Shown here: one piece after another, positions 1 to 64,000 of the stretch
How the letters are laid out: each line of letters begins with the position of its first letter
How positions within the stretch are numbered: position 1 is the first letter of the stretch
Source of the DNA: Escherichia coli
GTDB lineage: Bacteria > Pseudomonadota > Gammaproteobacteria > Enterobacterales > Enterobacteriaceae
NCBI RefSeq assembly: GCF_046105845.1
Contig: NZ_CP151004.1
Strand: one strand, 5' to 3'
Length of the DNA stretch: 64,000 nucleotides
Made by a program: the position numbers and the translations under genes
Notes under the pieces: model-generated
What the model was told of the DNA's origin: nothing
Seen by the model: the letters and a program-made list of their open reading frames with translations, nothing else
Database searches by the model: none

Positions 1-86
1 GCTTCTGCCAGTCGCGAAAGACTCCAGCCGCGCTGCTGACGTAGTTGTTTAAGTGTGGTGGATAAAAAGCGAGTGAGATTTTCCAT
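1..86 (-). CDS. ydcN: HTH-type transcriptional regulator YdcN, N-terminal 28 codons only (gene runs off window start)
   Basis: Minus-strand reading from ATG at 86 gives MENLTRFLSTTLKQLRQQRGWSLSRLAE, matching the YdcN N-terminus from memory; truncated by window edge. Confidence 0.7.
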   Translation of the reverse strand, partial: MENLTRFLSTTLKQLRQQRGWSLSRLAE

Positions 87-177
87 GTGACTCCTCCGGC
101 AAAGCGGAAGTTTATCACTTGTGCGTTATAACGGACAAATGCTACGGTGCCTGTACGCTATAACGCACGAGGTGACC

Positions 178-1350
178 ATGCGTCTGTTTTCTATTCCTCC
201 ACCCACGCTACTGGCGGGGTTTCTGGCGGTATTAATTGGCTACGCCAGTTCAGCGGCAATAATCTGGCAAGCAGCGATTGTCGCCGGAGCCACCACTGCA
301 CAAATCTCTGGCTGGATGACGGCGCTGGGGCTGGCAATGGGCGTCAGTACGCTGGCTCTGACATTATGGTATCGCGTACCTGTTCTCACCGCATGGTCAA
401 CGCCTGGCGCGGCTTTGTTGGTCACCGGATTACAGGGACTAACACTTAACGAAGCCATCGGCGTTTTTATTGTCACCAACGCGTTAATAGTCCTCTGCGG
501 CATAACGGGACTCTTTGCTCGTCTGATGCGCATTATTCCGCACTCGCTTGCGGCGGCAATGCTTGCCGGGATTTTATTACGCTTTGGTTTACAGGCGTTT
601 GCCAGTCTGGATGGTCAATTTACGTTGTGTGGCAGTATGTTGCTGGTATGGCTGGCAACCAGGGCCGTTGCGCCGCGCTATGCGGTAATTGCCGCGATGA
701 TTATTGGGATCGTGATCGTTATCGCGCAAGGTGACGTTGTCACAACTGATGTTGTCTTTAAACCCGTTCTCCCCACTTATATTACCCCTGATTTTTCGTT
801 TGCTCACAGCCTGAGCGTTGCACTCCCCCTTTTTCTGGTGACGATGGCATCGCAAAACGCACCGGGTATCGCAGCAATGAAAGCAGCTGGATATTCGGCT
901 CCTGTTTCGCCATTAATTGTATTTACTGGATTGCTGGCACTGGTTTTTTCCCCTTTCGGCGTTTATTCCGTCGGCATTGCGGCAATCACCGCGGCTATTT
1001 GCCAAAGCCCGGAAGCGCATCCGGATAAAGATCAACGTTGGCTGGCAGCTGCCGTTGCCGGCATTTTCTATTTGCTCGCAGGTTTGTTTGGTAGTGCCAT
1101 TACCGGGATGATGGCTGCCCTGCCCGTAAGTTGGATCCAGATGCTGGCAGGTCTGGCGCTGTTAAGTACCATTGGCGGCAGTTTGTATCAGGCGCTGCAT
1201 AATGAGCGTGAGCGAGACGCGGCGGTGGTGGCATTTCTGGTAACGGCAAGTGGATTGACGCTGGTCGGGATTGGTTCTGCGTTCTGGGGATTAATTGCCG
1301 GAGGCGTTTGTTACGTGGTGTTGAATTTAATCGCTCACAGAAACCGATAA
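178..1350 (+). CDS. ydcO: BenE-family inner membrane transporter YdcO
   Basis: ORF 121..1350; internal ATG at 178 (MRLFSIPPPTLLAGF...) matches remembered YdcO start; highly hydrophobic multi-TM protein. Confidence 0.88.
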   Translation: MRLFSIPPPTLLAGFLAVLIGYASSAAIIWQAAIVAGATTAQISGWMTALGLAMGVSTLALTLWYRVPVLTAWSTPGAALLVTGLQGLTLNEAIGVFIVTNALIVLCGITGLFARLMRIIPHSLAAAMLAGILLRFGLQAFASLDGQFTLCGSMLLVWLATRAVAPRYAVIAAMIIGIVIVIAQGDVVTTDVVFKPVLPTYITPDFSFAHSLSVALPLFLVTMASQNAPGIAAMKAAGYSAPVSPLIVFTGLLALVFSPFGVYSVGIAAITAAICQSPEAHPDKDQRWLAAAVAGIFYLLAGLFGSAITGMMAALPVSWIQMLAGLALLSTIGGSLYQALHNERERDAAVVAFLVTASGLTLVGIGSAFWGLIAGGVCYVVLNLIAHRNR

Positions 1351-1351
1351 T

Positions 1352-1376
1352 AAAAAGCGCCATCTTACGATGGCGC
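1352..1376 (-). terminator. Hairpin (gcgccatc-ttac-gatggcgc) with T-run on minus strand; likely ydcL terminator
   Basis: 8-bp perfect stem directly after ydcL stop, A-run 1352-1356 on plus strand = T-run on minus. Confidence 0.55.
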
Positions 1377-1384
1377 GGCTGGAA

Positions 1385-2053
1385 TTACTTTTTGTTAACG
1401 TCAAACATAGTGGCATCGGTCGCCATGTCATCAATAACTTGTTTAATATTTTCGAAAGCCATTGGCGTACTTTCGTTATTCAGGTCTTTACCTTCGCCCT
1501 GACGAACGACTTTGATAACCGGTTTATTAGTCGCTGCATCAATCAGCTCACCTTCAAAATACAGGCGAGTATCCATGGTACGGTGGCCCGTCGCCATTTG
1601 CGTCCCCGCGACCACTAATGCGACAGGAACCACTTCATAGAATTGCAGCCCTTCTTTGCTGGTATCAACACCGGTAATGGCCCCACGGAAAATCAGACTA
1701 CGCGGCCCAGCGGTGGTAACCAGTGGTTTACGCTGCGCTATCGCTTCTTTCATTTCGGTGTTGGTATAGTTCAAAATTTTATCCAGAACTTTCTGCCCTA
1801 CCTGGGTAGAAGGTTTTGGCACCGGATAATAAGTGATTGGGTTCCAGACGATGCTGTCATATTTGCTTTGATCAAAACTCGGGTCTACCCAACGTAAAAC
1901 AGGTTTACCTGTTGCTGAGGTTGTTTCTTTTAAATCAGAGTAATTGTTTAAAAAACCAGAATATTTATCTGGCTGGGTGATTTTAGAGGCACAACCAGAC
2001 AGAGCCAACAAGCCGCATAAAGCTGCAACTTTCGCAAATGATGTGGTACGCAT
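1385..2053 (-). CDS. ydcL: Lipoprotein YdcL (signal peptide with lipobox LSGC)
   Basis: 222-aa ORF, N-terminus MRTTSFAKVAALCGLLALSGCAS typical lipoprotein signal; matches K-12 position between ydcO and tehB. Confidence 0.88.
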   Translation of the reverse strand: MRTTSFAKVAALCGLLALSGCASKITQPDKYSGFLNNYSDLKETTSATGKPVLRWVDPSFDQSKYDSIVWNPITYYPVPKPSTQVGQKVLDKILNYTNTEMKEAIAQRKPLVTTAGPRSLIFRGAITGVDTSKEGLQFYEVVPVALVVAGTQMATGHRTMDTRLYFEGELIDAATNKPVIKVVRQGEGKDLNNESTPMAFENIKQVIDDMATDATMFDVNKK

Positions 2054-2355
2054 GAATAGTTTCCTGAGATGATTATATTACTTTCTAAGTTATAGCAAAA
2101 AGCGCCGCTTCGTGTTGTGGCAAAAAAAGTGTTGGTGAAAATAAATTTTTTAGCCCCTTTTCAGACGACATAGTCAATGCCGAAAAAGGGGCTAAGTCAA
2201 TCATCAGTAGTTAAATTTCAGTAAGTTAAGCGGCTAAAAAACTTCGACTACTGTGATTAATTTCACATCCCTTCGATAAAAAATATGCTTACCGAAAAGA
2301 AGAACAGTAAACCATCTCAGCGTGGGGAATTTTCACGCGCTTTGTTCTTACCGGA

Positions 2356-2949
2356 TCATTTTTTACGTGCCAGCATCGTGGCGAAACGCAGTTTAATACG
2401 ATTACCGTTGGCGTCGGTGCGGTGCAGCTCGCCGACGTCTTCATTGTATTTCACCCTCTCCCAGCCTTCGTAATATCGACGTAATTCTCCCTCTTTGAAG
2501 GCAAACGGGAAGCCGACGGTACATGGATAATCAGCGGTATCCATCGCCGCCACAATCAGGTTGTAACCGCCAGGTTTCGTGCAACGTTGCATATTGGCAA
2601 TCAGCCCTGGGATGGTTTTAGCCTCAAGGAACATCAGCACCACAGTCGAAATAATAAAATCGTACTGTCCATCAAATGTGAGGTTATTCAGATCAACGAC
2701 CCGGGTGTGTAAATTATCCAGATTTTCAATGGACTTAATGCGCTCGACGTTGGCGATACTCATGGCATTTTTATCCCATGCGTCAACATCATAACCATTG
2801 GCTGCCAGGTAAAGACTGTTACGACCATTGCCACAGCCCAGATCCAGCGTTTTACCCGGTTTAACCACTTTCACCGCTTCCAGCACTTCAGAGTGTGTGC
2901 GGGTTAATTCATATTTATCAGTAAAATAGTTTTCATCACGAATGATCAT
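2356..2949 (-). CDS. tehB: Tellurite resistance SAM-dependent methyltransferase TehB
   Basis: 197-aa ORF with methyltransferase motif [15 protein letters not shown]; 4-bp ATGA overlap with upstream tehA. Confidence 0.93.
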
Positions 2950-3938
2950 TCTTTGTCCTCTGCTTTCATTAAAACGGCGCGCTCGGTTCTGACTAACAAT
3001 TTTCCCTGCATCAGAAGCGCAAAAGTACGGATGAGCAGTATTGCAATAATAAAATTGGTAAAGATAAACAGCGGCACCGCCAGCGTATGGAAAAATCCAT
3101 TATCGCTGCCACTCCCCAGATGCAAACCGGTGGTTGCCAGTGCAGATACGCCGAACGAGAAACTCCAGAATGAAGCATTAAATGGCTGGGAGAGATACCA
3201 TGGCATCAGACGTAGCATAAACAGCAGTTGCAGCAGTCCATAACCGAAAAGCATTTTCGCCAGCGTGTCACCCTCGCCGCCGTTGACGCTCAGCCAGGCA
3301 CTACAGGCCACCAGCGCAGGAGCGAGCTGAATGCCGAGTGATGTCCGCAGCGCCGTGGGTAATTCTCCCGAACTGCGCAGACGCTGCAAGATCACCGGTT
3401 CAAGGCTTAGCCATGAGAAAACGCCTGCGCCTAAAAACACCAGACCGGCGTCGGTGTAGCCCAACGCACCACAGGCCATTGCGCTGATAAAGTTGTTGGC
3501 AACTGTCGGCAGATACAGTCCAGGCGTGGTAGCTTCTTCAGGATGAGATCCGCGCCATAATCCCGCAGTTTGCCAGGCGGCATAAGCCAACTGTACAACG
3601 ACACCAAAACTGAACAGGCATACCGCCAGTGGGCGAAACCACGGAACAAAACCAATCGCCACCAGCATCGTCGTTGCCGGAAACAAACTCACAAAACTGC
3701 TCAGCACTGGATGGCGAACTTCCGCCAGCACGCTATGCGGAAAGCGTATGAGTCGGGTAATAAATGCGCTAGTCAATAATCCCCAGATGATCATCGCCAG
3801 AATCACCAGCCCATCCCCTAACCAGTGGCTGACCTGCCAAACCTGGCTGGCATAGCGCCAGGCAAATCCCATCCCTATCGTCCCCAACACAATACCAAAG
3901 TAGCCTGCCGGCAAATTGAGCACTTTATCGCTCTGCAT
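2946..3938 (-). CDS. tehA: Tellurite resistance / dicarboxylate-transporter-family membrane protein TehA
   Basis: ORF track gives 366 aa; remembered TehA start [15 protein letters not shown] corresponds to ATG at 3938 (330 aa). Confidence 0.9.
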
Positions 3939-4061
3939 CTTCTTACTCATTTTGTTTAATTTATAAAGTATATTTGAAATGCATTTTATGGAATTTTCTC
4001 GAGCATAGCCAGAGCCGCAGAATTTGCTACGGTTATAGTAAGTCACCTGTGGGAAAACGCT

Positions 4062-5042
4062 ATGCGCAAATATCGTCTAAGTGAAGAACAGCGAGCCTTT
4101 AGTTATCAGGAAGATGGCACTAAAAAAAGTGTGTTATTACGGCAAATTATCGCCATTAGCGATTTTAACGATGTGATAGCAGGAACCGCTGGCGGCTGGA
4201 TCGATCGCGAAACGGTGTTAGCACAGGAAGGAAATTGCTGGATTTACGACCAGAATGCTATTGCGTTCGGCGGAACGGTGATATCCGGGAATACGCGTAT
4301 CACCGGCACCAGCGTGCTGTGGGGAGAGGTTTACGCAACGGATAATGTCTGGATCGATAATAGTGAAATCAGCCAGGGTGCATATATAAGTGACAGTGTC
4401 ACCATTAGTGACTCATTAGTTTGCGGTCAATGTAGAATATTTGGTCACGCCTTAATTGATCAACATTCTATGATCGTCGCCGCACAAGGCTTAACGCCCG
4501 ACCATCAACTCCTGCTACAAATTTATGATCGCGCGAGGGTTAGCGCCTCGCGTATTGTCCACCAGGCACAAATTTATGGCGATGCCGTCGTCCGGTATGC
4601 TTTTATTGAACATCGCGCCGAAGTTTTTGATTTTGCCAGTATTGAAGGTAATGAAGAGAACAACGTCTGGCTATGCGATTGCGCTAAAGTTTACGGTCAC
4701 GCGCAGGTGAAAGCTGGCATAGAAGAAGATGCCATTCCGACGATTCATTACAGTTCACAGGTGGCGGAATATGCCATTGTGGAAGGTAATTGTGTGTTAA
4801 AACATCATGTCTTGATTGGCGGAAATGCCGTGGTATGTGGCGGACCGATTCTGCTCGACGAGCACGTTGTCATACAAGGTGAGAGCCGTATTACAGGTGC
4901 GGTGATAATTGAAAACCATGTGGAGTTAACCGACCACGCCGTCGTTGAAGCCTTTGATGGCGACACGGTTCATGTCCGTGGCCCAAAAGTCATTAACGGC
5001 GAGGAGCGCATTACGCGAACGCCGCTGGCAGGGTTATTGTGA
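4062..5042 (+). CDS. ydcK: Uncharacterized hexapeptide-repeat protein YdcK
   Basis: 326-aa ORF, repetitive left-handed beta-helix-like sequence; K-12 synteny. Confidence 0.85.
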
Positions 5043-5573
5043 ATCGATAATACGCGCGTATAAGTTCACATCATCATAGGCATCATTCAGGAACTCAGCC
5101 TGTTTCAGACAACCTTCAAGGATAAAACCATTGCGCAAAGCGACTTGGTTGCTTTGCGCATTGTCCACCCGACATTTGATCACGAAGCGTCTAAGTTCAC
5201 CAGACTGAGCGTAATGATGAATCAATGCCTTCAGCGCCTGAGAAATGATCCCCTGCCCCTGATGAGATTCGTCCAGCCAGTAGCCGATTTCAGCGGTTTT
5301 ATTCAGTGGTTCAATACGATTAAACGAGATAACGCCGATAAGTTCATCTTCTTTGAAAATCATGAACATTTTGGCATAGCCGCGTTGATGCAACATCACA
5401 TTACCCTGCACCGTTTTTCGCGTGTCCTCTTCACTCTGAACAAACTGCGGCCAGTTTAGCGACTGCTGTAACCAGGTTTTATTTTTACAGATTAACTGAT
5501 AAAGAGGTATGACATGACTTTCTGCAACAGCATGTAATTCAAGTGATTCACTTACTTTTATCGTTTCAGTCAT
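5034..5573 (-). CDS. rimL: Ribosomal-protein-L7/L12 serine N-acetyltransferase RimL
   Basis: GNAT-family ORF; start trimmed to [10 protein letters not shown] (179 aa); 3' end overlaps ydcK 3' end by 9 bp. Confidence 0.88.
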
Positions 5574-5635
5574 CTTATCTCCAGTCAATCCATGCAGTTG
5601 TTAAAAAAGCCGCCTGGTTGGCGGCTTAGGAAAGT

Positions 5636-5860
5636 TTACACCTCTTTGACGCTCTCCTGCTGCAGGATTTTGAGCATCTCATCTTTTAACTGTAACTTTT
5701 GTTTTTTCATGCGGACCACTTCCGCATTGTACCCTCGACCGTCGGAACCTTCCTTTCTGGCAATTTCATGATCAAGTTTATTGTGTTTATCGAACAAGGA
5801 CATAAAGCGAGGATTTTCGTTTTTCAGACGGGATATTAAATCTCGGTATTCTGGAAACAT
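5636..5860 (-). CDS. ydcH: DUF465-like small protein YdcH
   Basis: 74-aa product from MFPEYRDLISRLK...; K-12 synteny. Confidence 0.8.
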   Translation of the reverse strand: MFPEYRDLISRLKNENPRFMSLFDKHNKLDHEIARKEGSDGRGYNAEVVRMKKQKLQLKDEMLKILQQESVKEV

Positions 5861-5999
5861 ACGCACTCCCTGTTAGTGGCTGACAAGGTGTATCTGAAAT
5901 ACACACTATCAGATTACTCATTTAACTTAGGGAAAAATGCGAGCGGGATCGTGTTTAACCAGACGGCACCTCCCGAAGAAGGTGCCGAAGAAAAAACGA

Positions 6000-7655
6000 T
6001 TAACTCATCACGCGGTCGTCAACATACTGACGTTTATCCGGCGCTGGCGGGAAATACTGATACAGCCATGTTTCACTGATAGCGTCGCCCTGACAACGCA
6101 GATACATCCGCATATCGACCGGATCAGTGGAGTCCGAAGTCGGATACCAGTCAAACTGAATACGATAACCATCAATGGGTTCAATATAGAGAATTTCGAT
6201 TTGCTTCGCTTCCCCACTGGAAAGCGTAATCACCGGCTCAATGCCTTTTGGTGCGGCAGCTTTCAGATCACCACCAACGAAATCGACGGCAAAACGACGC
6301 GCCCATTTTTCGGGATAGTGTTCACCTGGCGCCCAACCTTCCGGGAAACCGCCCATGCCGGTACGCGTCGCCATAACGCGCGCTAATGGGCAATGAACAG
6401 GCGGTTGCCCACTCCAGTACAGACGATACTGGAATGCAAACTCATCACCCGCTTTTACAGCTTTTTCTGGCTGCCAGAAGCAGACAATGTTATCCAGCGT
6501 TTCGCCCGTTGTTGGGATTTCCATCAGGCCGATGGTGCCCTTACCCCACTTGTTACGCGGTTCCACCCACAGACTTGGGCGTTTGTTATACCAGCCCATA
6601 ATGTCCTGATAATGAGAGAAATCACGATCCAGTTGCAATAAACCAAACCCTTTCGGGTTGTTGTCGGTGTAAGCATTGAACTGCAATTTTTGCGGATTGT
6701 TCAGCGGACGGCAAATCCACTCGCCGTTGCCCCGCCACATGGACAGACGATCAGAGTCATGGATTTGCGGATGAATGGTGTCGCACATCCGACGTTCATT
6801 AGTACCGCAGCTGAACATGCTGGTCATCGGCGCAATGCCCAGCTGTTTAATGTCTTTGCGCGCATACAGGTGATTTTCCACATCCATAATCACCTGACTT
6901 TTCTCACAATGGATAGTGAACTTATAGGCACCAGTAATGCTGGCGCTATCGAGCAACGCATAAACGGTAAAGGTGGTTGCCCCCGGTTTTACCGTATCAA
7001 ACCAGAAGGCGGTAAAGTCGGGGAATTCTTCTTTACTGTCGGTGTAAGTGTCGATCGCCAGGCCGCGAGCCGATAGACCGTATTGATATGTATCATCAAC
7101 CGCGCGGAAATAACTCGCGCCGAGGAATGATACGACATCACGGCGCGCCAGTTCGGGGGCTTTAAACACGCGAAAACCGGCAAAACCGAGATCACTTTGC
7201 CCTTCTAATTGTTTGGTATCAACACCCGCATCGTTGTATTTGAACAACTCCGGGCGAAAGTGAATTTCACGCGCCAGATGTGTTGCGGGATCAACAGAAA
7301 ACATACGAACGCGGCGACGGAATCCCATTCCCATATGGAAGAACTGAGCGTCCAGTTGACGGTTCTCAACGTTATGCCAGAGCGATTTTTCGGCGTCGTA
7401 TTGAATACTGTTATAAGCCTGCGGCGTCATTGTCGCCAGAGTGTCAGGTAACGGACGCGGCGCACCACGCCACGCGGTTTGCGCTAAGTCGTGCGCCATT
7501 GACTGTAGAATGGAGAAGTCAAAACGCTGGGTTTGCCCGTCGGCAATATCAGAATCTGCCGCGAATGCCGCCTGAGAAAAAAGAGAAGCAATGCCGCTGG
7601 TACCGCACACGGCGGCCATAGCCATTGAACCTTTAATAAATCGTCTACGATCCAT
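6000..7655 (-). CDS. opgD: Glucans biosynthesis protein D (OpgD/MdoD), Tat-exported
   Basis: 551-aa ORF; N-terminal twin-arginine motif DRRRFIKG; matches OpgD. Confidence 0.93.
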
Positions 7656-7879
7656 ACCTGAAAGTGAGTCCTTCTGGTGTTGTGAATGGTCCCGCGCTGG
7701 TCGTTTTCAGCGGCAAGAAAGTGCTTATTTATGACCGCTCACTCTAGACAATATTTATTAATAATCCAATTGTTGAACTGAGAGAATATGCATAAATCGG
7801 CAATTTTTTTATGTCGATGGGATGAGCCTGATTCGTTTGTAAAATCAGGCAAATTTTTGCAAAGGCGGATGGTCAGAAT

Positions 7880-9223
7880 TTAAAGCAAACCACAGCGACG
7901 TTTACTGCGTTCTTCCGCTTCCTGATAAAGCTGGAACTCATCCATAACCGGGCAGCCCAACGCCTGCTCAAATGCTTCGCGACTGGCATTACCGTGACTG
8001 CGTGCCTGCGTTTCATTACCCAGATTTGACTGGAAGATCCCCGCCGCGCTAACAGGCAAGAAATCTTCATAGGTAATGGGTTGCGCCACTACCCAACCAC
8101 GTTCAATTAAGGGCTGTGGATCGTCTCCGGGATGAATCGCCTGACGATGCGCCTCACCCGAAGGCGTCAGACGGTACCGGAACCATGCCAGCCCTTGCTG
8201 ACGCATTAAAAACTCACTATCAGGAAAAGCGCGGAAGGTTTCCTGTAAATGCATTTGGTGAGTGAGATTATCCTGCCCGGTTCCAGCGTTCCGCAGTAGA
8301 TCATCATACAGTTGTCGTCCTTTCGGCGTTAATGCCACGCCACGCTGCTCTATTTCACCAAAGCGCGCGGTATGCGTGCCCTGTTTCTGCCCTGCAAACA
8401 ACACCGTCTCTTCCAGTGCTTTAAAGCTGGTCTGGCGTAGTAAAATCGGTACCTCGCGGCGCGGCGGCCCTTCGATCAGAATTTTGGGTTCAATCCCGCA
8501 TTCAGGCATCATCGACTGCACCCGGTCAATATCCAGCGTACGTGGCGTCAGGTGGTTGATATGGCATCCAGGAAAACAGACCACATCAGCAATCAACCGA
8601 TGTTCGTTGTGCAAGGCGCGATAGGTTTCTTCATCTACCGTTGCTGACTGGTGCCAACGAAACGTTTCCAGGGCTTCCTGCACAAACTCCTGTGCCTGTG
8701 TTTCGTTAAAACCGCCCCGCTGCTCATATTCCTCTAACAGTTGTCGACAACGTGGGGTGAAGATATCGCGCTGACGCAGAATCTCCGCCGCTTTCTGGCG
8801 CAAAATTTCGTTCTCGATAAGCTCAAGGCGGAGTAATGAAGTAAAAACGCGGAAGGGATTACGCGCCAGAGAAGCATCATCAATGGGCCGAAATGCTGTC
8901 GAATGTACCGGCACCCCCGCCTGCGAGAGATCGTAATAGCTCACCGGGTACATCCCCATAATGGCAAACATCCGCCGAAGAGTAGCAAGCTCTTGTGCAG
9001 TCCCAACACGAATCGCCCCATGACGTTCAACATTCAGTCGCGCCAGCTCGTCTGCATTTACCATTTTTTCGTGCAGTTGAGGATTGTTTTCCAGCACAGC
9101 CAGATTCACATCAGCTACCAGTTCCAGCAGCGTGCCGTACTGCGGAACTTCTTGCTGGTACATGGCTGACATTGCCTGCGAAAACTGTTCCCGAATCTCA
9201 TCCGCCGTGATGCTGTTCGCCAT
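7880..9223 (-). CDS. ydcJ: DUF1338-family protein YdcJ
   Basis: 447-aa ORF, K-12 synteny and length match. Confidence 0.88.
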   Translation of the reverse strand: MANSITADEIREQFSQAMSAMYQQEVPQYGTLLELVADVNLAVLENNPQLHEKMVNADELARLNVERHGAIRVGTAQELATLRRMFAIMGMYPVSYYDLSQAGVPVHSTAFRPIDDASLARNPFRVFTSLLRLELIENEILRQKAAEILRQRDIFTPRCRQLLEEYEQRGGFNETQAQEFVQEALETFRWHQSATVDEETYRALHNEHRLIADVVCFPGCHINHLTPRTLDIDRVQSMMPECGIEPKILIEGPPRREVPILLRQTSFKALEETVLFAGQKQGTHTARFGEIEQRGVALTPKGRQLYDDLLRNAGTGQDNLTHQMHLQETFRAFPDSEFLMRQQGLAWFRYRLTPSGEAHRQAIHPGDDPQPLIERGWVVAQPITYEDFLPVSAAGIFQSNLGNETQARSHGNASREAFEQALGCPVMDEFQLYQEAEERSKRRCGLL

Positions 9224-9439
9224 AGTATCTGCCTCCAGTGGTCAGTAATCTGGAGTGTAGGTAACCGCATTCACTCCGGCGGGAAGAATTTACAAACTGT
9301 GATCTCGCCGCGAAAACATCAATATTATCCATTTTGCTGTAACATAATTGCTTTAATTGTTAATAATATTTTGCAATCAAGTTATCATAATCAAACAACT
9401 TCACTTGTCAGCGACACCGCTTCGTTTTTAACATCGCTT

Positions 9440-10363
9440 ATGGAAAAAAATAGTCTGTTTAGTCAGCGCATCCGTTTGCGCCACCTTCATACATTCGTAG
9501 CTGTCGCACAACAAGGAACTTTGGGGCGCGCGGCTGAAACCCTTAATTTGAGTCAACCTGCGCTCTCTAAGACATTGAATGAACTGGAGCAACTGACGGG
9601 CGCTCGCTTGTTTGAGCGTGGTCGTCAGGGGGCGCAACTTACCTTACCCGGCGAACAATTTTTAACGCATGCAGTCAGAGTTCTTGACGCCATCAACACT
9701 GCCGGACAGTCGCTTCATCGTAAAGAAGGTCTTAATAATGATGTCGTCAGGGTTGGTGCACTACCTACTGCGGCACTGGGGATATTACCTTCGGTTATAG
9801 GTCAGTTTCATCAGCAACAAAAAGAGACGACCTTGCAAGTTGCAACAATGAGTAACCCTATGATTCTGGCAGGTTTAAAAACCGGGGAAATCGATATCGG
9901 CATTGGTCGGATGTCAGATCCTGAACTGATGACCGGGCTTAATTACGAACTGCTGTTTCTTGAATCGCTGAAGCTGGTTGTCCGCCCTAATCACCCGCTA
10001 CTTCAGGAGAACGTAACGCTAAGCCGGGTGCTGGAATGGCCGGTTGTTGTATCACCAGAAGGCACTGCGCCACGCCAGCATTCAGATGCATTAGTGCAGA
10101 GCCAGGGCTGTAAAATTCCTTCGGGCTGTATCGAAACACTGTCTGCTTCTCTATCTCGTCAACTTACGGTTGAATACGACTACGTGTGGTTTGTCCCTTC
10201 TGGCGCTGTAAAAGACGACCTGCGTCATGCCACGCTGGTGGCCCTACCTGTTCCGGGTCATGGTGCAGGCGAACCGATTGGAATACTGACCCGCGTAGAT
10301 GCGACGTTCTCTTCTGGTTGCCAGTTGATGATTAACGCTATTCGAAAATCAATGCCGTTCTGA
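9440..10363 (+). CDS. ydcI: LysR-family transcriptional regulator YdcI
   Basis: ORF track start over-extended; ATG at 9440 (MEKNSLFSQRIRLRHLHTFVAVAQQGTLGRAAE, LysR HTH) gives 307 aa. Confidence 0.9.
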   Translation: MEKNSLFSQRIRLRHLHTFVAVAQQGTLGRAAETLNLSQPALSKTLNELEQLTGARLFERGRQGAQLTLPGEQFLTHAVRVLDAINTAGQSLHRKEGLNNDVVRVGALPTAALGILPSVIGQFHQQQKETTLQVATMSNPMILAGLKTGEIDIGIGRMSDPELMTGLNYELLFLESLKLVVRPNHPLLQENVTLSRVLEWPVVVSPEGTAPRQHSDALVQSQGCKIPSGCIETLSASLSRQLTVEYDYVWFVPSGAVKDDLRHATLVALPVPGHGAGEPIGILTRVDATFSSGCQLMINAIRKSMPF

Positions 10364-10368
10364 AAGGT

Positions 10369-10392
10369 GAAGGGATCTGTCGATCCCTCCTT
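10369..10392. terminator. Hairpin between convergent ydcI and trg (agggatc-tgtc-gatccct)
   Basis: 7-bp stem in 37-bp convergent intergenic region; weak T-runs. Confidence 0.4.
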
Positions 10393-10400
10393 AAACATTT

Positions 10401-12041
10401 TCACACTGTAGCGAAACTAACTGGTTCACCAGCTCCGCGAGGTACTGCCGACACGGAATGTTTGTTCAGACGAAATACGTCCACCGCCTCAGCTAATCGT
10501 GCCGCCTGTTCTTCAAGGGACACCGCCGCCGCTGAGGCCTCTTCTACCAGAGAAGCATTCTGTTGCGTCACCTTATCCATTTCAGAAATCGCCTGGCTAA
10601 CCTGCGTTATGCCCCTACTTTGCTCATCCGAGGCGGCGGCAATTTCCTGCATGATATGTGTGACACTCGCGACGGCATCAACAATAGTGCTCATGGTTTT
10701 CCCGGCCGTGGCCACCTCATCCGATCCCAGGTCAATTAACCTGACTGATTCACTGATCAAGCCTTCAATCTCTTTCGCCGCCTGAGCGCTGCGGCTTGCG
10801 AGTGTCCGTACTTCGCTGGCGACAACGGCAAATCCACGCCCTTGCTCACCCGCTCGCGCGGCTTCAACGGCAGCATTCAGTGCCAGAATATTCGTCTGGA
10901 AAGCAATACTGTTGATGACGGCGGTGATCTCAGAAATTTTCTTCGAACTCGTGGAGATAGCGCCCATCGTTTTTACTACACCGGAAACCGTCTGCCCGCC
11001 ATTGCAGGCTTTAATAGAAGCCTCTTGCGCCAGTTTGCTGGCATGATGCGCGTTATCTGCATTCTGTTTCACCGTCGCAGTAAGTTGCTCCATGCTGGCG
11101 GCAGTTTGTTCGATAGCCGCCGCTTGTTCTTCGGTGCGAGATGACAGGTCCGCATTGCCAGCTGAAATTTCGCTGGTGCCACGATAAATCTCTTCCGCAC
11201 CCTGTCGAACAGTCCCTACTGTCATCCCCAGTGAATGCTGCATTTGCTGTAAATGACGACTTAAGCGACCGATTTCATTACGACCTGCCGGATCATCATT
11301 CATCGTCAGATCGCCACTGGCGATTTTTTCAATCCGTTGTGCGGCATGTTGCAGTGGACGAATGACAATCCGACGTAGCACCATAAATGTTATCAGTGTC
11401 ATGACCAGGGCAAGCACAAACGCGCCAATCATGAACATCCCACCCAGGCGGGTGCGCTGATGGGCCAGTTCCGCCAGTTGGTTGGCTCTGGTGCTACGTA
11501 TCTTAACGGCTTTGCTCAAAATATCGGTATAAGCATTATCCAGCGGTCGGATCTGCTCACTTTCATGATTGATAATCGCTTCAAACATGCCATTTTTGGC
11601 ATATTTCAACATCGGTTGCATACCCGTGATATAAGCCTGGAAGCGTTGATTTAATTCAGTGTCGAGGGCTTCATCAGCAGGTGTTTTCACCGACCGATTC
11701 TGATAAGCACGATACCCTTGCTGCGACTGTTTAATCTCCGATTCGGCTTGCGCAATATTTCGCTTCATTGCTTCCATTTCCGCAATACGACTCGCTGCCC
11801 CGGCCTGAATCATATTGACCCGGGCTGAACGCAAAAAATCTGAACTGTTCGCTAACCCGGTCCGAATCTCAATTTCCGCAGTAACATCCCGCTGATCGCG
11901 ATCGGCCTGCCAGAGGAAATAGCCAGCCAGAGCTGAACTTAATGCGAATAGAACTAAGATACCGCCAAGAATGCAGGCAAATAACGGAACCAGCCTGATG
12001 TGATGCAAAAAACCTAATCGCTGTGAGGGAGTTGTATTCAT
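10401..12041 (-). CDS. trg: Methyl-accepting chemotaxis protein III (ribose/galactose sensor) Trg
   Basis: 546-aa ORF with MCP signalling domain and methylation region ([21 protein letters not shown]); K-12 synteny. Confidence 0.93.
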
Positions 12042-12080
12042 TACCGTTGTCTCTCTTCCAGGTTTACTCCTGATAGAAAG

Positions 12081-12107
12081 TCATCGGCACTTGACGGTAA
12101 TTTCTTA
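12081..12107 (-). promoter_or_regulatory. Putative sigma-28 (FliA) promoter for trg: TAAG-N15-GCCGATGA on minus strand
   Basis: Reverse complement of 12081-12107 reads taag aaattaccgtcaagt gccgatga, close to FliA consensus TAAA-N15-GCCGATAA, about 40-65 nt upstream of trg ATG. Confidence 0.5.
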
Positions 12108-12334
12108 CGACCAAAAACCTCTTTGCGTCACATTTTTACAACAATTATGGCAGAGAAGATTAATGCCATTGGAATGAAGAGAGTAACGAATGATTAAACT
12201 GGCTAAACCGAATGACGAAAAATTCTGGAAAACAGCACGCAATTTCGTCAGGTGATTATTTTCGTCCCTAAGGAAACCACATAGGATGCTCACGGGTGCC
12301 TGAGACTTTCTGTTTTCAGGCTAACCGGGAATCA

Positions 12335-12381
12335 GAAAGACGAAGGCCCCGACCGATATTTCTATCAACCGAGGCCAACGA

Positions 12382-12395
<14 letters not shown>
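12335..12395 (-). ncRNA. sokB: Approximate position of SokB antisense RNA (antitoxin of hokB), inferred by locus architecture only
   Basis: hok/sok loci encode Sok antisense to the mok translation-initiation region; boundaries not determinable by eye. Confidence 0.3.
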
Positions 12396-12589
<194 letters not shown>

Positions 12590-12653
12590 GGGCAAGCGCG
12601 GGGATTTTCCCCGCGCATCTGACTAGCGGATTCATTTTCTCATGGCACCCCTT

Positions 12654-12833
12654 TTACACTTCAGTAGTGCATGTTTTTTTCGATGCACTAATAGAACCAT
12701 CATTACAGACAAATTTGCCGCCTGCCGTACAGTGTGAGATCCCCCCTTTAGAACCAGAACAGGGTTTGCGCCCGGCATCGGCATAAAAGGAAACAAGCGC
12801 TCCCATAACCAAGATAAGTGCCAGTTTTTTCAT
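12654..12833 (-). CDS. ydcA: Small secreted/lipoprotein-like protein YdcA
   Basis: 59-aa product [59 protein letters not shown] with SD (ggaggt) upstream; missed by ORF track. Confidence 0.8.
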
Positions 12834-13003
12834 ATAACCTCCATGGTTTATCGAATCTTATGTTCGATTTGAACGTTATACGCTGGTTTATTTTGATACC
12901 GTTGATGAGATCAAAGATCGGGTGAATTGATTAAAGATAAGCCAGATGGACGTATGGACCAGGATTATGGTTTTATTTGTCATACAAATAAATATAATAG
13001 GCG

Positions 13004-13068
13004 CTTCCGATGTAGGCCCGTATTCTTCGCCTGTACCACGGGTCGGTTTTAGTACAGGCGTTTTCTTT
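13004..13068 (+). ncRNA. rydC: RydC small regulatory RNA (Hfq-dependent)
   Basis: cttccgatgtaggcccgtattcttcgcctgtaccacgggtcggttttagtacaggcgttttctt matches remembered RydC sequence nearly base-for-base; located between ydcA and cybB as in K-12. Confidence 0.85.
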
Positions 13069-13077
13069 AAATATCCT

Positions 13078-13608
13078 TCAGGAACGTTTACGCGGCATCA
13101 TGCGTAGAAGTGTGTTGTCCTTCCAGAAATAATGGTGTGCCAGTGCAGCCGCAGCGTGCAACCCGATGACAAAGTATCCCATATTCGCCAGCGTTTCATG
13201 CCACGACTTTAAGCTATCAACCCGTTCGAAATTGGCCTCTGATGCATAAGGCATCGTCATACCAAACGCAAACCACGGGTTACCCCGGTTATACATCATC
13301 ACCAAACCAATCACTGGCAGCGCAATAAACAGGAGATAGATCACCAAATGTCCCAAATGCGCCAGTCCCGTCATCATCGGTTTTGGCTTAGGTATAATCG
13401 GCGGGGTTGGGTATTTCAGCCTTAACAAAAGACGAACCACCATCAGCACGAGAATTGTGATGCCACAGGAAACATGAATCATGTTGATGAGCGGCCGATC
13501 GCTACGTGGGAAGAAACCACGAAACTCCATTGCGCAATACGCTGCGATAACCAGCAAAAAGACCAGCCAGTGAATGCTGATTTGTAACCTTGAGTATTTA
13601 TTTTCCAT
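13078..13608 (-). CDS. cybB: Cytochrome b561 CybB
   Basis: Start trimmed to MENKYSRLQISIHWLVFLL (176 aa); His-rich heme-binding TM protein. Confidence 0.9.
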   Translation of the reverse strand: MENKYSRLQISIHWLVFLLVIAAYCAMEFRGFFPRSDRPLINMIHVSCGITILVLMVVRLLLRLKYPTPPIIPKPKPMMTGLAHLGHLVIYLLFIALPVIGLVMMYNRGNPWFAFGMTMPYASEANFERVDSLKSWHETLANMGYFVIGLHAAAALAHHYFWKDNTLLRMMPRKRS

Positions 13609-13796
13609 AACATTTCCTGCTTTAAAACAATTTGCCGTTAACATAACGAGCTTTTCTTAAAATTTCATTAAATATTGTTCACCCGTTTTCAGTACGTTAC
13701 GTTTCACGGCAAGAATGTAGATTGCCCATCCCGCCATCCTGGTCTAAGCCTGGAAAGGATCAATTTTCATCCGAACGTTCCTGACAGGAGAAGACC

Positions 13797-14798
13797 ATGA
13801 GTAAAGTTGGTATTAACGGTTTTGGTCGTATCGGTCGACTGGTGTTGCGTCGATTACTTGAAGTCAAAAGCAACATAGACATTGTTGCTATTAATGATCT
13901 CACTTCCCCAAAAATTCTCGCCTACCTGTTGAAACATGATTCAAACTACGGACCGTTCCCCTGGAGCGTTGATTTTACGGAAGATTCACTTATCGTTGAT
14001 GGAAAAAGTATCGCGGTTTACGCCGAAAAAGAGGCTAAAAATATTCCATGGAAAGCGAAAGGCGCAGAAATCATTGTCGAATGTACTGGCTTTTATACCT
14101 CCGCCGAGAAATCGCAGGCGCACCTTGATGCTGGTGCGAAGAAGGTGTTGATTTCCGCCCCTGCCGGTGAAATGAAAACCATCGTTTATAACGTCAATGA
14201 CGACACACTGGATGGCAACGACACCATTGTTTCCGTGGCGTCATGCACCACTAATTGTCTTGCACCGATGGCCAAAGCCTTGCACGACAGTTTCGGAATA
14301 GAAGTCGGCACGATGACGACCATTCATGCCTATACCGGCACTCAGTCACTGGTGGATGGTCCGCGAGGTAAAGATCTACGCGCTTCACGTGCAGCGGCAG
14401 AAAATATCATTCCCCACACTACAGGTGCGGCAAAAGCCATTGGTCTGGTGATCCCGGAACTGAGCGGCAAACTGAAAGGTCATGCGCAACGCGTGCCGGT
14501 GAAAACAGGTTCGGTGACTGAGCTGGTATCGATTCTCGGAAAAAAAGTGACTGCCGAAGAGGTGAATAACGCACTTAAACAAGCAACCACCAATAACGAG
14601 TCATTTGGTTATACCGATGAAGAAATAGTCTCTTCCGATATCATTGGCAGCCATTTCGGTTCGGTGTTTGATGCCACGCAAACGGAAATTACCGCCGTGG
14701 GCGATTTACAACTGGTGAAAACGGTCGCCTGGTACGATAACGAATATGGCTTCGTCACGCAGCTTATTCGCACCCTCGAAAAGTTCGCTAAACTCTGA
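13797..14798 (+). CDS. gapC: Glyceraldehyde-3-phosphate dehydrogenase GapC, full-length (333 aa)
   Basis: Intact ORF with GAPDH motifs ([21 protein letters not shown]); at K-12 gapC position. Confidence 0.9.
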
Positions 14799-14806
14799 CG
14801 CGCAAA

Positions 14807-14835
14807 GGCGGAGGGGAAAACCTCCGCCTCTTTTA
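14807..14835 (+). terminator. Rho-independent terminator after gapC (ggcggagg-ggaaaa-cctccgcc + TCTTTT)
   Basis: 8-bp GC-rich stem followed by T-run, between convergent gapC and aldA. Confidence 0.7.
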
Positions 14836-14839
14836 CTCA

Positions 14840-16279
14840 TTACGACTGTAAATAAACCACCTGGGTCTGCAGGTATTCATGCAAGCCATGTTTGCCATCT
14901 GCGCCGCCAATACCCGATTTACGCCATCCGGCGTGGAATCCTTGCATAGCTTCGAAGTTTTCACGGTTGATGTAAGTTTCACCAAACTTCAGCCCTTTAA
15001 TGGCTTTCATCGCGACGTTCAGATTTTGGGTATAGAGTGATGAGGTCAGGCCGTAATCACTGTCATTAGCCATTGAGATAGCCTCTTCCAGCGTGTCAAA
15101 TGCGACCACTGGCAGCACCGGGCCAAAGGTTTCCTCGTGCATAATCGACATTTCCTGGCGAACATCCAGCAGCAATGTCGGCGGATAATAATATCCTTTC
15201 CCCTCTACCGCTTTGCCACCCAACGCCACTCTCGCCCCTTCTTCTACTGCGCGCGCCACTTTTTGCTCGACCCTTTCCAGCGCCGCGGCGTTAATCAACG
15301 GCCCCATCGCAATGTCGTTGCGTTCAGCGGGGTTACCAAATTGAACCGCCTGCATCGCTTCACCCAGCCGATTGACGAACTGATCATAAATGCCTTTCTG
15401 TACATAAACACGTTCTGCACAGTTACACACTTGCCCACTATTAATGACGCGTGAATCAACGATGGCTTTGACTGCCAGTTCAAGATCGGCATCGTCCATT
15501 ACGATAGCCGGTGCTTTACCCCCCAATTCCAGGCACACTTTGGTGATGTTTTTCGCCGCAGTCGTCATAATCTTTTCACCTGCAGAGACGCTGCCTGTCA
15601 TACTGACCATTGCGACCTTTGGGTTACCCGCCAGTTCTTGCCCAACGGTTTCACCACGCCCCAGAACAAGGTTAAACACGCCGCGCGGAAGGCCTATTTC
15701 ATCGACGATTTTGGCGAATGCAATCGCATTGTTTGGCGTAAATTCACTGGGTTTAATGACGATGGTATTACCGGTCAAAAGAGCGGGAGCCATTTTGCGG
15801 GCAATGAGGAAGAACGGGAAGTTCCACGGCAGAATGCCGGTAGTCACGCCAAGCGCACGTTTAAACAGAAGAATATTTTCTCCTGGACGATCGCTTTGAA
15901 TAATCTCGCCTTCATAACGCCGTGCCCACTCCGCCATGTAATCGATATAGTCCGCAGTAAAAGCCACTTCGACTTCAGCCAACTGCTGGATCTTGCCCCC
16001 TTCTTCAACAATCAGCGCACTGATTTCACTGGCGCGTTCGCGGATCCCGGCGGAGATTTTGCGCAACCAACTGGCGCGTTCAATAGCAGGCAACGCTTCC
16101 CATTCTGGTTGTGCACGTTCTGCTGCATCGATTGCTTTACGGGCATCCTCGGCCTGACCATCGGGAATGCGGGAAATGACCGCCTCTGTAGCAGGGTTTA
16201 CCACATCAATCCATGCGTCTCCACGCCAGGTAACAAACTGTCCATCAATATACATAGGATGTTGAACGGGTACTGACAT
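14840..16279 (-). CDS. aldA: Lactaldehyde/glycolaldehyde dehydrogenase AldA (NAD-dependent aldehyde dehydrogenase)
   Basis: 479-aa ORF, aldehyde dehydrogenase signatures (catalytic Cys region VCNCAERVYVQ, ELGGKAP); K-12 synteny. Confidence 0.93.
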   Translation of the reverse strand: MSVPVQHPMYIDGQFVTWRGDAWIDVVNPATEAVISRIPDGQAEDARKAIDAAERAQPEWEALPAIERASWLRKISAGIRERASEISALIVEEGGKIQQLAEVEVAFTADYIDYMAEWARRYEGEIIQSDRPGENILLFKRALGVTTGILPWNFPFFLIARKMAPALLTGNTIVIKPSEFTPNNAIAFAKIVDEIGLPRGVFNLVLGRGETVGQELAGNPKVAMVSMTGSVSAGEKIMTTAAKNITKVCLELGGKAPAIVMDDADLELAVKAIVDSRVINSGQVCNCAERVYVQKGIYDQFVNRLGEAMQAVQFGNPAERNDIAMGPLINAAALERVEQKVARAVEEGARVALGGKAVEGKGYYYPPTLLLDVRQEMSIMHEETFGPVLPVVAFDTLEEAISMANDSDYGLTSSLYTQNLNVAMKAIKGLKFGETYINRENFEAMQGFHAGWRKSGIGGADGKHGLHEYLQTQVVYLQS

Positions 16280-16475
16280 GGGCGACTCCTGTGATTTATA
16301 TGTTTGTTTTCGGTGAATACATTGTTAATTAACATCAATCATCAAAGAGACGGCATCGTGAAAGGACAATTCTGTGAAGGGCTTCATAAAAACAAGTGTA
16401 AAAGGAATAAAAGGCAGAAATAAACGTCAGGAGTCATGCCCGTTTGCAAACAAGTGGTTCACAAACGGGCAATTT

Positions 16476-17276
16476 TTAACGTAACGAGCGACTTTCCATC
16501 GCCTCGATGAGCACCGCATCGTGTTTCAGCGTTTGCCATGCATGGATGACTTCTGCCGGAAAATCAACGTGAACGATAAAATCTCGCCCGCGGGGACCGT
16601 AGCCATCGCTATCATCGCGTAAACGCGGCAGCTCGCCAGTGAGTAGTGAGAGATAACGCTCAACCGGCCATAATCCTTGCAACGGATTAACAAAGATTAC
16701 ACTGTCTGCGTTGTTTCCTAGCTGAGGAACGAATCCGGGATAACTTAACCAGCGTGGTGCATCGGGATTGTCCCCAGTCATACGGCGGAACGTCGCCATC
16801 GTGCGCCGCTGCATGGTGGGGTCCTGAACAACGATAGCCGTATGAACTCGTTCTACGGCCTGATTCAATAGCGCGATGCTAAAGCGTGCGTTTTCACCGC
16901 AGTTTGTTGACTGGTCTTCAATCCAGATTTTTTCATGCGGAATGTGCCAGAACTGATGAGCGATATCCGCCAGGATGGTCGCTTCTGCTCTGCCAGTGGT
17001 GCGGATAGTGTTGTAGTGCGGATGCTGTGCGATGGCACTATACAAAAAAGTTGTCGAGTGACCGATACCACCACTAATCAGTAGAGGAATTTGCTGATCG
17101 CGGGCAATCTTGCATGCCGCATCGATAGTTGGCATAACCGCATTGCCTGCAAGGATCACGCAATCGGCCTGATACGGCATCTCACCGGAGAAATCATCCT
17201 GCGCCAGCCACTGACCGATAACATTTATGGCATCTATGGTTGCCGGCGAAAGCGTCGGAAACGGGGTAATGTTCAT
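16476..17276 (-). CDS. ydcF: DUF218-family protein YdcF
   Basis: 266-aa ORF, strong SD (aggagg) upstream; K-12 synteny. Confidence 0.85.
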
Positions 17277-17490
17277 GGTTCCTCCTTATCGTTCCCTTAA
17301 GAATACTGCGTGAGATAATAGTGAGAAGCGGAGCACTCTGAAAGGAGGAAGTCGTATTTCCTTAACCGCCACTCCGCAAGCCTGACATATCTTTTAAGGA
17401 AATGCTGTAGATAAACATTATTCATCTTGCAGCTGAGAATTGTATTTTTCTGAATTCCTGAATTTTTGCCCTTACCGTTTTAGAATTAAT

Positions 17491-17519
17491 AAAAAACCCG
17501 GCGCTAAATGCTTACCGGG
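17491..17519 (-). terminator. Probable hrpA terminator (short stem cccgg...ccggg followed by T6 on minus strand)
   Basis: Hairpin about 30 nt downstream of hrpA stop with A6 on plus strand. Confidence 0.5.
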
Positions 17520-17547
17520 TTTTAGATTTATCAGGCAAATAGCAGTG

Positions 17548-20500
17548 TTAACCGCTAATCTGCTCCATCGCCTGCAAAATACGCTTATCTGAAATCGGAT
17601 AAGGCGTACCAAGTTGTTGAGCGAAGTAACTAACGCGCAACTCTTCTATCATCCAACGGATCTCTTTAACGTCTTCATCCTCACGACGTGCGGGCGGTAG
17701 TTTGTTGAACCATTGCTGCCACGCCTGCTGGACGTTTTCGACTTTCAGCATCTGAGCACGGTCGCGATGCGGATCAACCGCCAGTTTTTCCAGTCGTTTT
17801 TCAATCGCCTGCAAATAACGCAGCGTGTCGCCCAGCCGTTTAAAACCGTTGCCAGTGACAAAACCGCGATACACCAGCCCGCCCATCTGCGCTTTAATGT
17901 CAGAAAGCCCCAGCGCCATGGTCATATCCACCCGCCCTTTCAGGCGTTTGTTGATATTGAACACTGCCGTAAGGATTTGCTCGACCTGCTTTGCAATATC
18001 CACCACCGTGTCGTTCAGTTCAGCGCGAACTTTTTCATGCAGCGCAGCAAAGCCTTCTTCCGTCCAGACCGGGCCACCATTGGCGTCGATCAGTTGATCC
18101 ACACCGCAGGAGATACAGTCGTCGATCAGCTCCAGCACTTTGCCATACGGGTTAAAGTACAGCCCAAGTTTGGCTTTGTTTGGCAACTTCTCATGCAAGT
18201 ATTTGATTGGTGAAGGAATATTCAGCAGCAGTAAACGACGAAGACCGTTCCACATCGCTTGCTTTTGTTCCAGCGGGTTATCAAACAGTTTGATCGCCAC
18301 GCTGTCGCGCTCATCCACCAACGCTGGCCACGCCTTCACTTTGTAGTTGCCACGCTTCTGTTCGTAGCTTTCCGGCAGCTGACCAAAACTCCAGATATGT
18401 AAGCCGCTCTGCTCGATACCGTCATCCGCCACCGCAGACAGCGTTTCCTGCACTTTGCCTTTCAGAGCATCTTTCAGATCCTGTAATGAGCGCCCTTCTT
18501 TTAACTTCTTGTTTTTGTCATCCACCACACGGAAGGTGATTTTCAGGTGATCGGGCACCTGATCCCAGTGCCAGTCTTCGCGGTCAACGGTGACGCCAGT
18601 CATCCGCCGTAGCTCTCGTTCAAGACTGTCGAGCAACGGCAATTCCAGCGGTGTGACGCGGCCTAGAAACGCTTCGGCGTAGGTTGGCGCGGGCACAAAA
18701 TTACGGCGTACTGGTTTCGGCAACGATTTAATCAGAGCAATCACCAGTTCGCGGCGCAGACCGGGGATCTGCCACTCAAACCCGCTCTCCTCAACCTGGT
18801 TAAGTAACGGCAGCGGGATATGCACAGTCACACCGTCAGCATCTGCCCCCGGCTCAAACTGATAGCTCAAACGCAGTTTGAGATTGCCCTGATGCCAGAA
18901 GTTCGGGTAATCCAGCTTGCTGATCTTTTCCGCCCCTTCTTTGATCAACATGCTCTTTTCAAAGTTGAGCAAATCAGGCGTTTCGCGGCTGACTTTTTTC
19001 CACCAGCTGTCGAAGTGACGTGCGGAGATCACATCGTGGCTGATGCGCTGGTCGTAAAACTCAAACAGCGTTTCGTCATCCACCAGAATATCGCGGCGAC
19101 GTGTTTTGTGTTCCAGTTCTTCCACTTCGGCCCGTAGTTTCAGGTTTTCACGGAAGAATGCGTGACGCGTCTGCCAGTCACCTTCCACCAGCGCGTGGCG
19201 AATAAAGAGTTCACGACATAACGCCGGATCGATCTGGCTGTAGTTGACCTTGCGCGCGGCAACAATCGGCAAGCCATAAACAGTGACTTTTTCCGTTGCC
19301 ATCACCGCGCCCTGCGCCCGTTCCCAGTGTGGTTCGCTGTAGGTGCGTTTAATTAAATGCTGAGCAACTGGCTCCACCCATTCTGGATCGATGCGTGCCG
19401 CAATGCGCCCCCACAGGCGGCTGGTTTCTACCAGTTCCGCCACCATTACCCATTTCGGCGGCTTTTTGAATAAACCAGAACCGGGAAAGATGGAAAAACG
19501 CGCGTTACGTGCGCCGGTATATTCTTGTTTATCGGCATCTTTCATGCCGATATGGGAAAGCAAACCGGTCAGTAAGGCGATGTGAATTTCGCGATACTCC
19601 GCCGGTTCGCTGTTAACCGGAATGCCAAGTTCTTTCACCACCTGGCGCAACTGGGTGTAGATATCCTGCCATTCGCGCACGCGCAGATAGTTGAGATAAT
19701 CGGTACGACACAGGCGACGGAAGGCGTTAGAAGAAAGCGCCTTTTGCTGCTCGCCAAGATAATTCCACAGATTTACAAACGCGAGGAAGTCGGATTCTTT
19801 GTCGTGGAAGCGACGATGTTTTTCGTCCGATGCCTGCTGTTTGTCCATTGGTCGCTCACGCGGATCCTGAATGGAGAGCGCGGACGTGATAATCATCGCC
19901 TCACGCACGCAGCCATGTTTTTGCGCTTCCAGCACCATACGCGCCAGACGAGGATCGACAGGCAATTGCGAAAGCTGGCGACCGAGCGGCGTTAGTTTAT
20001 AGGCGCTGGCCTGTTCATCAGTGGTGATCGCACCCAGCTCTTCAAGCAGACGCACGCCATCCTGGATATTGCGTTTATCCGGTGCTTCGACAAACGGGAA
20101 CGCCGCGATATCACCCAGCCCCAGCGCGGTCATCTGCAAAATAACCGAGGCCAGGTTGGTACGCAGAATCTCCGGATCGGTAAACTCCGGGCGCGAGAGG
20201 AAATCGTCTTCGGAATAGAGACGAATACAGATCCCTTCAGACACACGACCACAGCGGCCTTTACGCTGATTGGCAGACGCCTGCGAAATCGGCTCAATCG
20301 GCAAACGCTGCACTTTGGTGCGATAGCTGTAGCGGCTGATACGTGCTGTACCGGGGTCGATAACGTATTTAATCCCCGGTACGGTCAGCGAGGTTTCCGC
20401 GACGTTGGTCGCCAGCACAATACGCCGTCCGCTGTGCGACTGGAACACGCGGTTCTGTTCGCTGTTCGAAAGCCGCGCATAAAGCGGCAAGATTTCGGTA

Positions 20501-21450
20501 TGCCGCAGATTTAGCTTGTTCAGCGCATCGGCGGTATCGCGAATTTCCCGCTCACCGCTCATAAAGATCAGAATGTCGCCTGGGCTTTCCTGACTCAGTT
20601 CGTCTACGGCGTCAAAAATCGCCTGCAGCTGATCGCGCTCGGTGTCATCGGCTTCTTCAACAATCGGTCGATAGCGCACTTCCACCGGATAGGTCCGACC
20701 GGAGACTTCGATAATCGGCGCATTATTAAAGTGGCGCGAAAAGCGTTCCGGGTCGATAGTCGCGGAAGTGATAATGATTTTTAGGTCAGGACGCCGCGGT
20801 AGCAACTCTTTCAAATAGCCGAGCAGAAAATCGATATTCAGGCTGCGTTCGTGCGCTTCGTCAATAATGATAGTGTCGTACTGCATCAGCAGGCGGTCTT
20901 GCTGGATCTCCGCCAGCAGGATACCGTCGGTCATCAGCTTGACCATCGTGTTATCACTAACGTGATCACTGAAACGCACTTTGTAACCGATGCAACCGCC
21001 CGGCTCCGTTTTCAGCTCTTCCGCAATACGGTTCGCCACCGTTCGCGCAGCCAGACGACGCGGCTGGGTATGGCCGATCAGCCCTTTAATCCCGCGCCCC
21101 AGCTCCATACAGATTTTCGGTAGCTGAGTCGTTTTACCGGAACCCGTTTCCCCGGCGACGATCACTACCTGGTGATCACGAATTGCTTCGAAAATGTCCT
21201 GCTTTTTCTGACTAACCGGCAAATTGTCCGGATAAGTGATTTCCGGTCGTGCCGCTTCACGCAGCAGGACTTTCCCTGCCGCATGGTCAATCTCTTTCGC
21301 CATCTCCTGGAAAATGGCCTGTTGTGCATCAGGATTTTTAACCTTCTTCACGCCGTGCAGACGGCGAGAAAAACGCAGTCTGTCGCGCAGCATCAGCGAA
21401 TCCAGCCGCTGCTGCAAGGCCGTAAAGGTCAATTTTTGTTGTTCTGTCAT
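17548..21450 (-). CDS. hrpA: ATP-dependent RNA helicase HrpA (DEAH-box)
   Basis: 1300-aa ORF with Walker A GETGSGKTTQLP and DEAH box; length identical to K-12 HrpA. Confidence 0.95.
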   Translation of the reverse strand: MTEQQKLTFTALQQRLDSLMLRDRLRFSRRLHGVKKVKNPDAQQAIFQEMAKEIDHAAGKVLLREAARPEITYPDNLPVSQKKQDIFEAIRDHQVVIVAGETGSGKTTQLPKICMELGRGIKGLIGHTQPRRLAARTVANRIAEELKTEPGGCIGYKVRFSDHVSDNTMVKLMTDGILLAEIQQDRLLMQYDTIIIDEAHERSLNIDFLLGYLKELLPRRPDLKIIITSATIDPERFSRHFNNAPIIEVSGRTYPVEVRYRPIVEEADDTERDQLQAIFDAVDELSQESPGDILIFMSGEREIRDTADALNKLNLRHTEILPLYARLSNSEQNRVFQSHSGRRIVLATNVAETSLTVPGIKYVIDPGTARISRYSYRTKVQRLPIEPISQASANQRKGRCGRVSEGICIRLYSEDDFLSRPEFTDPEILRTNLASVILQMTALGLGDIAAFPFVEAPDKRNIQDGVRLLEELGAITTDEQASAYKLTPLGRQLSQLPVDPRLARMVLEAQKHGCVREAMIITSALSIQDPRERPMDKQQASDEKHRRFHDKESDFLAFVNLWNYLGEQQKALSSNAFRRLCRTDYLNYLRVREWQDIYTQLRQVVKELGIPVNSEPAEYREIHIALLTGLLSHIGMKDADKQEYTGARNARFSIFPGSGLFKKPPKWVMVAELVETSRLWGRIAARIDPEWVEPVAQHLIKRTYSEPHWERAQGAVMATEKVTVYGLPIVAARKVNYSQIDPALCRELFIRHALVEGDWQTRHAFFRENLKLRAEVEELEHKTRRRDILVDDETLFEFYDQRISHDVISARHFDSWWKKVSRETPDLLNFEKSMLIKEGAEKISKLDYPNFWHQGNLKLRLSYQFEPGADADGVTVHIPLPLLNQVEESGFEWQIPGLRRELVIALIKSLPKPVRRNFVPAPTYAEAFLGRVTPLELPLLDSLERELRRMTGVTVDREDWHWDQVPDHLKITFRVVDDKNKKLKEGRSLQDLKDALKGKVQETLSAVADDGIEQSGLHIWSFGQLPESYEQKRGNYKVKAWPALVDERDSVAIKLFDNPLEQKQAMWNGLRRLLLLNIPSPIKYLHEKLPNKAKLGLYFNPYGKVLELIDDCISCGVDQLIDANGGPVWTEEGFAALHEKVRAELNDTVVDIAKQVEQILTAVFNINKRLKGRVDMTMALGLSDIKAQMGGLVYRGFVTGNGFKRLGDTLRYLQAIEKRLEKLAVDPHRDRAQMLKVENVQQAWQQWFNKLPPARREDEDVKEIRWMIEELRVSYFAQQLGTPYPISDKRILQAMEQISG

Positions 21451-21641
21451 AACGTTAGTGGGCAGTAGGCTGCCTGATTAATTTTCTTTTAAATGATAGA
21501 TATAGAGTACCACATCGCGGCTTTCTATGCGTTGTTCAATAAATTCGAACATAGGCTTCGATTTATTGCGCTATCTCTGTGGCAGGATTGTGAATAAAGT
21601 GTCAACAAGCAACGGGGCATCGCCCATTCAAACATCTATAA

Positions 21642-22256
<615 letters not shown>

Positions 22257-22270
22257 CCGGACACGGTCTT

Positions 22271-22300
22271 GATGTGGACTGTAGATATTCAGTCCACATC
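22271..22300. terminator. Bidirectional hairpin between convergent azoR and ydbC (gatgtggactg-N8-cagtccacatc)
   Basis: 11-bp perfect inverted repeat in the 113-bp intergenic region. Confidence 0.6.
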
Positions 22301-22369
22301 TTAATCCGCTTACCTGTTTTCTATCGCTTTGTGCTCTTCCTTAAGCACAATCTGCGAGCGCCTGACTCG

Positions 22370-23230
22370 TTATTCTCGCGAAATACCATCCAACGTAGAC
22401 AACACTTCCTCAGAAAGATGCAATTTTTCAGCAGCCATATTCTCCCGTAAATGCGCAACAGAAGACGTCCCTGGGATCAGCAAAATATTCGGTGAACGTT
22501 GTAACAGCCACGCCAGCGCCACCTGCATTGGTGTTGCACCCAGGCTCGCAGCAACATCGGAAAGCGTGGAAGATTGCAGCGGCGTAAAGCCCCCGAGCGG
22601 AAAGAACGGCACGTAGGCAATGCCATCGCGGGCCAAATCATCAATCATTGCGTCATCAGCACGATGAGCAATGTTGTATTCGTTCTGCACACAGACGATT
22701 TCGGTAATCTTACGCGCCTCTGCAACCTGCGTCGGTGTGACGTTGCTCAGGCCAATATGTTTTACCAGGCCTTGTTGTTGCATCTCTGCCAGCACGGTCA
22801 GGCTGGCTTCAATCGATCCTTCCGCCGGGCCATGACCATCCCCCATCATGACGCGCAGGTTAACCACATCCAGTACGTCCAGACCGAGATTACGTAGATT
22901 ATCGTGCACCGCTTTTTGCAGCTCTGCCGGAGAAAATGCGGGCAACCAGGAAGCGTCCTCTCCACGCCGCGCACCAATTTTAGTGACAATTGTCAGGTCG
23001 TCAGAGTAAGGATGTAGCGCTTCGCGGATAATCTGATTGGTGACGTGCGGACCATAAAAGTCGCTGGTATCAATATGATTGACGCCCAATGCCAGCGCCT
23101 CGCGCAGCACGGTTATAGCAACGTGGCGATCTCTTGGGGGGCCAAAAACCCCAGGGCCTGCCAGTTGCATCGCGCCATAACCAAGACGGTTAACGGATTT
23201 TGTACCGAGAGTAAATGTGTTGCTGCTCAT
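22370..23230 (-). CDS. ydbC: Aldo-keto reductase family oxidoreductase YdbC
   Basis: 286-aa ORF with AKR fold signatures; matches remembered YdbC. Confidence 0.88.
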   Translation of the reverse strand: MSSNTFTLGTKSVNRLGYGAMQLAGPGVFGPPRDRHVAITVLREALALGVNHIDTSDFYGPHVTNQIIREALHPYSDDLTIVTKIGARRGEDASWLPAFSPAELQKAVHDNLRNLGLDVLDVVNLRVMMGDGHGPAEGSIEASLTVLAEMQQQGLVKHIGLSNVTPTQVAEARKITEIVCVQNEYNIAHRADDAMIDDLARDGIAYVPFFPLGGFTPLQSSTLSDVAASLGATPMQVALAWLLQRSPNILLIPGTSSVAHLRENMAAEKLHLSEEVLSTLDGISRE

Positions 23231-23385
23231 CGCACCCTGCCCTGTAGTAAAACGGATTAAGAAAAATCAGTATAGAAACGAAAAGAGATAAATAATGCGA
23301 AGGCGTAAACAAGATTACTGGATGAGTTGCTCTATTGTCCTTGAAGACACCAAACCAAAACGCCTAAAGCATCGCATCCGGCAAT

Positions 23386-23416
23386 AAAAAACCGCAACCT
23401 GTATCAGCGTTGCGGT
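23386..23416 (-). terminator. Rho-independent terminator downstream of paaY (accgcaac...gttgcggt + T-run on minus strand)
   Basis: 8-bp stem with A5 on plus strand; adjacent partial REP-like motif gcatcgcatccggcaa. Confidence 0.6.
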
Positions 23417-23460
23417 TTGTGTATCACATGCTAAAAATTAGAACGTCCAGCATCAGGACG

Positions 23461-24051
23461 TTACTGTTTCGGTCGCAGATTCTCATCAAATACCAGGCGT
23501 TTCCTGCCAGGTTCAACTTCCCGCAATGGCTCGACTTGATGTAACGTCTGCTTACAGCGTGTCACCAGCACCTGGTACTCATGCGTACCCTGCTTTTTCC
23601 ATGCCAACTCCTGCTCACTGAGTTCACGAATCGCTTTCGCCGGGCTGCCGACAATCAGGTAATTAGCTGGCATTTCTGCTTTGGCTTTCACAAATGCGGA
23701 TGCGCCAACAATGCTGTTCTCGCCAATCACCGCACCGTCTATCACTACCGCGTTCATTCCCACTAATGCATTGCGGCGGATAATGCAGCCGTGAAGGATA
23801 GCGCTATGACCAATATGTCCATCTTCTTCCACGACAGTATCCTGCTCGGGAAAACCGTGCATAACGCAATTATCCTGAATGTTCGCGCCATTTTTCACCA
23901 CGATACGATCAAAATCGCCACGCAGGCTGGCATTTGGCCCAACGTAAACGCCCTTGCCGAGAATAACATCGCCGATCAATACCGCTGTCGGATGAACAAA
24001 ACTCTCTTGTGGTACAACCGGAGTCAGACCGTCTATCTGATAAATTGGCAT
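23461..24051 (-). CDS. paaY: PaaY-like hexapeptide-repeat acyltransferase/thioesterase, intact but lacking the rest of the paa cluster
   Basis: 196-aa [37 protein letters not shown]... with left-handed beta-helix repeats; matches PaaY. Confidence 0.85.
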
Positions 24052-24158
24052 AACGCCTCCTGTTCAATATTCAAGCCGCCAAAACGTTGAAAATACAGGC
24101 TTCCCGGCGCAGGCAATTCACCGACCGAGGTTTCACCTTTTTCACTAACGAACGCTAA
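24033..24158 (-). pseudogene. paaX: 3'-terminal remnant of paaX (about 40 C-terminal codons), 5' part deleted
   Basis: Minus-strand frame ends 19 nt inside paaY as expected for paaX; N-terminal part of the 97-aa ORF is antisense to the feaR remnant, so only about 24033-24158 is likely paaX-derived; junction position approximate. Confidence 0.45.
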
Positions 24159-24392
24159 AGCAGCAGGCGCTACGCGCTGATAAAGTTTGCCGATAAAGGT
24201 TTGGTAGTCGCGCAATATATCCGTAACCGTCGTCTCGATTTTTGTGCAGATGCGATTCGCCATGCCGCAGATGATGAAAAACTGGCAGGCATTGGCTTTC
24301 ATTGGGGATTTTCCGACCAGAGTCATTTTTCAACGGTATTTAAGCAACGCTTTGGGATGACGCCAGGCGAGTATCGACGTAAATTCCGCTAA
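24159..24392 (+). pseudogene. feaR: 3'-terminal remnant of feaR (AraC-family C-terminal HTH region), 5' part deleted
   Basis: Plus frame ...YALIKFADKGLVVAQYIRNRRLDFCADAIRHAADDEKLAGIGFHWGFSDQSHFSTVFKQRFGMTPGEYRRKFR* is a typical AraC/XylS second HTH; in-frame stop at 24156-24158; convergent with ydbL as feaR is in K-12. Confidence 0.5.
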
Positions 24393-24428
24393 CTAATTCG
24401 CGTTGCATGTACAGCAACGCGAATTAGT
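24391..24428. terminator. Perfect 16-bp inverted repeat (aactaattcgcgttgc-atgtac-gcaacgcgaattagtt) between feaR remnant and ydbL
   Basis: Seen directly; lies at the convergent 3' ends; no strong T-run, so could be a bidirectional terminator or a protein-binding palindrome. Confidence 0.5.
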
Positions 24429-24563
24429 TAAAACAGATATTTGACTATGCATTTTTCAGGGCGAAAGGCAATTTGACAGGAATTTTTGAATATTCACCTT
24501 GTTTCCGGAAAATAGAATAATCGCCTTCTCCTGTAGCGTTATCCCGATATTGCGGTTTTGCTA

Positions 24564-24890
24564 TTAAAATTTTCGCACCCATTTACCGTTTATCCCTTGT
24601 ACATATTCCCCCGGTTTAGCCCGAGCTACGAGCTTTTGCCCGGCGAGTTTCGCGATATCATCTACCGAGACATTATTTTGCTTTGCCAGTTGTTGGTAAC
24701 TCGCTTTACGTTCGGCATTAATGTCGTTTACTAATTTCTCTGTTTCAGCATCTGTTTTCAGCGCAACCAGATAACCATAAAATGTTTCCCCTACCCGCCC
24801 CTGAGTTCTGGCTTCATCCAGAGTCAATGCCATTACATTGCTGCTTACCAGCCCAACAAGAAACGCACAAAGAAGTAATGTTTTCTTCAT
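24564..24890 (-). CDS. ydbL: DUF1318-family periplasmic protein YdbL
   Basis: Start trimmed to MKKTLLLCAFLVGLVSSNVMA (signal peptide), 108 aa. Confidence 0.85.
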   Translation of the reverse strand: MKKTLLLCAFLVGLVSSNVMALTLDEARTQGRVGETFYGYLVALKTDAETEKLVNDINAERKASYQQLAKQNNVSVDDIAKLAGQKLVARAKPGEYVQGINGKWVRKF

Positions 24891-24897
24891 CATCGCC

Positions 24898-25083
24898 TCA
24901 AAAAAGATCGCTACGAGTCTCAAGCAGCTCTTCGACATCTTTGTCTGCCTTGATGATGATCTCATGCTCAATTTTAACGTTCATATTGATAGTGATTGGT
25001 TCCTTAGGTGCAGCGACTTCAATGCGAGGCGTACAGCCAACCAGCATAAAAGATGACGTCAACGCAGCCAGTAAAATTTTCAT
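24898..25083 (-). CDS. ynbE: Small lipoprotein YnbE
   Basis: 61-aa ORF with lipobox (LVGCT); overlaps ydbH stop (coupled). Confidence 0.85.
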   Translation of the reverse strand: MKILLAALTSSFMLVGCTPRIEVAAPKEPITINMNVKIEHEIIIKADKDVEELLETRSDLF

Positions 25084-27719
25084 TGTTTTTCCTCACACTC
25101 TTTTCCTTGCGGACAGTCATTTCCCGGCAGACGTGCGTTCTGCTCCAACCATGCCTGGAGATTATCGCCAAAGCGTAAACTGCGCCACAGCGTAAAAATA
25201 TTCTCTTCGTGATGGTAATTAAGGTTTACCGTACCGCTTTTACCATCAACGCGACTGGTACCTGTAATGTTGGCCTGCATGGTTAATAAACCGAGATTAT
25301 CTAAGTTAATTTTTGTCGATGAACGGCTAATTTCCATATAGCGCAACCAGTTAATTGCTGAACCCGCAGTCATATTGTCTTTTACCACCGCATCAGCAGT
25401 GTCTTTATCCAGCCGCAAGGTCATTGGCCCGCTATTTGCCAGCCAACCATCTTTCACTATCCATTTTTCGTTGTTTAGCCATAACGGCAATGCACCACTA
25501 AATGCCCCGGACATGGCGAATTGTTTCGGATTGACGGCGCTAACCAGTTCGCTGGATGAGAGATTATTCAGCCGCAACAGCGCCGGGTCATGTTGCGGCA
25601 TACGTAATTGTTTCATCAGCACGTTACCGCCTAACACATCGACGCTAACATCAGTCAACAGCAATGGTTCTTCTTCAGTCCACGGATAACGCCCTTGCAA
25701 ATCAGCCGTAATATTTTTCGCTGTCACCAGATTAATCACTTCGGCAATTCGCAACGTAACGGGGCCGCGAGTCCCCAGATGCCAGGCTCCATCGGCAAAA
25801 CGGAAAGGCAGGACAAAATCGACACCGTTAACCTGATTATCTGGCATCCAGGCACTACCGCCTTTCAACACACCGTGCCCTCCCGCGCGGAATCCTTGTT
25901 CAGGCGCAGCAGAAAATGCAACCTGGGCATACAGTTCGCCATCGCGTAAGTTCATCTTCCAGTCGGGTGGCACCAGCGGCTGGAATACAGTTAGTGATTG
26001 TTTAGGCCACCAGGCGTTACCGCGCAGACGAATACCGTCCCAGCGACCATTTACCCGAACCGGGCCAATCTCACCAGCATGTAAATCGCCTTTAAAGAGG
26101 AAATACGTCGGATCGCGTCCATCGACGCTAAATTTTAAGGTTGATGGCGGTAACACACTGCCGCCAGTGAACAGCGTTTGCCCGGCGTCCAGTGACAGCG
26201 CGCCGCTAAAGGAGGGATGCTGTGCGTCACGTACCCAGACGACGGGCTTATCGAGAATTAGTCGCGGCTTTTCTACCGTCATCGTACCGTATTGTAACTG
26301 GTCGAAACCGGTGGAGAGATCGGTCAGCGTAATCGTGCTGTCATGCCACTCACCCTTTCCTGCGACATCCCAGGTGGCATTCATCGGTGTAAAACTGCCT
26401 TTTCCCCAGTAGCGCCACTGCCAGCGGCCAGCGTCAGGGAGAAAATCATTCGCCAGTCCATCCATATGCAGCACGAAATCGCCCAGTTCATTTTCATGCG
26501 CCTGCAAAATGGCCTGCAAACGTCCGTCAACACCACGTTGGGTGACTTTTACACCCGCTAAAGGCCAGCGGATTTCATCGATGTCCAGCGAATCGATGAC
26601 TCTTCCCTTCGAACGTAATAACGCGCCTGGCTCAAAGGCCAGCGTTGGGTCAGTCAGACTTCCGCTTAGCTGCGCAGGTAAACGGGCATATAAAATGAGG
26701 TCCGCCTGTTTCGCTTCACCGGTCAGTTGCATAGGCAGCTGGCTGTTATCCATGCTTAATTTTCCAGGGCCAAAATTAAGCACCGCGTTGCCCTTACCCG
26801 CTTGCCCCTGGGTCAGCACACTCAGTCGTCCGCTGACCAGAGCGTTCTCGAGCCCTGCCTGCCAGTTGTCGACTTTGACACCCAGTCGGCCACTCAAAGG
26901 AAAACCTGCATACGGCCAGCTCCAGCGACCATCGCTTACGGTCAATTGTTGACGAGTAATTTGCCACGGCAGATCGAGCAACGGATCACCGTTATCCTGT
27001 GCCAGCACAATCAATTGCCCGCTATTTTCCTGCCAGTCCAGCTCGGCATCCACCAGTGAAGGCTCCTGCGGCAAGTTTAACGTCGCAGTAGCATGACCAC
27101 TTACAGGAAGTCCATCCGGCACGAGCGGCATAGTAAATTCCCCCACCAGTTTAACCGGCGGCTGATTTTCAAACGCGACGACATCCAGTTCGCTGACTGT
27201 AAGTTGTTGCCCTTTCAGCTGGCCTTGAAATTTAACTTTTTCGCCCTGATAACGCAGTTGCTGGATATCAGAGGTTAACGCGAGAGAGAGTTTTCCCTGC
27301 CACTCCTGCCAGGGAGAAAAAATCAGTTTATCGATATTGATCCAGGTGTTAGGCAACATGGCCTGCCACTGCGCGAGGGTTTTTGGAGCGGCAGGCGATT
27401 GCTCCGTCTGCGGCAATTTCGCCAGACAAGCAGAATCAAGTTCTACCGTGCCGACGTTCAATAACCAGCGGCTGGGATGTGAAAGGCTGGCGTTGGTGAT
27501 ATGCGCAAGCTGACAATCTCCCACCAGATAACGGAGATCGGGGATGATTAAACCTTTACGCGTAATACGTGGGCTTTCATCTAATGCAATACGTGTCCCG
27601 AGCGGTAGCCAGATGCCCGCCAGCGTGGGAACCCACAAGCCGAGCGTCATCAGCAGCGTCAACGGCACAAGAATAATCAGTAATAACAGCGCGAGAACGG
27701 CTTTATTTTTACCCAGCAT
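25080..27719 (-). CDS. ydbH: Large AsmA-like/DUF748 envelope protein YdbH
   Basis: 879-aa ORF with N-terminal TM anchor; length identical to K-12 YdbH; ydbH-ynbE-ydbL operon. Confidence 0.9.
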   Translation of the reverse strand: MLGKNKAVLALLLLIILVPLTLLMTLGLWVPTLAGIWLPLGTRIALDESPRITRKGLIIPDLRYLVGDCQLAHITNASLSHPSRWLLNVGTVELDSACLAKLPQTEQSPAAPKTLAQWQAMLPNTWINIDKLIFSPWQEWQGKLSLALTSDIQQLRYQGEKVKFQGQLKGQQLTVSELDVVAFENQPPVKLVGEFTMPLVPDGLPVSGHATATLNLPQEPSLVDAELDWQENSGQLIVLAQDNGDPLLDLPWQITRQQLTVSDGRWSWPYAGFPLSGRLGVKVDNWQAGLENALVSGRLSVLTQGQAGKGNAVLNFGPGKLSMDNSQLPMQLTGEAKQADLILYARLPAQLSGSLTDPTLAFEPGALLRSKGRVIDSLDIDEIRWPLAGVKVTQRGVDGRLQAILQAHENELGDFVLHMDGLANDFLPDAGRWQWRYWGKGSFTPMNATWDVAGKGEWHDSTITLTDLSTGFDQLQYGTMTVEKPRLILDKPVVWVRDAQHPSFSGALSLDAGQTLFTGGSVLPPSTLKFSVDGRDPTYFLFKGDLHAGEIGPVRVNGRWDGIRLRGNAWWPKQSLTVFQPLVPPDWKMNLRDGELYAQVAFSAAPEQGFRAGGHGVLKGGSAWMPDNQVNGVDFVLPFRFADGAWHLGTRGPVTLRIAEVINLVTAKNITADLQGRYPWTEEEPLLLTDVSVDVLGGNVLMKQLRMPQHDPALLRLNNLSSSELVSAVNPKQFAMSGAFSGALPLWLNNEKWIVKDGWLANSGPMTLRLDKDTADAVVKDNMTAGSAINWLRYMEISRSSTKINLDNLGLLTMQANITGTSRVDGKSGTVNLNYHHEENIFTLWRSLRFGDNLQAWLEQNARLPGNDCPQGKECEEKQ

Positions 27720-27926
27720 GGGTAGTTAATATCCTGATTTAGCGAAAAATTAAGCATTCAATACGGGTATTGTGGCATGTTTAACCGTTCAGTTGAAGGT
27801 TGCGCCTACACTAAGCATAGTTGTTGATGAATTTTTCAATATCGCCATAGCTTTCAATTATATTTGAAATTTTGTAAAATATTTTTAGTAGCTTAAATGT
27901 GATTCAACATCACTGGAGAAAGTCTT

Positions 27927-28916
27927 ATGAAACTCGCCGTTTATAGCACAAAACAGTACGACAAGAAGTACCTGCAACAGGTGAACGAGTCCTTTGGCTT
28001 TGAGCTGGAATTTTTTGACTTTCTGCTGACGGAAAAAACCGCTAAAACTGCCAATGGCTGCGAAGCGGTATGTATTTTCGTAAACGATGACGGCAGCCGC
28101 CCGGTGCTGGAAGAGCTGAAAAAGCACGGCGTTAAATATATCGCCCTGCGCTGTGCCGGTTTCAATAACGTCGACCTTGACGCGGCAAAAGAACTGGGGC
28201 TGAAAGTAGTCCGTGTTCCAGCCTATGATCCAGAAGCCGTTGCTGAACACGCCATCGGTATGATGATGACGCTGAACCGCCGTATTCATCGCGCGTATCA
28301 GCGTACTCGTGACGCCAACTTCTCTCTGGAAGGTCTGACCGGCTTTACTATGTATGGCAAAACGGCAGGCGTTATCGGTACCGGTAAAATCGGTGTGGCG
28401 ATGCTGCGCATTCTGAAAGGTTTTGGTATGCGTCTGCTGGCGTTCGATCCGTATCCAAGTGCGGCGGCACTGGAACTCGGTGTGGAGTATGTCGATCTGC
28501 CAACCCTGTTCTCTGAATCAGACGTTATCTCTCTGCACTGCCCGCTGACACCGGAAAACTACCATCTGTTGAACGAAGCCGCCTTCGATCAGATGAAAAA
28601 TGGCGTGATGATCGTCAATACCAGTCGCGGTGCATTGATTGATTCTCAGGCGGCAATTGAAGCGCTGAAAAATCAGAAAATTGGTTCGTTGGGTATGGAC
28701 GTGTATGAGAACGAACGCGATCTGTTCTTTGAAGACAAATCCAACGACGTGATCCAGGATGACGTGTTCCGTCGTCTGTCTGCCTGCCACAACGTGCTGT
28801 TTACCGGGCACCAGGCATTCCTGACAGCAGAAGCACTGACCAGTATTTCTCAGACTACGCTGCAAAACTTAAGCAATCTGGAAAAAGGCGAAACCTGCCC
28901 GAACGAACTGGTTTAA
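27927..28916 (+). CDS. ldhA: Fermentative D-lactate dehydrogenase LdhA (NAD-dependent 2-hydroxyacid dehydrogenase)
   Basis: 329-aa ORF MKLAVYSTKQYDKKYLQQVNE..., NAD-binding GxGxxG (GVIGTGKIG). Confidence 0.95.
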   Translation: MKLAVYSTKQYDKKYLQQVNESFGFELEFFDFLLTEKTAKTANGCEAVCIFVNDDGSRPVLEELKKHGVKYIALRCAGFNNVDLDAAKELGLKVVRVPAYDPEAVAEHAIGMMMTLNRRIHRAYQRTRDANFSLEGLTGFTMYGKTAGVIGTGKIGVAMLRILKGFGMRLLAFDPYPSAAALELGVEYVDLPTLFSESDVISLHCPLTPENYHLLNEAAFDQMKNGVMIVNTSRGALIDSQAAIEALKNQKIGSLGMDVYENERDLFFEDKSNDVIQDDVFRRLSACHNVLFTGHQAFLTAEALTSISQTTLQNLSNLEKGETCPNELV

Positions 28917-28923
28917 TCTTGCC

Positions 28924-28948
28924 GCTCCCCTGCATTCCAGGGGAGCTT
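28924..28948 (+). terminator. Hairpin after ldhA (gctcccctg-cattc-caggggagc)
   Basis: 9-bp stem immediately after stop; T-run weak. Confidence 0.5.
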
Positions 28949-29026
28949 ATTCAGATAATCCCCAAAGACCTTTCATCCTCTATTCTTAAAATAGTCCTGA
29001 GTCAGAAACTGTAATTGAGAACCACA

Positions 29027-29449
29027 ATGAAGAAAGTAGCCGCGCTCGTTGCGCTAAGCCTGCTGATGGCGGGATGTGTAAGTAATGACAAAATTGCTGT
29101 AACCCCAGAGCAGCTACAGCATCATCGCTTTGTGCTGGAAAGCGTAAACGGTAAGCCCGTGACCAGCGATAAAAATCCGCCAGAAATCAGCTTTGGTGAA
29201 AAGATGATGATTTCCGGCAGCATGTGTAACCGCTTTAGCGGTGAAGGCAAACTGTCTAATGGTGAACTGACAGCCAAAGGGCTGGCAATGACCCGTATGA
29301 TGTGCGCTAACCCGCAGCTTAATGAACTCGATAACACCATTAGCGAAATGCTGAAAGAAGGTGCACAAGTGGATCTGACCGCGAACCAGTTAACGCTGGC
29401 GACCGCGAAACAGACATTAACTTATAAGCTAGCGGATTTAATGAATTAA
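29027..29449 (+). CDS. hslJ: Heat-shock lipoprotein HslJ (META domain)
   Basis: Start trimmed to MKKVAALVALSLLMAGCVSN (lipobox), 140 aa. Confidence 0.9.
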   Translation: MKKVAALVALSLLMAGCVSNDKIAVTPEQLQHHRFVLESVNGKPVTSDKNPPEISFGEKMMISGSMCNRFSGEGKLSNGELTAKGLAMTRMMCANPQLNELDNTISEMLKEGAQVDLTANQLTLATAKQTLTYKLADLMN

Positions 29450-29712
29450 TAGCTGCCACAGCTCCCGGCGGCAAGTGACTGTTCGCTACAGCGTTTGCCG
29501 TTGGGTAATGCACACATCCCAATCGCCGTACCATCCAGTTGACGGGCAACAGAAAGCGAACCGCCGATCATTGCACAATTTGCTTCTCCACTACTGGACA
29601 TCGACGCTTTTAAACCTGGCGCTACGTGCGCCGCAGTCGCCTGCTGAACAGGTTCACTACTACACGCCGACAACAATAAAGCGGCACACCCTACCCAAAA
29701 CGCTGCTCGCAT
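29446..29712 (-). CDS. ydbJ: DUF333-family small secreted protein YdbJ
   Basis: 88-aa ORF with signal peptide/lipobox (LLSACSS); K-12 synteny. Confidence 0.8.
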   Translation of the reverse strand: MRAAFWVGCAALLLSACSSEPVQQATAAHVAPGLKASMSSSGEANCAMIGGSLSVARQLDGTAIGMCALPNGKRCSEQSLAAGSCGSY

Positions 29713-29985
29713 CTTTTCTTCCTCTGATCTTCAAGCCAAACGACACCGCCATAAATAATAGGCAGCACAGAGGGCGACGTCGAGAGCTGTCCTGCGCGTT
29801 GCCCCGCATTTTTACTTTTTTATGGCTATTTTTTTGCCCTCTGTTTGATCAAAACATTCATTACGCTGATGTGGGGGACACAAAAGCGAAAATGCAGAAG
29901 AAAGCCATTTGCTAAAATTGAAAGATAACTACTGGGCGCGCAGCAATTTCGTGCGCCCCTCATTTGCGCAATGTAAGGGTGTCAT

Positions 29986-32900
29986 ATGATTACTATTGAC
30001 GGTAATGGCGCGGTTGCTTCGGTGGCGTTTCGCACCAGTGAAGTTATCGCCATCTACCCTATTACCCCCAGTTCCACGATGGCAGAACAGGCTGATGCAT
30101 GGGCAGGAAACGGCTTAAAGAACGTTTGGGGAGACACACCACGCGTGGTTGAAATGCAGTCGGAAGCGGGTGCTATCGCTACCGTGCATGGCGCTTTGCA
30201 GACGGGTGCCCTTTCAACATCGTTTACGTCATCGCAGGGTTTGCTGCTGATGATCCCGACGCTGTACAAACTGGCAGGCGAACTGACGCCATTTGTCCTG
30301 CATGTAGCGGCACGTACCGTTGCCACACATGCACTCTCTATTTTTGGCGATCATTCCGACGTTATGGCGGTGCGCCAGACGGGTTGCGCGATGTTGTGTG
30401 CAGCAAACGTCCAGGAAGCGCAAGACTTTGCTCTTATTTCGCACATCGCGACGCTGAAGAGTCGCGTGCCATTTATTCATTTCTTTGATGGTTTCCGCAC
30501 GTCCCACGAGATCAATAAAATTGTCCCGCTGGCCGATGACACTATTCTTGAACTGATGCCGCAGGCCGAAATTGATGCTCATCGCGCCCGGGCACTCAAC
30601 CCGGAACATCCGGTGATCCGCGGTACGTCCGCCAATCCTGATACTTATTTCCAGTCTCGCGAAGCCACCAACCCATGGTACAACGCGGTCTATGACCATG
30701 TTGAGCAGGCGATGAATGATTTCGCTGCCGCGACAGGTCGTCAGTATCAGCCGTTTGAGTATTACGGGCATTCGCAAGCGGAACGGGTGATTATCCTGAT
30801 GGGCTCTGCCATTGGTACCTGTGAAGAAGTGGTTGATGAACTGCTAACCCGTGGCGAAAAAGTCGGCGTGCTGAAAGTTCGCCTGTACCGTCCCTTCTCC
30901 GCCAAACACTTGCTACAAGCTCTGCCGGGATCCGTACGCAGCGTGGCGGTACTGGACAGAACCAAAGAACCAGGTGCCCAGGCAGAACCGCTCTATCTGG
31001 ATGTGATGACCGCACTGGCAGAAGCCTTTAATAATGGCGAGCGCGAAACCCTGCCCCGTGTCATTGGTGGGCGCTATGGTCTTTCATCCAAAGAATTTGG
31101 CCCGGACTGTGTACTGGCGGTATTTGCCGAGCTCAACGCGGCTAAACCGAAAGCGCGCTTTACGGTTGGTATTTACGATGATGTGACCAATCTGTCACTG
31201 CCGTTGCCGGAAAACACCCTGCCAAACTCGGCGAAACTGGAAGCCTTGTTTTATGGCCTTGGCAGTGATGGCAGCGTTTCCGCGACCAAAAACAATATCA
31301 AGATTATCGGTAATTCCACGCCGTGGTACGCACAGGGCTATTTTGTTTACGACTCCAAAAAGGCGGGCGGCCTGACGGTTTCTCACCTTCGCGTGAGCGA
31401 GCAGCCGATTCGTTCCGCTTATCTCATTTCCCAGGCTGATTTTGTTGGCTGCCACCAGTTGCAGTTTATCGATAAATATCAGATGGTTGAACGTTTAAAA
31501 CCTGGCGGCATTTTCCTGCTCAACACGCCGTACAGCGTAGATGAAGTGTGGTCGCGCTTGCCGCAGGAAGTTCAGGCCGTGTTAAACCAGAAAAAAGCGC
31601 GCTTCTATGTGATTAACGCGGCGAAAATCGCCCGCGAATGTGGCCTGGCGGCCCGTATTAATACCGTCATGCAGATGGCTTTTTTCCATCTGACGCAAAT
31701 TCTGCCTGGCGATAGCGCCCTCGCAGAATTGCAGGGTGCGATTGCCAAAAGTTACAGTAGCAAAGGTCAGGATCTGGTGGAGCGCAACTGGCAGGCTCTG
31801 GCGCTGGCGCGTGAATCCGTAGAAGAAGTTCTGTTGCAGCCGGTTAATCCGCACAGCGCCAATCGACCGCCTGTGGTTTCCGATGCCGCTCCTGATTTCG
31901 TGAAAACCGTTACCGCGGCGATGCTCGCCGGGCTTGGTGATGCCCTCCCCGTTTCGGCGCTGCCGCCAGACGGCACCTGGCCGATGGGCACCACGCGCTG
32001 GGAAAAACGCAATATCGCCGAAGAGATCCCCATCTGGAAAGAGGAACTCTGTACCCAATGTAACCACTGCGTCGCCGCTTGCCCACACTCAGCTATTCGC
32101 GCAAAAGTGGTGCCGCCTGAAGCGATGGAAAACTCCCCTGCCAGCCTGCATTCGCTGGATGTGAAATCGCGTGATATGCGCGGGCAGAAATATGTCTTGC
32201 AGGTGGCTCCGGAAGATTGCACCGGTTGTAACCTGTGCGTCGAAGTTTGCCCGGCGAAAGACCGTCAGAATCCAGAGATTAAAGCCATCAATATGATGTC
32301 GCGGCTGGAACATGTCGAAGAAGAGAAAATCAATTACGATTTCTTCCTCAACCTGCCAGAAATCGACCGTAGCAAACTGGAACGTATTGATATTCGTACA
32401 TCGCAGCTGATTACACCGCTGTTTGAATATTCCGGTGCTTGCTCCGGTTGTGGCGAGACGCCGTATATTAAATTGCTGACTCAGCTCTATGGCGACCGGA
32501 TGTTGATCGCTAACGCCACCGGCTGTTCTTCAATTTATGGCGGTAACCTGCCCTCTACACCGTATACCACCGATACCAACGGTCGCGGGCCGGCATGGGC
32601 GAACTCTCTATTTGAAGATAATGCCGAATTTGGCCTTGGTTTCCGCCTGACGGTCGATCAACACCGTGTCCGCGTGCTGCGTCTGCTGGATCAATTTGCC
32701 GATAAAATCCCGGCGGAATTACTGACTGCGTTGAAATCAGACGCCACGCCAGAGGTTCGTCGAGAACAGGTCGCAGCTTTACGCCAGCAACTCAACGATG
32801 TTGCCGAAGCACATGAACTGCTACGTGACGCAGATGCACTGGTGGAAAAATCGATCTGGCTGATTGGTGGCGATGGCTGGGCTTACGATATCGGCTTTGG

Positions 32901-33510
32901 CGGTCTGGATCATGTATTGAGTTTGACCGAAAACGTCAACATTCTGGTGCTGGATACGCAATGCTATTCCAATACCGGTGGTCAGGCGTCAAAAGCCACG
33001 CCGCTTGGCGCGGTGACTAAGTTTGGCGAGCACGGCAAACGTAAAGCGCGTAAAGATCTTGGCGTCAGTATGATGATGTACGGTCATATTTATGTGGCGC
33101 AGATATCTCTCGGCGCGCAGCTCAACCAGACAGTAAAAGCGATTCAGGAAGCGGAAGCGTATCCGGGACCATCGCTGATCATCGCTTATAGCCCGTGTGA
33201 AGAGCATGGTTACGATCTGGCACTCAGTCACGACCAGATGCGCCAACTCACTGCCACCGGCTTCTGGCCGCTATATCGCTTCGATCCTCGTCGTGCCGAT
33301 GAAGGCAAACTGCCGCTGGCGCTGGATTCACGCCCGCCGTCAGAAGCACTGGAAGAAACGTTACTTCACGAGCAGCGTTTCCGTCGTCTGAATTCGCAGC
33401 AGCCAGAAGTGGCAGAACAGTTATGGAAAGATGCTGCAGCTGATTTGCAAAAACGCTATGACTTCCTGGCACAAATGGCCGGAAAAGCGGAAAAAAGCAA
33501 CACAGATTAA
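29986..33510 (+). CDS. ydbK: Pyruvate:flavodoxin/ferredoxin oxidoreductase (PFOR) YdbK
   Basis: 1174-aa ORF with two 4Fe-4S ferredoxin motifs (CTQCNHCVAACP, CTGCNLCVEVCP) and TPP-binding domain. Confidence 0.95.
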   Translation: MITIDGNGAVASVAFRTSEVIAIYPITPSSTMAEQADAWAGNGLKNVWGDTPRVVEMQSEAGAIATVHGALQTGALSTSFTSSQGLLLMIPTLYKLAGELTPFVLHVAARTVATHALSIFGDHSDVMAVRQTGCAMLCAANVQEAQDFALISHIATLKSRVPFIHFFDGFRTSHEINKIVPLADDTILELMPQAEIDAHRARALNPEHPVIRGTSANPDTYFQSREATNPWYNAVYDHVEQAMNDFAAATGRQYQPFEYYGHSQAERVIILMGSAIGTCEEVVDELLTRGEKVGVLKVRLYRPFSAKHLLQALPGSVRSVAVLDRTKEPGAQAEPLYLDVMTALAEAFNNGERETLPRVIGGRYGLSSKEFGPDCVLAVFAELNAAKPKARFTVGIYDDVTNLSLPLPENTLPNSAKLEALFYGLGSDGSVSATKNNIKIIGNSTPWYAQGYFVYDSKKAGGLTVSHLRVSEQPIRSAYLISQADFVGCHQLQFIDKYQMVERLKPGGIFLLNTPYSVDEVWSRLPQEVQAVLNQKKARFYVINAAKIARECGLAARINTVMQMAFFHLTQILPGDSALAELQGAIAKSYSSKGQDLVERNWQALALARESVEEVLLQPVNPHSANRPPVVSDAAPDFVKTVTAAMLAGLGDALPVSALPPDGTWPMGTTRWEKRNIAEEIPIWKEELCTQCNHCVAACPHSAIRAKVVPPEAMENSPASLHSLDVKSRDMRGQKYVLQVAPEDCTGCNLCVEVCPAKDRQNPEIKAINMMSRLEHVEEEKINYDFFLNLPEIDRSKLERIDIRTSQLITPLFEYSGACSGCGETPYIKLLTQLYGDRMLIANATGCSSIYGGNLPSTPYTTDTNGRGPAWANSLFEDNAEFGLGFRLTVDQHRVRVLRLLDQFADKIPAELLTALKSDATPEVRREQVAALRQQLNDVAEAHELLRDADALVEKSIWLIGGDGWAYDIGFGGLDHVLSLTENVNILVLDTQCYSNTGGQASKATPLGAVTKFGEHGKRKARKDLGVSMMMYGHIYVAQISLGAQLNQTVKAIQEAEAYPGPSLIIAYSPCEEHGYDLALSHDQMRQLTATGFWPLYRFDPRRADEGKLPLALDSRPPSEALEETLLHEQRFRRLNSQQPEVAEQLWKDAAADLQKRYDFLAQMAGKAEKSNTD

Positions 33511-33538
33511 ATGCACTGGATAAGGATTATCCAATTCT

Positions 33539-33648
33539 AAAAAAAAGCCCGGACGACTGTTCGGGCTTGTCTTTTTATATGTTGGAAAATCAGTGCCAAT
33601 GCAATGGCCCAACAGAAAATAAAATCTGTGACAATAAAGGCATATAAC
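33539..33648 (-). ncRNA. micC: MicC small RNA (Hfq-dependent repressor of ompC/ompD)
   Basis: Reverse complement GTTATATGCCTTTATTGTCACAGATTTTATTTTCTGTTGGGCCATTGCATTGGCACTGATTTTCCAACATATAAAAAGACAAGCCCGAACAGTCGTCCGGGCTTTTTTTT matches remembered MicC including terminator; divergent from ompN as in K-12. Confidence 0.9.
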
Positions 33649-33875
33649 CCGCGCAGAATAACGTATAGCAAATTAAAAGTATAATTTTTATTTTGTATGT
33701 ATTATCTTCGATACATTCACCAGACTTATTATCATTTCAGAGGAATTATTTGATTAAGGTTTTACTTAAGGCGTAACAAATGATATTTATCGGCTAACTG
33801 TACTTCTCCTTTAGGATGTTTTCACTCCCCGAAATGGGGATAAAAGGCAAATAAAATAACTAAAGGATTTATTCA

Positions 33876-34994
33876 ATGAAAAGCAAAGTACTGGCACTTT
33901 TAATTCCCGCCCTGCTCGCCGCAGGTGCTGCACATGCAGCCGAAGTTTATAATAAAGACGGCAACAAATTAGATCTGTATGGCAAAGTTGATGGCCTACA
34001 TTATTTTTCTGATAATACCAATAGTGATGGTGATCAAACTTATGTGCGTTTTGGTTTTAAGGGTGAAACGCAAATCACGGATCAACTGGTTGGGTATGGC
34101 CAGTGGGAATATAACGTGCAGGCTAATGGCTCTGAAGGTGATAAAGGTGATTCCTGGACTCGTCTTGCTTTTGCCGGTCTGAAATTTGGTGACCTGGGTT
34201 CATTCGACTATGGTCGTAATTATGGCGTAATGTACGACATCGAAGGCTGGACCGATATGCTACCGGAATTCGGTGGTGACTCTTATACCAAAGCCGATAA
34301 CTATATGACCGGTCGAGCCAATGGCGTAGCAACCTATCGTAATACTGATTTCTTCGGTCTAGTTGATGGTCTGAATTTTGCGTTACAGTACCAGGGCGCG
34401 AATGAAAACCAGGTCACCCATGAGCAAGAAGGTACCGCAAACGGTGGTGATCGAAACATTAAGAACGCCAATGGAGACGGTTTTGGCATCTCCACTACCT
34501 ACGACTTAGGTATGGGCATGAGTTTTGGTGCCGCCTATACCAGCTCCGATCGCACTAACCAGCAGGCTGAATTCTCTACCGCAAAAGGCGATAAGGCTGA
34601 CGCCTGGACTGCCGGGGCAAAATACGATGCTAACAATATCTACCTGGCGACCATGTATTCTGAAACGCGTAACATGACACCTTACGGTGATTCAACAAAT
34701 ACGATTGCCAACAAAACCCAGAACTTTGAAGTTACTGCGCAGTATCAGTTCGATTTTGGGCTGCGTCCGGCAGTCTCTTTCCTGATGTCTAAAGGCAAGG
34801 ATTTGGTCGGTACCGACGGTGATAAAGATCTGGTTAAATACGCCGATGTTGGCGCGACTTACTATTTCAACAAAAATATGTCCACCTACGTTGACTATAA
34901 AATCAACCTGTTGGATGAAGATGACAGCTTCTACGCTGCCAACGGCATCTCTACCGATGATATTGTCGCTTTAGGTCTGGTTTATCAGTTCTAA
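33876..34994 (+). CDS. ompN: Outer membrane porin OmpN (general-diffusion porin, OmpC/F family)
   Basis: 372-aa ORF with signal peptide and C-terminal LGLVYQF porin motif; at K-12 ompN position. Confidence 0.85.
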
Positions 34995-35002
34995 ATCCTC
35001 CT

Positions 35003-35027
35003 GCCCGCTGTTATGGCGGGCTTTTTC
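35003..35027 (+). terminator. Rho-independent terminator after ompN (cccgc-tgttatg-gcggg + T5)
   Basis: GC stem followed by CTTTTTC. Confidence 0.7.
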
Positions 35028-35053
35028 TGCTTATTCTTCCTCCTTTGATCTAA

Positions 35054-35569
<516 letters not shown>

Positions 35570-35576
35570 CACTAAC

Positions 35577-35601
35577 GCCCGCACATTGCTGCGGGCTTTT
35601 T
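35577..35601 (+). terminator. Rho-independent terminator after uspF (gcccgca-cattgc-tgcgggc + T5)
   Basis: Stem-loop followed by TTTTT. Confidence 0.7.
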
Positions 35602-35744
35602 GATTCATTTCGCAAATGTGCTGACATTTTCCCCTCTAATCCGTACCATACACGCCACAGTTTTTATATCAGATTTCTTATGCTGGGCGTTCCGGCATGA
35701 CGCATACTCTTCTGATGCCATATAACGAATTGAGTCGCTTTTAA

Positions 35745-36680
35745 ATGTCGCAAAATCAAGAAATTAGTAAGAAAGAACAATACAACCTGAACAAATTACA
35801 AAAACGTCTGCGTCGTAACGTGGGCGAAGCCATTGCTGACTTCAATATGATTGAAGAAGGCGATCGCATCATGGTTTGCCTCTCCGGGGGTAAAGACAGC
35901 TATACCATGCTGGAAATTCTGCGCAATTTGCAGCAAAGCGCGCCAATCAATTTTTCGCTGGTGGCTGTTAACCTCGATCAAAAGCAACCGGGCTTCCCGG
36001 AACACGTTCTGCCCGAGTATCTTGAAAAGCTGGGCGTTGAGTACAAGATTGTTGAAGAGAACACTTACGGTATCGTGAAAGAGAAGATTCCGGAGGGCAA
36101 AACCACTTGCTCACTGTGTTCTCGTCTTCGTCGCGGAATTCTTTACCGTACCGCAACGGAACTGGGAGCGACGAAGATCGCGCTGGGTCACCATCGTGAC
36201 GATATCCTGCAAACGTTGTTCTTAAATATGTTCTACGGTGGCAAGATGAAAGGTATGCCTCCGAAATTGATGAGCGATGATGGCAAACATATCGTGATTC
36301 GTCCGCTGGCCTACTGCCGCGAGAAAGATATTCAGCGCTTTGCCGATGCAAAAGCGTTCCCGATTATTCCGTGCAACCTGTGCGGTTCACAGCCTAACCT
36401 GCAACGTCAGGTGATTGCTGACATGTTGCGTGACTGGGATAAACGTTATCCGGGGCGTATCGAGACGATGTTCAGCGCGATGCAGAATGTGGTGCCGTCG
36501 CATCTGTGCGATACCAACCTGTTCGATTTCAAAGGCATTACCCACGGTTCTGAAGTGGTTAACGGGGGTGATCTGGCGTTTGATCGCGAAGAGATCCCTC
36601 TACAACCGGCGGGTTGGCAGCCTGAAGAAGATGAAAATCAGTTGGATGAGTTACGACTGAATGTGGTTGAAGTGAAATAA
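35745..36680 (+). CDS. ttcA: tRNA 2-thiocytidine(32) synthetase TtcA, full length
   Basis: 311-aa ORF with PP-loop SGGKDS and CxxC motifs (CSLC, CNLCGSQ). Confidence 0.95.
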
Positions 36681-36682
36681 CC

Positions 36683-36771
36683 CGGATAGCGCCCGATGCG
36701 CAAGCGTATCGGGCTACTCTTATGGAGGCCGGATAAGACGCGGCCAGCGTCGCATCCGGCAATCCCGAAGA
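36683..36771. repeat. REP/BIME element (pair of REP palindromes) between ttcA and dbpA
   Basis: gccggataagacgcggccagcgtcgcatccggcaat and flanking cccggatagcgcccgatgcgcaagcgtatcgggc are classic enterobacterial REP sequences. Confidence 0.7.
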
Positions 36772-36808
36772 AGATGTTGACTCTTGCACCCTGCGATTCA
36801 ACATTTCA

Positions 36809-38182
36809 TTATTTTAATAACCGCACCCGGCACGTTTTTCCTTTAATCTTCCCGCCCTGTAACTGTTTCCATGCTTTATGAGCAACAGCCTGACGCACCG
36901 CGACATAGACATGCGCCGGATGCACGGCGATTTTGCCAATATCTGCGCCATCAAGCCCGATATCTCCTGTCAGCGCACCTAATACATCACCCGGGCGCAT
37001 TTTGGCTTTTTTCCCGCCATCGATACATAACGTTGCCATTTCGGCTTCCAGCGGCACAATGGAACTATTAACTGGCGGCGTTTGCCAGTTAAGTTTTATC
37101 TGCAACATGTCAGAAATGATATTGGCCCGCTGTGCTTCTTCCGGGGCACAGAAACTGATCGCCAGACCGCTATTTCCTGCACGCGCTGTACGACCGATGC
37201 GATGTACATGAACTTCAGGATCCCACGCCAGCTCAAAGTTCACCACCAGCTCAAGCGATTTAATATCCAGACCTCGCGCAGCAACATCAGTCGCAACCAG
37301 TACACGGGCGCTACCGCTAGCAAAACGTACCAGGGTCTGATCGCGATCACGTTGCTCCAGATCGCCGTGTAACGACAATGCACTTTGCCCTACTTCATTC
37401 AGCGCGTCGCAGACAGCCTGGCAATCTTTTTTGGTATTGCAAAACACCACACAAGAGGATGGCTGATGCAAGCTTAATAACCGTTGCAACAGAGGAATTT
37501 TGCCTTTACTGGATGTCTCATAAAATTGTTGTTCAATGGGTGGCAGAGCATCTGTTGAGTCAATTTCAATCGCTAAAGGATCGCGTTGCACTCGTCCGCT
37601 GATTGCGGCGATGGCTTCCGGCCAGGTTGCCGAAAACAGAAGCGTCTGGCGAGATGCTGGCGCAAAACGGATGACATCATCAATGGCGTCGCTAAATCCC
37701 ATATCCAGCATGCGGTCGGCCTCATCCATCACCAGCGTATTCAACGCATCCAGTGATACCGTGCCTTTTTGCAGATGATCCAACAAACGGCCCGGCGTTG
37801 CCACGATAATATGCGGCGCATGTTGCAACGAATCACGCTGCATACCGAACGGTTGACCACCGCACAACGTCAAAATTTTGGTATTTGGCAGAAAACGCGC
37901 CAGCCGACGCAATTCACCTGCCACCTGATCCGCCAGTTCACGCGTAGGACACAGCACTAAAGCCTGGGTTTGAAATAGCGACGCATCAATTTGCTGTAAC
38001 AAGCCGAGGCCAAAAGCCGCCGTTTTGCCGCTGCCGGTTTTCGCCTGCACGCGAACATCTTTTCCGGCAAGGATCGCCGGAAGCGCGGCGGCCTGCACCG
38101 GCGTCATGGTTAAATAACCCAACTCATTAAGGTTCGTGAGTTGGGCGGGAGGCAAAACATTCAGGGTAGAAAAAGCGGTCAC
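36809..38182 (-). CDS. dbpA: ATP-dependent 23S rRNA-specific DEAD-box RNA helicase DbpA
   Basis: 457-aa ORF with Walker A (AKTGSGKT) and DEAD motif (VMDEADRM); GTG start. Confidence 0.95.
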   Translation of the reverse strand: MTAFSTLNVLPPAQLTNLNELGYLTMTPVQAAALPAILAGKDVRVQAKTGSGKTAAFGLGLLQQIDASLFQTQALVLCPTRELADQVAGELRRLARFLPNTKILTLCGGQPFGMQRDSLQHAPHIIVATPGRLLDHLQKGTVSLDALNTLVMDEADRMLDMGFSDAIDDVIRFAPASRQTLLFSATWPEAIAAISGRVQRDPLAIEIDSTDALPPIEQQFYETSSKGKIPLLQRLLSLHQPSSCVVFCNTKKDCQAVCDALNEVGQSALSLHGDLEQRDRDQTLVRFASGSARVLVATDVAARGLDIKSLELVVNFELAWDPEVHVHRIGRTARAGNSGLAISFCAPEEAQRANIISDMLQIKLNWQTPPVNSSIVPLEAEMATLCIDGGKKAKMRPGDVLGALTGDIGLDGADIGKIAVHPAHVYVAVRQAVAHKAWKQLQGGKIKGKTCRVRLLK

Positions 38183-38211
38183 AATCTATTCTCGTGGTCA
38201 TCGACGCAAAG

Positions 38212-38385
38212 TCAGCAGGCGCGTATCCTCGCAGATCTACGCTCACGATGCGACAATTTAATCGGTTCTTCGTCGGGTGGTGGGTCAGGCATGGGTTGCG
38301 GGCGAGGGATTGGATCGGGCACAGGAACAGGATCGCCAGGAATCGGTTCAGGGACAGGAATTTGCAAATAAATAAGTGTCGTCAT
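38212..38385 (-). CDS. Candidate 57-codon proline-rich small ORF immediately upstream of dbpA (hypothetical)
   Basis: ATG at 38385 preceded by GGAGGG 5 nt upstream; product MTTLIYLQIPVPEPIPGDPVPVPDPIPRPQPMPDPPPDEEPIKLSHRERRSARIRAC; not in ORF track (<60 aa); the plus strand of the same DNA gives Gly-rich ORFs, so coding status is unproven. Confidence 0.4.
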   Translation of the reverse strand: MTTLIYLQIPVPEPIPGDPVPVPDPIPRPQPMPDPPPDEEPIKLSHRERRSARIRAC

Positions 38386-38442
38386 ATTTCCCTCCGGTCA
38401 TTGGGTGGACACTTAAAGGGTAGACGCTGATAAATAACAGGC

Positions 38443-38564
38443 AAAAAAAAGCCGACTCATCAAAGTCGGCGTCGTACGAATCAATTGTGCTATGCAGTAA
38501 TTCAAAAAAGGAAGTAAGACAATATGGAGCGCAACGCCCATCGCTTGACGTTGCATTCACCTGC
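38443..38564 (-). ncRNA. fnrS: FnrS small RNA (FNR-activated, Hfq-dependent)
   Basis: Reverse complement begins GCAGGTGAATGCAACGTCAAGCGATGGGCGTTGCGCTCCATATTGTCTTACTTCC and ends in GC hairpin + T8, matching remembered FnrS; between zntB and dbpA. Confidence 0.9.
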
Positions 38565-38599
38565 AAGAGAGATATTGCCCTGAATGGGTAGAGAGTTTA

Positions 38600-38613
38600 T
38601 TGACTTCGCTCAA
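38600..38613 (-). promoter_or_regulatory. FNR binding site (TTGAG-CGAA-GTCAA on minus strand) centred about -42 of fnrS
   Basis: Near-consensus FNR box TTGAT-N4-ATCAA at class II activator position relative to inferred FnrS 5' end. Confidence 0.65.
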
Positions 38614-38659
38614 ACTTTGCGGCGTTTTTGTATACAGAAAGCCGGGAAAATTTCTTTTG

Positions 38660-39664
<1,005 letters not shown>

Positions 39665-39897
39665 TTATTTTGTAGTCTAGCCTTCTGGCCCTGTTACGCA
39701 ACATCTCATCACCCCATTACCCTGAAATGATTAATAAAATTCTGTCTAAATTGAATACAAAAAGCAAAATGCTTTTCCGTATACAAACCGTGTGAAGTGT
39801 TAAATAGCGTCTATCATTATCAGAATTATCTGATCATATGACGTGGCTTTTTTGCGATCGGATAGCAACAAAAATTGATAAAAATAACGGGATCTCA

Positions 39898-41130
39898 ATG
39901 ATTACGCACAACTTCAATACCCTGGACTTACTCACCAGTCCTGTCTGGATCGTTTCGCCCTTTGAGGAACAGTTAATTTATGCCAACAGCGCGGCGCGAC
40001 TGTTGATGCAAGACCTCACGTTTAGTCAGCTACGAACCGGTCCCTATTCCGTCTCCTCACAAAAAGAACTGCCGAAATACCTCTCCGATCTGCAAAACCA
40101 ACACGATATTATCGAAATCCTCACCGTTCAGCGCAATGAAGAGGAAACAGCATTGAGCTGTCGGCTTGTTTTGCGAAAGCTGACAGAAGCAGAACCGGTG
40201 ATTATTTTCGAAGGTATCGAAGCACCGGCAACGCTGGGTTTAAAAGCCAGTCGCTCGGCAAATTATCAGCGCAAAAAACAAGGTTTTTATGCGCGCTTTT
40301 TTCTGACTAACTCTGCACCAATGTTGTTGATTGACCCCTCACGAGATGGCCAAATCGTCGATGCTAACCTCGCCGCGCTCAATTTCTATGGCTATAACCA
40401 TGAAACGATGTGCCAGAAACATACCTGGGAAATTAATATGCTCGGGCGTCGCGTCATGCCTATCATGCATGAAATTTCGCATTTACCCGGTGGTCATAAA
40501 CCTTTGAATTTTGTTCATAAACTGGCGGATGGTTCGACTCGTCATGTGCAGACCTATGCTGGGCCGATTGAAATTTATGGCGACAAGCTCATGTTATGTA
40601 TTGTGCATGATATTACTGAGCAAAAACGGCTGGAGGAGCAGCTGGAACATGCTGCCCACCATGACGCGATGACCGGATTACTGAATCGGCGACAGTTTTA
40701 TCACATTACCGAGCCAGGCCAAATGCAGCACCTCGCCATCGCCCAGGATTACAGCTTGTTGCTCATCGACACCGATCGTTTTAAACACATTAACGATCTC
40801 TATGGGCATTCTAAAGGTGATGAGGTGTTATGCGCCCTCGCCCGCACTCTCGAAAGTTGCGCTCGCAAAGGCGATTTGGTATTTCGTTGGGGAGGCGAAG
40901 AGTTTGTCTTATTGCTACCAAGAACCCCACTGGATACCGCGCTTTCGCTGGCTGAAACTATCCGCGTAAGCGTGGCAAAAGTGAGTATTTCGGGCTTACC
41001 ACGCTTTACCGTCAGCATTGGTGTGGCGCATCACGAAGGAAATGAAAGCATCGATGAACTGTTTAAACGCGTTGATGATGCTTTGTATCGGGCGAAAAAT
41101 GATGGACGCAACCGCGTGCTGGCGGCATAA
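39898..41130 (+). CDS. dgcM: Diguanylate cyclase DgcM (YdaM), PAS-PAS-GGDEF
   Basis: Start trimmed to MITHNFNTLDL (410 aa); GGEEF active site (RWGGEEFVLLL). Confidence 0.9.
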   Translation: MITHNFNTLDLLTSPVWIVSPFEEQLIYANSAARLLMQDLTFSQLRTGPYSVSSQKELPKYLSDLQNQHDIIEILTVQRNEEETALSCRLVLRKLTEAEPVIIFEGIEAPATLGLKASRSANYQRKKQGFYARFFLTNSAPMLLIDPSRDGQIVDANLAALNFYGYNHETMCQKHTWEINMLGRRVMPIMHEISHLPGGHKPLNFVHKLADGSTRHVQTYAGPIEIYGDKLMLCIVHDITEQKRLEEQLEHAAHHDAMTGLLNRRQFYHITEPGQMQHLAIAQDYSLLLIDTDRFKHINDLYGHSKGDEVLCALARTLESCARKGDLVFRWGGEEFVLLLPRTPLDTALSLAETIRVSVAKVSISGLPRFTVSIGVAHHEGNESIDELFKRVDDALYRAKNDGRNRVLAA

Positions 41131-41150
41131 GCCGCGGATGCGTCTCGAGA

Positions 41151-41714
41151 TCAACGGCTGCGCTTAGCGTGGCGCTCCCAGTTTTCTTGCTTCGCCTGCG
41201 CCGTTTTACGTAGTGCGACGTAACACGCCCCGCTGCCGCCATGATACGGTAGCGCGGTGCAATATGCCTGAACATCATCAAATTCGGTCAGCCAGCGCGC
41301 CACATAGCTGCGGACAATATTGGCATGCGATTTATCATCCCGCCCTTTACCATGAATAATCAGCACGTTACGCAAACCATCCGCCATGGCTTGTTGAATG
41401 AAACTGAACATCATTTTGCGGCACTCTTCCACCGGCTGGCGCAAAAGATTCAGGCTCGCCTGTTGCGGATATTTACCACTGCGCAGCTTATCCAGCACCC
41501 CATGTTGCAACCCTTCCCGCCGAAACTCCAGCGGCTGACTTAGCGGGATGATGTCGAGAAATCCGGTGGTGAGGAAATTATCAAGTTGCAGCGTGTCAAT
41601 ACGCTGCGGCGCACGTTGGTTACGCGTTGGATGCCAGTGGACATCTGTAGCACGTTTCAGCGGCTGGACATCTTCCATGGCGTCAAGAAACAGCGATTTG
41701 TCGTCAAGGTTCAT
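41151..41714 (-). CDS. smrA: Smr-domain endonuclease SmrA (YdaL)
   Basis: 187-aa ORF with Smr domain (LIIHGKG); K-12 synteny. Confidence 0.88.
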   Translation of the reverse strand: MNLDDKSLFLDAMEDVQPLKRATDVHWHPTRNQRAPQRIDTLQLDNFLTTGFLDIIPLSQPLEFRREGLQHGVLDKLRSGKYPQQASLNLLRQPVEECRKMMFSFIQQAMADGLRNVLIIHGKGRDDKSHANIVRSYVARWLTEFDDVQAYCTALPYHGGSGACYVALRKTAQAKQENWERHAKRSR

Positions 41715-41908
41715 GTAACCTCCTATGCACCTTCACACGTCGTGATTCAGACGGGTTAATTGTTCATACTTACTGCATCGTTCCCTTCACAGATTGAAAC
41801 AATACTCTACTTCATACCTGTGAGTATCTGCGCAGGCGGGGCATTTTATACTAGCCTGTTAGCAGTATCGAACAGTTTAGCCCGAGTTTAATTCAGCACA
41901 GGCTCCGA

Positions 41909-43423
41909 TCAGGATGATTTATTCATAGCAGGAACCAACAAAAATGCGATAAATAACAGACCACTGATTAGCAGAAAGGTATCCGAAAATGCCATAGTTT
42001 GCGCCTCCCTCAGCATCAATTGACTCAATAATTTGGTTGAAGCCAGTATTTCCGATGTCTGGTCACTTCCACTGCGATTAAAAAACAAAGCACTTCTGGA
42101 AATGAAGTCATTCACCGTATGGGGAACAGAAACCATTTTTTCACTCATTCTCGAAAAATGAAAATTAGTTCGATTATTGAGAATAGAGCCACACAGGGCA
42201 ATACCAATCGCGCCCCCAAGATTACGTGTTAAATTAAATACACCAGAGGCTAACTTCAGCCGTTCTTTTGGAATTCCCCCCAGCGTTAATGTTACGATGG
42301 GGGCCATCGCAAACTGCTGCGAAATCCCTCTAATTGCCTGTGGAAACAGTAACTCCTGCCATCCCCATTCGTGGGTTATAGGGGTAAAAAGATACATTGA
42401 AAACACAAATCCACCCAGCCCCGCCATCAACAGCCATCGCAGATTTATTTTTTTACTTAACCAGAAGTAAAAGGGAACAGAAAATAACTGGAAAATACCT
42501 GTTGTGCAAACGGCAAAACCTATCTCTTCGGCATTTAATCCGCGAACCTGTCCCAAAAACACAGGTATTAAATATACAGTAGAGAATATCCCAACCCCTC
42601 CAGAAAAAGAAAAAAAACATCCCAGCGTGAAATTTTTATCCTTAAAAGCATGAAGATCCATTATCGGATTGGATATTGTAAGTGTACGCGCAGCAAATAA
42701 AATAAAACTCACCAATGCCAGAACTGATGTCAGCAAAATAGTATTATCATCCAGCCATCCCCAGCGCGCTCCTTCTTCAAGGGTATATTCCAGACATCCC
42801 AGTGTCATGGCCAACAGGATAATACTCGGATAATCAGCAACTTTCAGTAAAGAGAGATCAGGTTTATCAAAATTAACCAGAAAAGGAATACTCAAAACTA
42901 AATATATGCCAGGTAATATATTGATATAAAATAGCCATCGCCAGTCGAGGTTATCAGTGATCCAGCCCCCCAGAGTTGGCCCTAGCGTCGGTGACAGTGA
43001 GGCCAGCGCACTGACTACCGCAGCAGCCAACCCCAACTCTTTACCCTGGTAATAAATAAACGCCGTCGTGAAAACTAAAGGGATCATGGATGCGCCAGCC
43101 GCTCCCTGTAAAGCACGAAACAAAATCATGATCTGAATATTCCATGCAAGTCCACACGCGATACTCATTAAAGTAAATATTCCCGCGGATAGAGTAAAAA
43201 GCCAACGAGTGGAAAATACCCGTGACAGCCACCCAGAGAGCGGAATAACAATAATCTCAGCAATTAAATAGCTGGTCTGAAGCCAGGCCATTTCGTCTTT
43301 ACCTGCGGACAGACCACCACCTATTTCATTTAGGGATGACGATACAATTTGAATATCAAGCTGAGCAATAAATAATCCCATACACATACTGGCGAAAGCA
43401 ATATGTTTACGCATAGACATCAT
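41909..43423 (-). CDS. MFS drug/H+ antiporter, DHA2 (14-TMS, EmrB/QacA-like) family
   Basis: 504-aa highly hydrophobic ORF with MFS signatures; 4-bp overlap with upstream MFP gene; AT-rich relative to flanks; no counterpart at this position in K-12 (memory). Confidence 0.85.
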   Translation of the reverse strand: MMSMRKHIAFASMCMGLFIAQLDIQIVSSSLNEIGGGLSAGKDEMAWLQTSYLIAEIIVIPLSGWLSRVFSTRWLFTLSAGIFTLMSIACGLAWNIQIMILFRALQGAAGASMIPLVFTTAFIYYQGKELGLAAAVVSALASLSPTLGPTLGGWITDNLDWRWLFYINILPGIYLVLSIPFLVNFDKPDLSLLKVADYPSIILLAMTLGCLEYTLEEGARWGWLDDNTILLTSVLALVSFILFAARTLTISNPIMDLHAFKDKNFTLGCFFSFSGGVGIFSTVYLIPVFLGQVRGLNAEEIGFAVCTTGIFQLFSVPFYFWLSKKINLRWLLMAGLGGFVFSMYLFTPITHEWGWQELLFPQAIRGISQQFAMAPIVTLTLGGIPKERLKLASGVFNLTRNLGGAIGIALCGSILNNRTNFHFSRMSEKMVSVPHTVNDFISRSALFFNRSGSDQTSEILASTKLLSQLMLREAQTMAFSDTFLLISGLLFIAFLLVPAMNKSS

Positions 43424-44451
43424 CTCTCATCAACACTGACGGTGACGGACAGTCCCGGGCGAAGAAGTTGCTTTAATTCCTTTGCGTCGTCAAATGCAAT
43501 CCGTACCGGGACACGCTGAACAATTTTGGTGAAATTGCCAGTGGCATTTTCTATCGGAATCAAGCTGAAACTGGCTCCTGTCGCTGGGGAAAGGCTTTCA
43601 ATGTGACCGTGAAACACTTCCCCTTTGAGAATATCAGCACGGATCTCAGCCTTCATTCCTGGCTTCATTCCCGCTATTTGGTTTTCTTTATAATTTGCAT
43701 CAACCCACAACTCACTGACTGGTACTAGTGAAACTAACGATGTGCCGCCTTCCACCCAACTGCCTGTATGGGCGCTGCGGTTTGCGACAATGCCATCAAT
43801 CGGCGCACGAACAAGGGTATATTCCAGATCCAGTAGTGCCTGAGTCAAAGCGGCCTGAACTTCTTCGATACTCGCACGTGCGTTTTCTTCCTGAGCAGAT
43901 AAAACTGCCAGCCGTTGCTTCTCCACCATGAAATCGTTCGCGGCTTTGCGCTCCTTTGCTGCGACCTGCTGGTAGTCAAACCTGGCGTTATCAATAATTT
44001 GTTGCGATATTGCCGCTGATTGTGCGAGTTTTTCATAACGTTCAGTATCTCGCAGGCGCTTTTGCTCCTCATGTTTTACTGCCTGCCATGTTTCACTGGC
44101 ACTTTGAATTATCGACTGCTGCATCGCAATAGTGGCTTGAATGCTTTCGAGATTGGCTTTGCTACTTTTTATTTTTGCCTCAAGCCTGGCGACATTTGCA
44201 CGATAATCCCGATCATCGAGACGCAGGATAATATCGCCTTTTTTTACGCTCTGATTATCGCGCACCTCTATAGCAGAAATATAACCAGAAACTTTACTTG
44301 CCACCGTGGTGATATTACCACCAATGTAAGCATCATCCGTCGTCTGTATAAATCTTCCTTTACTTACCCACCAGATAAAAAAGACAACGCCAGTCAAAAG
44401 AATACCGATCGCTACCACCCCAATAAGCTGTTTTTTAGAAATTATCATCAC
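43420..44451 (-). CDS. HlyD/EmrA-family membrane fusion protein (periplasmic adaptor)
   Basis: 343-aa ORF with N-terminal TM anchor, long coiled-coil segment and beta-barrel/lipoyl regions typical of EmrA-like MFPs. Confidence 0.85.
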   Translation of the reverse strand: MMIISKKQLIGVVAIGILLTGVVFFIWWVSKGRFIQTTDDAYIGGNITTVASKVSGYISAIEVRDNQSVKKGDIILRLDDRDYRANVARLEAKIKSSKANLESIQATIAMQQSIIQSASETWQAVKHEEQKRLRDTERYEKLAQSAAISQQIIDNARFDYQQVAAKERKAANDFMVEKQRLAVLSAQEENARASIEEVQAALTQALLDLEYTLVRAPIDGIVANRSAHTGSWVEGGTSLVSLVPVSELWVDANYKENQIAGMKPGMKAEIRADILKGEVFHGHIESLSPATGASFSLIPIENATGNFTKIVQRVPVRIAFDDAKELKQLLRPGLSVTVSVDER

Positions 44452-44544
44452 TCTTTACACCGTATATATCCGGAAACTTGCATTCGTCATATTTAAAATT
44501 TAACATGGCTTATTTGATGGTTTCTGACAAAATACCTACTGTAA

Positions 44545-45360
44545 ATGACAATCACACTGCAACCCAAAGCATCACCAGGGCATCACATTATCGGACTGGA
44601 TTCGGAACATCTGAATGGAGGCACAGTTCCCTGGCATAAACATCTCTATGCCCAGTTGCTTTACCCGGCTGAAGGAGTCGTTCGTGTATGGGCTGGAGAA
44701 AGCGTCTGGTTAGTGCATGCCAGCAGCGCGCTTTGGCTGCCCCCACAAATGCCGCATAAGTTTGTTGCGACAGGCAACGTACTTTTAAAAACCGTACTGG
44801 TTTCAGAAGCGGAAAGTGAAACGCTGGGAAAAGTTTGCTTCATGACGGGTATTTCACCCCTGTTAAGAGAATTACTAATTGCAATTAACCAACTTCCACC
44901 GTCGCAAAGTACCACAGATAAACAACAGTTACGTTTTTCAGCCCTCGAGACACTGATACTTCAGGAAATAAAAATGGGGGTGAAAATGTCACTTGAACTC
45001 CCTTGGCCAAATGATGAGCGGCTACAGCAGCTTTGTGAGAATTTGCTAAACAACCAAGGGTATCTGCCAACACTGGATAATCTAGCGGATAAAATTAACG
45101 TCAGTAGCCGTACACTCATGCGCTTATTTGTTAAAGAGACGGGATTAACATTTCGCCACTGGGTTCAGCAAATGCACGTTATTTCTGCAGTGACGCTTCT
45201 TGATGATGGATATTCGTTGACCAAAATTGCCCATCGTCTGGGCTATGCCTCAGCTGAATCGTTCGGCAATATGTTTAAGCGTCGAACGGGCTACTCGCCC
45301 GGTAAATTTACTCGTCGATTAACGATGCATGATTATGCAATCACAAGACAAATGATTTAA
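44545..45360 (+). CDS. AraC/XylS-family transcriptional regulator with N-terminal cupin-like sensor domain
   Basis: 271-aa ORF; C-terminal HTH pair (…SRTLMRLFVKETGLTFRHWVQQMHV… LGYASAESFGNMFKRRTGYSPGKF); divergent from the MFP-MFS operon with 93-bp intergenic. Confidence 0.8.
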   Translation: MTITLQPKASPGHHIIGLDSEHLNGGTVPWHKHLYAQLLYPAEGVVRVWAGESVWLVHASSALWLPPQMPHKFVATGNVLLKTVLVSEAESETLGKVCFMTGISPLLRELLIAINQLPPSQSTTDKQQLRFSALETLILQEIKMGVKMSLELPWPNDERLQQLCENLLNNQGYLPTLDNLADKINVSSRTLMRLFVKETGLTFRHWVQQMHVISAVTLLDDGYSLTKIAHRLGYASAESFGNMFKRRTGYSPGKFTRRLTMHDYAITRQMI

Positions 45361-45430
45361 CTTATATTTTCGTGAAATCTGTCACTGAAGAAAATTGGCA
45401 ACGGATGGGTAAAACCGTTATAACACTGTC

Positions 45431-45524
45431 ACCGGTCACCAGGACCCCAGGCCGGATTTAAGACGAGGATGCACTGCTGTGTGTACTGTAGAGTCTGGCG
45501 GATGTCGACAGACTCTATTTTTTT
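45431..45524 (+). ncRNA. mcaS: McaS (IsrA) small RNA
   Basis: ...ggccggatttaagacgaggatgcactgctgtgtgtactgtagagtctggcggatgtcgacagactctattttttt matches remembered McaS 3' two-thirds and terminator; convergent with abgR as in K-12. Confidence 0.8.
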
Positions 45525-45532
45525 ATGCAGTT

Positions 45533-46441
45533 TTAACTTTGCAGATAGCCGCATTCTCGCCGAAATTGCGTGATTAATGACGCGGTCAGTGGTGTCTGGC
45601 GACTATCACGCCGCTGAATCAAATAATAGGTCGCTTTCGGTAAAATTTCGCTAACCGGCAACATCACCAGCCCCTGTCCGTGCAAGGGATCGCAGCCCAT
45701 TTCTTCAGGTAGTATGCTGAGAAAATCGCTTTTTGCCACCAGACTGATACAGGCTGAGAACGTCTCGCAGACTACGCCGACCTGTGGCGTTTGCGCCTGA
45801 TCGTCAAGCAATTCACTCAAGTGTTTGTAGTAGCTGCCGTGTGGCGTCGGCATTGTCCAGCTGTAGTCCAGTAACTGTTTGATCGAACGGGCACCAATGG
45901 CGGGATGTCCCGGGCGGCAAAAGATCGCGAATTGCTTTTCCAGTAATTTCTCAAAAGTAAATTCGTGGTCGTAGGGTCCCTGATAATAGGTATTGATGGT
46001 GAAATCCAGTTCCCCCTGGCGCAATTCATTAATCATCGATACCAGTTGCCCTTCCATAATGCGTACTTTTACCTGCGGATGCTGCTGATGAAAACGAGAT
46101 ATGACAGCTGGCATCAGACTGCGGGAAATACTGGCCCCCATGCCGATATTAATTTGCCCTGCCAGTTGCCCTTGTCGTTGGCGAATATCCTCTTGCGCTG
46201 CGCGCAGCTCTTCAAGAATAAGACTGGCGTGCTGATAAAAACTTTCACCGGCATCAGTTAACGTCACGCCTTTACTACGGCGAAAAAAGAGTTGTGCCGC
46301 CAACCCTTCTTCCAGCTCCTGAATAGATTTACTCAGTGCCGGTTGCGACATATTCAACATTCGGCTCGCTCCGCGAATGCTGCCCTGACGAGCCACTTCA
46401 ACAAAAGCCCGAATTTGATGAATTTTTACCTGAAAAGCCAT
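45533..46441 (-). CDS. abgR: LysR-family regulator AbgR
   Basis: 302-aa ORF, LysR HTH (IRGASRMLNMSQPALSKSIQELEEGL); divergent from abgAB-T. Confidence 0.9.
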   Translation of the reverse strand: MAFQVKIHQIRAFVEVARQGSIRGASRMLNMSQPALSKSIQELEEGLAAQLFFRRSKGVTLTDAGESFYQHASLILEELRAAQEDIRQRQGQLAGQINIGMGASISRSLMPAVISRFHQQHPQVKVRIMEGQLVSMINELRQGELDFTINTYYQGPYDHEFTFEKLLEKQFAIFCRPGHPAIGARSIKQLLDYSWTMPTPHGSYYKHLSELLDDQAQTPQVGVVCETFSACISLVAKSDFLSILPEEMGCDPLHGQGLVMLPVSEILPKATYYLIQRRDSRQTPLTASLITQFRRECGYLQS

Positions 46442-46616
46442 GACGCCACCGATAACCGTTATTTATCAGACCAAAGAAACTGGCATCTACTTTAATGCAG
46501 ATGATTGTGTCAGGGTAATTTATGAACGGTTAAAACTGTGAAAAATCAGTTAGTGATAAGTAAAAACTATCGCTACGTGAACCGGGTCACACTTTTTACT
46601 GATGACGGGAAAGGTT

Positions 46617-47927
46617 ATGGAGTCTTTGAATCAATTTATTAATTCGCTTGCCCCAAAATTATCGCACTGGCGACGTGATTTTCACCACTATGCAGAGTCT
46701 GGCTGGGTGGAATTCCGCACTGCCACCCTTGTTGCGGAAGAATTGCACCAGCTCGGTTATTCACTGGCGCTGGGCCGCGAAGTAGTTAATGAAAGTAGCC
46801 GGATGGGATTACCTGATGAATTCACTCTACAACGCGAATTCGAGCGCGCTCGTCAACAGGGTGCGCTAGAACAATGGATTGCGGCTTTTGAAGGCGGTTT
46901 CACTGGCATCGTCGCTACCCTGGATACCGGTCGCCCCGGTCCGGTGATGGCTTTCCGTGTTGATATGGACGCGCTGGATCTCAGTGAAGAACGGGATGTC
47001 AGCCATCGCCCCTATCGCGACGGTTTTGCGTCATGTAACGCCGGAATGATGCATGCCTGTGGTCATGATGGACATACCGCCATTGGGCTTGGGCTGGCGC
47101 ATACCCTTAAACAGTTCGAGTCCGGACTACATGGCGTCATCAAACTGATTTTTCAACCTGCAGAGGAAGGTACGCGTGGCGCGCGGGCGATGGTCGATGC
47201 AGGAGTAGTGGATGATGTTGATTATTTTACTGCCGTGCACATTGGCACTGGTGTACCTGCGGGCACAGTAGTGTGCGGCAGTGATAATTTTATGGCAACC
47301 ACCAAATTTGACGCGCACTTCACCGGGACCGCCGCTCACGCAGGCGCAAAACCAGAAGACGGTCACAATGCCTTGTTGGCGGCAGCACAAGCAACTCTTG
47401 CACTGCATGCAATCGCCCCGCACAGCGAAGGCGCTTCCAGAGTAAACGTGGGCGTTATGCAGGCAGGAAGCGGTCGTAATGTTGTTCCCGCCTCAGCGTT
47501 GCTGAAAGTGGAAACACGCGGGGCCAGCGACGTCATTAATCAATATGTTTTTGACCGTGCACAACAAGCGATTCAGGGCGCAGCAACCATGTATGGTGTC
47601 GGCGTTGAAACTCGTCTGATGGGTGCAGCTACCGCCAGTTCTCCTTCGCCGCAATGGGTCGCATGGTTGCAAAGTCAGGCAGCTCAGGTCGCGGGGGTCA
47701 ATCAGGCCATTGAACGTGTTGAAGCGCCTGCGGGTTCCGAAGATGCCACATTAATGATGGCCCGCGTGCAGCAACATCAAGGGCAAGCCTCCTATATGGT
47801 GTTTGGCACACAGCTGGCGGCAGGTCATCACAACGAAAAATTCGATTTTGACGAGCAGGTTCTCGCTATTGCCGTCGAAACGCTGGCGCGCACCGCGCTC
47901 AATTTTCCCTGGACGCGAGGTATCTGA
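46617..47927 (+). CDS. abgA: p-Aminobenzoyl-glutamate hydrolase subunit A (M20 peptidase family)
   Basis: Start trimmed to MESLNQFINSLAPKL (436 aa); M20 metal-binding motifs (HACGHDGH). Confidence 0.9.
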   Translation: MESLNQFINSLAPKLSHWRRDFHHYAESGWVEFRTATLVAEELHQLGYSLALGREVVNESSRMGLPDEFTLQREFERARQQGALEQWIAAFEGGFTGIVATLDTGRPGPVMAFRVDMDALDLSEERDVSHRPYRDGFASCNAGMMHACGHDGHTAIGLGLAHTLKQFESGLHGVIKLIFQPAEEGTRGARAMVDAGVVDDVDYFTAVHIGTGVPAGTVVCGSDNFMATTKFDAHFTGTAAHAGAKPEDGHNALLAAAQATLALHAIAPHSEGASRVNVGVMQAGSGRNVVPASALLKVETRGASDVINQYVFDRAQQAIQGAATMYGVGVETRLMGAATASSPSPQWVAWLQSQAAQVAGVNQAIERVEAPAGSEDATLMMARVQQHQGQASYMVFGTQLAAGHHNEKFDFDEQVLAIAVETLARTALNFPWTRGI

Positions 47928-49372
47928 TGCAGGAAATCTATCGTTTTATCGACGATGCGATTGAAGCCGATCGCCAACGTTATACCGATATTGCCGATCA
48001 AATCTGGGATCATCCAGAAACACGTTTTGAAGAGTTCTGGTCAGCGGAGCATCTGGCTTCGGCGCTGGAGTCTGCAGGCTTCACCGTTACCCGCAACGTA
48101 GGCAATATCCCAAATGCCTTTATTGCTTCGTTTGGTCAAGGCAAACCGGTTATCGCCCTGCTGGGGGAATATGACGCCCTGGCAGGTTTAAGTCAGCAAG
48201 CAGGTTGCGCGCAACCTACATCCGCGACGCCCGGTGAAAATGGTCACGGTTGCGGACACAATTTGCTGGGAACCGCCGCCTTTGCCGCAGCAATAGCCGT
48301 CAAGAAATGGCTGGAACAATATGGGCAAGGCGGCACGGTGCGCTTTTATGGTTGTCCTGGCGAAGAAGGCGGCTCGGGTAAAACGTTCATGGTTCGCGAG
48401 GGGGTATTTGATGATGTGGATGCGGCACTCACCTGGCACCCGGAAGCCTTTGCCGGTATGTTCAATACCCGCACGCTGGCAAACATTCAGGCATCATGGC
48501 GCTTTAAAGGGATCGCAGCACATGCCGCGAACTCCCCTCATTTGGGACGCAGCGCCCTTGATGCCGTAACGTTGATGACCACTGGCACCAACTTCCTCAA
48601 CGAACATATTATTGAAAAAGCGCGCGTACACTATGCCATCATAGATAGCGGCGGGATCTCGCCCAACGTGGTCCAGGCGCAGGCAGAAGTGCTTTATCTT
48701 ATCCGCGCCCCCGAAATGACCGATGTGCAGCATATTTATGATCGGGTCGCCAAAATCGCCGAAGGTGCGGCATTGATGACCGAAACCACGGTTGAATGCC
48801 GCTTCGACAAAGCCTGTTCCAGTTATCTCCCGAATCGCACCTTAGAAAATGCCATGTACCAGGCCCTATCCCATTTTGGTACTCCGGAATGGAACTGCGA
48901 AGAACTGGCTTTTGCGAAACAAATTCAGGCTACGCTCACCCTCAACGATCGTCAAAACAGTCTGAATAATATCGCTGCAACCGGTGGCGAAAACGGCAAG
49001 GCTTTTGCACTACGTCATCGTGAAACGGTACTGGCGAATGAAGTCGCTCCATATGCCGCCACCGATAACGTGCTTGCGGCATCAACTGATGTCGGCGACG
49101 TCAGTTGGAAACTGCCTGTTGCCCAGTGTTTCAGCCCCTGTTTTGCCGTCGGTACCCCGCTACATACATGGCAACTGGTTAGCCAGGGGCGAACATCTAT
49201 TGCTCATAAAGGAATGCTGCTGGCGGCGAAAACTATAGCAGCAACCACACTTAATCTCTTCATTGATTCAGGGCTATTGCAAGAATGCCAACAAGAGCAT
49301 CAGCAAGTTACGGACACGCAACCGTATCACTGCCCTATCCCGAAAAACGTGACACCGTCACCTTTAAAATAA
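47927..49372 (+). CDS. abgB: p-Aminobenzoyl-glutamate hydrolase subunit B (M20 peptidase family)
   Basis: 481-aa ORF; start overlaps abgA stop; HGCGHNLLGTA motif. Confidence 0.9.
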   Translation: MQEIYRFIDDAIEADRQRYTDIADQIWDHPETRFEEFWSAEHLASALESAGFTVTRNVGNIPNAFIASFGQGKPVIALLGEYDALAGLSQQAGCAQPTSATPGENGHGCGHNLLGTAAFAAAIAVKKWLEQYGQGGTVRFYGCPGEEGGSGKTFMVREGVFDDVDAALTWHPEAFAGMFNTRTLANIQASWRFKGIAAHAANSPHLGRSALDAVTLMTTGTNFLNEHIIEKARVHYAIIDSGGISPNVVQAQAEVLYLIRAPEMTDVQHIYDRVAKIAEGAALMTETTVECRFDKACSSYLPNRTLENAMYQALSHFGTPEWNCEELAFAKQIQATLTLNDRQNSLNNIAATGGENGKAFALRHRETVLANEVAPYAATDNVLAASTDVGDVSWKLPVAQCFSPCFAVGTPLHTWQLVSQGRTSIAHKGMLLAAKTIAATTLNLFIDSGLLQECQQEHQQVTDTQPYHCPIPKNVTPSPLK

Positions 49373-49408
49373 CAACAACAACGCAAACACAACAAACGAG
49401 GAATGCCC

Positions 49409-50935
49409 ATGAGTATGTCATCCATACCGTCGTCCTCCCAATCCGGGAAGCTCTATGGCTGGGTCGAAAGAATTGGTAACAAGGTTCCCCATCCTTTTTT
49501 GCTCTTTATCTATTTGATTATCGTACTCATGGTGACGACAGCAATTTTGTCGGCCTTTGGCGTCAGTGCGAAAAACCCGACCGATGGTACGCCGGTGGTC
49601 GTGAAAAACCTGCTCAGTGTGGAAGGATTACACTGGTTTTTACCCAATGTTATTAAAAACTTTAGCGGTTTTGCTCCACTTGGAGCGATCCTGGCGCTGG
49701 TTTTAGGTGCCGGTCTGGCGGAGCGCGTCGGCTTACTGCCAGCGTTGATGGTTAAAATGGCATCGCATGTGAATACGCGCTACGCCAGTTATATGGTGCT
49801 GTTTATTGCTTTTTTCAGCCACATTTCTTCCGATGCGGCGTTAGTGATCATGCCACCGATGGGTGCGCTGATTTTTCTGGCGGTGGGCAGGCATCCAGTT
49901 GCAGGTTTACTGGCCGCCATTGCAGGCGTAGGTTGCGGCTTTACGGCTAATTTACTGATTGTCACAACCGACGTGTTGCTGTCGGGGATCAGCACGGAGG
50001 CTGCGGCTGCGTTCAATCCGCAAATGCACGTCAGTGTAATTGATAACTGGTATTTTATGGCCAGCTCCGTAGTCGTACTGACGATTGTTGGCGGCCTGAT
50101 AACCGACAAAATCATCGAGCCACGGTTAGGTCAATGGCAGGGAAACAGCGATGAGAAACTGCAGACATTGACCGAAAGTCAGCGTTTTGGTTTACGCATA
50201 GCAGGTGTCGTATCGCTACTTTTTATTGCTGCGATTGCGCTGATGGTGATCCCGGAAAACGGGATATTGCGCGATCCGATTAATCACACCGTGATGCCAT
50301 CACCCTTTATTAAAGGTATCGTGCCACTGATCATTCTTTTTTTCTTTGTGGTCTCGCTGGCTTATGGCATCGCTACCCGCACAATTCGACATCAGGCGGA
50401 TTTACCGCATTTAATGATTGAACCGATGAAAGAGATGGCGGGATTTATCGTGATGGTTTTTCCCCTCGCCCAGTTTGTCGCCATGTTTAACTGGAGCAAC
50501 ATGGGGAAATTCATCGCCGTGGGGCTGACCGATATACTGGAAAGTTCAGGGCTTAGCGGCATCCCGGCGTTTGTCGGTCTGGCGTTGCTTTCCTCTTTCT
50601 TATGCATGTTTATCGCCAGCGGTTCCGCAATCTGGTCGATTCTGGCCCCCATTTTCGTACCGATGTTTATGCTACTTGGCTTTCACCCGGCATTTGCGCA
50701 AATCCTCTTTCGTATTGCCGACTCATCCGTATTGCCTTTAGCGCCGGTATCTCCTTTTGTTCCACTGTTTCTTGGATTCCTGCAACGTTACAAACCAGAC
50801 GCGAAACTGGGTACTTACTATTCGTTAGTTTTGCCCTATCCACTTATCTTTTTGGTGGTATGGCTGCTGATGTTGCTGGCGTGGTATCTTGTCGGTCTGC
50901 CGATAGGTCCGGGGATTTACCCACGTTTGTCTTAA
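49409..50935 (+). CDS. abgT: p-Aminobenzoyl-glutamate transporter AbgT
   Basis: ATG at 49409 has better SD spacing (gagga, 7 nt); 508-aa polytopic membrane protein. Confidence 0.9.
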
Positions 50936-50945
50936 GAGAGAACGG

Positions 50946-51461
50946 ATGCTGAGATTACTTGAAGAAAAAATTGTCACGCCACTGGGTCCACTGTGGGTGA
51001 TTTGCGATGAGCAATTTCGCCTGCGGGCGGTTGAATGGGAAGAGTACAGCGAACGCATGGTGCAGCTGCTGGACATCCATTATCGCAAAGAAGGCTATGA
51101 GCGCATTTCTGCCACCAACCCAGGTGGTTTAAGCGACAAGCTTCGTGAATATTTTGCCGGTAATCTTAGCATTATTGATACGCTTCCCACTGCCACGGGG
51201 GGGACGCCATTTCAGCGCGAAGTCTGGAAAACACTACGTACTATCCCCTGCGGGCAGGTAATGCATTACGGTCAACTGGCCGAACAATTGGGTCGCCCTG
51301 GCGCGGCGCGTGCCGTTGGTGCGGCTAACGGATCGAATCCCATCAGCATTGTTGTACCTTGCCATCGGGTTATTGGCCGAAACGGCACCATGACCGGATA
51401 TGCAGGTGGAGTTCAGCGAAAAGAGTGGTTATTGCGCCACGAAGGTTATCTTTTGCTGTAA
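50946..51461 (+). CDS. ogt: O6-methylguanine-DNA-protein-cysteine methyltransferase Ogt
   Basis: 171-aa ORF with active-site PCHRV motif ([10 protein letters not shown]). Confidence 0.95.
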
Positions 51462-51622
51462 ACATTAAACAATTTGTGCCAGCTTGTTCACACTTTTATG
51501 TAAAGTTACCCTTAACAACTTAAGGGTTTTCAAATAGATAGACATATATTTACATCTAATATCGGAATTCTCTGCTGTTAAGGTTTGCTTAGACTTACTT
51601 GCTCCCTAAAAAGATGTTAAAA

Positions 51623-51636
51623 TTGACAAATATCAA
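51623..51636 (+). promoter_or_regulatory. FNR box (TTGAC-AAAT-ATCAA) in fnr promoter/leader, consistent with negative autoregulation
   Basis: Near-perfect FNR consensus 20 nt upstream of fnr ATG. Confidence 0.55.
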
Positions 51637-51655
51637 TTACGGCTTGAGCAGACCT

Positions 51656-52408
51656 ATGATCCCGGAAAAGCGAATTATACGGCGCATTCAGTCTGGCGGT
51701 TGTGCTATCCATTGCCAGGATTGCAGCATCAGCCAGCTTTGCATCCCGTTCACACTCAACGAACATGAGCTTGATCAGCTTGATAATATCATTGAGCGGA
51801 AGAAGCCTATTCAGAAAGGCCAGACGCTGTTTAAGGCTGGTGATGAACTTAAATCGCTTTATGCCATCCGCTCCGGTACGATTAAAAGTTATACCATCAC
51901 TGAGCAAGGCGACGAGCAAATTACTGGTTTCCATTTAGCAGGCGATCTGGTGGGATTTGATGCCATCGGCAGCGGTCATCACCCGAGCTTCGCGCAGGCG
52001 CTGGAAACCTCGATGGTATGTGAAATCCCGTTCGAAACGCTGGACGATTTGTCTGGTAAAATGCCGAATCTGCGTCAGCAGATGATGCGTCTGATGAGCG
52101 GTGAAATCAAAGGCGATCAGGACATGATCCTGCTGTTGTCGAAGAAAAATGCCGAGGAACGTCTGGCTGCATTCATCTACAACCTGTCCCGTCGTTTTGC
52201 CCAACGCGGCTTCTCCCCTCGTGAATTCCGCCTGACGATGACTCGTGGCGATATCGGTAACTATCTGGGCCTGACGGTAGAAACCATCAGCCGTCTGCTG
52301 GGTCGCTTCCAGAAAAGCGGTATGCTGGCAGTCAAAGGTAAATACATCACCATCGAAAATAACGATGCGCTGGCCCAGCTTGCTGGTCATACGCGTAACG
52401 TTGCCTGA
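51656..52408 (+). CDS. fnr: Global anaerobic regulator FNR (CRP/FNR family, 4Fe-4S)
   Basis: 250-aa product [32 protein letters not shown]... with N-terminal Cys cluster; ORF track start over-extended. Confidence 0.95.
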
Positions 52409-52559
52409 TTTTTCCGCATAACTCACTATCCTTCTGTCATATCATTAAATTTTTCTGATTTATTGATCTGGCAGAAGGTTCAACACTGTTTCATTCACCA
52501 GATATGGGTTAATCTTTTAATTACAAACTGCGTTGACAGTTGTTGTAAGGAGACCCTGT

Positions 52560-53510
52560 ATGGCTATGTATCAGAACATGCTCGTTGTTATCGATCCTAA
52601 CCAGGACGACCAACCAGCATTGCGGCGAGCTGTTTATTTACATCAACGGATTGGTGGCAAAATTAAAGCCTTTTTGCCGATCTATGACTTCTCATACGAA
52701 ATGACCACCCTGCTCTCTCCGGACGAACGTACCGCTATGCGTCAGGGCGTCATCAGCCAGCGTACAGCCTGGATCCACGAGCAGGCAAAATATTATCTCA
52801 ATGCTGGCGTTCCCATTGAAATTAAAGTGGTCTGGCATAACCGTCCTTTCGAAGCCATCATTCAGGAAGTGATCAGCGGCGGGCACGATTTGGTGCTAAA
52901 AATGGCGCACCAACATGACCGTCTGGAAGCGGTGATTTTTACGCCAACGGACTGGCATCTGTTACGCAAATGCCCAAGCCCGGTGTGGATGGTGAAAGAC
53001 CAGCCGTGGCCGGAAGGGGGTAAGGCGCTGGTGGCGGTGAATCTCGCCAGTGAAGAGCCGTATCATAATGCGCTCAATGAAAAACTGGTCAAAGAGACGA
53101 TCGAACTGGCGGAACAAGTCAACCATACCGAAGTTCATCTGGTTGGCGCTTATCCGGTAACGCCAATTAATATCGCGATTGAACTGCCGGAATTTGATCC
53201 GAGCGTTTATAACGATGCCATTCGTGGGCAACATTTGCTGGCAATGAAAGCCCTGCGGCAGAAATTCGGCATTAATGAAAACATGACGCACGTAGAAAAA
53301 GGTCTGCCAGAAGAGGTGATTCCTGATTTGGCGGAGCATTTACAGGCGGGGATTGTGGTTCTGGGCACGGTCGGACGCACCGGTATTTCAGCGGCATTCC
53401 TCGGCAACACGGCGGAACAGGTGATTGATCATCTTCGCTGCGACCTGCTGGTCATTAAACCTGACCAGTATCAGACACCCGTTGAACTGGATGACGAAGA
53501 AGACGATTAA
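52560..53510 (+). CDS. uspE: Tandem-domain universal stress protein UspE
   Basis: Start trimmed to [17 protein letters not shown] (316 aa). Confidence 0.9.
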
Positions 53511-53531
53511 CGACTCTTCAATAACTGACAA

Positions 53532-53557
53532 GGCCCGAGTTATCGGGCCTATTTTTT
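53532..53557 (+). terminator. Rho-independent terminator after uspE (ggcccga-gtta-tcgggcc + T6)
   Basis: 7-bp stem followed by TATTTTTT; also abuts ynaJ 3' end. Confidence 0.7.
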
Positions 53558-53559
53558 AC

Positions 53560-53817
53560 TTACTGCTCTTCGCCGCCAAGAAAATAAATTCCCAACGGGA
53601 TTGCCAGCAACACAGTAAAGACCAGGCTATAAACAAAAATCATCGATGACTGAATCACATACATTGATGTCGTCCACTCAGACAGCGGAATATTGTACTG
53701 TTCTATAACGCCGCCGATGGTCGCGCGAGTCACAACCGACGCCGCAATAATGAAAACCGCCAACAAACCAAAGAGAAATTTCTTCCCTTTCGCTGACTTC
53801 AGTTTCGCCATAATCAT
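53560..53817 (-). CDS. ynaJ: Small inner-membrane protein YnaJ (DUF2534)
   Basis: 85-aa ORF with two predicted TM helices; K-12 synteny. Confidence 0.82.
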   Translation of the reverse strand: MIMAKLKSAKGKKFLFGLLAVFIIAASVVTRATIGGVIEQYNIPLSEWTTSMYVIQSSMIFVYSLVFTVLLAIPLGIYFLGGEEQ

Positions 53818-54060
53818 GATGTAATCCTTGTGCAGACAAATTTCTTGTTACCTAAACGTAACAATACCATGACATTTTACCGTTGTCTGCTCTGAAAACC
53901 TCACCTCTTAGCTGGATTTACAATCAACGCATTGATTAGTTAGCTAATGTTGCTACTTCCTTCCCTGACTATTGATGATCTGAATGAATTGTCGCGGTAA
54001 AATAGCCCCGCCAGGGGTTTCCGGCATGACGACAATTATCTGGAGGAGCCTGATAAAACA

Positions 54061-55092
54061 ATGATCGCTGAACTGTTTACAAATAATGCGCTTAATCTGG
54101 TCATTATTTTCGGTAGCTGCGCAGCATTGATTCTGATGAGCTTTTGGTTTCGCCGCGGAAATCGTAAAAGAAAAGGGTTTTTATTCCATGCGGTGCAATT
54201 TTTAATCTACACCATAATTATCAGTGCTGTTGGTAGCATCATTAATTATGTTATAGAAAACTATAAACTCAAATTTATCACCCCAGGCGTTATCGATTTT
54301 ATCTGTACGTCCCTGATTGCGGTTATTCTGACGATTAAACTATTTCTGCTGATAAATCAGTTTGAAAAACAGCAGATTAAAAAAGGTCGCGATATCACCA
54401 GTGCGCGGATTATGTCGCGTATCATCAAAATCACCATTATTGTTGTGCTTGTTCTGCTTTATGGCGAACATTTCGGCATGAGCCTTTCTGGCTTGTTGAC
54501 CTTTGGTGGTATTGGTGGTCTGGCTGTCGGTATGGCCGGTAAAGATATTTTGAGTAACTTCTTTTCCGGGATTATGCTCTATTTCGACCGTCCTTTTAGT
54601 ATTGGCGACTGGATCCGTTCACCGGACAGAAATATCGAAGGTACAGTAGCGGAAATTGGCTGGCGAATTACCAAAATTACGACTTTTGATAATCGTCCGT
54701 TGTACGTACCGAACTCGCTGTTTTCGTCAATCAGCGTAGAAAACCCAGGACGAATGACCAACCGGCGCATTACCACGACCATTGGTTTACGTTATGAGGA
54801 TGCGGCAAAAGTGGGCGTTATTGTCGAAGCCGTACGTGAGATGCTGAAAAATCACCCGGCCATCGACCAGCGACAAACCTTACTGGTTTATTTCAACCAG
54901 TTTGCTGACTCTTCATTGAATATTATGGTTTATTGCTTTACCAAAACCACGGTATGGGCTGAATGGCTTGCTGCACAGCAAGACGTTTATTTGAAGATTA
55001 TCGATATTGTACAGTCACACGGCGCGGACTTTGCCTTCCCCAGCCAGACGCTGTATATGGATAACATTACACCGCCGGACCAGGGTCGCTAA
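54061..55092 (+). CDS. ynaI: Low-conductance mechanosensitive channel YnaI (MscS family)
   Basis: 343-aa ORF, MscS-type TM region and beta-domain; K-12 synteny. Confidence 0.9.
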
Positions 55093-55103
55093 ATCAGACA
55101 TCA

Positions 55104-55133
55104 CTGGCGTTATCCACAAGGGTAACGCCAGTT
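55104..55133. terminator. Hairpin between convergent ynaI and mppA (ctggcgtta-N10-taacgccag)
   Basis: 9-bp perfect inverted repeat in the 50-bp convergent intergenic region. Confidence 0.45.
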
Positions 55134-55142
55134 CCCATCACA

Positions 55143-56756
55143 TCAATGCTTCACAATATACATAGTCCGACTGTACGCCACATCTTCCGGGTTATTAATG
55201 GGATAACCTTTCAGCCACGGCTTGATTAATCGTCCATTGGTATATTGATAAATTGGTGCAATCGGTGCTTGCTCCATGAGGATTTTTTCTGCCGCGTTGT
55301 AATCGGCATTACGCGCTTTAACGGTATTTTCCGTCGATGCCTGGGCCAGAACTTTGTCATATGCCGGATTGTTAAAGCGTGAAATATTCCCGGAATGCGT
55401 TGACGTTAATAATGTCAGGAAAGTGGAGGGTTCATTATAATCCCCTACCCACGAGGCGCGGATAACATCAAAATTGCCGGTATTACGGCTATCGATATAG
55501 GTTTTCCATTCCTGGTTTTGCAATTTAACATCTACGCCCAGGTTCTTTTTCCACATCGATGCTACAGCAATCGCAATTTTTTGATGGTTTTCTGAAGTGT
55601 TATACAAAAGCGTCAGCTTCAGCGGTTTTTGCGGACCATAACCAGCGGCGCTCAACAAAGTTTTTGCCTGCGCATTCAGTTCTTCCTGACTCATTTGTTC
55701 AAACGGCGAAGGCTCCGGCGTAAAACCGGCAGTAACATCTGGTGTAAAATGCCACGCTGGCTTTTCCCCCGTCCCCAACACTTTTTCGGTCATCAGGCGG
55801 CGATCTATCGTCATACTTAATGCCAGGCGAACACGCTGATCGGCCGTCGGCCCTTTTTGCGTGTTAAACGCATAATAATAGGTCCCGAGCTGCGGCGGCG
55901 TATAAACCTGCCCCGGAATATCCTTCAACAGCTTCTGATACATATTTTTCGGGAAGGATTCGGTGATATCAATATCCCCCGCGAGGTAACGCTTAGTGGC
56001 TGCGGATTCCTGATTAATTGGCAGGAAGGTCACTTTTTGCAGTACCGTTTTGGCGTTATCCCAATAATGGGTATTCGGTACCACGACCAGTTTTTCATTG
56101 ACTACGCGCTCTTTAAGAACATAAGCGCCATTGCCGATCAGTTTTCCGGGTTTCGTCCACTCTTTACTGCTTTCTACGTTGGCTTTTTGCACCGGGAAGA
56201 AGGCAAAGTTAGCGGTTAAATTCACAAACCACGGCAACGGTTTATCAAGCTGAATTTTCAAAGTATGGGCATCAACTGCGGTGACGCCAAGCTGGTCAGG
56301 CGTAGCTTTACCATCAATAATCGCCTGTGCGTTGTTGATTCCCGCCAGCGCGGCAAACCATGCAAATGGCGATAGCGTTTTCGGGTCCACCAGACGCTGC
56401 CAGCTGTAGACAAAATCTTGCGCCGTTACCGGTGTGCCATCCGCCCATTTTGCGTTATCGCGCAGGGTAAAAGTCCAGATACGGTTGTCATTACTTTTCC
56501 ACTGAGTCGCAACGCCGGGGACAATCTCCCCTTTCTCGTTCTGATTCACCAGTCCTTCAAACAGATCGCGAATGACCTGTATCTCCGGCAGGCCCACGGC
56601 TTTAGCGGGATCCAGCGACGCTGGCTCATCTTTAATGTGGCGCACCAGCTCCTGCTTCTCTGCCAGTACTGTGCCGCTCGGAACTTCTGCAGCATACGAA
56701 AGAGAAATGCTGCTGACCAACAGCGCACAACACGTGACTGAAACAGAGTGCTTCAT
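55143..56756 (-). CDS. mppA: Periplasmic murein tripeptide-binding protein MppA (OppA paralog, SBP family 5)
   Basis: Start trimmed to MKHSVSVTCCALLVSSISLSYA (signal peptide); 537 aa. Confidence 0.9.
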   Translation of the reverse strand: MKHSVSVTCCALLVSSISLSYAAEVPSGTVLAEKQELVRHIKDEPASLDPAKAVGLPEIQVIRDLFEGLVNQNEKGEIVPGVATQWKSNDNRIWTFTLRDNAKWADGTPVTAQDFVYSWQRLVDPKTLSPFAWFAALAGINNAQAIIDGKATPDQLGVTAVDAHTLKIQLDKPLPWFVNLTANFAFFPVQKANVESSKEWTKPGKLIGNGAYVLKERVVNEKLVVVPNTHYWDNAKTVLQKVTFLPINQESAATKRYLAGDIDITESFPKNMYQKLLKDIPGQVYTPPQLGTYYYAFNTQKGPTADQRVRLALSMTIDRRLMTEKVLGTGEKPAWHFTPDVTAGFTPEPSPFEQMSQEELNAQAKTLLSAAGYGPQKPLKLTLLYNTSENHQKIAIAVASMWKKNLGVDVKLQNQEWKTYIDSRNTGNFDVIRASWVGDYNEPSTFLTLLTSTHSGNISRFNNPAYDKVLAQASTENTVKARNADYNAAEKILMEQAPIAPIYQYTNGRLIKPWLKGYPINNPEDVAYSRTMYIVKH

Positions 56757-57092
56757 AAGTTTCCCTCTAACCGACATTAAAATTGATGCGTAATTATTTG
56801 TTTCGCCTTAAAGGAATGCAAACAACTTCCATCAAAAAAGTGACAAAGGAAGCATCAAATGTTTTAAGTATCAATATATCAAATCAGATTTAGTGTAAAT
56901 AATAGTCTCCAAAATGCGGTAAAGCACATAGAACTCCGAACACTACGTTCGGGCTTCGCACGTTCAAACCCGTTTTCGGTATCATAATCAGCATCTGTCG
57001 CCATTGTACGAAGAATAAAAAATGACCAAAACGTTGAAAGGAACTGAGAATACGTTAAGAGAAGAATTAAATTAATGTATCAGCAAGTAGTG

Positions 57093-57992
57093 CTAAACAG
57101 CACCTTTATACTTCAGCCTATCTATAAATAATGAGAATGCCGAGCCTGCATGTCGACGGTGTGGATAGTACAGGTGATAACCGGGTAAATCTGGTGTGAA
57201 TTTATCCAAAACACGTATCAGTTTTTTTTCTTTAATAGCCCGCTCAACCTGATCATAAGGTAGATACGCCAATCCATGCCCATCAATTGCAGCATCAATG
57301 ATCAGGTCTATCGTATTCAGTAAAAGCTGACCTTCCATGCGAACACGAACTTCACGTCCACCGCGTATTAATCTCCAGCGATTTGCTGTACCCGATGTGG
57401 GAAGATACAAATTAATTGCCTGATGATCTATTAATTGTGACACTGACGTTGGAGCACTTCGACGAGAAAAATAATCCGGTGAGCCAACAATAGCCATTGG
57501 TATATCTGGCCCGATTCGAATGGCGATCATATCTTTATCCATCTCCCCACCCAGACGGACGCCTGCATCAAAACGTTCAGAAACGACATCGGTCAAACCA
57601 TAATCAATGGTAAGCTGGATATCAATTTCAGGATGCGATTTCAGGAATGTGCGCATAGCTGGTAACAATATCGTTTTTGCTGCATGTTCTACAGTAGTAA
57701 TACGTATTGTCCCGGATGGGCGGTTCTGCAGATCGCTCAGGGATGTCAGGGCAGAATCTATGTCATGCAACATAGGGCCAAGAACAGACAAAAGATGCTC
57801 GCCCGCTTCAGTGGGAACAACGCTGCGCGTGGTTCGCGTCAGAAGCCGCAATCCTAATCGTTCTTCTATACGGCGCACTATCTGGCTTAAAGCTGACTGC
57901 GCCATGCTCAGGCGGGCTGCTGCGCGAGTGAAGCTACGCTCCTCTGCAACGACGACAAACGCCATCAGATCAGCGATTTCTTCACGCTTCAT
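57093..57992 (-). CDS. pgrR: LysR-family regulator YcjZ/PgrR
   Basis: 299-aa ORF with LysR HTH (FTRAAARLSMAQSALSQIVRRIEERLG). Confidence 0.85.
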   Translation of the reverse strand: MKREEIADLMAFVVVAEERSFTRAAARLSMAQSALSQIVRRIEERLGLRLLTRTTRSVVPTEAGEHLLSVLGPMLHDIDSALTSLSDLQNRPSGTIRITTVEHAAKTILLPAMRTFLKSHPEIDIQLTIDYGLTDVVSERFDAGVRLGGEMDKDMIAIRIGPDIPMAIVGSPDYFSRRSAPTSVSQLIDHQAINLYLPTSGTANRWRLIRGGREVRVRMEGQLLLNTIDLIIDAAIDGHGLAYLPYDQVERAIKEKKLIRVLDKFTPDLPGYHLYYPHRRHAGSAFSLFIDRLKYKGAV

Positions 57993-58129
57993 TCAGTATC
58001 TCCATACAATCTATTAATCATTTAAATGATAGGTCTAATCATGATTTTGGGTCTAATCAACTTAATGATCAATATCTATAGTGATATCACCAACCGTCAA
58101 AACGAACCGACAACTCCATGAGGAACGGA

Positions 58130-59050
58130 ATGATGAATAATAAAGTCAGCTTCACTAACAGCAATAATCCAACCATCTCTTTGTCTGCAGTGATCTATTT
58201 CCCTCCAAAATTTGATGAAACCCGTCAGTATCCGGCAATTGTGGTATCTCACCCAGGTGGGGGCGTTAAAGAGCAAACGGCCGGAACCTATGCCGAAAAA
58301 CTGGCGGAAAAGGGATTTGTCACTATTGCTTATGACGCATCTTATCAAGGTGAAAGCGGCGGCGAGCCGCGTCAGTTAGAAAACCCATACATTCGTACTG
58401 AAGACGTCAGTGCCGTGATTGATTACCTGACAACGCTTTCTTATGTCGACAATACCCGAATTGGTGCGATGGGAATTTGTGCCGGTGCAGGATATACAGC
58501 CAATGCTGCAATTCAGGATCGCCGCATCAAGGCCATCGGTACCGTTAGTGCGGTCAATATTGGTTCGATGTTCCGTAATGGTTGGGAAAACAATGTGAAA
58601 TCTATTGATGCCCTACCATACGTTGACGCAGGTTCAAACGCCCGAACCAGCGATATTAGCAGCGGAGAATACGCCACTATGCCACTGGCACCAATGAAGG
58701 AGTCCGATGCGCCGAACGAAGAACTGCGTCAGGCCTGGGAGTATTACCACACCCCTCGCGCGCAGTATCCAACAGCACCGGGTTACGCTACTTTGCGCAG
58801 CCTTAACCAGATTATTACCTATGATGCTTACCATATGGCGGAAGTGTACCTGACTCAGCCGATACAGATTGTGGCGGGCAGCCAGGCAGGGAGCAAATGG
58901 ATGAGTGACGACCTGTACGATCGAGCATCAAGCCAGGATAAACGCTATCACATTGTTGAAGGCGCAAACCATATGGATCTTTATGACGGCAAAGTCTATG
59001 TGGCTGAAGCAATTTCAGTATTAGCTCCGTTCTTTGAGGAAACTCTGTAA
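58130..59050 (+). CDS. ycjY: Alpha/beta hydrolase (dienelactone hydrolase-like) YcjY
   Basis: About 306-aa product; catalytic Ser motif GICAGAGY; start approximate. Confidence 0.82.
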   Translation: MMNNKVSFTNSNNPTISLSAVIYFPPKFDETRQYPAIVVSHPGGGVKEQTAGTYAEKLAEKGFVTIAYDASYQGESGGEPRQLENPYIRTEDVSAVIDYLTTLSYVDNTRIGAMGICAGAGYTANAAIQDRRIKAIGTVSAVNIGSMFRNGWENNVKSIDALPYVDAGSNARTSDISSGEYATMPLAPMKESDAPNEELRQAWEYYHTPRAQYPTAPGYATLRSLNQIITYDAYHMAEVYLTQPIQIVAGSQAGSKWMSDDLYDRASSQDKRYHIVEGANHMDLYDGKVYVAEAISVLAPFFEETL

Positions 59051-59120
59051 TGAAACATATTCAAATCCGCAATAGTGATATGGCCTGGCATATTACTGCC
59101 AATAATCTGGGAAAAGTTTC

Positions 59121-59759
59121 ATGAAAAATGTACTGATTCTTGGTGCTGGCGGTCAGATAGCCCGCCATGTGATTAATCAACTGGCAGATAAACAAACCAT
59201 TAAACAAACTTTATTTGCCCGTCAGCCAGCAAAAATCCACAAACCCTATCCAACTAATAGCAAGATTATTATGGGGGATGTACTGAATCATGCAACACTG
59301 AAGCAGGCCATACAGGGACAGGATGTTGTGTATGCCAACCTTACGGGGGAAGATTTAGATATTCAGGCAAATTCAGTGATCGCTGCGATGAAAGCCTGTG
59401 ATGTTAAACGTCTGATCTTTGTTCTTTCCCTCGGTATTTATGATGAAGTTCCAGGAAAATTTGGCGAATGGAATAATGCAGTTATTGGTGAACCCCTAAA
59501 ACCATTCCGCAGGGCTGCGGATGCAATTGAGGCTTCTGGACTGGAATATACAATTCTTCGCCCTGCCTGGCTGACCGATGAAGATATTATTGATTATGAG
59601 CTTACCTCACGCAATGAACCATTCAAAGGTACGATCGTATCACGTAAGAGTGTCGCAGCATTAATTACAGATATCATCGATAAACCTGAGAAACACATTG
59701 GTGAGAATATAGGCATCAATCAACCCGGGACTGATGGTGATAAGCCATTCTTCATGTAA
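59121..59759 (+). CDS. ymjC: NAD(P)-binding Rossmann-fold protein (NmrA/atypical SDR-like), intact 212 aa; corresponds to the ymjC/ymjD locus
   Basis: N-terminal GAGGQIARH dinucleotide-binding motif; single uninterrupted ORF between ycjY and mpaA. Confidence 0.7.
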   Translation: MKNVLILGAGGQIARHVINQLADKQTIKQTLFARQPAKIHKPYPTNSKIIMGDVLNHATLKQAIQGQDVVYANLTGEDLDIQANSVIAAMKACDVKRLIFVLSLGIYDEVPGKFGEWNNAVIGEPLKPFRRAADAIEASGLEYTILRPAWLTDEDIIDYELTSRNEPFKGTIVSRKSVAALITDIIDKPEKHIGENIGINQPGTDGDKPFFM

Positions 59760-60049
59760 ATCAATTATATAGCTACCATCGTACTGTACTATGTGCAGTA
59801 CGATTTATTAAACTTATTAAGGTGAACTGATCAATCAGATGCGATTAACATGTGTAGAACCAGTAAGAATAAAATACGCCATGTATATAACATTACGACA
59901 ATTCTAATATCTGCACATCAATGAAAATGCAAACAACTTCCGGCAAAAAGGTGATACAAGATCGATGACATAGCGTTGAAGAAAAGGATTTGATAATCCG
60001 CAAAATTTGCACAACACTGCCTGTAATACTTCCTGAACCAGAGACGATC

Positions 60050-60778
60050 ATGACCGTAACTCGCCCACGCGCCGAACGCGGCGCATTTCCGCCCGGAACA
60101 GAACATTACGGACGTTCATTATTGGGCGCGCCGTTAATCTGGTTTCCGGCCCCTGCAGCCAGTCACGAAAGTGGTTTGATTCTGGCTGGCACTCACGGTG
60201 ATGAAAACTCTTCGATCGTCACGCTCTCCTGTGCTCTGCGGACGTTGACACCTTCTTTGCGCCGTCATCATGTGGTGCTGTGTGTGAATCCTGACGGCTG
60301 CCAGTTGGGGTTAAGGGCCAATGCTAATGGTGTGGATTTAAACAGAAACTTTCCGGCGGCGAACTGGAAGGAAGGTGAAACCGTTTATCGCTGGAACAGC
60401 GCCGCTGAAGAACGTGATGTCGTATTGCTGACAGGTGACAAACCTGGCTCCGAACCTGAAACCCAGGCGCTGTGCCAGCTTATACACCGCATTCAACCTG
60501 CCTGGGTGGTCTCATTCCACGATCCGCTGGCCTGTATTGAAGATCCCAGACACAGCGAATTAGGCGAATGGCTGGCCCAGGCGTTTGAATTGCCTCTGGT
60601 AACCAGCGTCGGTTATGAAACACCTGGCTCTTTCGGTAGTTGGTGTGCGGATCTCAACCTACATTGCATCACCGCAGAGTTTCCCCCCATCTCCTCCGAC
60701 GAAGCCAGCGAAAAATATCTCTTTGCGATGGCAAACTTGCTGCGCTGGCATCCTAAAGATGCAATTCGCCCGTCGTGA
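60050..60778 (+). CDS. mpaA: Murein peptide amidase A (gamma-D-Glu-Dap amidase, M14 carboxypeptidase family)
   Basis: Start trimmed to MTVTRPRAERGAF (242 aa); zinc-ligand motif HGDEN. Confidence 0.85.
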   Translation: MTVTRPRAERGAFPPGTEHYGRSLLGAPLIWFPAPAASHESGLILAGTHGDENSSIVTLSCALRTLTPSLRRHHVVLCVNPDGCQLGLRANANGVDLNRNFPAANWKEGETVYRWNSAAEERDVVLLTGDKPGSEPETQALCQLIHRIQPAWVVSFHDPLACIEDPRHSELGEWLAQAFELPLVTSVGYETPGSFGSWCADLNLHCITAEFPPISSDEASEKYLFAMANLLRWHPKDAIRPS

Positions 60779-61718
60779 ACTGAAGCGCCGGTTCCACATC
60801 TACCGCCAGCCAGGTCGGTCCGTCAAGATCGGCGAAACTGACCTGCGGCACCAGCGGTAAAGCGGCGCTAATGGCACGAGAGGTACACAACATGCAGCCC
60901 AGCATCAGACTAAAACCTTGTGCACGTGCTTCAGTCGCCAGCGCCAGCGCTTCCGTCAGGCCACCCGTTTTATCGAGCTTAATGTTAACCATCTCATAGC
61001 GCCCTTTCAGCGCCTTCAGATTGCTACGAGTATGACAACTTTCATCTGCACAAATCGGTAACGGATGAATAAAATTCTCCAGTGCCGCATCGTCCTGCGC
61101 AGGGAGCGGTTGTTCAAGCATCGCAACGCCTAAATCCGCCAATAGCTGGCAACGCGCCGCCAACCCTTCTGCACGCCAGGATTCATTTGCGTCAACGATC
61201 AGCGTCGCATCGGGCACAGCTGTGCGAATTGCCACCATCCGCTCACTGATAAGATGGTTATCCAGCTTCACTTTCAGTAATTTCGCGCCTGCCTGCCAGA
61301 GTGTTGATGCACCATTGGCCATCTGATCAGGCGTACCGATGACTACCGTCTGGGCAGTGGTAACTATCTCGGGAAGCGTTACGCCAATCAAATCAGCCAG
61401 CGATTGCTGCTGTTTTCGCGCCGCCAGATCCCACAATGCACAATCCAGCGCATTACGTGCTGCGCCGGCAGGGAGAATTTTTTGCAACTCCTCCCGTGTC
61501 AGCCCTTTCTCTATTTGCGGCACGACGCTCATAATTTGCGCCATTACCGAGGCATCACTTTCTCCATAGCGCGGATACGGCGTGCATTCACCGGTGCCTT
61601 TAATACCCTCTTCTTCCAGTTCAACCACCACCACGCGCGCTTCACTGCGACTTCCCCGAGCAATCACAAACGGGGTATGTAAGGGCCAGGCTTCCTCAAA
61701 TACCTTAACGGTTCTCAT
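60753..61718 (-). CDS. ycjG: L-Ala-D/L-Glu epimerase YcjG (enolase superfamily)
   Basis: Start trimmed to MRTVKVFEEAWPLHTPF (321 aa); 3' end overlaps mpaA 3' end. Confidence 0.85.
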   Translation of the reverse strand: MRTVKVFEEAWPLHTPFVIARGSRSEARVVVVELEEEGIKGTGECTPYPRYGESDASVMAQIMSVVPQIEKGLTREELQKILPAGAARNALDCALWDLAARKQQQSLADLIGVTLPEIVTTAQTVVIGTPDQMANGASTLWQAGAKLLKVKLDNHLISERMVAIRTAVPDATLIVDANESWRAEGLAARCQLLADLGVAMLEQPLPAQDDAALENFIHPLPICADESCHTRSNLKALKGRYEMVNIKLDKTGGLTEALALATEARAQGFSLMLGCMLCTSRAISAALPLVPQVSFADLDGPTWLAVDVEPALQFTTGELHL

Positions 61719-61836
61719 CTTTACTCCTTGTTGTCGCAGTGGTCTGCGGATTAAGCGCAAATAGCGTTTGCTGTGTTATTGACAGTTAGCATAAACTAGG
61801 TGTGACGTTAACTATATGTAAACAGGAAAGATAATC

Positions 61837-62343
61837 ATGTCACAAACCGTTCATTTCCAGGGCAACCCGGTTACAGTCGCCAATTCCATCCCGCAGGCGG
61901 GTAGCAAAGCGCAGACTTTTACTCTCGTGGCAAAAGATCTGTCTGACGTCACCCTCGGTCAGTTTGCGGGTAAACGCAAAGTGCTGAACATTTTCCCGAG
62001 TATTGATACCGGTGTTTGCGCCGCATCAGTACGTAAGTTTAACCAACTGGCAACCGAGATCGACAACACCGTTGTGCTGTGTATCTCTGCCGATCTGCCG
62101 TTCGCCCAGTCTCGTTTCTGCGGCGCAGAAGGTCTGAACAACGTTATCACCCTCTCCACTTTCCGTAACGCTGAATTCCTGCAAGCCTACGGTGTGGCAA
62201 TTGCTGATGGCCCACTGAAAGGTCTGGCAGCGCGTGCCGTTGTGGTTATTGATGAAAATGACAATGTGATTTTCAGCCAGCTGGTGGATGAAATCACCAC
62301 CGAGCCGGATTACGAAGCAGCTCTGGCTGTACTGAAAGCATAA
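61837..62343 (+). CDS. tpx: Thiol peroxidase Tpx (atypical 2-Cys peroxiredoxin)
   Basis: 168-aa ORF with peroxidatic Cys motif (SIDTGVCA). Confidence 0.95.
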
Positions 62344-62348
62344 GTTAA

Positions 62349-62380
62349 TATGCCTGATGGTGTTGCACCATCAGGCATAT
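62349..62380. terminator. Bidirectional hairpin between convergent tpx and tyrR (atgcctgatggtg-N4-caccatcaggcat)
   Basis: 13-bp perfect inverted repeat. Confidence 0.65.
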
Positions 62381-62386
62381 TCGCGC

Positions 62387-63928
62387 TTACTCTTCGTTCT
62401 TCTTCTGACTCAGACCGTATTCCCGCAACTTATTGGCAATCGCGGTATGCGAAACGCCCAGGCGTTTTGCCAGTTTGCGCGTGCTGGGATAATTGCGATA
62501 AAGCTGGGTTAATACCGAGCGTTCAAAACGGCTGGTGATTTCGTCCAGCGAACCTTCCATCGCATCTTCGCCCACGGCTACCGTTGCGGCGTCATAATCC
62601 GGTAACAAAATATCCTGTGGACGCAGCTCATAACCGTCCAGTTGTGTTAGTGCGCGATAAATAGCGTTCTTTAACTGCCGCACATTTCCCGGCCACGCAT
62701 AACGCGTAAGTACAGTATTCAGGTCAGCGGCCAGTTTCGGACGCGGCACGCCCTGCTCGTCGGCAAAGCGGGCGACGAACAGCTCGGTTAACGGCATGAT
62801 GTCCTGCGGACAGTCACGTAGCGGCGGCAGATTGAGCGTCAACACGTTCAGACGATAATAGAGATCTTCACGGAACACGCCTTTTTGCACCAGTTCGACC
62901 AGATTCTTCTGCGTCGCGCAAATCACCCGCACATCGACATGCACCTCATGGTCTTCGCCAACCCGACGGAAAGTGCCATCATTAAGGAAACGCAGTAATT
63001 TCGCCTGCATCCGTGGTGACATCTCACCTATTTCATCCAGCAGTACCGAACCACCGTTCGCCTGCTCAAAGAATCCTTTCTTCCCTTCCGGAGCATGACC
63101 AAACAGCTCACTCTCGACCGCATCTTCCGGTATAGACGCACAGTTCAGCGCCAGGTAAGGTTTGCTCGCTCTGGGGCTTGCCTGATGGCAGGCGTAGGCA
63201 AAGAGATCTTTACCTGTACCTGTGTCACCCGTAATCAGCAGCGGCGCGCTTAGCATCGCCAGTTTCTGCGCCTGTTCGACAACATGCTTCATTTTCGGGC
63301 TGACGGCGACAATTTGACTAAAGGCGCTGACGTCCTGGGCGGCGACATTTTGCAACTGGCGGCCCATACGAATCGTTGATCGCAACATCACCACCGCACC
63401 GGTCAGGACGTGTTGATCATTTTCATCCTGAAGATAAACAGGCGTAATCTCCATCAGGAAATTCTGCCCATTAATAACGACATGCTCGTTATGGGAATCC
63501 TGCGGTTCGCTTTCCAGCCAGCGTAAAAAATTAAAGCCGTTAATCAATTGCGCGGCGGTATGGTTGCGCAGACGATCCAATTTTTGCCCAAAAAGCTGAC
63601 AGCTCGCCGGGTTCGCCATATCCACTTTGCTTTTCATATCGACAGAGAGCACAGGTTCAGGCAACGCTTCCAGTAACGCGCTCAACGCCAGATGCTCACG
63701 TTCAGAAGGCATCCACGGGACAGTACGGACATCGGTAACACCTGCAATACGGCGTATTTCGGCCATCAGACTGCTGAAACTCTCAAACTCCAGTTCAGCA
63801 AAATTGAGGTAGATTCGCCCAATGGGGTCAATCTCAATACCGCGTAAATCAATGCCTCTTAGCACGAGTAGATCGAGTAATTCGCGGGTCAGACCGAGTC
63901 GGTCTTCACAAAAGACTTCCAGACGCAT
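62387..63928 (-). CDS. tyrR: Aromatic amino acid regulator TyrR (sigma-54-type AAA+ domain with C-terminal HTH)
   Basis: Start trimmed to MRLEVFCEDRLGLTRELLDLL (513 aa); Walker A GDTGTGKD. Confidence 0.92.
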   Translation of the reverse strand: MRLEVFCEDRLGLTRELLDLLVLRGIDLRGIEIDPIGRIYLNFAELEFESFSSLMAEIRRIAGVTDVRTVPWMPSEREHLALSALLEALPEPVLSVDMKSKVDMANPASCQLFGQKLDRLRNHTAAQLINGFNFLRWLESEPQDSHNEHVVINGQNFLMEITPVYLQDENDQHVLTGAVVMLRSTIRMGRQLQNVAAQDVSAFSQIVAVSPKMKHVVEQAQKLAMLSAPLLITGDTGTGKDLFAYACHQASPRASKPYLALNCASIPEDAVESELFGHAPEGKKGFFEQANGGSVLLDEIGEMSPRMQAKLLRFLNDGTFRRVGEDHEVHVDVRVICATQKNLVELVQKGVFREDLYYRLNVLTLNLPPLRDCPQDIMPLTELFVARFADEQGVPRPKLAADLNTVLTRYAWPGNVRQLKNAIYRALTQLDGYELRPQDILLPDYDAATVAVGEDAMEGSLDEITSRFERSVLTQLYRNYPSTRKLAKRLGVSHTAIANKLREYGLSQKKNEE

Positions 63929-64000
63929 GGGAACCTTCACCTGAAAAAAGAACAATTAATATGATGATATGACACTATTTGGATAGCAGGAAGGTTTCTG

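Follow-up and report, generated by a model that had tools for sequence, protein, structure and literature searches.

The window, that is, the whole 64,000-nt stretch of Escherichia coli DNA analysed here (contig NZ_CP151004.1), carries a perfect palindrome at the junction of feaR and ydbL. The two genes converge, with feaR read on the + strand and ydbL, the last gene of ydbH-ynbE-ydbL, on the - strand; they are annotated in this way on either side of the palindrome and arranged identically in K-12, as a sequence-only reading of the stretch had proposed. Annotation (Table 1) is taken from E. coli VCSW7, which is 99.8% identical to the window over the tested kilobase. The ydbL stop codon is located 133 nt from the palindrome, and the ydbL transcript enters it.

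In the window strain feaR is a pseudogene, joined to a 3' remnant of paaX by a deletion that took out paaK-A, paaZ, tynA, feaB and most of feaR, including its promoter and 5' part. The deletion scar which the same reading had placed next to the palindrome corresponds to this paaX'-feaR' junction (24185/24186), 205 nt upstream of the palindrome. About 259 of 5,426 complete E. coli genomes have the same paaX'-feaR' deletion. Separate deletions also ending in the 3' part of feaR occur in P276M (feaB'-feaR') and in strain 21319 (paaY'-feaR'), each leaving a remnant of 252 nt. As a result of the deletion, the palindrome of the window strain separates the ydbH operon from paaX'-paaY-pdxI, which have the same orientation. 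The gap between pdxI and paaY measures about 230 nt in the window strain (23231-23460) and is occupied in K-12 by ynbG and an IS-disrupted ydbA pseudogene; ydbA is therefore absent from the window strain.

Table 1. Features at the feaR-ydbL junction (positions in the window; gene coordinates from the VCSW7 annotation).
Feature	Position	Strand	Remarks
paaY	23461-24051	-	
paaX 3' remnant	24033-24185	-	
feaR 3' remnant	24186-24392	+	Pseudogene, 207 nt
Stretch past the hairpin in ydbL sense	24200-24389	-	Antisense to the feaR remnant
Palindrome, left arm	24390-24406	.	TAACTAATTCGCGTTGC; first 3 nt are TAA, the stop codon of the truncated feaR
Most variable arm position	24399	.	Pairs with 24421
Palindrome, loop	24407-24413	.	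ATGTACA
Palindrome, right arm	24414-24430	.	GCAACGCGAATTAGTTA
Partner of 24399	24421	.	
feaR-ydbL spacer	24393-24563	.	171 nt; ydbL 3' UTR on the - strand
ydbL	24564-24890	-	Last gene of ydbH-ynbE-ydbL
ynbE	24898-25083	-	
ydbH	25080-27719	-	

Sequence and Stability of the Palindrome

Positions 24390-24430 read TAACTAATTCGCGTTGC-ATGTACA-GCAACGCGAATTAGTTA, a perfect palindrome of 41 bases having 17-nt arms that are 100% complementary and a 7-nt loop. The perfect inverted repeat of the sequence-only reading is thus real, but its arms had been given as 16 nt and its span as 24391-24428, which is 1-2 nt short at each end because one loop base was omitted ('atgtac' for 'atgtaca'). The loop had also been called palindromic; TGTACA within the loop is self-complementary, but 'atgtac' is not. 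An inner GC-rich stem (CGCGUUGC/GCAACGCG) forms part of the 17-bp perfect helix.

No hairpin-type perfect inverted repeat in the 64-kb window is longer than this one, and no second copy was found elsewhere in the window. When the window was simulated 100 times under a first-order Markov model, no perfect arm exceeded 12 nt; the 17 nt of the palindrome are far above chance expectation. As RNA, the palindrome has a predicted folding energy of -26 kcal/mol in feaR sense (+ strand; z = -4.8) and of -31.7 kcal/mol in ydbL sense (- strand; z = -6.1), and as single-stranded DNA of -18.9 kcal/mol (z = -7.7). The stem is predicted to fold on both strands in every allele (-21 to -34 kcal/mol), z-scores of -4.4 to -9.3 going with energies of -25 to -34 kcal/mol. 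It is also the main element in the predicted centroid fold of the ydbL 3' UTR. A known RNA family is rejected, as Rfam 15 gives no match to the palindrome at gathering score and its sub-threshold matches are generic miRNA hairpins only (28.6 bits vs. 90). Literature on feaR with ydbL, or on feaR with a terminator, yielded nothing relevant, and no paper or annotation describing this palindrome was found.

Distribution

A query of 61 nt, with the palindrome in its middle, was compared with 5,426 complete E. coli genomes. The palindrome is present in about 4,196 of them (about 77%), always at the feaR-ydbL junction, and next to intact and truncated feaR alike. The sequence-only reading had suggested looking for it at the feaR 3' end of K-12 and in strains with intact feaR; besides this general conservation, it is found in MG1655 at 1446340-1446380, between ydbL and an intact feaR. 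The '2 places' reported per genome are the two strands of one site. A degenerate pattern retrieved 120 metagenome contigs, each of which has the palindrome in the same context. With one locus per genome in 4,196 genomes and an identical context in these contigs, a repeat or mobile family is rejected. REP/BIME elements are likewise intergenic hairpins at gene 3' ends able to block exonucleases, but the palindrome, being a single locus in each genome, differs from them in having no repeat family.

Some E. coli strains lack the fea-tyn-paa island (16843, CUVET19-1993, and O157:H7 86-24). They keep ydbL, with the ydbA autotransporter gene directly downstream, have no palindrome, and resume homology with the window only at about 24497. 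The hairpin therefore belongs to the feaR or island side, and the proposal that it is tied to ydbL rather than to feaR is rejected, ydbL being found without it in these strains. The part of the spacer from 24393 to about 24496 goes with the fea-paa island, and the sequence from about 24497 is common to island-less strains; the ydbL-side edge of the island is accordingly placed at about 24497, some 66 nt beyond the palindrome. An island attachment or junction site was also considered for the palindrome and is rejected, given the distance of the edge, the trivial microhomology (1-2 nt only) at the island-edge junctions, and the lack of an arm copy at the other end.

Outgroups come from a FeaR-based scan of species genomes, which gave a small sample of 5 loci only. 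In Pseudocitrobacter faecalis, P. vendiensis, and a Pluralibacter genome, the stop codons of feaR and ydbL abut (0-3 nt apart) and the hairpin is absent; the adjacency of the two genes is therefore older than E. coli. A fourth relative, named 'Escherichia coli SCPM-O-B-8794', has an unrelated feaR-ydbL spacer of 80 nt and no palindrome. The DNA of this strain is only about 83% identical to that of E. coli over feaR-ydbL, although its FeaR shares 96% identity in the best tblastn segment; the strain probably represents a species other than E. coli. As four relatives have feaR-ydbL without the hairpin, the gene pair can do without it. Judged from these genome comparisons, the palindrome is young and confined to E. 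coli proper.

Alleles and Paired Change at 24399/24421

Five alleles cover essentially all copies of the palindrome. The window allele has a C-G pair at 24399/24421 and a loop ending in A (880 genomes). The K-12 allele has G-C at this pair and a loop ending in T, which results in an 18-bp stem and a 5-nt loop (1,401 genomes), and the HS allele has a C·C mismatch and a loop ending in T (411 genomes). The ECONIH1 allele, in at most 139 genomes, has A-T and a loop ending in A. The fifth allele, that of 2015C-3107 and CD45 (about 1,363 genomes), combines G-C with a further two transitions, both at the top of the left arm. G-C is the state found in K-12 and B1-like strains. The palindrome is perfect in about 58% of carriers and imperfect in about 42%, the latter share being made up of the central C·C (about 10%) and of two mismatches at the stem top (about 32%).

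In RNA of feaR sense, the transitions of the 2015C-3107/CD45 allele still allow G·U pairs; in RNA of ydbL sense they cause A·C mismatches. They consist of an adjacent CA to TG change at 24406-24407, in the left arm only, that creates a TGTGTG run; this double substitution may have arisen in one mutational event. Rare variants include a right arm interrupted by an IS5-like element, with TTAG duplicated (fS54a), an IS1 end joined to the loop and right arm with loss of all sequence up to pdxI (ETEC1739), and a 15-nt deletion of the left arm (strain 21319).

Most of the stem does not vary, 15 of the 17 pairs being invariant. Aligned over 655 nt, seven strains differ at about 35 flanking sites, most of which have changed a single time, and the pair 24399/24421 alone requires 4-5 substitutions. 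A covariation shuffle test, which has five distinct alleles only to work with, is not significant (63/500). By a rough estimate assuming about 3% divergence per site, neutral complementary hits at one pair would occur about 0.005 times per comparison across 17 pairs; on this estimate it is very unlikely that positions 24399 and 24421 changed independently, and some process appears to couple them.

ECONIH1 and the window share an identical paaX'-feaR' junction, and the A-T allele is seen only with that remnant, so the change from C-G to A-T came after the death of feaR. Symmetry hence survived the loss of feaR, as would be expected if it depended on the ydbL sense or on a process at the DNA level. 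The HS allele is K-12-like at its feaR-side SNPs, and its origin as a simple recombinant of window-type and K-12-type alleles is unsupported. The most parsimonious history that we infer from the alleles begins with an ancestral C·C, which would have become C-G in one lineage and G-C in another; HS would have kept the mismatch, and C-G would later have changed to A-T.

Transcription Termination

The sequence-only reading had remarked that T-runs are missing beside the palindrome, and this is borne out by the tails AAACAGAT on the + strand and GCGGAATT on the - strand. The 3' side of the stem has no U-tract in either direction (AAACAGAU on +, GCGGAAUU on -). The combination of a 5' A-tract and a 3' U-tract is also lacking, flanks and outer arms being mixed A/U (UAACUAAUU ... 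AAUUAGUUA). A consensus terminator scan does not call the palindrome, nor any terminator in the 171-nt spacer. A re-implemented score of d'Aubenton-Carafa type, approximate in its values, comes out clearly negative in the majority of sub-stems and reaches about 0 to +8 in the most favourable case; after any sub-stem, at most 4 U are found in 8 nt.

Published K-12 data include a region of Rho termination called at 1446501 (+) in supplementary file 2 of Adams et al. (2021; PMC7815308), with a Rho score of 4.03 and p = 1.3e-5 at 800-nt resolution and low read counts. This region is in ydbL sense, antisense to feaR, and about 120 nt past the palindrome, within the K-12 counterpart of window positions 24200-24389. 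Reads upstream and downstream number 54 and 14 without bicyclomycin, and 87 and 91 with it (PMC7815308), so that read-through in ydbL sense increases from 26% to about 105% on Rho inhibition. As read-through is about complete when Rho is blocked, termination of ydbH-ynbE-ydbL is Rho-dependent in this neighbourhood in K-12. The curated Term-seq tables of the same study have no 3' end at 14461xx-14465xx and no entry for feaR, ydbL, ynbE, or ydbH, which is weak evidence in view of the low expression of these genes; for the feaR-ydbL site, no 3' end is entered in the TERMITe or SMRT-Cappable-seq supplements. Past the hairpin, the C/G ratio is 1.0-1.5 in ydbL sense and reaches 2.2 in feaR sense (+105 to +208).

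A Proposed U-less 3' Stem-Loop at a Rho-Terminated Junction

The element is an ordinary one, a U-less hairpin between convergent genes at a junction terminated by Rho and, at the same time, a perfect intergenic inverted repeat. As to what it does, our leading reading, to which we give a probability of roughly 45%, is that the palindrome forms one of the U-less 3' stem-loops by which Rho-terminated mRNAs are protected, and is neither a genuine stop signal nor a binding site for a protein. It would be transcribed into a very stable stem-loop common to feaR (+) and ydbH-ynbE-ydbL (-), which RNA polymerase would mostly pass. Rho would then end transcription in the untranslated antisense RNA beyond the hairpin, and 3'-to-5' exonucleases would trim the transcript back to the hairpin, leaving a stable mature 3' end. 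Mature 3' ends at the hairpin and stabilisation of the mRNA by it would be the expected outcome. Only the ydbL-sense hairpin can matter in the window strain, because feaR is a promoterless remnant there.

Such stem-loops are known from E. coli, where Rho-terminated transcripts end precisely just after stable stem-loops (Dar and Sorek, 2018; PMC6061677). These have neither U-rich tails nor upstream A-tracts, are followed by sequence with a mild bias of C over G, and shield the RNA from PNPase and RNase II (PMC6061677). The palindrome resembles them in being a stable stem-loop without U-rich 3' sequence or upstream A-tract, with Rho termination nearby; a mild excess of C over G may follow it as well. 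Rho dependence is seen in ydbL sense only, from the K-12 region at 1446501 (+) with its 800-nt resolution and low counts. The palindrome differs from this class in that its stem is perfect over 17-18 bp and would serve two convergent units. A perfect stem of 17-18 bp is probably longer than a typical protective or terminator-like stem.

The allele data bear on the stem-loop reading from both sides. That pairing at 24399/24421 appears to have been kept through base changes (C-G, G-C, A-T) counts in its favour. Counting against it are the relatives without the hairpin, the non-significant covariation (63/500), and the availability of template switching as an explanation of the symmetric changes. 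With imperfect alleles at about 10% and about 32% of carriers, any constraint on the hairpin is weak. The functional weight of the element is small in any case; at most it sets the 3' end of the mRNA of the ydbH-ynbE-ydbL lipid-transport operon, and of feaR where this gene is intact.

Template Switching without a Selected Role as a Possible Explanation

According to the main rival explanation, which we hold to be somewhat unlikely but which would account for the mirrored changes, including that after the death of feaR, and for the great length of the stem, the palindrome is a young E. coli-specific sequence that arose at the feaR 3' end and has no selected function. Template-switch (quasi-palindrome) correction would copy one arm onto the other, and the RNA hairpin would be a by-product. 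The absence of the palindrome from four relatives and from island-less E. coli agrees with a recent origin. Variation within the arms is almost confined to a single pair, which is found in three complementary states and as C·C, as if an ancestral mismatch had been resolved either way, and the symmetric change from C-G to A-T took place in genomes with feaR already dead. The stem of 17-18 bp probably exceeds the length of typical protective stem-loops, and the rare variants (the 15-nt arm deletion and the IS1 and IS5 junctions inside) point to fragility. Perfect repeats with arms of at least 13 nt are about 150-fold over-represented in non-coding DNA of K-12, and their conservation is credited to template switching (Lavi et al., 2018; PMC5941160).

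Like those repeats and the quasi-palindromes studied in the Lovett laboratory (PMC7202029), the palindrome is intergenic, has arms of at least 13 nt, and displays mirrored changes (C-G, G-C, and A-T at 24399/24421) together with an imperfect intermediate allele, the C·C of HS type. It differs from them in that two imperfect alleles persist in many genomes. Persistence of the C·C allele (411 genomes) and of the double-transition allele (about 1,363 genomes) means that correction is inefficient, and the exact position at a convergent junction with Rho-dependent termination nearby fits a functional class. Besides, an origin by template switching is compatible with present use as an RNA hairpin.

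A more specific form of the idea, which we consider rather doubtful, is that a natural species-specific quasi-palindrome has been caught with its arms in concerted evolution, the ancestral C·C having been resolved from either arm and C-G having changed to A-T after gene death; alternatively, diversifying selection may act on the pair as a determinant for a nuclease or some other factor. If the quasi-palindrome account were true, the alleles would record, on the scale of a population, how template switching corrects a hairpin in the chromosome irrespective of what the adjoining gene does. Over thousands of genomes one stem position has passed through three complementary pairs and a mismatch intermediate, other stem positions barely varying, and a hairpin this young could serve as a natural test case for selection on RNA structure vs. 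template-switch homogenisation of inverted repeats. The aspects out of the ordinary are only mildly so, namely youth, perfection, and mirrored changes concentrated on one base pair.

Improbable Alternatives: Terminator, RNase III Site, and Operator

The sequence-only reading had listed an intrinsic bidirectional terminator first among its suggestions. Such a terminator would have to be weak and non-canonical, with an inner GC-rich stem of 8-10 bp as its hairpin and, for a poor U-tract, the outer arm, which is rich in A/U and reads AAUUAGUUA in either direction. Bidirectional intrinsic terminators at convergent genes have reportedly been described by Ju, Li and Liu in 2019. The palindrome resembles these in being one symmetric hairpin between convergent genes that could act on both strands, but it has no A-tract and U-tract flanks, its outer arm is mixed A/U, and Rho inhibition leads to full read-through. 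A 10-bp inner stem followed by UUAGUUA, with 4 U in 8 nt and a score of about 0 to +8, is borderline, and the fact that only 26% of reads go on downstream without bicyclomycin would suit a terminator at this place. Yet there is no U run, the consensus scan fails, and most sub-stems score clearly negative; with Rho inhibited, downstream and upstream reads of 91 and 87 leave little room for Rho-independent termination in the direction from ydbL to feaR. The terminator thus does not stand up well, and we regard it as improbable.

Also among the earlier suggestions is an RNase III site. Here the long hairpin duplex, or a duplex of overlapping convergent transcripts, would be cut, with loss of the protective 3' structure and destabilisation of read-through mRNA, similar to lambda sib retroregulation. 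A perfect duplex of 17-18 bp is unusually long for a bacterial mRNA hairpin, and in ydbL sense 11 more flanking pairs can form, 28 in all. RNase III, however, usually needs roughly two helical turns of dsRNA, of which the contiguous helix of 17-18 bp falls short by a borderline margin, and the 11-pair extension is no better than that of shuffled flanks. The extra pairs add -6.2 kcal/mol, a value equalled in 872 of 2,000 shuffles, and a longer decayed palindrome or extended ydbL-sense helix is rejected on the same ground. Cleavage by RNase III is a very improbable role.

An operator-like site, the remaining earlier suggestion, would be bound by a dimeric regulator such as PaaX, a candidate in view of the phenylacetate genes next to the palindrome. 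The palindrome has perfect dyad symmetry, and ATTCGCGTT in each arm agrees at 12 of 15 positions with WWTRTGATTCGYGWT, which we take to be the PaaX consensus and which, as a control, has two perfect matches in the paaZ-paaA promoter region of K-12. The operator is nevertheless hardly credible, since the window has no more sites with 3 mismatches than chance would give (30 vs. 36 expected), K-12, with intact paa genes, carries the poorer match ATTGGCGTT, the 41 bp of perfect symmetry far exceed operator length, the site is at gene 3' ends and not at a promoter, and both half-sites change the same position to three bases, symmetric swaps which fit pairing better than fixed, base-specific protein contact.

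A Second Hairpin at tpx-tyrR

Another convergent junction of the window, that of tpx (+) and tyrR (-), has a perfect hairpin at 62347-62381 (AATATGCCTGATGGTG-TTG-CACCATCAGGCATATT), with 16-bp arms and a 3-nt loop and without T-runs. It is like the feaR-ydbL palindrome in its perfect arms, lack of T-runs, convergent junction, stop codon adjoining the stem, and downstream Rho region, and it differs in its unrelated sequence, in the high expression of tpx, and in that a 3' end of tpx has been mapped. Published Term-seq data for K-12 show this 3' end, a very strong one, within the stop codon of tpx at 1388306 (-), with a Rho score of 0.8, and a Rho termination region at 1387858, with a score of 19.1, is located about 450 nt downstream. 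The tpx 3' end is 5' of the stem and not 3' of it, which is unpredicted by the simple stem-loop model and counts against it. In K-12 the tpx-tyrR hairpin nonetheless behaves in a broadly similar manner, which counts in favour of the stem-loop reading.

Follow-up and report, generated by a model that had tools for sequence, protein, structure and literature searches.

An apparently prophage-free Rac attachment site at the 5′ end of ttcA in Escherichia coli

The ttcA gene marks the position of the Rac prophage in Escherichia coli K-12. In the 64,000-nucleotide stretch of E. coli DNA analysed here (the window: NCBI RefSeq assembly GCF_046105845.1, contig NZ_CP151004.1), ttcA is complete and lies between uspF and dbpA. 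Two questions are raised by this arrangement: is the attachment site of the prophage empty, and at which end of ttcA should one look for it? The original prediction answered yes to the first question and chose the 3′ end of the gene. Our answer is that the window almost certainly shows, in its prophage-free (attB) state, the chromosomal site at which Rac and Rac-like lambdoid phages insert, and that this site is located in the first ~50 bp of ttcA. The relevant features are as follows:

29986-33510, nifJ (ydbK), left of MicC in the gene order
33531-33651, minus strand, MicC RNA, between nifJ and the porin gene (Rfam match above the gathering score)
33876-34994, ompN-type porin gene of 372 amino acids, adjoining uspF
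35135-35569, plus strand, uspF, host gene to the left of attB (144/144 positions of the NCBIfam UspF equivalog, 303 bits)
35577-35596, plus strand, terminator-like hairpin and T-run after uspF (consensus scan, pattern match only)
35570-35744, plus strand, uspF-ttcA intergenic region of 175 bp, which is the native DNA upstream of ttcA and forms the left, host-side arm of attB
35745-36680, plus strand, ttcA, tRNA 2-thiocytidine(32) synthetase, an uninterrupted open reading frame of 311 codons
35745-35794, plus strand, extended attB, from the ttcA start codon through codon 17, the segment imperfectly duplicated at the Rac ends
35769-35794, plus strand, perfect 26-bp attB core, AAGAAAGAACAATACAACCTGAACAA (three-way alignment)
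36809-38182, minus strand, dbpA, convergent with ttcA (NCBIfam DbpA equivalog, 766 bits)
38447-38564, minus strand, FnrS RNA, between dbpA and zntB (Rfam match above the gathering score)
45431-45526, plus strand, McaS RNA (Rfam match above the gathering score)
12294-12445, plus strand, sok antitoxin RNA (Rfam match above the gathering score)
13004-13067, plus strand, RydC RNA (Rfam match above the gathering score)

The gene to the left of the site is also annotated as uspF in near-identical genomes, and the terminator-like hairpin that follows it has a 7-bp stem with six GC pairs ahead of TTTTT. Past dbpA, the gene order is FnrS (minus strand), zntB (minus strand) and dgcM. The five Rfam RNAs are all expected in this chromosomal region, and neither tRNA genes nor a compositional island were found in the window. 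The porin gene at 33876-34994 is annotated as ‘porin OmpC’ in the nearest relative, and the syntenic K-12 gene is OmpN; the annotation is thus inconsistent, and the gene is a divergent ompN allele. A promoter scan of the native region upstream of ttcA yielded a single sigma-70-like match (35621-35649), when 1.6 matches are expected by chance. Because such a match is no better than chance, we do not claim a ttcA promoter.

The place of Rac is upstream of ttcA, between the start of this gene and uspF. In the annotation of K-12 (O16:H48), the recE-recT-ralR-rcbA-xisR-intR genes are co-oriented with ttcA, and intR ends 51 bp before the ttcA ATG. The far end of the prophage (…stfR-tfaR-pinR-ydfK-ynaM) adjoins uspF and is accompanied by a 17-codon 5′ fragment of ttcA. 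Integration of Rac at the 5′, N-terminal end of ttcA has been described by Liu et al. 2015 (PMC4632033), and 5′-end integration is also stated in PMC6379469. According to the original prediction, the K-12 prophage occupies the 3′ end of ttcA, a view contradicted by the annotation, by the alignment described below and by both papers.

For definition of attB, the window was aligned in register with both Rac junctions of K-12. In this three-way alignment, the sequence of the window coincides with that of the uspF-side junction over at least 35705-35794, and with that of the intR-ttcA junction starting at 35769. The K-12 junctions themselves, attL and attR, agree with each other at the ATG and at positions 35752-35759, 35761-35766 and 35769-35794. 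The 175-bp intergenic DNA of the window is the same as the uspF-side flank of Rac in K-12, with identity that runs on to 35794; in lysogens, intR-proximal phage DNA takes its place upstream of ttcA. For strand exchange, the 26-bp block is the sole candidate region, and the alignment suggests that exchange would occur inside it. Inspection of the core by eye revealed only a direct GAACAA repeat; dyad symmetry, which is typical of core-type integrase binding sites, was not seen, and no claim is made on this point.

The core AAGAAAGAACAATACAACCTGAACAA occurs once in the 64-kb window, with 0 copies expected by chance. A second copy, as might betray a hidden or degraded element, was not found in the window even when up to three mismatches were allowed. 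Counts in other loci follow the state of the site: one copy where it is empty, two in a Rac-bearing locus. A further definition of the core is provided by phage Rac-SA53 (KU052037.1), whose record carries a 26-bp misc_recomb feature at each end, labelled attB and attP; the uspF-side feature corresponds to window positions 35769-35794. The deposited sequence is that of an inducible Rac-like prophage, 52 kb long and with host flanks still attached, whereas the window contains the bacterial partner site only. The features labelled ‘attB’ and ‘attP’ in KU052037 are in reality the cores of the two prophage-host junctions.

A search of a phage collection with the 81-bp att region retrieved four records only. 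At least three of them (Rac-SA53, SPF_0923 and vB_EcoS-683R6) resemble prophages cut from lysogens; only PHB10 looks like a free attP, with 86% identity over 35752-35794. With four records, mostly prophage cuts, the sample is too small for an attP consensus. Records ON032529.1 (31952-32011) and KU052037.1 (51961-52020) are 100% identical to window positions 35735-35794, including the 10 bp before the ATG and the host-type codons. The presence of host bases indicates that they are prophages cut from lysogens with bacterial flank, and not packaged attP.

Is there any phage DNA at the site? When the whole 23.3-kb Rac prophage of K-12 was compared with the window by BLASTN, together with short flanks, only two segments matched, 35542-35794 and 35752-35801. 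The first is the uspF-ttcC′ junction of K-12 (where ttcC′ denotes the stub of ttcA beside uspF); the second belongs to the intR-ttcA junction, which matches from 35752 on. Thirteen Rac proteins (IntR, XisR, RecE, RecT, RacR, KilR, SieB, TrkG, StfR, TfaR, PinR, YdaU and YdaV) gave no TBLASTN match in the 64 kb at E ≤ 1e-3. No integrase, prophage DNA or second core was found in the 175 bp that separate uspF from ttcA, and in the closest annotated genome the surrounding 20 kb on either side contain chromosomal genes only. A related phage has been reported at potB in CFT073 (PMC4632033), and the absence of Rac DNA described here holds for the 64-kb window. In contrast, K-12 has 23 kb of prophage between its att copies.

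The product of ttcA tells a concordant story. The reading frame has no internal stops and ends in TAA, and the protein scores 513.6 bits against the NCBIfam TtcA equivalog NF007972 (cutoff 272) over residues 3-290. The PP-loop motif SGGKDS is found at residues 47-52, CSLC at 122-125 and CNLC at 210-213, with Cys122, Cys125 and Cys213 kept; we take these CxxC and C cysteines to be the ligands of the Fe-S cluster. The N-terminus reads MSQNQEIS, the ancestral (TtcA′) type. K-12 TtcA starts with MQENQQITKKEQYN, of the MQENQQIT type, and differs from the window protein at residues 2, 3, 6 and 8, which are att-encoded, and at residue 290 only. The MQENQQIT start is found in K-12, in the Rac-like lysogen 07_3986 (with an intact intR) and in an O18:H1 genome that carries a prophage remnant. 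The K-12 ttcC′ stub beside uspF is of the MSQNQEIS type, with 17 residues and then a stop, while TtcA of the nearest empty-site genome begins with MSQNQEFS. The change of four residues in lysogens was published by Liu et al. 2015 (PMC4632033), where prophage-free strains form the ‘ancestral TtcA′’ group and the empty-site form is termed ancient TtcA.

Altogether, the 175-bp uspF-ttcA junction, the single core copy and the ancestral N-terminus of TtcA indicate that the site is empty, and on this point the original prediction stands. None of the results speaks against this structural interpretation. The closest known counterpart is the TtcA′ allele of K-12 delta-rac (Liu et al. 2015, PMC4632033), with the same gene, 5′ position, core, uspF and ttcA flanks and MSQNQEIS start. 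No structural difference separates the two; the window comes from a natural strain and not from a cured K-12. The feature is the already published TtcA′/attB state and contains nothing new.

The frequency of this state was examined among complete E. coli genomes. A 2.3-kb query spanning uspF-ttcA-dbpA matched 5413 of them and was unbroken in 2487. In the remainder, K-12 derivatives included, the ttcA/dbpA match starts at query position 753, which is window position 35752, 8 nt into ttcA. A 501-bp query across the junction between uspF and the 5′ end of ttcA was contiguous in 2484/5410 complete genomes (46%). In genomes with a break here, the match on the left stops at query position 295 (35794) and the one on the right starts at 253 (35752), which are the limits of the duplicated att segment. 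More than half of the complete genomes thus have a ttcA site that is occupied or carries remnants.

One such remnant is found in O18:H1 strain CFSAN067215 (NZ_CP028320.1, 1669-3993), where only ~2.3 kb are left between uspF and ttcA. Within this remnant are a metal ABC permease gene disrupted by a frameshift, a fragment of DUF1627 and the 3′ fragment of the integrase gene, and TtcA is of the MQENQQIT type. It is a degraded (‘grounded’) Rac-like prophage for which excision is no longer possible.

How might such a site be gained and lost? The cited papers, together with what is known of tyrosine integrases, suggest that the phage tyrosine integrase IntR would recombine attP with the 26-bp core, and that XisR would assist IntR in excision. 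The intR-side arm of the phage would supply a look-alike start for ttcA, in which upstream sequence of the phage is followed by an ATG and the initial eight codons. Because the phage arm would bring this surrogate start, ttcA would stay intact and functional in lysogens, with the changes S2Q, Q3E, E6Q and S8T and with upstream DNA of phage origin. What is displaced, the native 5′ fragment, would remain as the ttcC′ stub next to uspF. Upon excision, a crossover in the core would restore exactly the sequence of the window. The window would therefore represent a site where integration either never happened or was precisely reversed.

The second of these possibilities, that an ancestral Rac-type lysogen lost its prophage by precise IntR/XisR excision, is the alternative that survives best, and we consider it unlikely though far from negligible. 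Rac is proficient for excision in K-12 and regenerates the exact ancestral sequence (PMC4632033), and the large share of genomes (more than half) in which the site is filled or bears remnants implies frequent gain and loss. However, excision is scarless, so that the sequence is the same in a lineage that was never lysogenised and in one that was cured; the window harbors no remnant, unlike O18:H1 CFSAN067215, and a site that was never occupied is the simpler reading.

Another possibility is that the site resembles attB but is unusable because the core or its flanks are mutated. Nothing specific speaks for this view, beyond the fact that the lineage is somewhat divergent (at most 98.2% identity to any complete genome over 25 kb). 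We find it very hard to credit, as the core shows no difference from either K-12 junction or from the annotated att of Rac-SA53 (100% identity in each case), and the surrounding 501 bp are matched at 100% by the E. coli genome of strain 104. The literature and knowledge of the integrase family suggest instead that the window copy of attB would be able to receive a phage.

The other side of ttcA deserves separate description. The gap between ttcA and dbpA measures 128 bp (36681-36808), and its repeats and hairpins are the following:

36691-36714, plus strand, REP1 hairpin, GCCCGATGCGC / GCGTATCGGGC (inverted repeat of 11 nt, 91% complementary)
36726-36760, minus strand, REP2, a canonical REP inverted relative to REP1 (exact match to the REP consensus)
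36774-36804, no strand assigned, a third, non-REP hairpin that immediately follows the stop codon of dbpA (10-nt inverted repeat, 90% complementary, present in the MFE and centroid folds)

REP2 matches GCCGGATGCGRCG-N(3-12)-CGYCTTATCCGGCCT exactly on the minus strand, with 0 matches expected by chance, and forms a hairpin in both the inverted-repeat and the folding analyses. REP1 is a shorter, variant hairpin, and its stem is present in the MFE and centroid folds. The K-12 copies of both are identical to those of the window. The interval as a whole folds with -60.1 kcal/mol (z = -5.98 versus shuffles); folding that is far better than that of shuffled sequences supports the view that the hairpins are real. 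REP1 and REP2, inverted hairpins between convergent genes and with REP2 in exact agreement with the consensus of E. coli REP/BIME repeats, constitute a BIME-like pair of alternating orientation. The third hairpin may be the 3′ hairpin of dbpA. A scan of the 64 kb with a loose pattern revealed only one other REP-like hit, a perfect palindrome, GCCTGATGGTG…CACCATCAGGC, at 62352-62376.

The original prediction was right in that a complete ttcA of 311 codons is followed by a REP and then by dbpA; its figure of 89 bp for the REP/BIME was not, as the REP pair spans ~72 bp of the 128-bp gap. It had also read the adjacency of ttcA, REP and dbpA as a sign that the site is empty. Such adjacency is irrelevant: in K-12, where Rac is present, ttcA is followed by the same 128-bp interval and then by dbpA, with five substitutions with respect to the window. 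Three of the five substitutions lie in the third hairpin. A 601-bp query for the junction formed by the ttcA 3′ end, the REP and dbpA was contiguous in 5388/5402 complete E. coli genomes (99.7%), K-12 included. Because this junction is common to lysogens and to empty sites, it carries no information on occupancy. As for the proposed comparison of the ttcA 3′ end with the att cores of K-12, the BLAST search with Rac and its flanks produced no match at the 3′ end nor in the REP interval. A duplicated 3′ fragment of ttcA, suggested as evidence of occupancy, would be blind to it, since the fragment that lysogens duplicate is the 5′ one. The REP pair is, in short, an ordinary conserved intergenic repeat and has no part in the attachment site.

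An attachment site at the 3′ end of ttcA, with the REP and dbpA next to it as the mark of emptiness, is thus virtually untenable: although many integrases follow the general rule of targeting gene 3′ ends, and although the REP and dbpA do come directly after ttcA in the window, the same interval accompanies an occupied site in K-12 and persists in nearly every genome, Rac DNA finds no match there, intR ends upstream of the ttcA ATG, the junctions of lysogens are found at the 5′ end (35752 and 35794), and both published accounts agree with the latter location.

The choice of the wrong end was probably inspired by prophages of the e14 type. At icd, e14 resembles Rac in that a surrogate copy of the displaced segment leaves the host gene intact with a few changed residues (PMC6379469). 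However, e14 and most such phages replace the 3′ end of a gene, whereas in the case of Rac it is the 5′ end that is exchanged, start codon and upstream region included.

Additional observations concern the lineage. No complete E. coli genome reaches 99% identity over the 25 kb of window positions 15001-40000; the best match, strain MEW from an ivory gull, stands at 98.2%, and soil isolates come next. The 501 bp at attB, in contrast, have a 100% match in strain 104. Judging by these identities, the lineage of the window appears to be poorly sampled or mosaic. Elsewhere in the window, 1.3 kb (23447-24784) stand in place of a 7.8-kb stretch that includes a 7080-bp autotransporter gene in the closest annotated relative. 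The 1.3-kb segment contains an open reading frame of 196 amino acids with hexapeptide repeats (23461-24051, minus strand; Pfam Hexapep), presumably PaaY-like on account of its size, and another (24201-24392, plus strand) that on visual inspection resembles the C-terminal portion of a regulator of the AraC type and that we take to be FeaR-like. The segment looks like the outcome of a deletion of the tynA/paa block that left the genes at the ends.

A more speculative view is that the window comes from a poorly sampled lineage that has long been free of ttcA-targeting phages, which we regard as quite improbable. If it were true, the native ttcA upstream region and the ancestral N-terminus would provide a natural comparator for the way in which Rac may rewire ttcA expression, by exchange of the promoter and 5′ region, besides changing four residues. 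This idea is a slight extension of published work, and nothing in the sequence requires it.

Beyond correct annotation, the significance of the locus is small: an empty site is found in ~46% of complete E. coli genomes, and its sequence, its core and its effect on the protein have been published. As a natural recipient, the strain could be of use for work with Rac-like phages or with integration vectors based on attP. For the species at large, occupancy by Rac should be scored at the junction between uspF and the 5′ end of ttcA and from the N-terminus of TtcA (MSQNQEIS versus MQENQQIT), and not on the invariant ttcA-REP-dbpA side.

Follow-up and report, generated by a model that had tools for sequence, protein, structure and literature searches.

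The window analyzed here comprises 64,000 nucleotides of Escherichia (E.) coli DNA (contig NZ_CP151004.1 of the RefSeq assembly GCF_046105845.1). At the locus of interest zntB lies upstream, and a small proline-rich gene, ynaL, is sandwiched by fnrS and dbpA, i.e., the arrangement that is also found in E. coli K-12. The features of this locus, all on the minus strand, are given below in the 5' to 3' direction of that strand.

38447..38564, minus strand: fnrS, an sRNA gene identified by Rfam RF01796 at 134.8 bits; the stem of its intrinsic terminator is at 38470-38451.
38417..38444, minus strand: candidate sigma-70 promoter of ynaL, suggested by conservation.
38390..38395, minus strand: Shine-Dalgarno sequence GGAGGG of ynaL, 4 nt before the ATG (5 nt from the GGAGG core).
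38212..38385, minus strand: ynaL coding sequence, 57 codons followed by TGA; the protein is that of E. coli K-12 YnaL (b4743).
38385-38383 and 38214-38212, minus strand: ATG start and TGA stop of ynaL, respectively, from reading of the strand and the ORF listing.
38263..38358, minus strand: proline-rich X-Pro core, codons 10-41, delimited by protein alignment and codon-position entropy.
38275..38283, minus strand: CCA CCA CCC, encoding Pro35-Pro37 within DPPPD, a predicted EF-P-dependent site.
38248..38265, minus strand: block 1, CCGATTAAATTGTCGCAT, codons 41-46, nucleotide-invariant except for one T/A position.
38218..38238, minus strand: block 2, AGATCTGCGAGGATACGCGCC, codons 50-56, nucleotide-invariant from Escherichia to Klebsiella, Raoultella and Kosakonia.
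38183..38211, minus strand: ynaL-dbpA spacer of 29 nt, which holds a conserved ACCRCGAGA (38198-38190).
36809..38182, minus strand: dbpA, encoding an ATP-dependent RNA helicase of 457 aa (ORF and annotation), with a GTG start at 38182 and only a GAGA-type Shine-Dalgarno sequence.

The product of ynaL is MTTLIYLQIPVPEPIPGDPVPVPDPIPRPQPMPDPPPDEEPIKLSHRERRSARIRAC, in which 16 of the 57 residues are proline. An earlier note on this DNA had described the ATG at 38385, the GGAGGG Shine-Dalgarno sequence, the 57-codon frame and the distance of 29 nt to the dbpA GTG, all of which are found as it stated, and its translation of the proline-rich frame agrees letter for letter with that of the ORF. The placement of the ORF between the fnrS terminator and dbpA is likewise borne out by the Rfam match. 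In the interval 36000-41000, the only Rfam matches at E ≤ 1 are fnrS and two weak naRNA4 matches near 36727-36807, and when the Rfam 15 covariance models were run over 38180-38400, no family overlapped the ynaL ORF. The same note had characterized the DNA as a degenerate short-period repeat. A weak periodicity is indeed present, seen as an excess of self-identity in the proline-rich segment at lags of 6, 12 and 18 nt (z = 3.0, 2.8 and 4.9, respectively), and the ynaL DNA contains a few imperfect direct repeats with a spacing of 12-33 nt, but a tandem array was not found by TRF in the ynaL region. The periodicity and the direct repeats are the DNA shadow of alternating X-Pro codons. The Gly-rich ORFs noted on the opposite strand are present in the ORF listing.

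The frame had been taken to be unlisted, but it has a RefSeq entry as ynaL, "proline-rich small protein YnaL". The ynaL region was found by megablast in 5392 of 5426 complete E. coli genomes, with ynaL as its RefSeq annotation, and the protein matches the Pfam family PF23677 ("Protein YnaL-like") with E = 2.2e-40, where residues 1-57 are aligned to model positions 1-57 of 57. In E. coli K-12 the gene is b4743 (1409308-1409481, RefSeq annotation), with fnrS on one side and dbpA on the other. The window gene differs from that of K-12 at 4 nt, i.e., at three synonymous sites and in the stop codon, which is TAA in K-12 and TGA in the window; the 57-aa proteins (YP_009518775.1 in K-12) do not differ, and in both genomes the gene is flanked by fnrS and dbpA, i.e., this is the same gene. 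Exactly this 57-aa sequence is among the small proteins listed by VanOrsdel et al. 2018 (PMC6001520), where K-12 YnaL was detected by means of a chromosomal SPA tag and immunoblotting and was positive in a tetracycline ribosome-profiling screen; as to the context of ynaL, only the adjacency to dbpA and a possible shared operon are mentioned (PMC6001520). In the literature that was searched, E. coli YnaL is mentioned solely by this discovery paper. The ORF is an already catalogued, genuine small-protein gene, which has been part of the E. coli annotation since 2018, and ynaL is not presented here as a gene discovery. Synthesis of YnaL from the window allele would be expected from the identity of the protein with that of K-12 and from the GGAGGG, which is located 4 nt before the ATG as it is in other E. 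coli loci.

A search with the protein gave 162 homologs, each with PF23677, in Escherichia, Salmonella, Citrobacter, Enterobacter, Klebsiella, Raoultella, Kosakonia, Leclercia, Lelliottia and other genera, and a profile search of 1.84 billion representatives gave only 36 matches. Divergent members are found in Erwinia, Mixta, Phytobacter, Scandinavium and Kosakonia, i.e., the YnaL family is small but includes divergent members. The aligned proteins vary over the first ~15 residues, while the remainder, DPVPxPDPIPRPQPMPDPPPDEEPIKLSH..RSARIRAC, is almost invariant. Among 30 orthologous DNA sequences the codon-position entropy is 0.20/0.18/0.80, and dN/dS relative to the window is 0.01-0.19 at a dS of 0.5-1.3; in other words, the frame is conserved across the relatives and substitution is biased toward synonymous changes, as the earlier note had proposed for a coding sequence. 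The ATG is retained in the different genera, and nearly every orthologous locus has a GGAGG or a close variant thereof. Within E. coli, ynaL is full length and ungapped in 59 of 60 evenly sampled matches. Frame breaks in close relatives, which the earlier note had raised as an argument against the gene, are represented by strain N3, the closest to the window, where ynaL carries a 1-nt frameshift and a pseudogene flag. Strain E69 carries an in-frame ynaL deletion of 33 nt, the size of which equals the 33-nt spacing of direct repeat family D1.

These data bear on the caveat, also raised in the earlier note, that the ORF might have arisen by chance within a non-coding, repeat-like spacer. The weak 6/12/18-nt periodicity with its imperfect direct repeats, the Gly-rich ORFs on the opposite strand and the rare frameshifted and deleted alleles of N3 and E69 would all fit such a spacer. 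They are outweighed by the dN/dS values of 0.01-0.19 with synonymous sites near saturation, the retention of the ORF, the start codon and the Shine-Dalgarno sequence across genera of two families, the lack of a tandem array in the TRF analysis and the experimental detection of the K-12 protein. Because amino acids are kept while third positions vary freely, and because the K-12 protein was detected by immunoblotting, the non-coding reading is rejected. The selection pattern together with the published immunoblot rules out a chance ORF, and the probability that we attach to it is close to nil.

The core of YnaL, DPVPxPDPIPRPQPMPDPPP, is an acidic stretch of alternating X-Pro that is under strong purifying selection, and the RNA of codons 9-42 contains 42% C and 18% G (a C/G ratio of 2.4). 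Pro35-Pro37 is the only consecutive-proline run in the window YnaL. Of 158 family representatives, 146 have a PPP run and 152 have PP; PPP is replaced by PSP in E. albertii and the C. youngae group and by PPQ in C. amalonaticus. Judged by analogy with published EF-P work (PMC5021804), synthesis of YnaL probably depends on EF-P at the DPPPD run. The AlphaFold model is that of an extended chain (pTM 0.22) without secondary structure beyond residues 2-8, and local confidence is high only over residues 21-40 (pLDDT at least 90). A search of the PDB for relatives with a solved structure returned none, and NCBIfam gave compositional matches only. Membership of the TonB family was considered and rejected (NCBIfam NF008084, 20.8 bits vs a cut-off of 315; Pfam TonB_N, E = 0.75): YnaL shares with the proline-rich spacer of TonB (Pfam PF16031; NCBIfam NF008084) the alternating X-Pro pattern and the predicted extended, non-globular character, but it has neither the N-terminal anchor nor the C-terminal domain of TonB, and the similarity is one of proline-rich composition only. 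YnaL would be a free, non-globular, extended proline-rich peptide that probably acts as a polyproline-II type binding or spacer peptide, i.e., in a role beyond that of a cis-acting leader. A binding role of this kind is suggested by selection and synteny.

The zntB-fnrS-ynaL order is constant, and fnrS is found upstream in all related loci for which upstream sequence was examined. Two arrangements were found in which dbpA does not directly follow ynaL.

Phytobacter (L038), Enterobacter sp. BIGb0383 (L043/L044) and Mixta (L049): zntB-fnrS-ynaL with a convergent ttcA; a hairpin follows ynaL, and dbpA is not adjacent.
Erwinia (L039-L041): zntB-fnrS-ynaL-ttcA-dbpA, with ynaL of L041 followed by a clear terminator of the intrinsic type (hairpin and T-run).

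In Erwinia, dbpA has its own upstream region with the same weak GAGAG-GTG start, and ynaL is not directly upstream. In the lineages without an adjacent dbpA, the X-Pro core displays a pN/pS of 0.02-0.21 at a pS of 0.4-0.9, and the tail differs in that it ends in a second PPP (...DPPPHR or ...DPPPHM before the stop), except in L043/L044 (...KLSRV). The gene order across these loci shows that the constant partners of ynaL are zntB and fnrS, and not dbpA. Because ynaL is intact, selected and ended by a hairpin where dbpA is not adjacent, it is not merely a dbpA leader. The alternative offered in the earlier note, i.e., that of an independent small proline-rich protein, is the best-supported reading, as the gene remains intact and under selection without an adjacent dbpA and is then followed by a terminator-like hairpin.

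A candidate promoter of ynaL, directly behind the fnrS terminator, is composed of a -35 element TTGCCT (38444-38439), a 16-nt spacer and a -10 element TACCCT (38422-38417). In 33 of 37 loci the fnrS terminator is immediately followed by the pattern TTGCnn-N16/17-TAnnnT, which reads TTGCCA-17-TATGCT in Erwinia; the spacing is lost in three Citrobacter loci (L023-L025). With 7 of 12 consensus matches the candidate is weak, and it falls below the threshold of a sigma-70 consensus scan, which called no promoter. Conservation marks TTGCCT-N16-TACCCT as a candidate promoter, and transcription of ynaL would probably start from this weak sigma-70 site immediately next to the fnrS terminator.

Toward the 3' end of ynaL, two segments are conserved at the level of nucleotides. 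Block 1 is composed of the codons CCG ATT AAA [T/A]TG TCG CAT and block 2 of the codons AGA TCT GCG AGG ATA CGC GCC. In the first 23 codons of the conserved stretch, i.e., the core, synonymous variation is found in 21 of 22 informative codons, as compared to 1 of 14 codons in the blocks (Fisher p = 8e-8); block 2 includes the rare codons AGA, AGG and ATA, yet it is invariant. The blocks are invariant also in Klebsiella, Raoultella and Kosakonia. Both are found only where dbpA is directly downstream and are absent in Erwinia, Phytobacter, Mixta and Enterobacter sp. BIGb0383. In K. cowanii (L046/L047) and in two other loci (L045 and L048) a nonsense codon is found in the variable linker, such that YnaL ends in ...KMSR, ...KLSR or ...KLSHR and block 2 is kept untranslated; the sequence CAGATCTG[A/C]GAGGATACGCGCC is preserved at these early-stop loci in the untranslated spacer upstream of dbpA. 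Because block 2 is kept untranslated and the blocks are absent without an adjacent dbpA, the blocks belong to the ynaL-dbpA junction, while the core belongs to ynaL. Judged from these comparisons, the selected unit of ynaL is the X-Pro core peptide and not the tail.

The pattern of conservation makes the blocks look like a dbpA-linked cis element, and this observation is new. In Enterobacteriaceae they fall within the last ~17 codons of ynaL and would be part of the dbpA upstream control region, which would make the basic tail RSARIRAC of E. coli YnaL at least partly an overprint. In the full-length lineages this tail never varies, and selection on the tail peptide is inseparable there from selection on the DNA or RNA. 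Block 1 contains TAAATT/TAAAAT (38260-38255), in which the single polymorphic base keeps TAnnnT, and this hexamer could serve as an internal -10 element for dbpA. RNA folding as the source of the constraint found no support, either in fold energy (z = 0.57 vs shuffles) or in RNAalifold, which gave no compensatory pairs. A by-eye search of the blocks for sigma-54 sites, a CsrA-like GGA hairpin, FNR/CRP sites and internal start codons yielded partial matches only. Mimicry of 23S rRNA, the DbpA target, was rejected, as the ynaL 3' end and the dbpA leader aligned locally no better than shuffles did (497 of 500 shuffles reached the observed score against K-12 rrlH and 168 of 500 against the 2454-2606 fragment).

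In Enterobacteriaceae, ynaL and dbpA form a tight tandem. The distance from the ynaL stop to the dbpA GTG is 14-30 nt in the full-length lineages and 57-62 nt in the early-stop lineages. Because the ynaL stop is located 14-30 nt from a GTG with a weak Shine-Dalgarno sequence, coupling is possible: ribosomes that finish ynaL near the weak GTG would probably help dbpA initiation by translational coupling, and ribosomes on ynaL would probably shield the C-rich ynaL RNA from Rho. To judge from the analogous EF-P/Rho reporter work (PMC5021804), dbpA expression is probably promoted by translation of ynaL; if the coupling holds, the effect of EF-P or of proline supply on dbpA would be no more than secondary. 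The early-stop lineages and Erwinia, where dbpA starts without ynaL upstream, indicate that the coupling is dispensable, and the comparative data are consistent with a possible ynaL-dbpA coupling that is secondary and lineage-specific in Enterobacteriaceae. The dbpA start codon is covered by a weak 5-bp hairpin formed by CACGA (38196-38192) with UUGUG (38184-38180); in the alignment (CRCGA with UUGUG) only one-sided changes and no compensatory pairs are seen. Attenuator-type or mutually exclusive stem-loops were not found at the ynaL-dbpA junction (MFE z 0.57; consensus unsupported).

The earlier note had suggested that ynaL might be a leader or upstream ORF of dbpA. In the strict version of this model ynaL is a dedicated cis leader in which EF-P-relieved stalling at PPP sets dbpA expression via coupling or Rho polarity, and the peptide has no function in trans. 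Such a leader would make sense of the stop located 14-30 nt from a dbpA GTG that has only a GAGA-type Shine-Dalgarno sequence, the presence of DPPPD in most family members, the C-rich, G-poor, rut-like composition of the ynaL RNA and the weak hairpin over the dbpA start; there is precedent in the proline-codon leaders mgtL and mgtP, and polyproline stalls upstream of C-rich RNA result in Rho-dependent polarity in delta-efp cells (PMC5021804). It does not account for the constraint on ~23 consecutive residues, i.e., beyond the Pro-Pro codons, nor for the intact genes that are under purifying selection without a downstream dbpA and are followed by a terminator-like hairpin. Furthermore, PPP is missing from the PSP and PPQ variants, the RNA has neither an alternative nor a covarying structure (z = 0.57), early stops place the end of ynaL 57-62 nt from dbpA, and dbpA of Erwinia, which has no ynaL upstream, starts from the same weak GTG. 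We therefore consider a dedicated leader unlikely. Because ynaL is kept intact and selected without an adjacent dbpA, a leader function cannot be its ancestral or general role, a conclusion to which the lack of attenuator structure and the PSP/PPQ variants also contribute, and the idea of a leader would at best hold in part and in certain lineages.

A more specific version of the control by ynaL is an arrest peptide of the SecM/TnaC type, where the C-terminal ~40 residues fill the exit tunnel and arrest at or near the stop codon gates the dbpA start or Rho. The variable N-terminal ~15 residues, the conservation of the other ~40 as far as the stop codon in Escherichia, Salmonella, Citrobacter and Enterobacter, and the proximity of the ynaL stop to the dbpA start agree with this idea, which we nevertheless regard as very improbable: the tails vary (RIRAC, RIRAI, RIRACRSSVL in Klebsiella, KLSR, KMSR, KLSHR, DPPPHR and DPPPHM, each before the stop), such that no arrest motif is found at a fixed distance from the stop in the YnaL family, it is the nucleotides of the tail that are invariant, also where they are not translated, and dbpA is not always downstream. 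Equally doubtful is an explanation of the block invariance by codon-level constraint on ynaL, where the rare AGA, AGG and AUA would constitute a programmed slow-down. Three of the rarest E. coli codons do fall within five codons, all invariant, but the same nucleotides are kept untranslated after nonsense codons in three lineages and are missing from all ynaL genes without an adjacent dbpA. We give a somewhat greater, though still modest, chance to a model in which the blocks are an undescribed cis element of dbpA (a promoter inside ynaL, an operator in the 5'-UTR or a binding site for a protein or an sRNA) and in which ynaL translation across the blocks, limited by the EF-P-dependent DPPPD and by access of Rho to the C-rich RNA, ties DbpA synthesis to elongation capacity; in Enterobacteriaceae, YnaL would then be dual, i.e., a trans peptide and a cis sensor.

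From the above discussion, the reading that we favor, with moderate confidence, is that ynaL is a conserved, independent small-protein gene with a selected X-Pro core, a probable weak promoter of its own and a probably EF-P-dependent DPPPD run, in which the tail overprints dbpA-linked blocks and coupling to dbpA is secondary. The new item is the nucleotide-invariant, dbpA-linked element on which the ynaL tail is overprinted. The hypotheses are narrowed by comparison across the lineages, in that the core peptide is selected, ynaL is linked to zntB and fnrS, and a separate invariant element of ~20 nt travels with dbpA. If this element and ynaL translation control dbpA, then EF-P and translation capacity would be linked to a helicase of 50S assembly. 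The EF-P papers that were examined, including PMC5021804, do not mention dbpA, and an EF-P-dbpA link, if true, would be a modest, testable addition to the regulation of ribosome biogenesis.

A number of known systems offer points of comparison for this arrangement. TnaC and SecM are regulatory arrest peptides. With these, ynaL shares a small upstream ORF and a conserved peptide near the start of the next gene, but the C-terminus and the stop position of ynaL vary by lineage and the downstream gene is not constant. EF-P-dependent coupling of transcription and translation was demonstrated by Elgamal and Ibba 2016 (PMC5021804) using synthetic reporters. These share with ynaL a PPP motif within RNA that is rich in C and poor in G, with a second cistron following, and in a delta-efp strain this layout gave Rho-dependent polarity. 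The leaders mgtL and mgtP of the Salmonella mgtA and mgtCBR loci, both of which are controlled by EF-P (PMC3641672, PMC5299641, PMC6460261), have in common with ynaL a short ORF with consecutive Pro codons and another gene downstream (in ynaL, PPP at codons 35-37 and a stop 29 nt before the GTG). By analogy, the supply of EF-P or prolyl-tRNA would be expected to set the speed of translation in each case. The mgtL and mgtP leaders act via alternative stem-loops, and their peptides matter only for the Pro codons, whereas no such structure was found for ynaL. Moreover, a leader would be expected to be constantly linked to the gene that it controls, whereas dbpA is not next to ynaL in Phytobacter, Mixta, Enterobacter sp. 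BIGb0383 and Erwinia; in contrast to mgtL and mgtP, ynaL has ~23 selected residues and survives without the downstream gene.

Two blocks within the 3' end of ynaL, the 57-codon gene for a proline-rich small protein located between the sRNA gene fnrS and the RNA helicase gene dbpA, are invariant at the nucleotide level, and a candidate promoter is found upstream of the gene:

38218-38238 and 38248-38265, minus strand: two nucleotide-invariant blocks, AGATCTGCGAGGATACGCGCC and CCGATTAAATTGTCGCAT, within the ynaL 3' end
38417-38444, minus strand: candidate ynaL promoter, TTGCCT-N16-TACCCT, from conservation

The conservation of both blocks, which include the rare codons AGA, AGG and ATA, spans Escherichia to Klebsiella and Kosakonia. 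The blocks are found only where dbpA comes directly after ynaL, and the one at 38218-38238 is retained even where it is untranslated. In Phytobacter, Erwinia and Mixta (loci L038, L039-L042 and L049), a terminator-like hairpin lies 3' of ynaL, and the gene is not located upstream of dbpA. The divergent YnaL proteins of these genera have in common the X-Pro core, i.e., the conserved part in which every second residue is proline, and have at their C-termini a second run of three prolines, separated from the stop by two residues (…DPPPHR*, …DPPPYR* and …DPPPHM*).

The candidate promoter is conserved and positioned directly 3' of the T-tract of the fnrS terminator, the end of which is overlapped by the -35 element; its Erwinia counterpart is TTGCCA-N17-TATGCT.

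Within E. coli, ynaL is found in different allelic forms. In strain N3 (L001, 1816-1988), which is the strain closest to the window, the gene carries a 1-nt frameshift shortly past the PPP codons, with loss of the Asp codon of DPPPD, and is annotated as a pseudogene, while in strain E69 (L009, 2501-2638) it harbors an in-frame deletion of 33 nt. The size of this deletion equals the spacing of two imperfect direct repeats in the window (38302-38327 and 38335-38360), and together with the N3 frameshift this match suggests that the proline-codon region is prone to slippage or recombination. The allele of the window terminates with TGA, and of 5392 E. coli records only 6 match it at 99% identity or more; the stop codon is TAA in most E. 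coli, including K-12. The source of the window is therefore either a lineage that is uncommon within E. coli or a closely related one.

In one Klebsiella assembly (L032, 2650-4083) the gene caller lengthened dbpA to 477 aa, with a start within ynaL, which shows that automated annotation is inconsistent around the ynaL-dbpA junction. On the other side of dbpA, the spacer to ttcA (36727-36807) gives weak matches to the Rfam family naRNA4 on both strands (27.8-29.1 bits, below the gathering score of 59.5), which are probably attributable to a REP-like palindromic element. Another tiny upstream ORF is found in the gene row shared with ynaL: a 15-codon frame (~39657-39704, minus strand), with its stop 13 nt 5' of the zntB GTG, is the counterpart of the annotated K-12 small protein YnaN (b4773).

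Follow-up and report, generated by a model that had tools for sequence, protein, structure and literature searches.

The segment at positions 38443-38613 on the minus strand of the window (the whole stretch of 64,000 nucleotides of Escherichia coli DNA analysed here) is the canonical E. coli fnrS locus, a class II FNR-activated sRNA gene, with a probability that we put at about 0.97. The segment is exactly the sRNA together with its promoter as far as the distal end of the FNR box, and none of the sequence features contradicts this reading. This analysis itself established which RNA is encoded, how it folds and covaries, where the FNR box lies and how well it is conserved, as well as the synteny and the agreement in sequence with K-12; FNR occupancy, anaerobic induction, Hfq dependence and targets come from published work on K-12, in which the sequence is identical. 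For the function of FnrS and the position of its start we relied on secondary citations and on the K-12 annotation. The features of the locus and the two genes that enclose it are as follows.

38660..39643, minus strand: zntB, zinc transporter, ending 95 nt upstream of the fnrS start
38600..38613, minus strand: FNR site TTGAGCGAAGTCAA, from -49 to -36, centre -42.5, the class II activator position
38572..38577, minus strand: fnrS -10 hexamer CAATAT, from -13 to -8, as read from the sequence
38443..38564, minus strand: fnrS sRNA gene, 122 nt, with its start at 38564 and its 3' end in the U-tract at 38443 (RF01796; identity to K-12 b4699)
38530..38555, minus strand: 5' stem-loop of FnrS, nt 10-35 (MFE and centroid folds, Rfam consensus structure, compensatory changes in Arsenophonus)
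38504..38524, minus strand: C/U-rich stretch UAUUGUCUUACUUCCUUUUUU, nt 41-61, single-stranded and presumed to be the anti-Shine-Dalgarno seed (no pairing in the Rfam structure)
38443..38470, minus strand: intrinsic terminator, an 8-bp GC-rich hairpin at 38451-38470 with a U8 tail at 38443-38450 (terminator scan, fold)
36809..38182, minus strand: dbpA, DEAD-box RNA helicase, starting 29 nt past the stop codon of ynaL

The first-pass annotation had placed fnrS at 38443-38613, in the zntB-dbpA intergenic region, and had named beforehand an Rfam search as the test that could overturn this assignment. When the whole window was scanned, FnrS (RF01796) was recovered at 38447-38564 on the minus strand with 134.8 bits, against a gathering score of 60 (E 4.4e-24), and the match spans the entire covariance model, positions 1-119 of 119. 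The 122-nt K-12 annotation of fnrS (b4699, 1409129-1409250) maps onto 38443-38564. Since K-12 fnrS begins 95 nt past the zntB stop codon and the spacing in the window is equal, the gene can be placed at 38443-38564 with its start at 38564. The gene, its FNR box, ynaL, zntB and dbpA all lie on the minus strand, which the first-pass annotation had left unstated.

The RNA has the architecture of FnrS, namely a 5' stem-loop, a C/U-rich linker, a small middle hairpin and an intrinsic terminator with a U-tail. In an alignment of 31 diverse fnrS sequences, used for structure and covariation, the pairs of the 5' stem are kept through compensatory changes in Arsenophonus, and three pairs of the terminator stem covary in 10-14 of the 31 species. 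The middle hairpin is present in the single-sequence fold and in the Rfam structure and was not recovered in the RNAalifold consensus of the 31 sequences; the single-sequence fold itself is just modestly more stable than those of shuffled sequences (z = -1.67). The unpaired run ATTGTCTTACTTCC is nearly invariant between genera in the same alignment, which would fit its accepted role as a pairing region; that the C/U-rich stretch acts as the seed is something we take from established knowledge of FnrS. The terminator appears strong (an 8-bp stem with 5 G-C pairs, followed by U8), and such a hairpin and tail would be compatible with an Hfq-binding 3' end.

That the stretch encodes a small protein instead of, or besides, a regulatory RNA is a reading to which we give next to no credence, although the six-frame list does hold two minus-strand open reading frames over fnrS, one of 47 aa (38413-38556) and one of 72 aa (38348-38566). 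The U-run and the terminator loop of fnrS differ among species by indels of 1-3 nt, which break the reading frame from one species to another, and both overlapping frames were rejected on this ground. Moreover, conservation tracks the RNA stems, with their compensatory pairs, and not codons. Neither start is preceded by a Shine-Dalgarno sequence, and nothing comparable is annotated in K-12.

The promoter can be read directly from the DNA upstream of 38564. Positions 38600-38613 of the plus strand are TTGACTTCGCTCAA, the reverse complement of which is the FNR site listed above. Its core is a perfect TTGA-N6-TCAA; compared with TTGAT-N4-ATCAA it carries two mismatches in the 10-base consensus, both at the inner, least critical positions. 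This bears out the near-consensus class II box that had been proposed at -42, the centre at -42.5 being that of the K-12 ChIP-seq site. The promoter lacks a separate -35 hexamer, its place being taken by the FNR site, and a plain sigma-70 scan returned no complete promoter at fnrS, as would be expected of an activator-dependent class II promoter. The number of FNR motifs in the window is not above chance, with three perfect TTGA-N6-TCAA cores versus 1.84 expected from shuffled sequences. Two of the three are the sites at the fnrS and fnr promoters; the third, TTGACGGTTCTCAA at 7356-7369 on the plus strand, falls in the coding sequence of opgD, probably by chance. The significance of the fnrS box therefore derives from its fixed position relative to an RNA verified by a covariance model, from its conservation, and from K-12 ChIP-seq on the identical sequence.

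We aligned the 477-bp zntB-dbpA intergenic region to K-12 and to the closest complete genome. Between the FNR box and the end of the terminator, both included, it shows no difference from K-12 MG1655 (100% identity), so published results on the K-12 allele apply directly. An 801-bp stretch around fnrS was found in 5393 of 5426 complete E. coli genomes. In K-12 the fnrS promoter shows an FNR ChIP-seq peak, a site at -42.5 and raised sigma-70 occupancy without oxygen, and 11 operons have been placed under indirect control through FnrS (Myers et al. 2013, PMC3688515). Furthermore, fnrS is among the targets activated by ArcA, which acts as a co-activator (Park et al. 2013, PMC3798270), and a 2024 study describes anaerobic expression of FnrS, FNR-dependent levels, Hfq-assisted pairing and repression of iscR (PMC11572966).

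In order to follow the locus across species, species-representative genomes were scanned with a pattern of the 5' stem-loop, which yielded at least 120 loci. Among the matches listed, 118 of 120 start with GCAGGTGA at the expected offset, and all of these belong to Enterobacterales; the genera include Citrobacter, Enterobacter, Klebsiella, Yersinia, Serratia, Erwinia and Pantoea, and further Pectobacterium, Dickeya, Edwardsiella, Hafnia, Photorhabdus and Arsenophonus. A perfect TTGA-N6-TCAA occurs at -49 to -36 in 85 of the 118 species among these listed matches. The boxes of the other 33 comprise 28 with a single core mismatch (typically CTGA in Erwinia and Pantoea, and TTGC in a few others) and five whose position is shifted, by 1 nt or through an indel. 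At the same offset, 86 of the 118 listed have CAATAT, CAAACT or CACTAT as the -10 hexamer.

The sequence between zntB and fnrS raises the question of whether FnrS is mainly a product of the zntB 3' UTR, that is, of read-through that ends or is processed near a shared terminator, with the FNR box playing a minor part. The genomic context characteristic of FnrS, zntB (ydaN) directly upstream on the same strand, is present here and likewise in 108 of 117 of the matches listed, the usual distance from the zntB stop codon to the fnrS start being about 98 nt. Between the zntB stop (38660) and fnrS there is no intrinsic terminator: a terminator scan and folding revealed no hairpin with a U-tract behind it on the minus strand at 38565-38659, and 38565-38675 folds no more stably than shuffled sequences. 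We nevertheless regard this origin as very improbable. The -10 hexamer and the FNR box stand in fixed register to the invariant 5' end of the RNA in the 118 species among the matches listed, FNR and sigma-70 have been detected at the fnrS promoter by ChIP-seq, and FnrS levels depend on FNR (PMC3688515, PMC11572966). Judging from the sequence, transcription of zntB may continue through fnrS as far as its terminator, which would add longer zntB-fnrS transcripts, yet the sRNA is explained without them. The absence of a zntB terminator before fnrS goes slightly beyond the literature that we consulted.

The mechanism that we propose for the FNR-activated fnrS gene follows that described for K-12. 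Under anaerobiosis, dimeric [4Fe-4S]-FNR would bind the site centred at -42.5, stand in for the -35 element and activate RNA polymerase at the CAATAT -10 hexamer by class II activation. Transcription from 38564 to the hairpin and U8 of the terminator would give the 122-nt Hfq-dependent sRNA, whose C/U-rich stretch and 5' region would pair with the ribosome-binding regions of mRNAs that are unneeded without oxygen and reduce their translation and stability; reported targets include sodB, gpmA, folE, cydDC and iscR. FnrS would thus be the repressing, indirect arm of the FNR regulon, and fnr, 13.1 kb away, would repress itself through its own box at its transcription start.

The regulator gene was found in the same window, together with an FNR box of its own, as the first-pass annotation had noted:

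51656..52408, plus strand: fnr coding sequence, 250 aa from the ATG (MIPEKR...), from the list of open reading frames and the collinear annotation of strain 2012C-4221
51623..51636, plus strand: FNR box TTGACAAATATCAA at the fnr promoter, the autorepression site, centre -0.5, from the sequence and PMC3688515 Table 1

Direct repression of fnr through an FNR site at -0.5 is reported in K-12 (Myers et al. 2013, PMC3688515 Table 1). From the fnrS start to the fnr ATG we measured 13,092 bp, in agreement with the distance of about 13 kb given earlier, compared with 9.6 kb in K-12. Between smrA and mcaS/abgR (approximately 41200-45400) the window is about 3.5 kb longer than K-12. The additional ~3.5 kb that strain 2012C-4221 has between smrA and abgR comprises a DHA2-family MFS efflux gene, an HlyD-family gene and a gene for an AraC-family regulator, and the window appears, from the comparison with that strain, to carry the same addition, which accounts for a gap of 13 kb rather than 9.6 kb; other E. 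coli strains with this addition likewise have fnr 13 kb from fnrS.

Several other observations concern the window as a whole. Five known sRNAs scored above their Rfam gathering thresholds within the 64 kb, FnrS and the following four:

33531-33651, minus strand: MicC
45431-45526, plus strand: McaS
13004-13067, plus strand: RydC
12294-12445, plus strand: sok antitoxin RNA of hokB/sokB

At 21000-25500 and around 35700 the window has a compact arrangement, hrpA-azoR-pdxI-paaY-ydbH, without ynbABCD/ydbD and without the paa operon; it was found at a coverage of at least 80% in just 7 of 5426 complete E. coli genomes, at about 96% identity. At 13788-14789 on the plus strand (the gapC region) a type I glyceraldehyde-3-phosphate dehydrogenase is annotated as intact in the closest strain of the alignment, and in K-12 gapC is a pseudogene. 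The best identity of the window to any complete E. coli genome is just 99.0-99.3%, indicating that its lineage is poorly represented among complete genomes of the species. In this divergent lineage the K-12-identical circuit, from FNR through FnrS to the repression of aerobic functions, is intact. The fnrS locus, its FNR promoter and the neighboring ynaL are all already known, and the result matters little beyond correct annotation.

The proline-rich open reading frame that had been noticed downstream of fnrS proved to be that of the validated small protein YnaL. The features between fnrS and dbpA are:

38414..38424, minus strand: TCTACCCTTTA, predicted extended -10 of a ynaL promoter, a 9/11 match to KCTAYRCTTAA
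38390-38395, minus strand: ynaL Shine-Dalgarno sequence GGAGGG, 5 nt before the ATG
38212..38385, minus strand: ynaL, 57-aa proline-rich small protein (list of open reading frames, Pfam PF23677, identity to K-12 b4743)

With this gene included, the description of the intergenic region as unusually feature-dense is a fair one, and the K-12 locus is already annotated in the same way. The product, MTTLIYLQIPVPEPIPGDPVPVPDPIPRPQPMPDPPPDEEPIKLSHRERRSARIRAC, is 100% identical in amino-acid sequence to K-12 YnaL (b4743) and matches PF23677 with 136.9 bits (cut-off 27); the gene differs from that of K-12 by four silent nucleotides, of which three are synonymous changes and one is a swap of stop codon. 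An NCBIfam match of YnaL to a TonB proline-rich spacer was rejected as compositional, being far below threshold (20.8 bits versus a cut-off of 315). Synthesis of YnaL in K-12 was demonstrated by chromosomal SPA tagging, the tagged protein being seen in aerated LB cultures, and ynaL-dbpA was proposed as a possible operon (VanOrsdel et al., PMC6001520).

Examination of the loci collected above indicates a different association. Among the matches listed, 70 of 118 species, spanning Enterobacteriaceae and Erwiniaceae, have a ynaL-like reading frame 3' of the fnrS T-tract and on its strand. Its start codon follows the T-tract by 48-68 nt (median 58), except in two of these 70, where the distance is 102 and 165 nt, and all 70 have a Shine-Dalgarno sequence, 65 of them with at least five bases of AGGAGG. 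No such frame was found between +170 and +360 of the listed fnrS loci of Yersinia, Serratia, Pectobacterium, Dickeya, Edwardsiella, Hafnia and Photorhabdus. In at least 10 species with ynaL, dbpA is missing from the 1.5-4 kb of downstream flank or has moved by 1.7-4.3 kb, and three of the listed loci, two of them from Kluyvera, have dbpA straight after fnrS and no ynaL. Since ynaL is kept where dbpA is elsewhere and is missing from these three loci with dbpA directly behind fnrS, it travels with fnrS and not with dbpA. The C-terminus of YnaL occurs in two types, one ending in ...DEEPIKLSHRxRRSARIRAC (Escherichia, Citrobacter, Enterobacter, Klebsiella) and the other in ...DPDPHPIIDPPPH(R/M) (Pantoea, Erwinia, Cedecea, Pluralibacter and others).

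Little of the spacer between fnrS and ynaL (38386-38450) is conserved apart from CTAnnCTtaAAG, which sits some 30 nt ahead of the ATG. For sigma-S, the consensus of the extended -10 is KCTAYRCTTAA, with C at -13 (Weber et al. 2005, as cited in PMC5650638). A match of at least 9/11 to it was found in 62 of 68 species, compared with 3% of shuffled spacers; given the relatedness of these species, the counts are not independent. In Enterobacteriaceae a -35-like TTGCCT overlaps the U-tract of fnrS at its end; the Erwiniaceae have a TTGCCA some 18 nt upstream of the hexamer in the spacer. A plain sigma-70 scan returned no promoter in this spacer. A ChIP-seq paper on sigma-S (PMC4447067) names neither dbpA, zntB nor fnrS, and the supplements of Adams 2021 list neither fnrS nor ynaL. 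The motif points to a promoter of its own for ynaL, predicted from sequence and possibly of the sigma-S type.

The median distance of 58 nt from the T-tract to ynaL, on the same strand in 70 of the 118 listed species and even without an adjacent dbpA, and the spacer without a sigma-70 promoter would also suit expression of ynaL solely by read-through of the FNR-dependent fnrS transcript, in a single anaerobic operon fnrS-ynaL(-dbpA). Such an operon seems unlikely to us. The fnrS terminator, with its 8-bp stem, 5 G-C pairs and U8, looks strong, YnaL-SPA is present in aerated LB (PMC6001520), and the -10-like element, which keeps a constant distance to the ynaL ATG, matches the sigma-S consensus; it is because of this conserved motif that we place pure read-through below a model in which ynaL has its own promoter. 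We tentatively suggest, with somewhat less than even confidence, that fnrS and ynaL are a two-gene cassette conserved across Enterobacteriaceae and Erwiniaceae, in which YnaL would be made from its own sigma-S-type promoter at 38414..38424 and be tied to FnrS/zntB and not to dbpA. If this cassette were real, the -35 element of the ynaL promoter would abut or overlap the U-tract of the fnrS terminator, the promoter could be influenced, through interference or read-through, by transcription and termination of fnrS, and the locus would combine two signals, oxygen by way of FNR and FnrS and stationary phase by way of sigma-S and YnaL. The co-conservation of fnrS and ynaL and the sigma-S-like -10 motif go slightly beyond the literature consulted.

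Compared with known systems, the locus is closest to its counterpart in K-12 MG1655 (b4699), where the 122-nt RNA, the -10 hexamer, the FNR box and their spacing are identical base for base and the flanking genes, zntB, ynaL and dbpA, are the same. K-12 YnaL (b4743, PF23677), a validated small protein, has the same 57 aa and the same place between fnrS and dbpA. The differences lie outside the locus: fnr is at a distance of 9.6 kb in K-12 and 13.1 kb here, and the window has no Rac prophage at ttcA.

FnrS is conventionally counted as an intergenic sRNA, and DapZ and MicL are sRNA genes whose own promoter is embedded in the 3' region of the upstream gene. Like these two, fnrS lies behind a coding gene of the same orientation, no terminator separates the two genes, and one terminator would serve both; unlike DapZ and MicL, it has a promoter entirely downstream of the zntB stop codon. 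Processing of FnrS from zntB mRNA is not documented in the literature consulted.

The fnrS promoter is categorised with those of narK, nrfA, bssR and ydhY (PMC3688515 Table 1). These class II FNR promoters (-41.5 for narK, nrfA and bssR, -42.5 for ydhY) likewise consist of a single TTGA-N6-TCAA site over the -35 position and a -10 hexamer. The centre of the fnrS site at -42.5 is 1 bp off the modal -41.5 and is shared with ydhY. In contrast to narK, nrfA, bssR and ydhY, the product of fnrS is a non-coding RNA.

Follow-up and report, generated by a model that had tools for sequence, protein, structure and literature searches.

A putative EmrAB-type efflux cassette, probably inserted once and later eroded, between smrA and mcaS of Escherichia coli

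The stretch of Escherichia coli DNA analysed here (64,000 nt of contig NZ_CP151004.1, referred to as the window) contains, between the core genes smrA and mcaS, 3600 bp without a counterpart in K-12 (positions 41725-45324). Taken as a whole, this segment is probably a three-gene, EmrAB-type efflux cassette that arrived through a single, old insertion and has since been eroded. The features of the locus are as follows.

41151-41714, minus strand: smrA, the left flank of the cassette
41725-41908, unstranded: left spacer of 184 bp, apparently brought in with the cassette, in place of the ancestral smrA promoter region
41909-43423, minus strand: DHA2-family MFS efflux permease gene, 504 aa, intact
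43420-44448, minus strand: EmrA-type periplasmic adaptor (membrane fusion protein, MFP) gene, 342 aa
44449-44544, unstranded: control region of 96 bp that separates the divergent pump operon and regulator gene, read from sequence
44545-45360, plus strand: AraC/XylS-family regulator gene, 271 aa, with an N-terminal cupin/AraC-binding domain
45431-45526, plus strand: mcaS, a core sRNA gene outside the cassette, right-hand context (Rfam RF00115, 113.5 bits)

In K-12, 227 bp separate the smrA ATG from McaS, close to the roughly 200 bp given in a preliminary description of this DNA, which had also reported that the three genes are missing from K-12. Comparison of the window with K-12 bears this out: homology ends at 41724 and restarts at 45325, which places the junctions of the cassette at 41724/41725 (left) and 45324/45325 (right), with only 111 bp between the corresponding points in K-12. 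The interval first proposed, 41715-45430, does hold strain DNA absent from K-12, but the true extent is 41725-45324. The left junction lies ~10 nt upstream of the smrA ATG, just beyond the smrA Shine-Dalgarno sequence. Elsewhere the window is collinear with K-12 from position 1615 on, positions 1-1614 lying beyond the K-12 stretch compared; the exceptions are K-12-only insertions and one further window-specific stretch, a patch at 59260-59923. The segment is AT-rich, as had been judged by eye, but the gap is smaller than the 40-46% GC against 51% then estimated: the GC content is 44.1%, compared with 49.3% and 49.0% in the 10-kb flanks. GC3 is also lower, at 0.39-0.43 in the cassette genes versus 0.49-0.58 in zntB, dgcM, smrA, abgR and abgA. 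As the preliminary description had noted, there is no sign of mobility machinery. The list of open reading frames (ORFs) of the segment contains no transposase or integrase, no direct or inverted repeats bracket the segment, and none of the repeat families occurs at both junctions; the cassette therefore lacks the classical marks of a genomic island or mobile element (an integrase or transposase and flanking direct repeats).

By its family-model score, the 504-aa permease is a member of the DHA2 family of MFS transporters: it matches TIGR00711 (DHA2, TC 2.A.1.3) over profile positions 3-480 of 485 with 406.4 bits, well above the cut-off of 230.2. With the EmrB equivalog model NF000391 it scores 219.9 bits against a cut-off of 925, and over residues 12-489 it is 29% identical to EmrB (8zal_J), which marks it on sequence as a paralogue of EmrB rather than EmrB itself. 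In the alignment to 8zal_J, D23, R103 and Q106 of the permease occupy the positions of D29 (the TM1 aspartate), R109 and Q112, residues that have been defined in EmrB (PMC13139468). Residues 418-489 align, with similar length but weak identity, to the extended-helix-bundle segment of EmrB. In EmrB itself, this periplasmic bundle is located between the last two of 14 TM helices and is needed for assembly. The ORF is collinear from end to end with 505-aa orthologues, with no frame break up to the last residues, and GenBank records list the identical 504-aa protein as intact. In UTI89 and E300010, RefSeq/PGAP labels the gene a frameshifted pseudogene. We could not reproduce this flag: neither of the two copies shows an indel when set against the window, and, as just noted, the orthologues share the same collinear ORF.

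The adaptor ORF runs from 43420 to 44451 on the minus strand, and the RefSeq start, an ATG at 44448, gives a protein of 342 aa. Its stop overlaps the permease start by 4 nt (ATGA on the minus strand), as described previously. The protein scores above the cut-off of the general RND_mfp model (135.6 vs 94.9) and below those of TIGR00998 (EmrA/EmrK; 268 bits vs 390.8) and the EmrA equivalog (207 vs 563); its identity to EmrA is 33%. An AlphaFold (AF2) model with a pLDDT of 90.7 shows a TM helix (residues 5-29), a hairpin (80-143/149-209), and lipoyl and beta-barrel domains; there is no membrane-proximal domain and nothing beyond residue 342. When this model is searched with Foldseek, the EmrA chains of 8zar/8zal are the top matches (E 1e-27), and the predicted fold conforms to the structural definition of an EmrA-type adaptor (PMC13139468). 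In EmrA, a conserved beta-barrel loop (294-317) forms hydrophobic rings, and a C-terminal helix (375-390) packs on the hairpin to form a three-stranded coil (PMC13139468). The aligned loop of the cassette adaptor is GASFSLIPIENATGNFTKIVQR; ATGASFSLIPIENATGNFTKIVQR has L/I at the positions of EmrA L302/L303 and I/V at V315/V316, but T at I313; model confidence is low in this loop. The C-terminal helix is missing, the last residue, 342, aligning to EmrA 346. Just ahead of the hairpin tip is an RxxxLxxxxxxS motif (R137, L141, S148), in which R137 is invariant and L141 nearly invariant among 61 homologues. Hairpin-tip motifs of this type have a role in TolC docking.

Pfam places HTH_18 at residues 180-258 of the regulator (1.4e-21) and AraC_binding at 27-88 (5e-8), together with Cupin_2 (1e-6), in agreement with the divergent AraC-type regulator with a cupin-like domain described at the outset. 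This arrangement, a predicted double HTH at the C-terminus and a ligand-binding/dimerisation domain at the N-terminus, is that of the AraC/XylS type; in the family-model search, no equivalog model scored above its cut-off. The 96-bp divergent region contains blocks conserved between Escherichia and Kluyvera, such as AAAATTTAACATGGCTTATTTGATG, and promoter-like hexamers are present at 44524-44552 (plus strand). The right junction falls inside the regulator ORF, whose codons 261-271 and stop (45325-45360) lie in DNA common to K-12; K-12 retains 28 of these 36 nt, including 12/12 at the start. The Kluyvera orthologue has 262 aa, and Kluyvera DNA homology stops at 45322. A 1-nt gap just upstream of the right junction shifts the frame, and the Escherichia ORF continues for 11 codons past that junction. 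This extension ends just upstream of the mcaS promoter.

The same AraC-MFP-MFS cassette is found in Kluyvera and, sporadically, in Citrobacter freundii (where the adaptor gene is split), Salmonella enterica subsp. salamae, Hafnia, Pluralibacter and others. The cassette behaves as a unit, its three genes occupying unrelated contexts in Kluyvera, C. freundii and S. enterica subsp. salamae. No outer-membrane factor gene is present in the window cassette or beside the orthologues of Kluyvera, C. freundii and salamae. The neighbours in Kluyvera (genes for a TetR-family regulator, an IS30 transposase, an SDR oxidoreductase, a LysR regulator and an ABC transporter) provide no clue to the substrate.

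By homology, the cassette proteins are predicted to form a TolC-dependent, EmrAB-type pump; family models, Pfam, matches to EmrAB-TolC and the fold model all agree with the initial proposal of an EmrA-like MFP and a DHA2 pump lacking an outer-membrane gene of their own. If the solved EmrAB-TolC complex is a guide, an MFS monomer in the inner membrane would be capped by an adaptor hexamer, anchored by its N-terminal helix, whose long alpha-hairpins would dock onto TolC, encoded elsewhere. The tolC gene lies outside the window. Such an assembly would expel its substrate across both membranes, driven by the proton gradient. The adaptor gene is translationally coupled to the permease gene. The regulator is predicted to bind a small ligand in its cupin domain and to act from the 96-bp divergent region as an activator of the pump operon. 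The best guesses for substrates, by analogy with EmrAB, FarAB and VceAB, are hydrophobic or aromatic weak acids, uncouplers, fatty acids and bile-like compounds. A literature search by gene, protein accession and product returned no paper on the cassette, its transport, substrate, TolC requirement or regulation.

A considerably less likely alternative, though one that deserves some weight, is that a functional pair exports an endogenous or host-derived metabolite or signal, detected by the AraC regulator, and may do so without TolC. Several features suit such a role: the regulator is a dedicated ligand-binding activator and not a drug-sensing repressor of the TetR/MarR type, kinship to EmrAB is distant (29-33%), the cassette is conserved as a unit across genera, and the adaptor lacks the EmrA C-terminal helix. 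However, the conserved neighbourhood contains no biosynthetic or catabolic pathway, the contexts differ in every genus, and docking onto TolC is consistent with both the RLS-type motif and the length of the hairpin helices (about 64 and 61 residues).

Within E. coli, a survey of presence and absence finds at least a piece of the cassette in about a quarter of complete genomes (1457 of 5426); 1316 contain >=80% of it, and 1229 keep the MFP/MFS junction. Carriers include the extraintestinal pathogens UTI89, PMV-1 and PCN033. Members of the MFS protein cluster labelled Shigella flexneri caution against confining the cassette to B2/D/F. An Escherichia lineage that is ~91% identical (strain E69) has the same junctions as the window, and E. 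albertii has the spacer together with remnants of the 3' part of the MFS gene (score 53 vs 19.6 +/- 2.8) and of the 3' end of the AraC gene (38 vs 19.1 +/- 3.2). Given these observations and the presence of the cassette in about a quarter of E. coli, the insertion is, on comparative evidence, ancient and common to several lineages rather than strain-specific. A purely old and vertical history is too simple, however, because between the window and E69 the dS of the module (0.09-0.18) is below that of the flanks (0.31-0.89), which implies that some of the spread occurred by recombination between lineages.

The cassette has also decayed. Variants include a 204-bp deletion at a 10-nt microhomology, a ~1.85-kb deletion and an IS1 insertion; 228 of the 1457 carriers are without the MFP/MFS junction (~16% of carriers with obvious deletions), and the MFS gene is frameshifted in E69. 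The dN/dS of the module is 0.11-0.27 within Escherichia, and that of the MFS gene against Kluyvera is 0.04. Compared with UTI89, the module has a dN/dS of 0.22-0.27 and the flanks 0.03-0.07. Since these values are several-fold above those of flanking core genes and deletions are frequent among carriers, constraint on the module is relaxed in Escherichia. Could the cassette in this strain then be a non-functional relic that is being lost and has no current role? The relaxed dN/dS, the common deletion and IS variants, the frameshift in E69, the split adaptor in C. freundii and the pseudogene marks on UTI89 and E300010 (despite the absence of an indel) all lean that way. Nevertheless, we consider this quite improbable: in this strain all three ORFs are full length, the MFS protein aligns unbroken to its 505-aa orthologues through the last residues and has an identical counterpart annotated as intact, key residues are kept in both permease and adaptor, and dN/dS stays well under 1.

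The preferred reading, an old insertion, depends on the polarity of the difference from K-12. The 111 bp of K-12 show homology to the DNA upstream of smrA in four outgroups, E. fergusonii (z=11.3), C. rodentium (z=9.6), Salmonella (z=3.6) and C. koseri (z=3.3), where smrA adjoins mcaS/ogt without a cassette. No such resemblance exists between the spacer (41725-41908) and the corresponding DNA of E. fergusonii, Citrobacter or Salmonella; that of E. albertii is strongly similar to it (z=26.5). Because the outgroup sequences resemble the 111 bp of K-12 but not the spacer, the polarity is read as insertion of the cassette, not loss from K-12. Local alignment of the 111 bp with the cassette gave nothing above shuffles. 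Kluyvera DNA homology spans 41924-45322, i.e., to within 2-3 nt of the K-12 junction at 45325. Two candidates for divergent Escherichia outgroups (L013 and L019) proved to be E. coli of the ordinary K-12 type and gave no information. The horizontal acquisition suggested earlier is thus supported by sequence comparison, for an accessory cassette and an event that is ancient and shared; Kluyvera is the closest surviving relative only and is not identified as the donor. On these comparisons, a single old insertion, without recognisable mobility machinery, probably put the cassette and its 184-bp spacer in place of 111 bp of the ancestral smrA promoter region. The right end lies within a few nt of the stop of the Kluyvera regulator gene, and the Escherichia ORF extends into K-12-shared DNA. 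Small deletions and IS insertion have since worn down the insertion haplotype more than once.

That the cassette was instead ancestral to Escherichia at the smrA-mcaS site, with K-12-type strains as deletion derivatives, is very doubtful: the 28/36 nt (12/12 at the start) of the regulator ORF 3' end in K-12, the cassette or its wreck at the same site in E69 and E. albertii, and the absence of mobility genes and target repeats are set against 111 bp that match four outgroups where the spacer matches none, the cassette-free smrA-mcaS/ogt arrangement of those outgroups, the halt of Kluyvera homology at the junction and a cassette GC3 0.1 below the flanks. The 36-nt relic in K-12 was therefore rejected as proof of loss, as the outgroups show the 111 bp to be ancestral.

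The neighbouring core genes may also be affected. On one side, the pump operon is followed, 184 bp downstream and in the same orientation, by smrA; a promoter-like match (TCGATA-17-TAAAAT) is present in the spacer on the minus strand (41871-41843), and no terminator-like fold was seen on the minus strand of the spacer (41725-41908). On the other side, a CRP-like palindrome, CGTGAAATCTGTCACT (45369-45384), lies upstream of mcaS, 9 nt beyond the stop of the regulator gene, and the insertion haplotype has a variant McaS 5' stem-loop, in which 10 of 15 positions differ from K-12 (45436-45450). From the loss of the ancestral smrA promoter, the lack of a recognisable terminator after the pump operon, and the palindrome and McaS allele, one could propose that the insertion rewired both genes, with the AraC ligand co-controlling SmrA and the biofilm/motility sRNA McaS in carrier lineages; this is a long shot.

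If functional, the cassette would provide an extra regulated, TolC-type efflux route in about a quarter of sequenced E. coli, and it could add lineage-specific tolerance of host or dietary compounds or drugs. The laboratory strains behind nearly all E. coli efflux work are without it. The locus also offers a clean, dated case of entry into a chromosome without mobility genes, in which a cassette appears to have replaced the promoter of a core gene and to have taken its stop codon from the host DNA next to it. It has since survived as a presence/absence polymorphism, with decay in several lineages. Systems of this kind are familiar; the present one is named generically by annotation pipelines and will not surprise specialists; the cassettes in Escherichia, Kluyvera and other genera are uncharacterised so far.

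The Kluyvera cassette has the same gene order, orientations and sizes (262/343-344/505 aa), with aa identities of 80%, 68% and 82% for the regulator, adaptor and MFS protein and 71% DNA homology across 41924-45322. It differs in its chromosomal context (in K. cryocrescens an IS30 transposase abuts the regulator end) and in its regulator, that of Escherichia being frameshifted, with a longer C-terminal tail encoded by K-12-shared DNA. EmrKY of E. coli, FarAB of Neisseria and VceAB of Vibrio share the two-gene architecture of adaptor and DHA2 permease and depend on a TolC-like channel. The likeness of the cassette to these three is one of architecture, not of residue comparison, and none of their equivalog models gave a match above its cut-off. 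The emrRAB genes are under the MarR-type repressor EmrR. EmrAB-TolC (8zal/8zar; PMC13139468) resembles the cassette in having an adaptor-then-pump operon with no outer-membrane gene of its own, and in a DHA2 permease that aligns over nearly the full length of EmrB and keeps the equivalents of D29, R109 and Q112. In contrast, identity is only 29% (pump) and 33% (adaptor), so no close identity to this characterised pump was found; the scores do not come near the equivalog cut-offs of EmrB and EmrA and also miss that of the EmrA/EmrK subfamily, and the adaptor is ~48 residues shorter than EmrA, without the C-terminal helix. Finally, the cassette has an AraC-type regulator and is accessory, whereas EmrAB is core.

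The interval between smrA and mcaS is occupied in the window by three ORFs, which together form a cassette encoding a DHA2-type MFS pump, an EmrA-type adaptor, and an AraC-type regulator:

41151-41714, minus strand: smrA, left neighbour of the cassette
41909-43423, minus strand: pump gene, ORF of 504 aa
43420-44451, minus strand: adaptor gene, ORF of 343 aa (342 aa from the RefSeq ATG at 44448)
44545-45360, plus strand: regulator gene, ORF of 271 aa
45431-45526, plus strand: mcaS, encoding an sRNA (Rfam RF00115, 113.5 bits)

As the preliminary description had reported, the adaptor and pump genes overlap by 4 bases (ATGA), and the regulator gene lies on the opposite strand (44545-45360, +). Comparison with 120 kb of K-12, covering window positions 1615-64000 (positions 1-1614 fall outside the K-12 stretch), also bore out the claim that the three genes have no K-12 counterpart. 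Homology ends at 41724 and restarts at 45325; thus, 3600 bp in the window (41725-45324) stand against 111 bp in K-12, where the distance from the smrA ATG to McaS is 227 bp. Within 1615-64000 the window is collinear with K-12 except for K-12-only elements, and just two patches are specific to the window, the cassette and a small one at 59260-59923. At the latter, an intact 212-aa ORF in the window (59121-59759, +) corresponds to a truncated "NAD-dependent dehydratase" pseudogene in K-12. The window is without K-12's Rac prophage, an IS5, the feaRB-tynA-paa cluster, an IS-disrupted autotransporter region, and ydbD-ynbABCD; the junctions of these elements lie at ~22367, 23446-23460, 24182, 35752-35794, and 53940, and gene order is otherwise kept.

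The AT-richness noted by eye in the preliminary description is present on computation. The segment has a GC content of 44.1%, compared with 49.3% and 49.0% in the 10-kb flanks, and GC3 is 0.39-0.43 in the three cassette genes versus 0.49-0.58 in zntB, dgcM, smrA, abgR, and abgA. Also as described, no integrase or transposase was present among the ORFs of the segment, and no direct or inverted repeat with one copy per junction was found. A 17-nt exact direct repeat, CAAGGGTATATTCCAGA, is present within the pump gene (42778-42794) and the adaptor gene (43812-43828). Both copies encode LEYTL on the coding strand, and the repeat could be due to chance or to a small conversion tract.

The right junction was initially read as loss of the cassette in K-12, since K-12 keeps 28 of 36 nt, including the first 12, that match the last 11 codons and stop of the window's regulator ORF. 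This reading was reversed by the outgroups. Homologues of the K-12 111 bp precede smrA in E. fergusonii (z=11.3, 0/500 shuffles), C. rodentium (z=9.6), Salmonella (z=3.6), and C. koseri (z=3.3), and the spacer between the pump gene and smrA (41725-41908) has no match to the smrA-upstream DNA of these four (z<=0.4), in all of which smrA adjoins mcaS/ogt without a cassette. Homology to Kluyvera cassette DNA runs from 41924 to 45322, ending 2-3 nt short of the junction. Kluyvera has a regulator of 262 aa, and the Escherichia ORF, thrown out of that frame by a 1-nt gap ~20 nt ahead of the junction, continues into the DNA shared with K-12. The simplest account is a single insertion that took the place of 111 bp of ancestral smrA promoter DNA, with its end at the regulator stop codon. 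A second variable spot at the smrA locus is an IclR-regulated cluster (CoA-transferase, thiolase, lyase, hydrolase, and CMD genes), which looks like a beta-ketoadipate pathway and lies between dgcM and smrA in E. fergusonii (L017 9284-15321) and beside smrA in C. rodentium (L022 3061-5564).

Outside Escherichia, the closest pump proteins are those of Kluyvera (505 aa, 82% identical), and there are scattered similar proteins in Citrobacter, Salmonella enterica subsp. salamae, Hafnia, Pluralibacter, Yokenella, and elsewhere. When one genome per species was scanned, only three Kluyvera species and "E. coli strain E69", a member of a ~91%-identical Escherichia lineage, had the gene. Kluyvera has the whole cassette in an unrelated context, with amino acid identities of 80% (regulator), 68% (adaptor), and 82% (pump), and the C. 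freundii and S. salamae cassettes are found in still other contexts. In K. cryocrescens (L009 4842-6002), the gene for an IS30-family transposase terminates ~50 bp away from the regulator gene's 3' end; the Escherichia junction falls at this same end of the cassette.

The E69 junctions are those of the window, and the E69 flanking genes are only ~91% identical to the window's. In E. albertii (CP030787.2, L016), a window-type spacer (z=26.5) is followed by a decayed pump 3' region (score 53 versus 19.6 +/- 2.8 for shuffles), a decayed regulator 3' end (38 versus 19.1 +/- 3.2), and then McaS, remnants showing that E. albertii once had the cassette. Between the window and E69, dS is 0.09-0.18 for the cassette, lower than for smrA (0.31) or dgcM (0.89), which suggests that the cassette haplotype has also moved between lineages by recombination. 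That dgcM is far more diverged than the adjacent smrA is a further observation, and the contrast among dgcM, smrA, and the cassette points to past mosaic recombination around the locus. At least part of the segment is present in 1457 of 5426 complete E. coli genomes, with at least 80% of it in 1316/5426 and the adaptor/pump junction kept in 1229/5426; named carriers include UTI89, PCN033, PMV-1, and 81009. Decay has taken several forms, among them a 204-bp deletion at a 10-nt microhomology, a deletion of ~1.85 kb, and an IS1-associated truncation after which just a part of the regulator gene remains. To the right of McaS, UTI89, SCU-204, and HM670 (L003, L004, and L005) have lost abgR-abgA-abgB-abgT, an abgR fragment remaining beside ogt; the operon is complete in the window and absent at the same site in E. 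albertii, E. fergusonii, and Citrobacter.

In this strain the cassette is intact. The pump ORF shows no frame break through its final residues relative to 505-aa orthologues, and GenBank records list the identical 504-aa protein as intact. In RefSeq/PGAP the pump gene carries a "frameshifted" pseudogene flag in UTI89 (L003 1744-3199) and E300010 (L002 3254-4709); compared with the full-length ORF of the window, neither copy has an indel, and the flag was treated as an annotation artefact. The dN/dS is 0.22-0.27 for pump and adaptor versus UTI89, 0.11-0.15 versus E69, and 0.04 for the pump versus Kluyvera. Set against 0.03-0.07 for the flanking smrA and dgcM, these values indicate purifying, yet relaxed, selection on the cassette.

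The cassette may also have side effects on its neighbours, judging from the sequence. In carriers, smrA keeps its own Shine-Dalgarno, and all DNA upstream is cassette. It lies 184 bp downstream of the pump operon on the same strand, an interval in which no terminator-like structure was seen and a promoter-like match is present (41871-41843). On the other side, 9 nt separate the regulator stop from a CRP-like palindrome that lies upstream of mcaS, a member of the CRP regulon (PMC3634460), and 10 of the 15 positions at McaS nt 6-20 (window 45436-45450), in the first (5') stem-loop, differ from K-12. The variant allele, which is linked to the cassette, also covers nt 36 (window 45466), keeps the stem pairing and a GGA motif in the loop, and is shared by E69; E. 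albertii has a third version.

A literature search found no paper on the cassette, whose genes already bear generic names from annotation pipelines, and it is of modest interest. In the regulator, a C-terminal AraC-type HTH_18 domain (1.4e-21) follows an N-terminal AraC_binding/Cupin_2 domain, and the 96-bp divergent region contains blocks conserved between Escherichia and Kluyvera. Binding of a ligand in the cupin domain may activate the operon from this region. The genes neighbouring orthologous cassettes are different in each genus and offer no hint of pathway or substrate, and no outer-membrane factor gene lies beside any copy examined.

The pump matches the DHA2 family model TIGR00711 (406 bits, cut-off 230) and scores only 220 bits with the EmrB equivalog model (cut-off 925). 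Its nearest solved structure is EmrB in the EmrAB-TolC complex (8zal_J; E 3e-56, 29% identity, residues 12-489), and its D23, R103, and Q106 align with D29, R109, and Q112, EmrB residues highlighted in work on that complex (PMC13139468). The adaptor, 33% identical to EmrA and belonging to a family of 2337 representatives at E<1e-30, matches the general adaptor model above its cut-off and falls under the EmrA/EmrK cut-off (268 bits versus 390.8). Its AlphaFold model, built from an alignment of 61 homologues (mean pLDDT 90.7), contains an N-terminal membrane helix (5-29), hairpin helices of 64 and 61 residues, and lipoyl and beta-barrel domains, with no membrane-proximal domain; the top PDB matches are EmrA chains (8zar/8zal; E 1e-27, TM 0.62). 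An RxxxLxxxxxxS motif is present at 137-148, directly ahead of the hairpin tip, with R137 unchanged throughout the family alignment. The adaptor shares a conserved beta-barrel loop with EmrA but lacks EmrA's C-terminal helix (375-390), since it ends at the position aligned to EmrA residue 346. By analogy with EmrAB-TolC, in which the TolC:EmrA:EmrB stoichiometry is 3:6:1 (PMC13139468), one proton-driven MFS monomer would be capped by a hexameric adaptor channel, which would dock onto TolC, encoded elsewhere; the mechanism as a whole, taken from this homology, is the most likely one. Pump and adaptor together are distantly paralogous to EmrAB, uncharacterised, and have an AraC-type regulator of their own.

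Follow-up and report, generated by a model that had tools for sequence, protein, structure and literature searches.

The 64,000-nucleotide stretch of Escherichia coli DNA analyzed here (the window; contig NZ_CP151004.1, assembly GCF_046105845.1) carries a genuine mcaS gene at positions 45431–45526 on the plus strand. Its first stem-loop (SL1) differs from that of K-12 and belongs to a minority but very common family, the second most common natural allele, referred to below as the UTI89 type. The small RNA that it encodes probably functions as K-12 McaS does. The gene is known, the allele is common, and this kind of variation is known, the variability of stem 1 having already been published (van Nues et al., PMC4824073). 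The comparison is of limited consequence and serves chiefly as a caution that the K-12 sequence does not stand for the species in the 5′ third of McaS. SL1 is different in about one in four sequenced E. coli, among them the UPEC model strain UTI89, and constructs, probes, and CsrA-binding models based on K-12 may transfer inexactly. Should the alleles differ in CsrA affinity, they would offer a compact example of how a contact between a small RNA and a protein can rewire the biofilm/motility switch at the strain level.

Identity and Extent of the Gene

The Rfam model for McaS (RF00115; the RNA is also called IsrA and IS061) matches 45431–45526 (+) end to end, covering model positions 1–96 of 96 with a score of 113.5 bits and an E value of 2.5e-20; the gathering threshold of the model is 42 bits. 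This full-length match bears out the gene call of the first-pass annotation, which had been made from the sequence alone. The matched segment is identical to K-12 mcaS at 86 of 96 positions and to UTI89 mcaS at 95 of 96. The 3′ end of the RNA is probably the U-tract ending at 45524, the last U of a seven-U tail and the end coordinate given in the first-pass annotation. This agrees with van Nues et al. (PMC4824073), who describe an RNA of 94 nt that ends in seven U residues. The minimum free energy (MFE) fold comprises three stem-loops, the last of which is an intrinsic terminator (nt 58–88, followed by the seven-U tail; 45488..45524, +) that is identical to K-12. In an alignment of 17 orthologues, its helix is 100% paired and contains three covarying pairs. 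The location of the gene, intergenic, convergent with abgR, and on the smrA side, is as expected of McaS.

Divergence from K-12 Is Concentrated in Stem-Loop 1

The locus was aligned directly with the K-12 MG1655 record. Ten of the 96 nucleotides of mcaS differ, nine of them within nt 6–20 in SL1 and the tenth at nt 36. The window reads TCACC at nt 6–10 (CGCAG in K-12), CC at nt 15–16 (GA), C at nt 18 (A), G at nt 20 (T), and A at nt 36 (C), and nt 1–5, 11–14, 21–35, and 37–96 show no difference. The first-pass annotation had suspected, with low confidence, that the 5′ segment accggtcaccaggaccccaggccgga, located at 45431–45456, departs from K-12 while the terminator-proximal two-thirds match it. 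Both suspicions proved correct, since the alignment gave 86 of 96 identical positions in place of full-length identity, and nt 37–96 are the same in the two genes.

The patch at nt 6–20 (45436..45450, +), in which 9 of 15 nucleotides are unlike K-12, is hypervariable and differs in every Escherichia lineage. Around the locus, 14,275 positions were aligned, giving a background divergence of 1.84% between the window and K-12, and among 14,247 sliding 15-nt windows in these 14.3 kb, SL1 ranks first for divergence; the runner-up cluster is the edge of a K-12 deletion. Against that background, the top rank of SL1 places the 5′ divergence beyond chance. The remaining change in the RNA, C36A (45466..45466, +), is also present in UTI89 and converts the Rfam stem-2 pair 36:49 from C-G to A/G.

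The relation to UTI89 is closer. UTI89, a uropathogenic E. coli of phylogroup B2, shares nt 1–81 of mcaS with the window, including all SL1 substitutions and A36, and has an AraC-family gene upstream as well. The sole difference in mcaS is G82 in UTI89, which makes a terminator pair U-G where the window has U-A.

Two Families of Stem-Loop 1 in E. coli

The frequency of the alleles was determined in 5,426 complete E. coli genomes by running nt 1–40 of every allele through megablast on its own. Because megablast requires a 28-nt exact word, the alleles cannot cross-hit one another. mcaS was found in 5,365 of the genomes. The window/UTI89 type occurs in 1,449 genomes within one mismatch (1,331 exact), the exact K-12 type in 2,387, the K-12 type with A18C in 363, and the K-12 type with U27C in 1,139. 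The K-12 SL1 family thus amounts to approximately 3,889 genomes (about 73%), and the window/UTI89 family to 1,449 (about 27%). Four 40-nt alleles cover 5,338 of the 5,365 mcaS-bearing genomes with zero intermediates between the two families, and on this coverage E. coli contains two deep SL1 families. The complete 96-nt sequence of the window is found exactly in 150 complete E. coli genomes.

The corresponding 40-mers from the GTDB species representatives E69 and SCPM-O-B-8794 gave zero matches in the RefSeq complete E. coli genomes. A local donor for either SL1 version, as expected from template switching or gene conversion, was also sought, and the longest matches were 8–9 nt, which is the level of chance. 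A natural loss of the gene was encountered in strain ETEC1739 (NZ_CP122758.1), in which IS1 stands in place of the first ~53 nt of mcaS and the terminator half is left beside abgR; given this replacement, the strain is a natural mcaS knockout.

Constraint across Orthologues

Orthologues were sought by scanning species-representative genomes for a pattern taken from the conserved 3′ core. The scan yielded 13 enterobacterial loci, all 13 with an Rfam-scoring McaS, in E. albertii, E. whittamii, other Escherichia, Citrobacter, Pseudescherichia, Trabulsiella, and one Enterobacteriaceae MAG. In a MAFFT alignment of 17 orthologues from five genera, nt 37–96 are almost invariant and nt 4–36 vary across lineages. 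Two GGA motifs persist throughout: the one in loop 1 is present in 17/17 orthologues, at nt 12–14 or one position off, and the one at nt 37–39 is unchanged in 17/17. The 3′ arm of stem 1 with G20, AGGCCGGA, is shared by the window and all Escherichia alleles outside the K-12 family, which makes K-12 the outlier at nt 20. Helix 1 is only 65% paired in the 17-sequence alignment, in which the distant genera are out of register; as this register dilutes helix-1 covariation, the structure of SL1 was judged from folds of the individual sequences.

Stem-Loop 1 Architecture and CsrA Sites

In both alleles, SL1 folds into the same MFE hairpin (−8.9 kcal/mol for the window, −8.3 kcal/mol for K-12), with a 6-bp stem (nt 2–7 with 20–25) and a 12-nt loop (nt 8–19) that together correspond to Rfam helix 1 (45432..45455, +). 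Pair 7:20 is changed on both sides, from G-U in K-12 to C-G in the window, a compensatory change, and pair 6:21 is changed from C-G to U-G. A short hairpin with GGA in its loop, which is the element recognized by CsrA, is also the form of the CsrA-sponge hairpins of the CsrB/CsrC type. Unlike McaS, with four GGA motifs of which two are functional, CsrB contains 22, and McaS is in addition an Hfq-dependent base-pairing small RNA, according to PMC10729762.

A count of GGA motifs gave four in the same places in both alleles (nt 12, 24, 37, and 70). The motif in the middle of loop 1 (nt 12–14; 45442..45444, +) corresponds to the 5′-most CsrA site and that at nt 37–39 (45467..45469, +) to the second, which overlaps the csgD-binding region; these assignments follow K-12 data in PMC10729762, which describes the two as the functional CsrA sites of McaS and reports that mutating the loop-1 site weakens csgD repression. 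The other two motifs, at the base of stem 1 (nt 24–26; 45454..45456, +) and in the loop of stem-loop 3 (nt 70–72; 45500–45502, +), are identical to K-12. The window SL1 retains the AGGA, its place in the middle of the loop, and the lengths of stem (6 bp) and loop (12 nt). The loop-1 GGA has a mean predicted unpaired probability of 0.79 in the window and 0.86 in K-12. The only changes in the surroundings of the CsrA sites are the flanks of the first GGA and nt 36, which precedes the second; for GGA-37, the unpaired probability is predicted to rise from 0.23 in K-12 to 0.45 in the window with C36A.

From the retained hairpin, the AGGA, and the invariant 3′ two-thirds, we infer that the window allele most likely works as K-12 McaS. 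SL1 would then serve as a scaffold, with a short 5′ hairpin and an apical AGGA for CsrA as its only conserved requirements, and the nucleotides around the AGGA and at the top of the stem would be free to vary. The 3′ two-thirds are kept in full, and with them the stretch that pairs with csgD, the second of the CsrA sites, the loop of stem 3 used for flhDC, and the terminator. An RNA of this kind would be transcribed in a CRP-dependent manner, repress csgD and activate flhDC through Hfq-assisted pairing, and titrate CsrA via two GGA sites. The identity of the gene, its differences from K-12, its frequency, and the conservation of its structure and motifs are observations, and it is functional equivalence, on this basis most likely, that they suggest. 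It is important to note that relaxed constraint alone explains neither the 9 differences in 15 nucleotides against a background of 1.84% nor the existence of two discrete families, and that the two-family pattern is compatible as well with long-standing balanced alleles or with selection acting on the loop.

GGA flanks affect CsrA affinity in other RNAs, and the window allele may change CsrA binding quantitatively. An alternative model would accordingly assign the SL1 dimorphism to functional tuning, in which the GGA flanks (CCAGGACCCC versus AGAGGAGACA) and C36A change CsrA affinity or CsrA-dependent csgD repression. Such tuning is possible but unlikely, and the same holds for its proposed consequence, that lineages of the UTI89 type set the curli/PGA/motility switch unlike lineages of the K-12 type. 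Several observations point in its direction: SL1 is a divergence hotspot far above background, the two deep families lack intermediates, the GGA flanks are completely different between the alleles, C36A both breaks a stem-2 pair and raises the predicted accessibility of GGA-37, and the altered loop holds a validated CsrA site which, when mutated, leaves csgD less strongly repressed (PMC10729762). However, the critical GGA with its preceding A, the hairpin, and the loop size are common to both alleles, and each Escherichia lineage has yet another flank, which resembles drift rather than two optimized states. A stronger form of the argument is more doubtful still, namely that two ancient, discrete SL1 versions (differing at ~60% of 15 nt, where background divergence is below 2%) are maintained through different CsrA affinities, with biofilm and motility thresholds set by lineage, such as ExPEC-rich versus commensal/STEC.

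Predicted Target Pairing Is Largely Shared between the Alleles

The first-pass annotation had further proposed that the 5′ differences could alter a target-pairing or CsrA-binding region. The proposal is mostly unsupported: the hairpin of the loop-1 CsrA site is indeed changed, yet its AGGA, stem, and loop are retained, and the complement of csgD found here (nt 41–55) lies in the part identical to K-12. This pairing core, GCACUGCUGUGUGUA (45471..45485, +), forms the strongest predicted local hybrid, which is the same for both alleles. Predicted pairing with the csgD leader near −98 amounts to −27.6 kcal/mol in a 14-nt window for both, and the extended csgD duplex in windowed scans to −34.5 kcal/mol for the window and K-12 alleles alike. 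These values were computed with the K-12 csgD leader, which 88% of genomes match at 99% identity or better. Full-length RNAduplex predictions of McaS with the csgD and flhD leaders produced meaningless structures that spanned the whole molecule and were discarded in favor of the windowed scans. PMC4824073 places csgD pairing in stem 2 and attributes the activation of flhDC to the stem-3 loop; nt 58–96, which include that loop, are the same in the window as in K-12.

A further model would view SL1 as a lineage-specific base-pairing module, in which the C-rich loop pairs with G-rich mRNA, for example the flhD leader at −65 to −42, and confers altered or extra targets. The best hybrid between SL1 and this G-rich stretch is indeed stronger for the window (−24.7 kcal/mol) than for K-12 (−20.4 kcal/mol). 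The apparent gain was nonetheless rejected, as 19 of 200 composition-matched shuffles were equally good. In addition, the site is part of a structured hairpin, the pairing regions described in the literature are elsewhere, and the csgD and flhD leaders across E. coli show background-level variation with zero dimorphism matching the SL1 families. A pairing role for SL1 is therefore quite improbable.

That the difference reflects a sequencing or assembly error, or a mistaken K-12 sequence in the first-pass annotation, which marked its own comparison as uncertain, can be dismissed, because the direct alignment displays the differences and the exact sequence recurs in complete genomes, 150 for the 96 nt and 1,331 for the 5′ 40 nt.

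Promoter and Expression

The core promoter blocks are shared with K-12. The promoter region (45371..45424, +), read from the sequence and the K-12 alignment, contains a CRP-like site, CGTGAAATCTGTCACT (45371–45386, +), a −35 element, TTGGCA (45395–45400, +), and a −10 element, TATAAC (45419–45424, +), all identical to K-12. Differences from K-12 are confined to the spacer between −35 and −10 (45403, 45404, 45406, and 45409; four in 7 nt) and to position −3 (45428). Transcription of mcaS is CRP-dependent according to PMC3634460. A search of the window with the CRP consensus gave zero enrichment over chance, and the match upstream of mcaS alone is not significant; its identity with the K-12 sequence is the sole ground on which the candidate site was accepted. 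The mcaS promoter and terminator were both missed by simple sigma-70 and terminator scans of the window, which are uninformative for this gene, because its −10 element has C as the last base and an internal loop interrupts the terminator stem. McaS has been recovered in Hfq pull-downs from UTI89 (PMC4546395), which indicates that an RNA with the UTI89-type 5′ allele is expressed and associated with Hfq.

Genomic Neighborhood

As in K-12 MG1655, mcaS is convergent with abgR, a gene for a LysR-type regulator (45533..46441, −) identified from the open reading frames and from how the identical locus of strain 06-00048 is annotated; the abgR stop codon comes 7 nt after the end of the mcaS match. 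The upstream side is different. In K-12 the neighbor is smrA, whereas in the window smrA lies 3.7 kb upstream of mcaS owing to an intervening 3.6-kb island (41725–45324) with an AraC-family regulator and efflux genes. The genes concerned are those for a DHA2-type MFS efflux permease (41909–43423, −), an HlyD-family adaptor (43420–44451, −), and the AraC-family regulator (44545–45360, +). At the island site, K-12 has 111 bp and retains the 3′ end of the AraC gene as a diverged remnant. Among the loci examined, the island is present with window-type SL1 and missing with K-12-type SL1; in more distant genera, smrA directly adjoins mcaS. The MFS open reading frame is intact in the window and frameshifted in strain 06-00048, the locus of which is otherwise identical.

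The downstream side differs between the window, where abgR is intact, and UTI89, where only a pseudogene remnant of abgR is left and the abg operon has been deleted. The same arrangement, with a short abgR remnant, abgABT gone, and ogt directly next, was seen in UTI89, MS21199, LI60C3, and A22. The window thus has an mcaS 5′ end of the UTI89 type together with a downstream side and a terminator A82 like those of K-12.

The Rac prophage appears to be missing from the window, to judge from its gene content. The Rac genes intR, xisR, and ralR, which flank ttcA in K-12 and 06-00048, are without counterpart at 33531–36680, and a 372-aa open reading frame (33876–34994), just past MicC, is only ~750 bp from ttcA (35745–36680). 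Four further small RNA genes in the window gave full-length Rfam matches well above threshold, namely sok, the hok/sok antitoxin (12294–12445), RydC (13004–13067), MicC (33531–33651), and FnrS (38447–38564).
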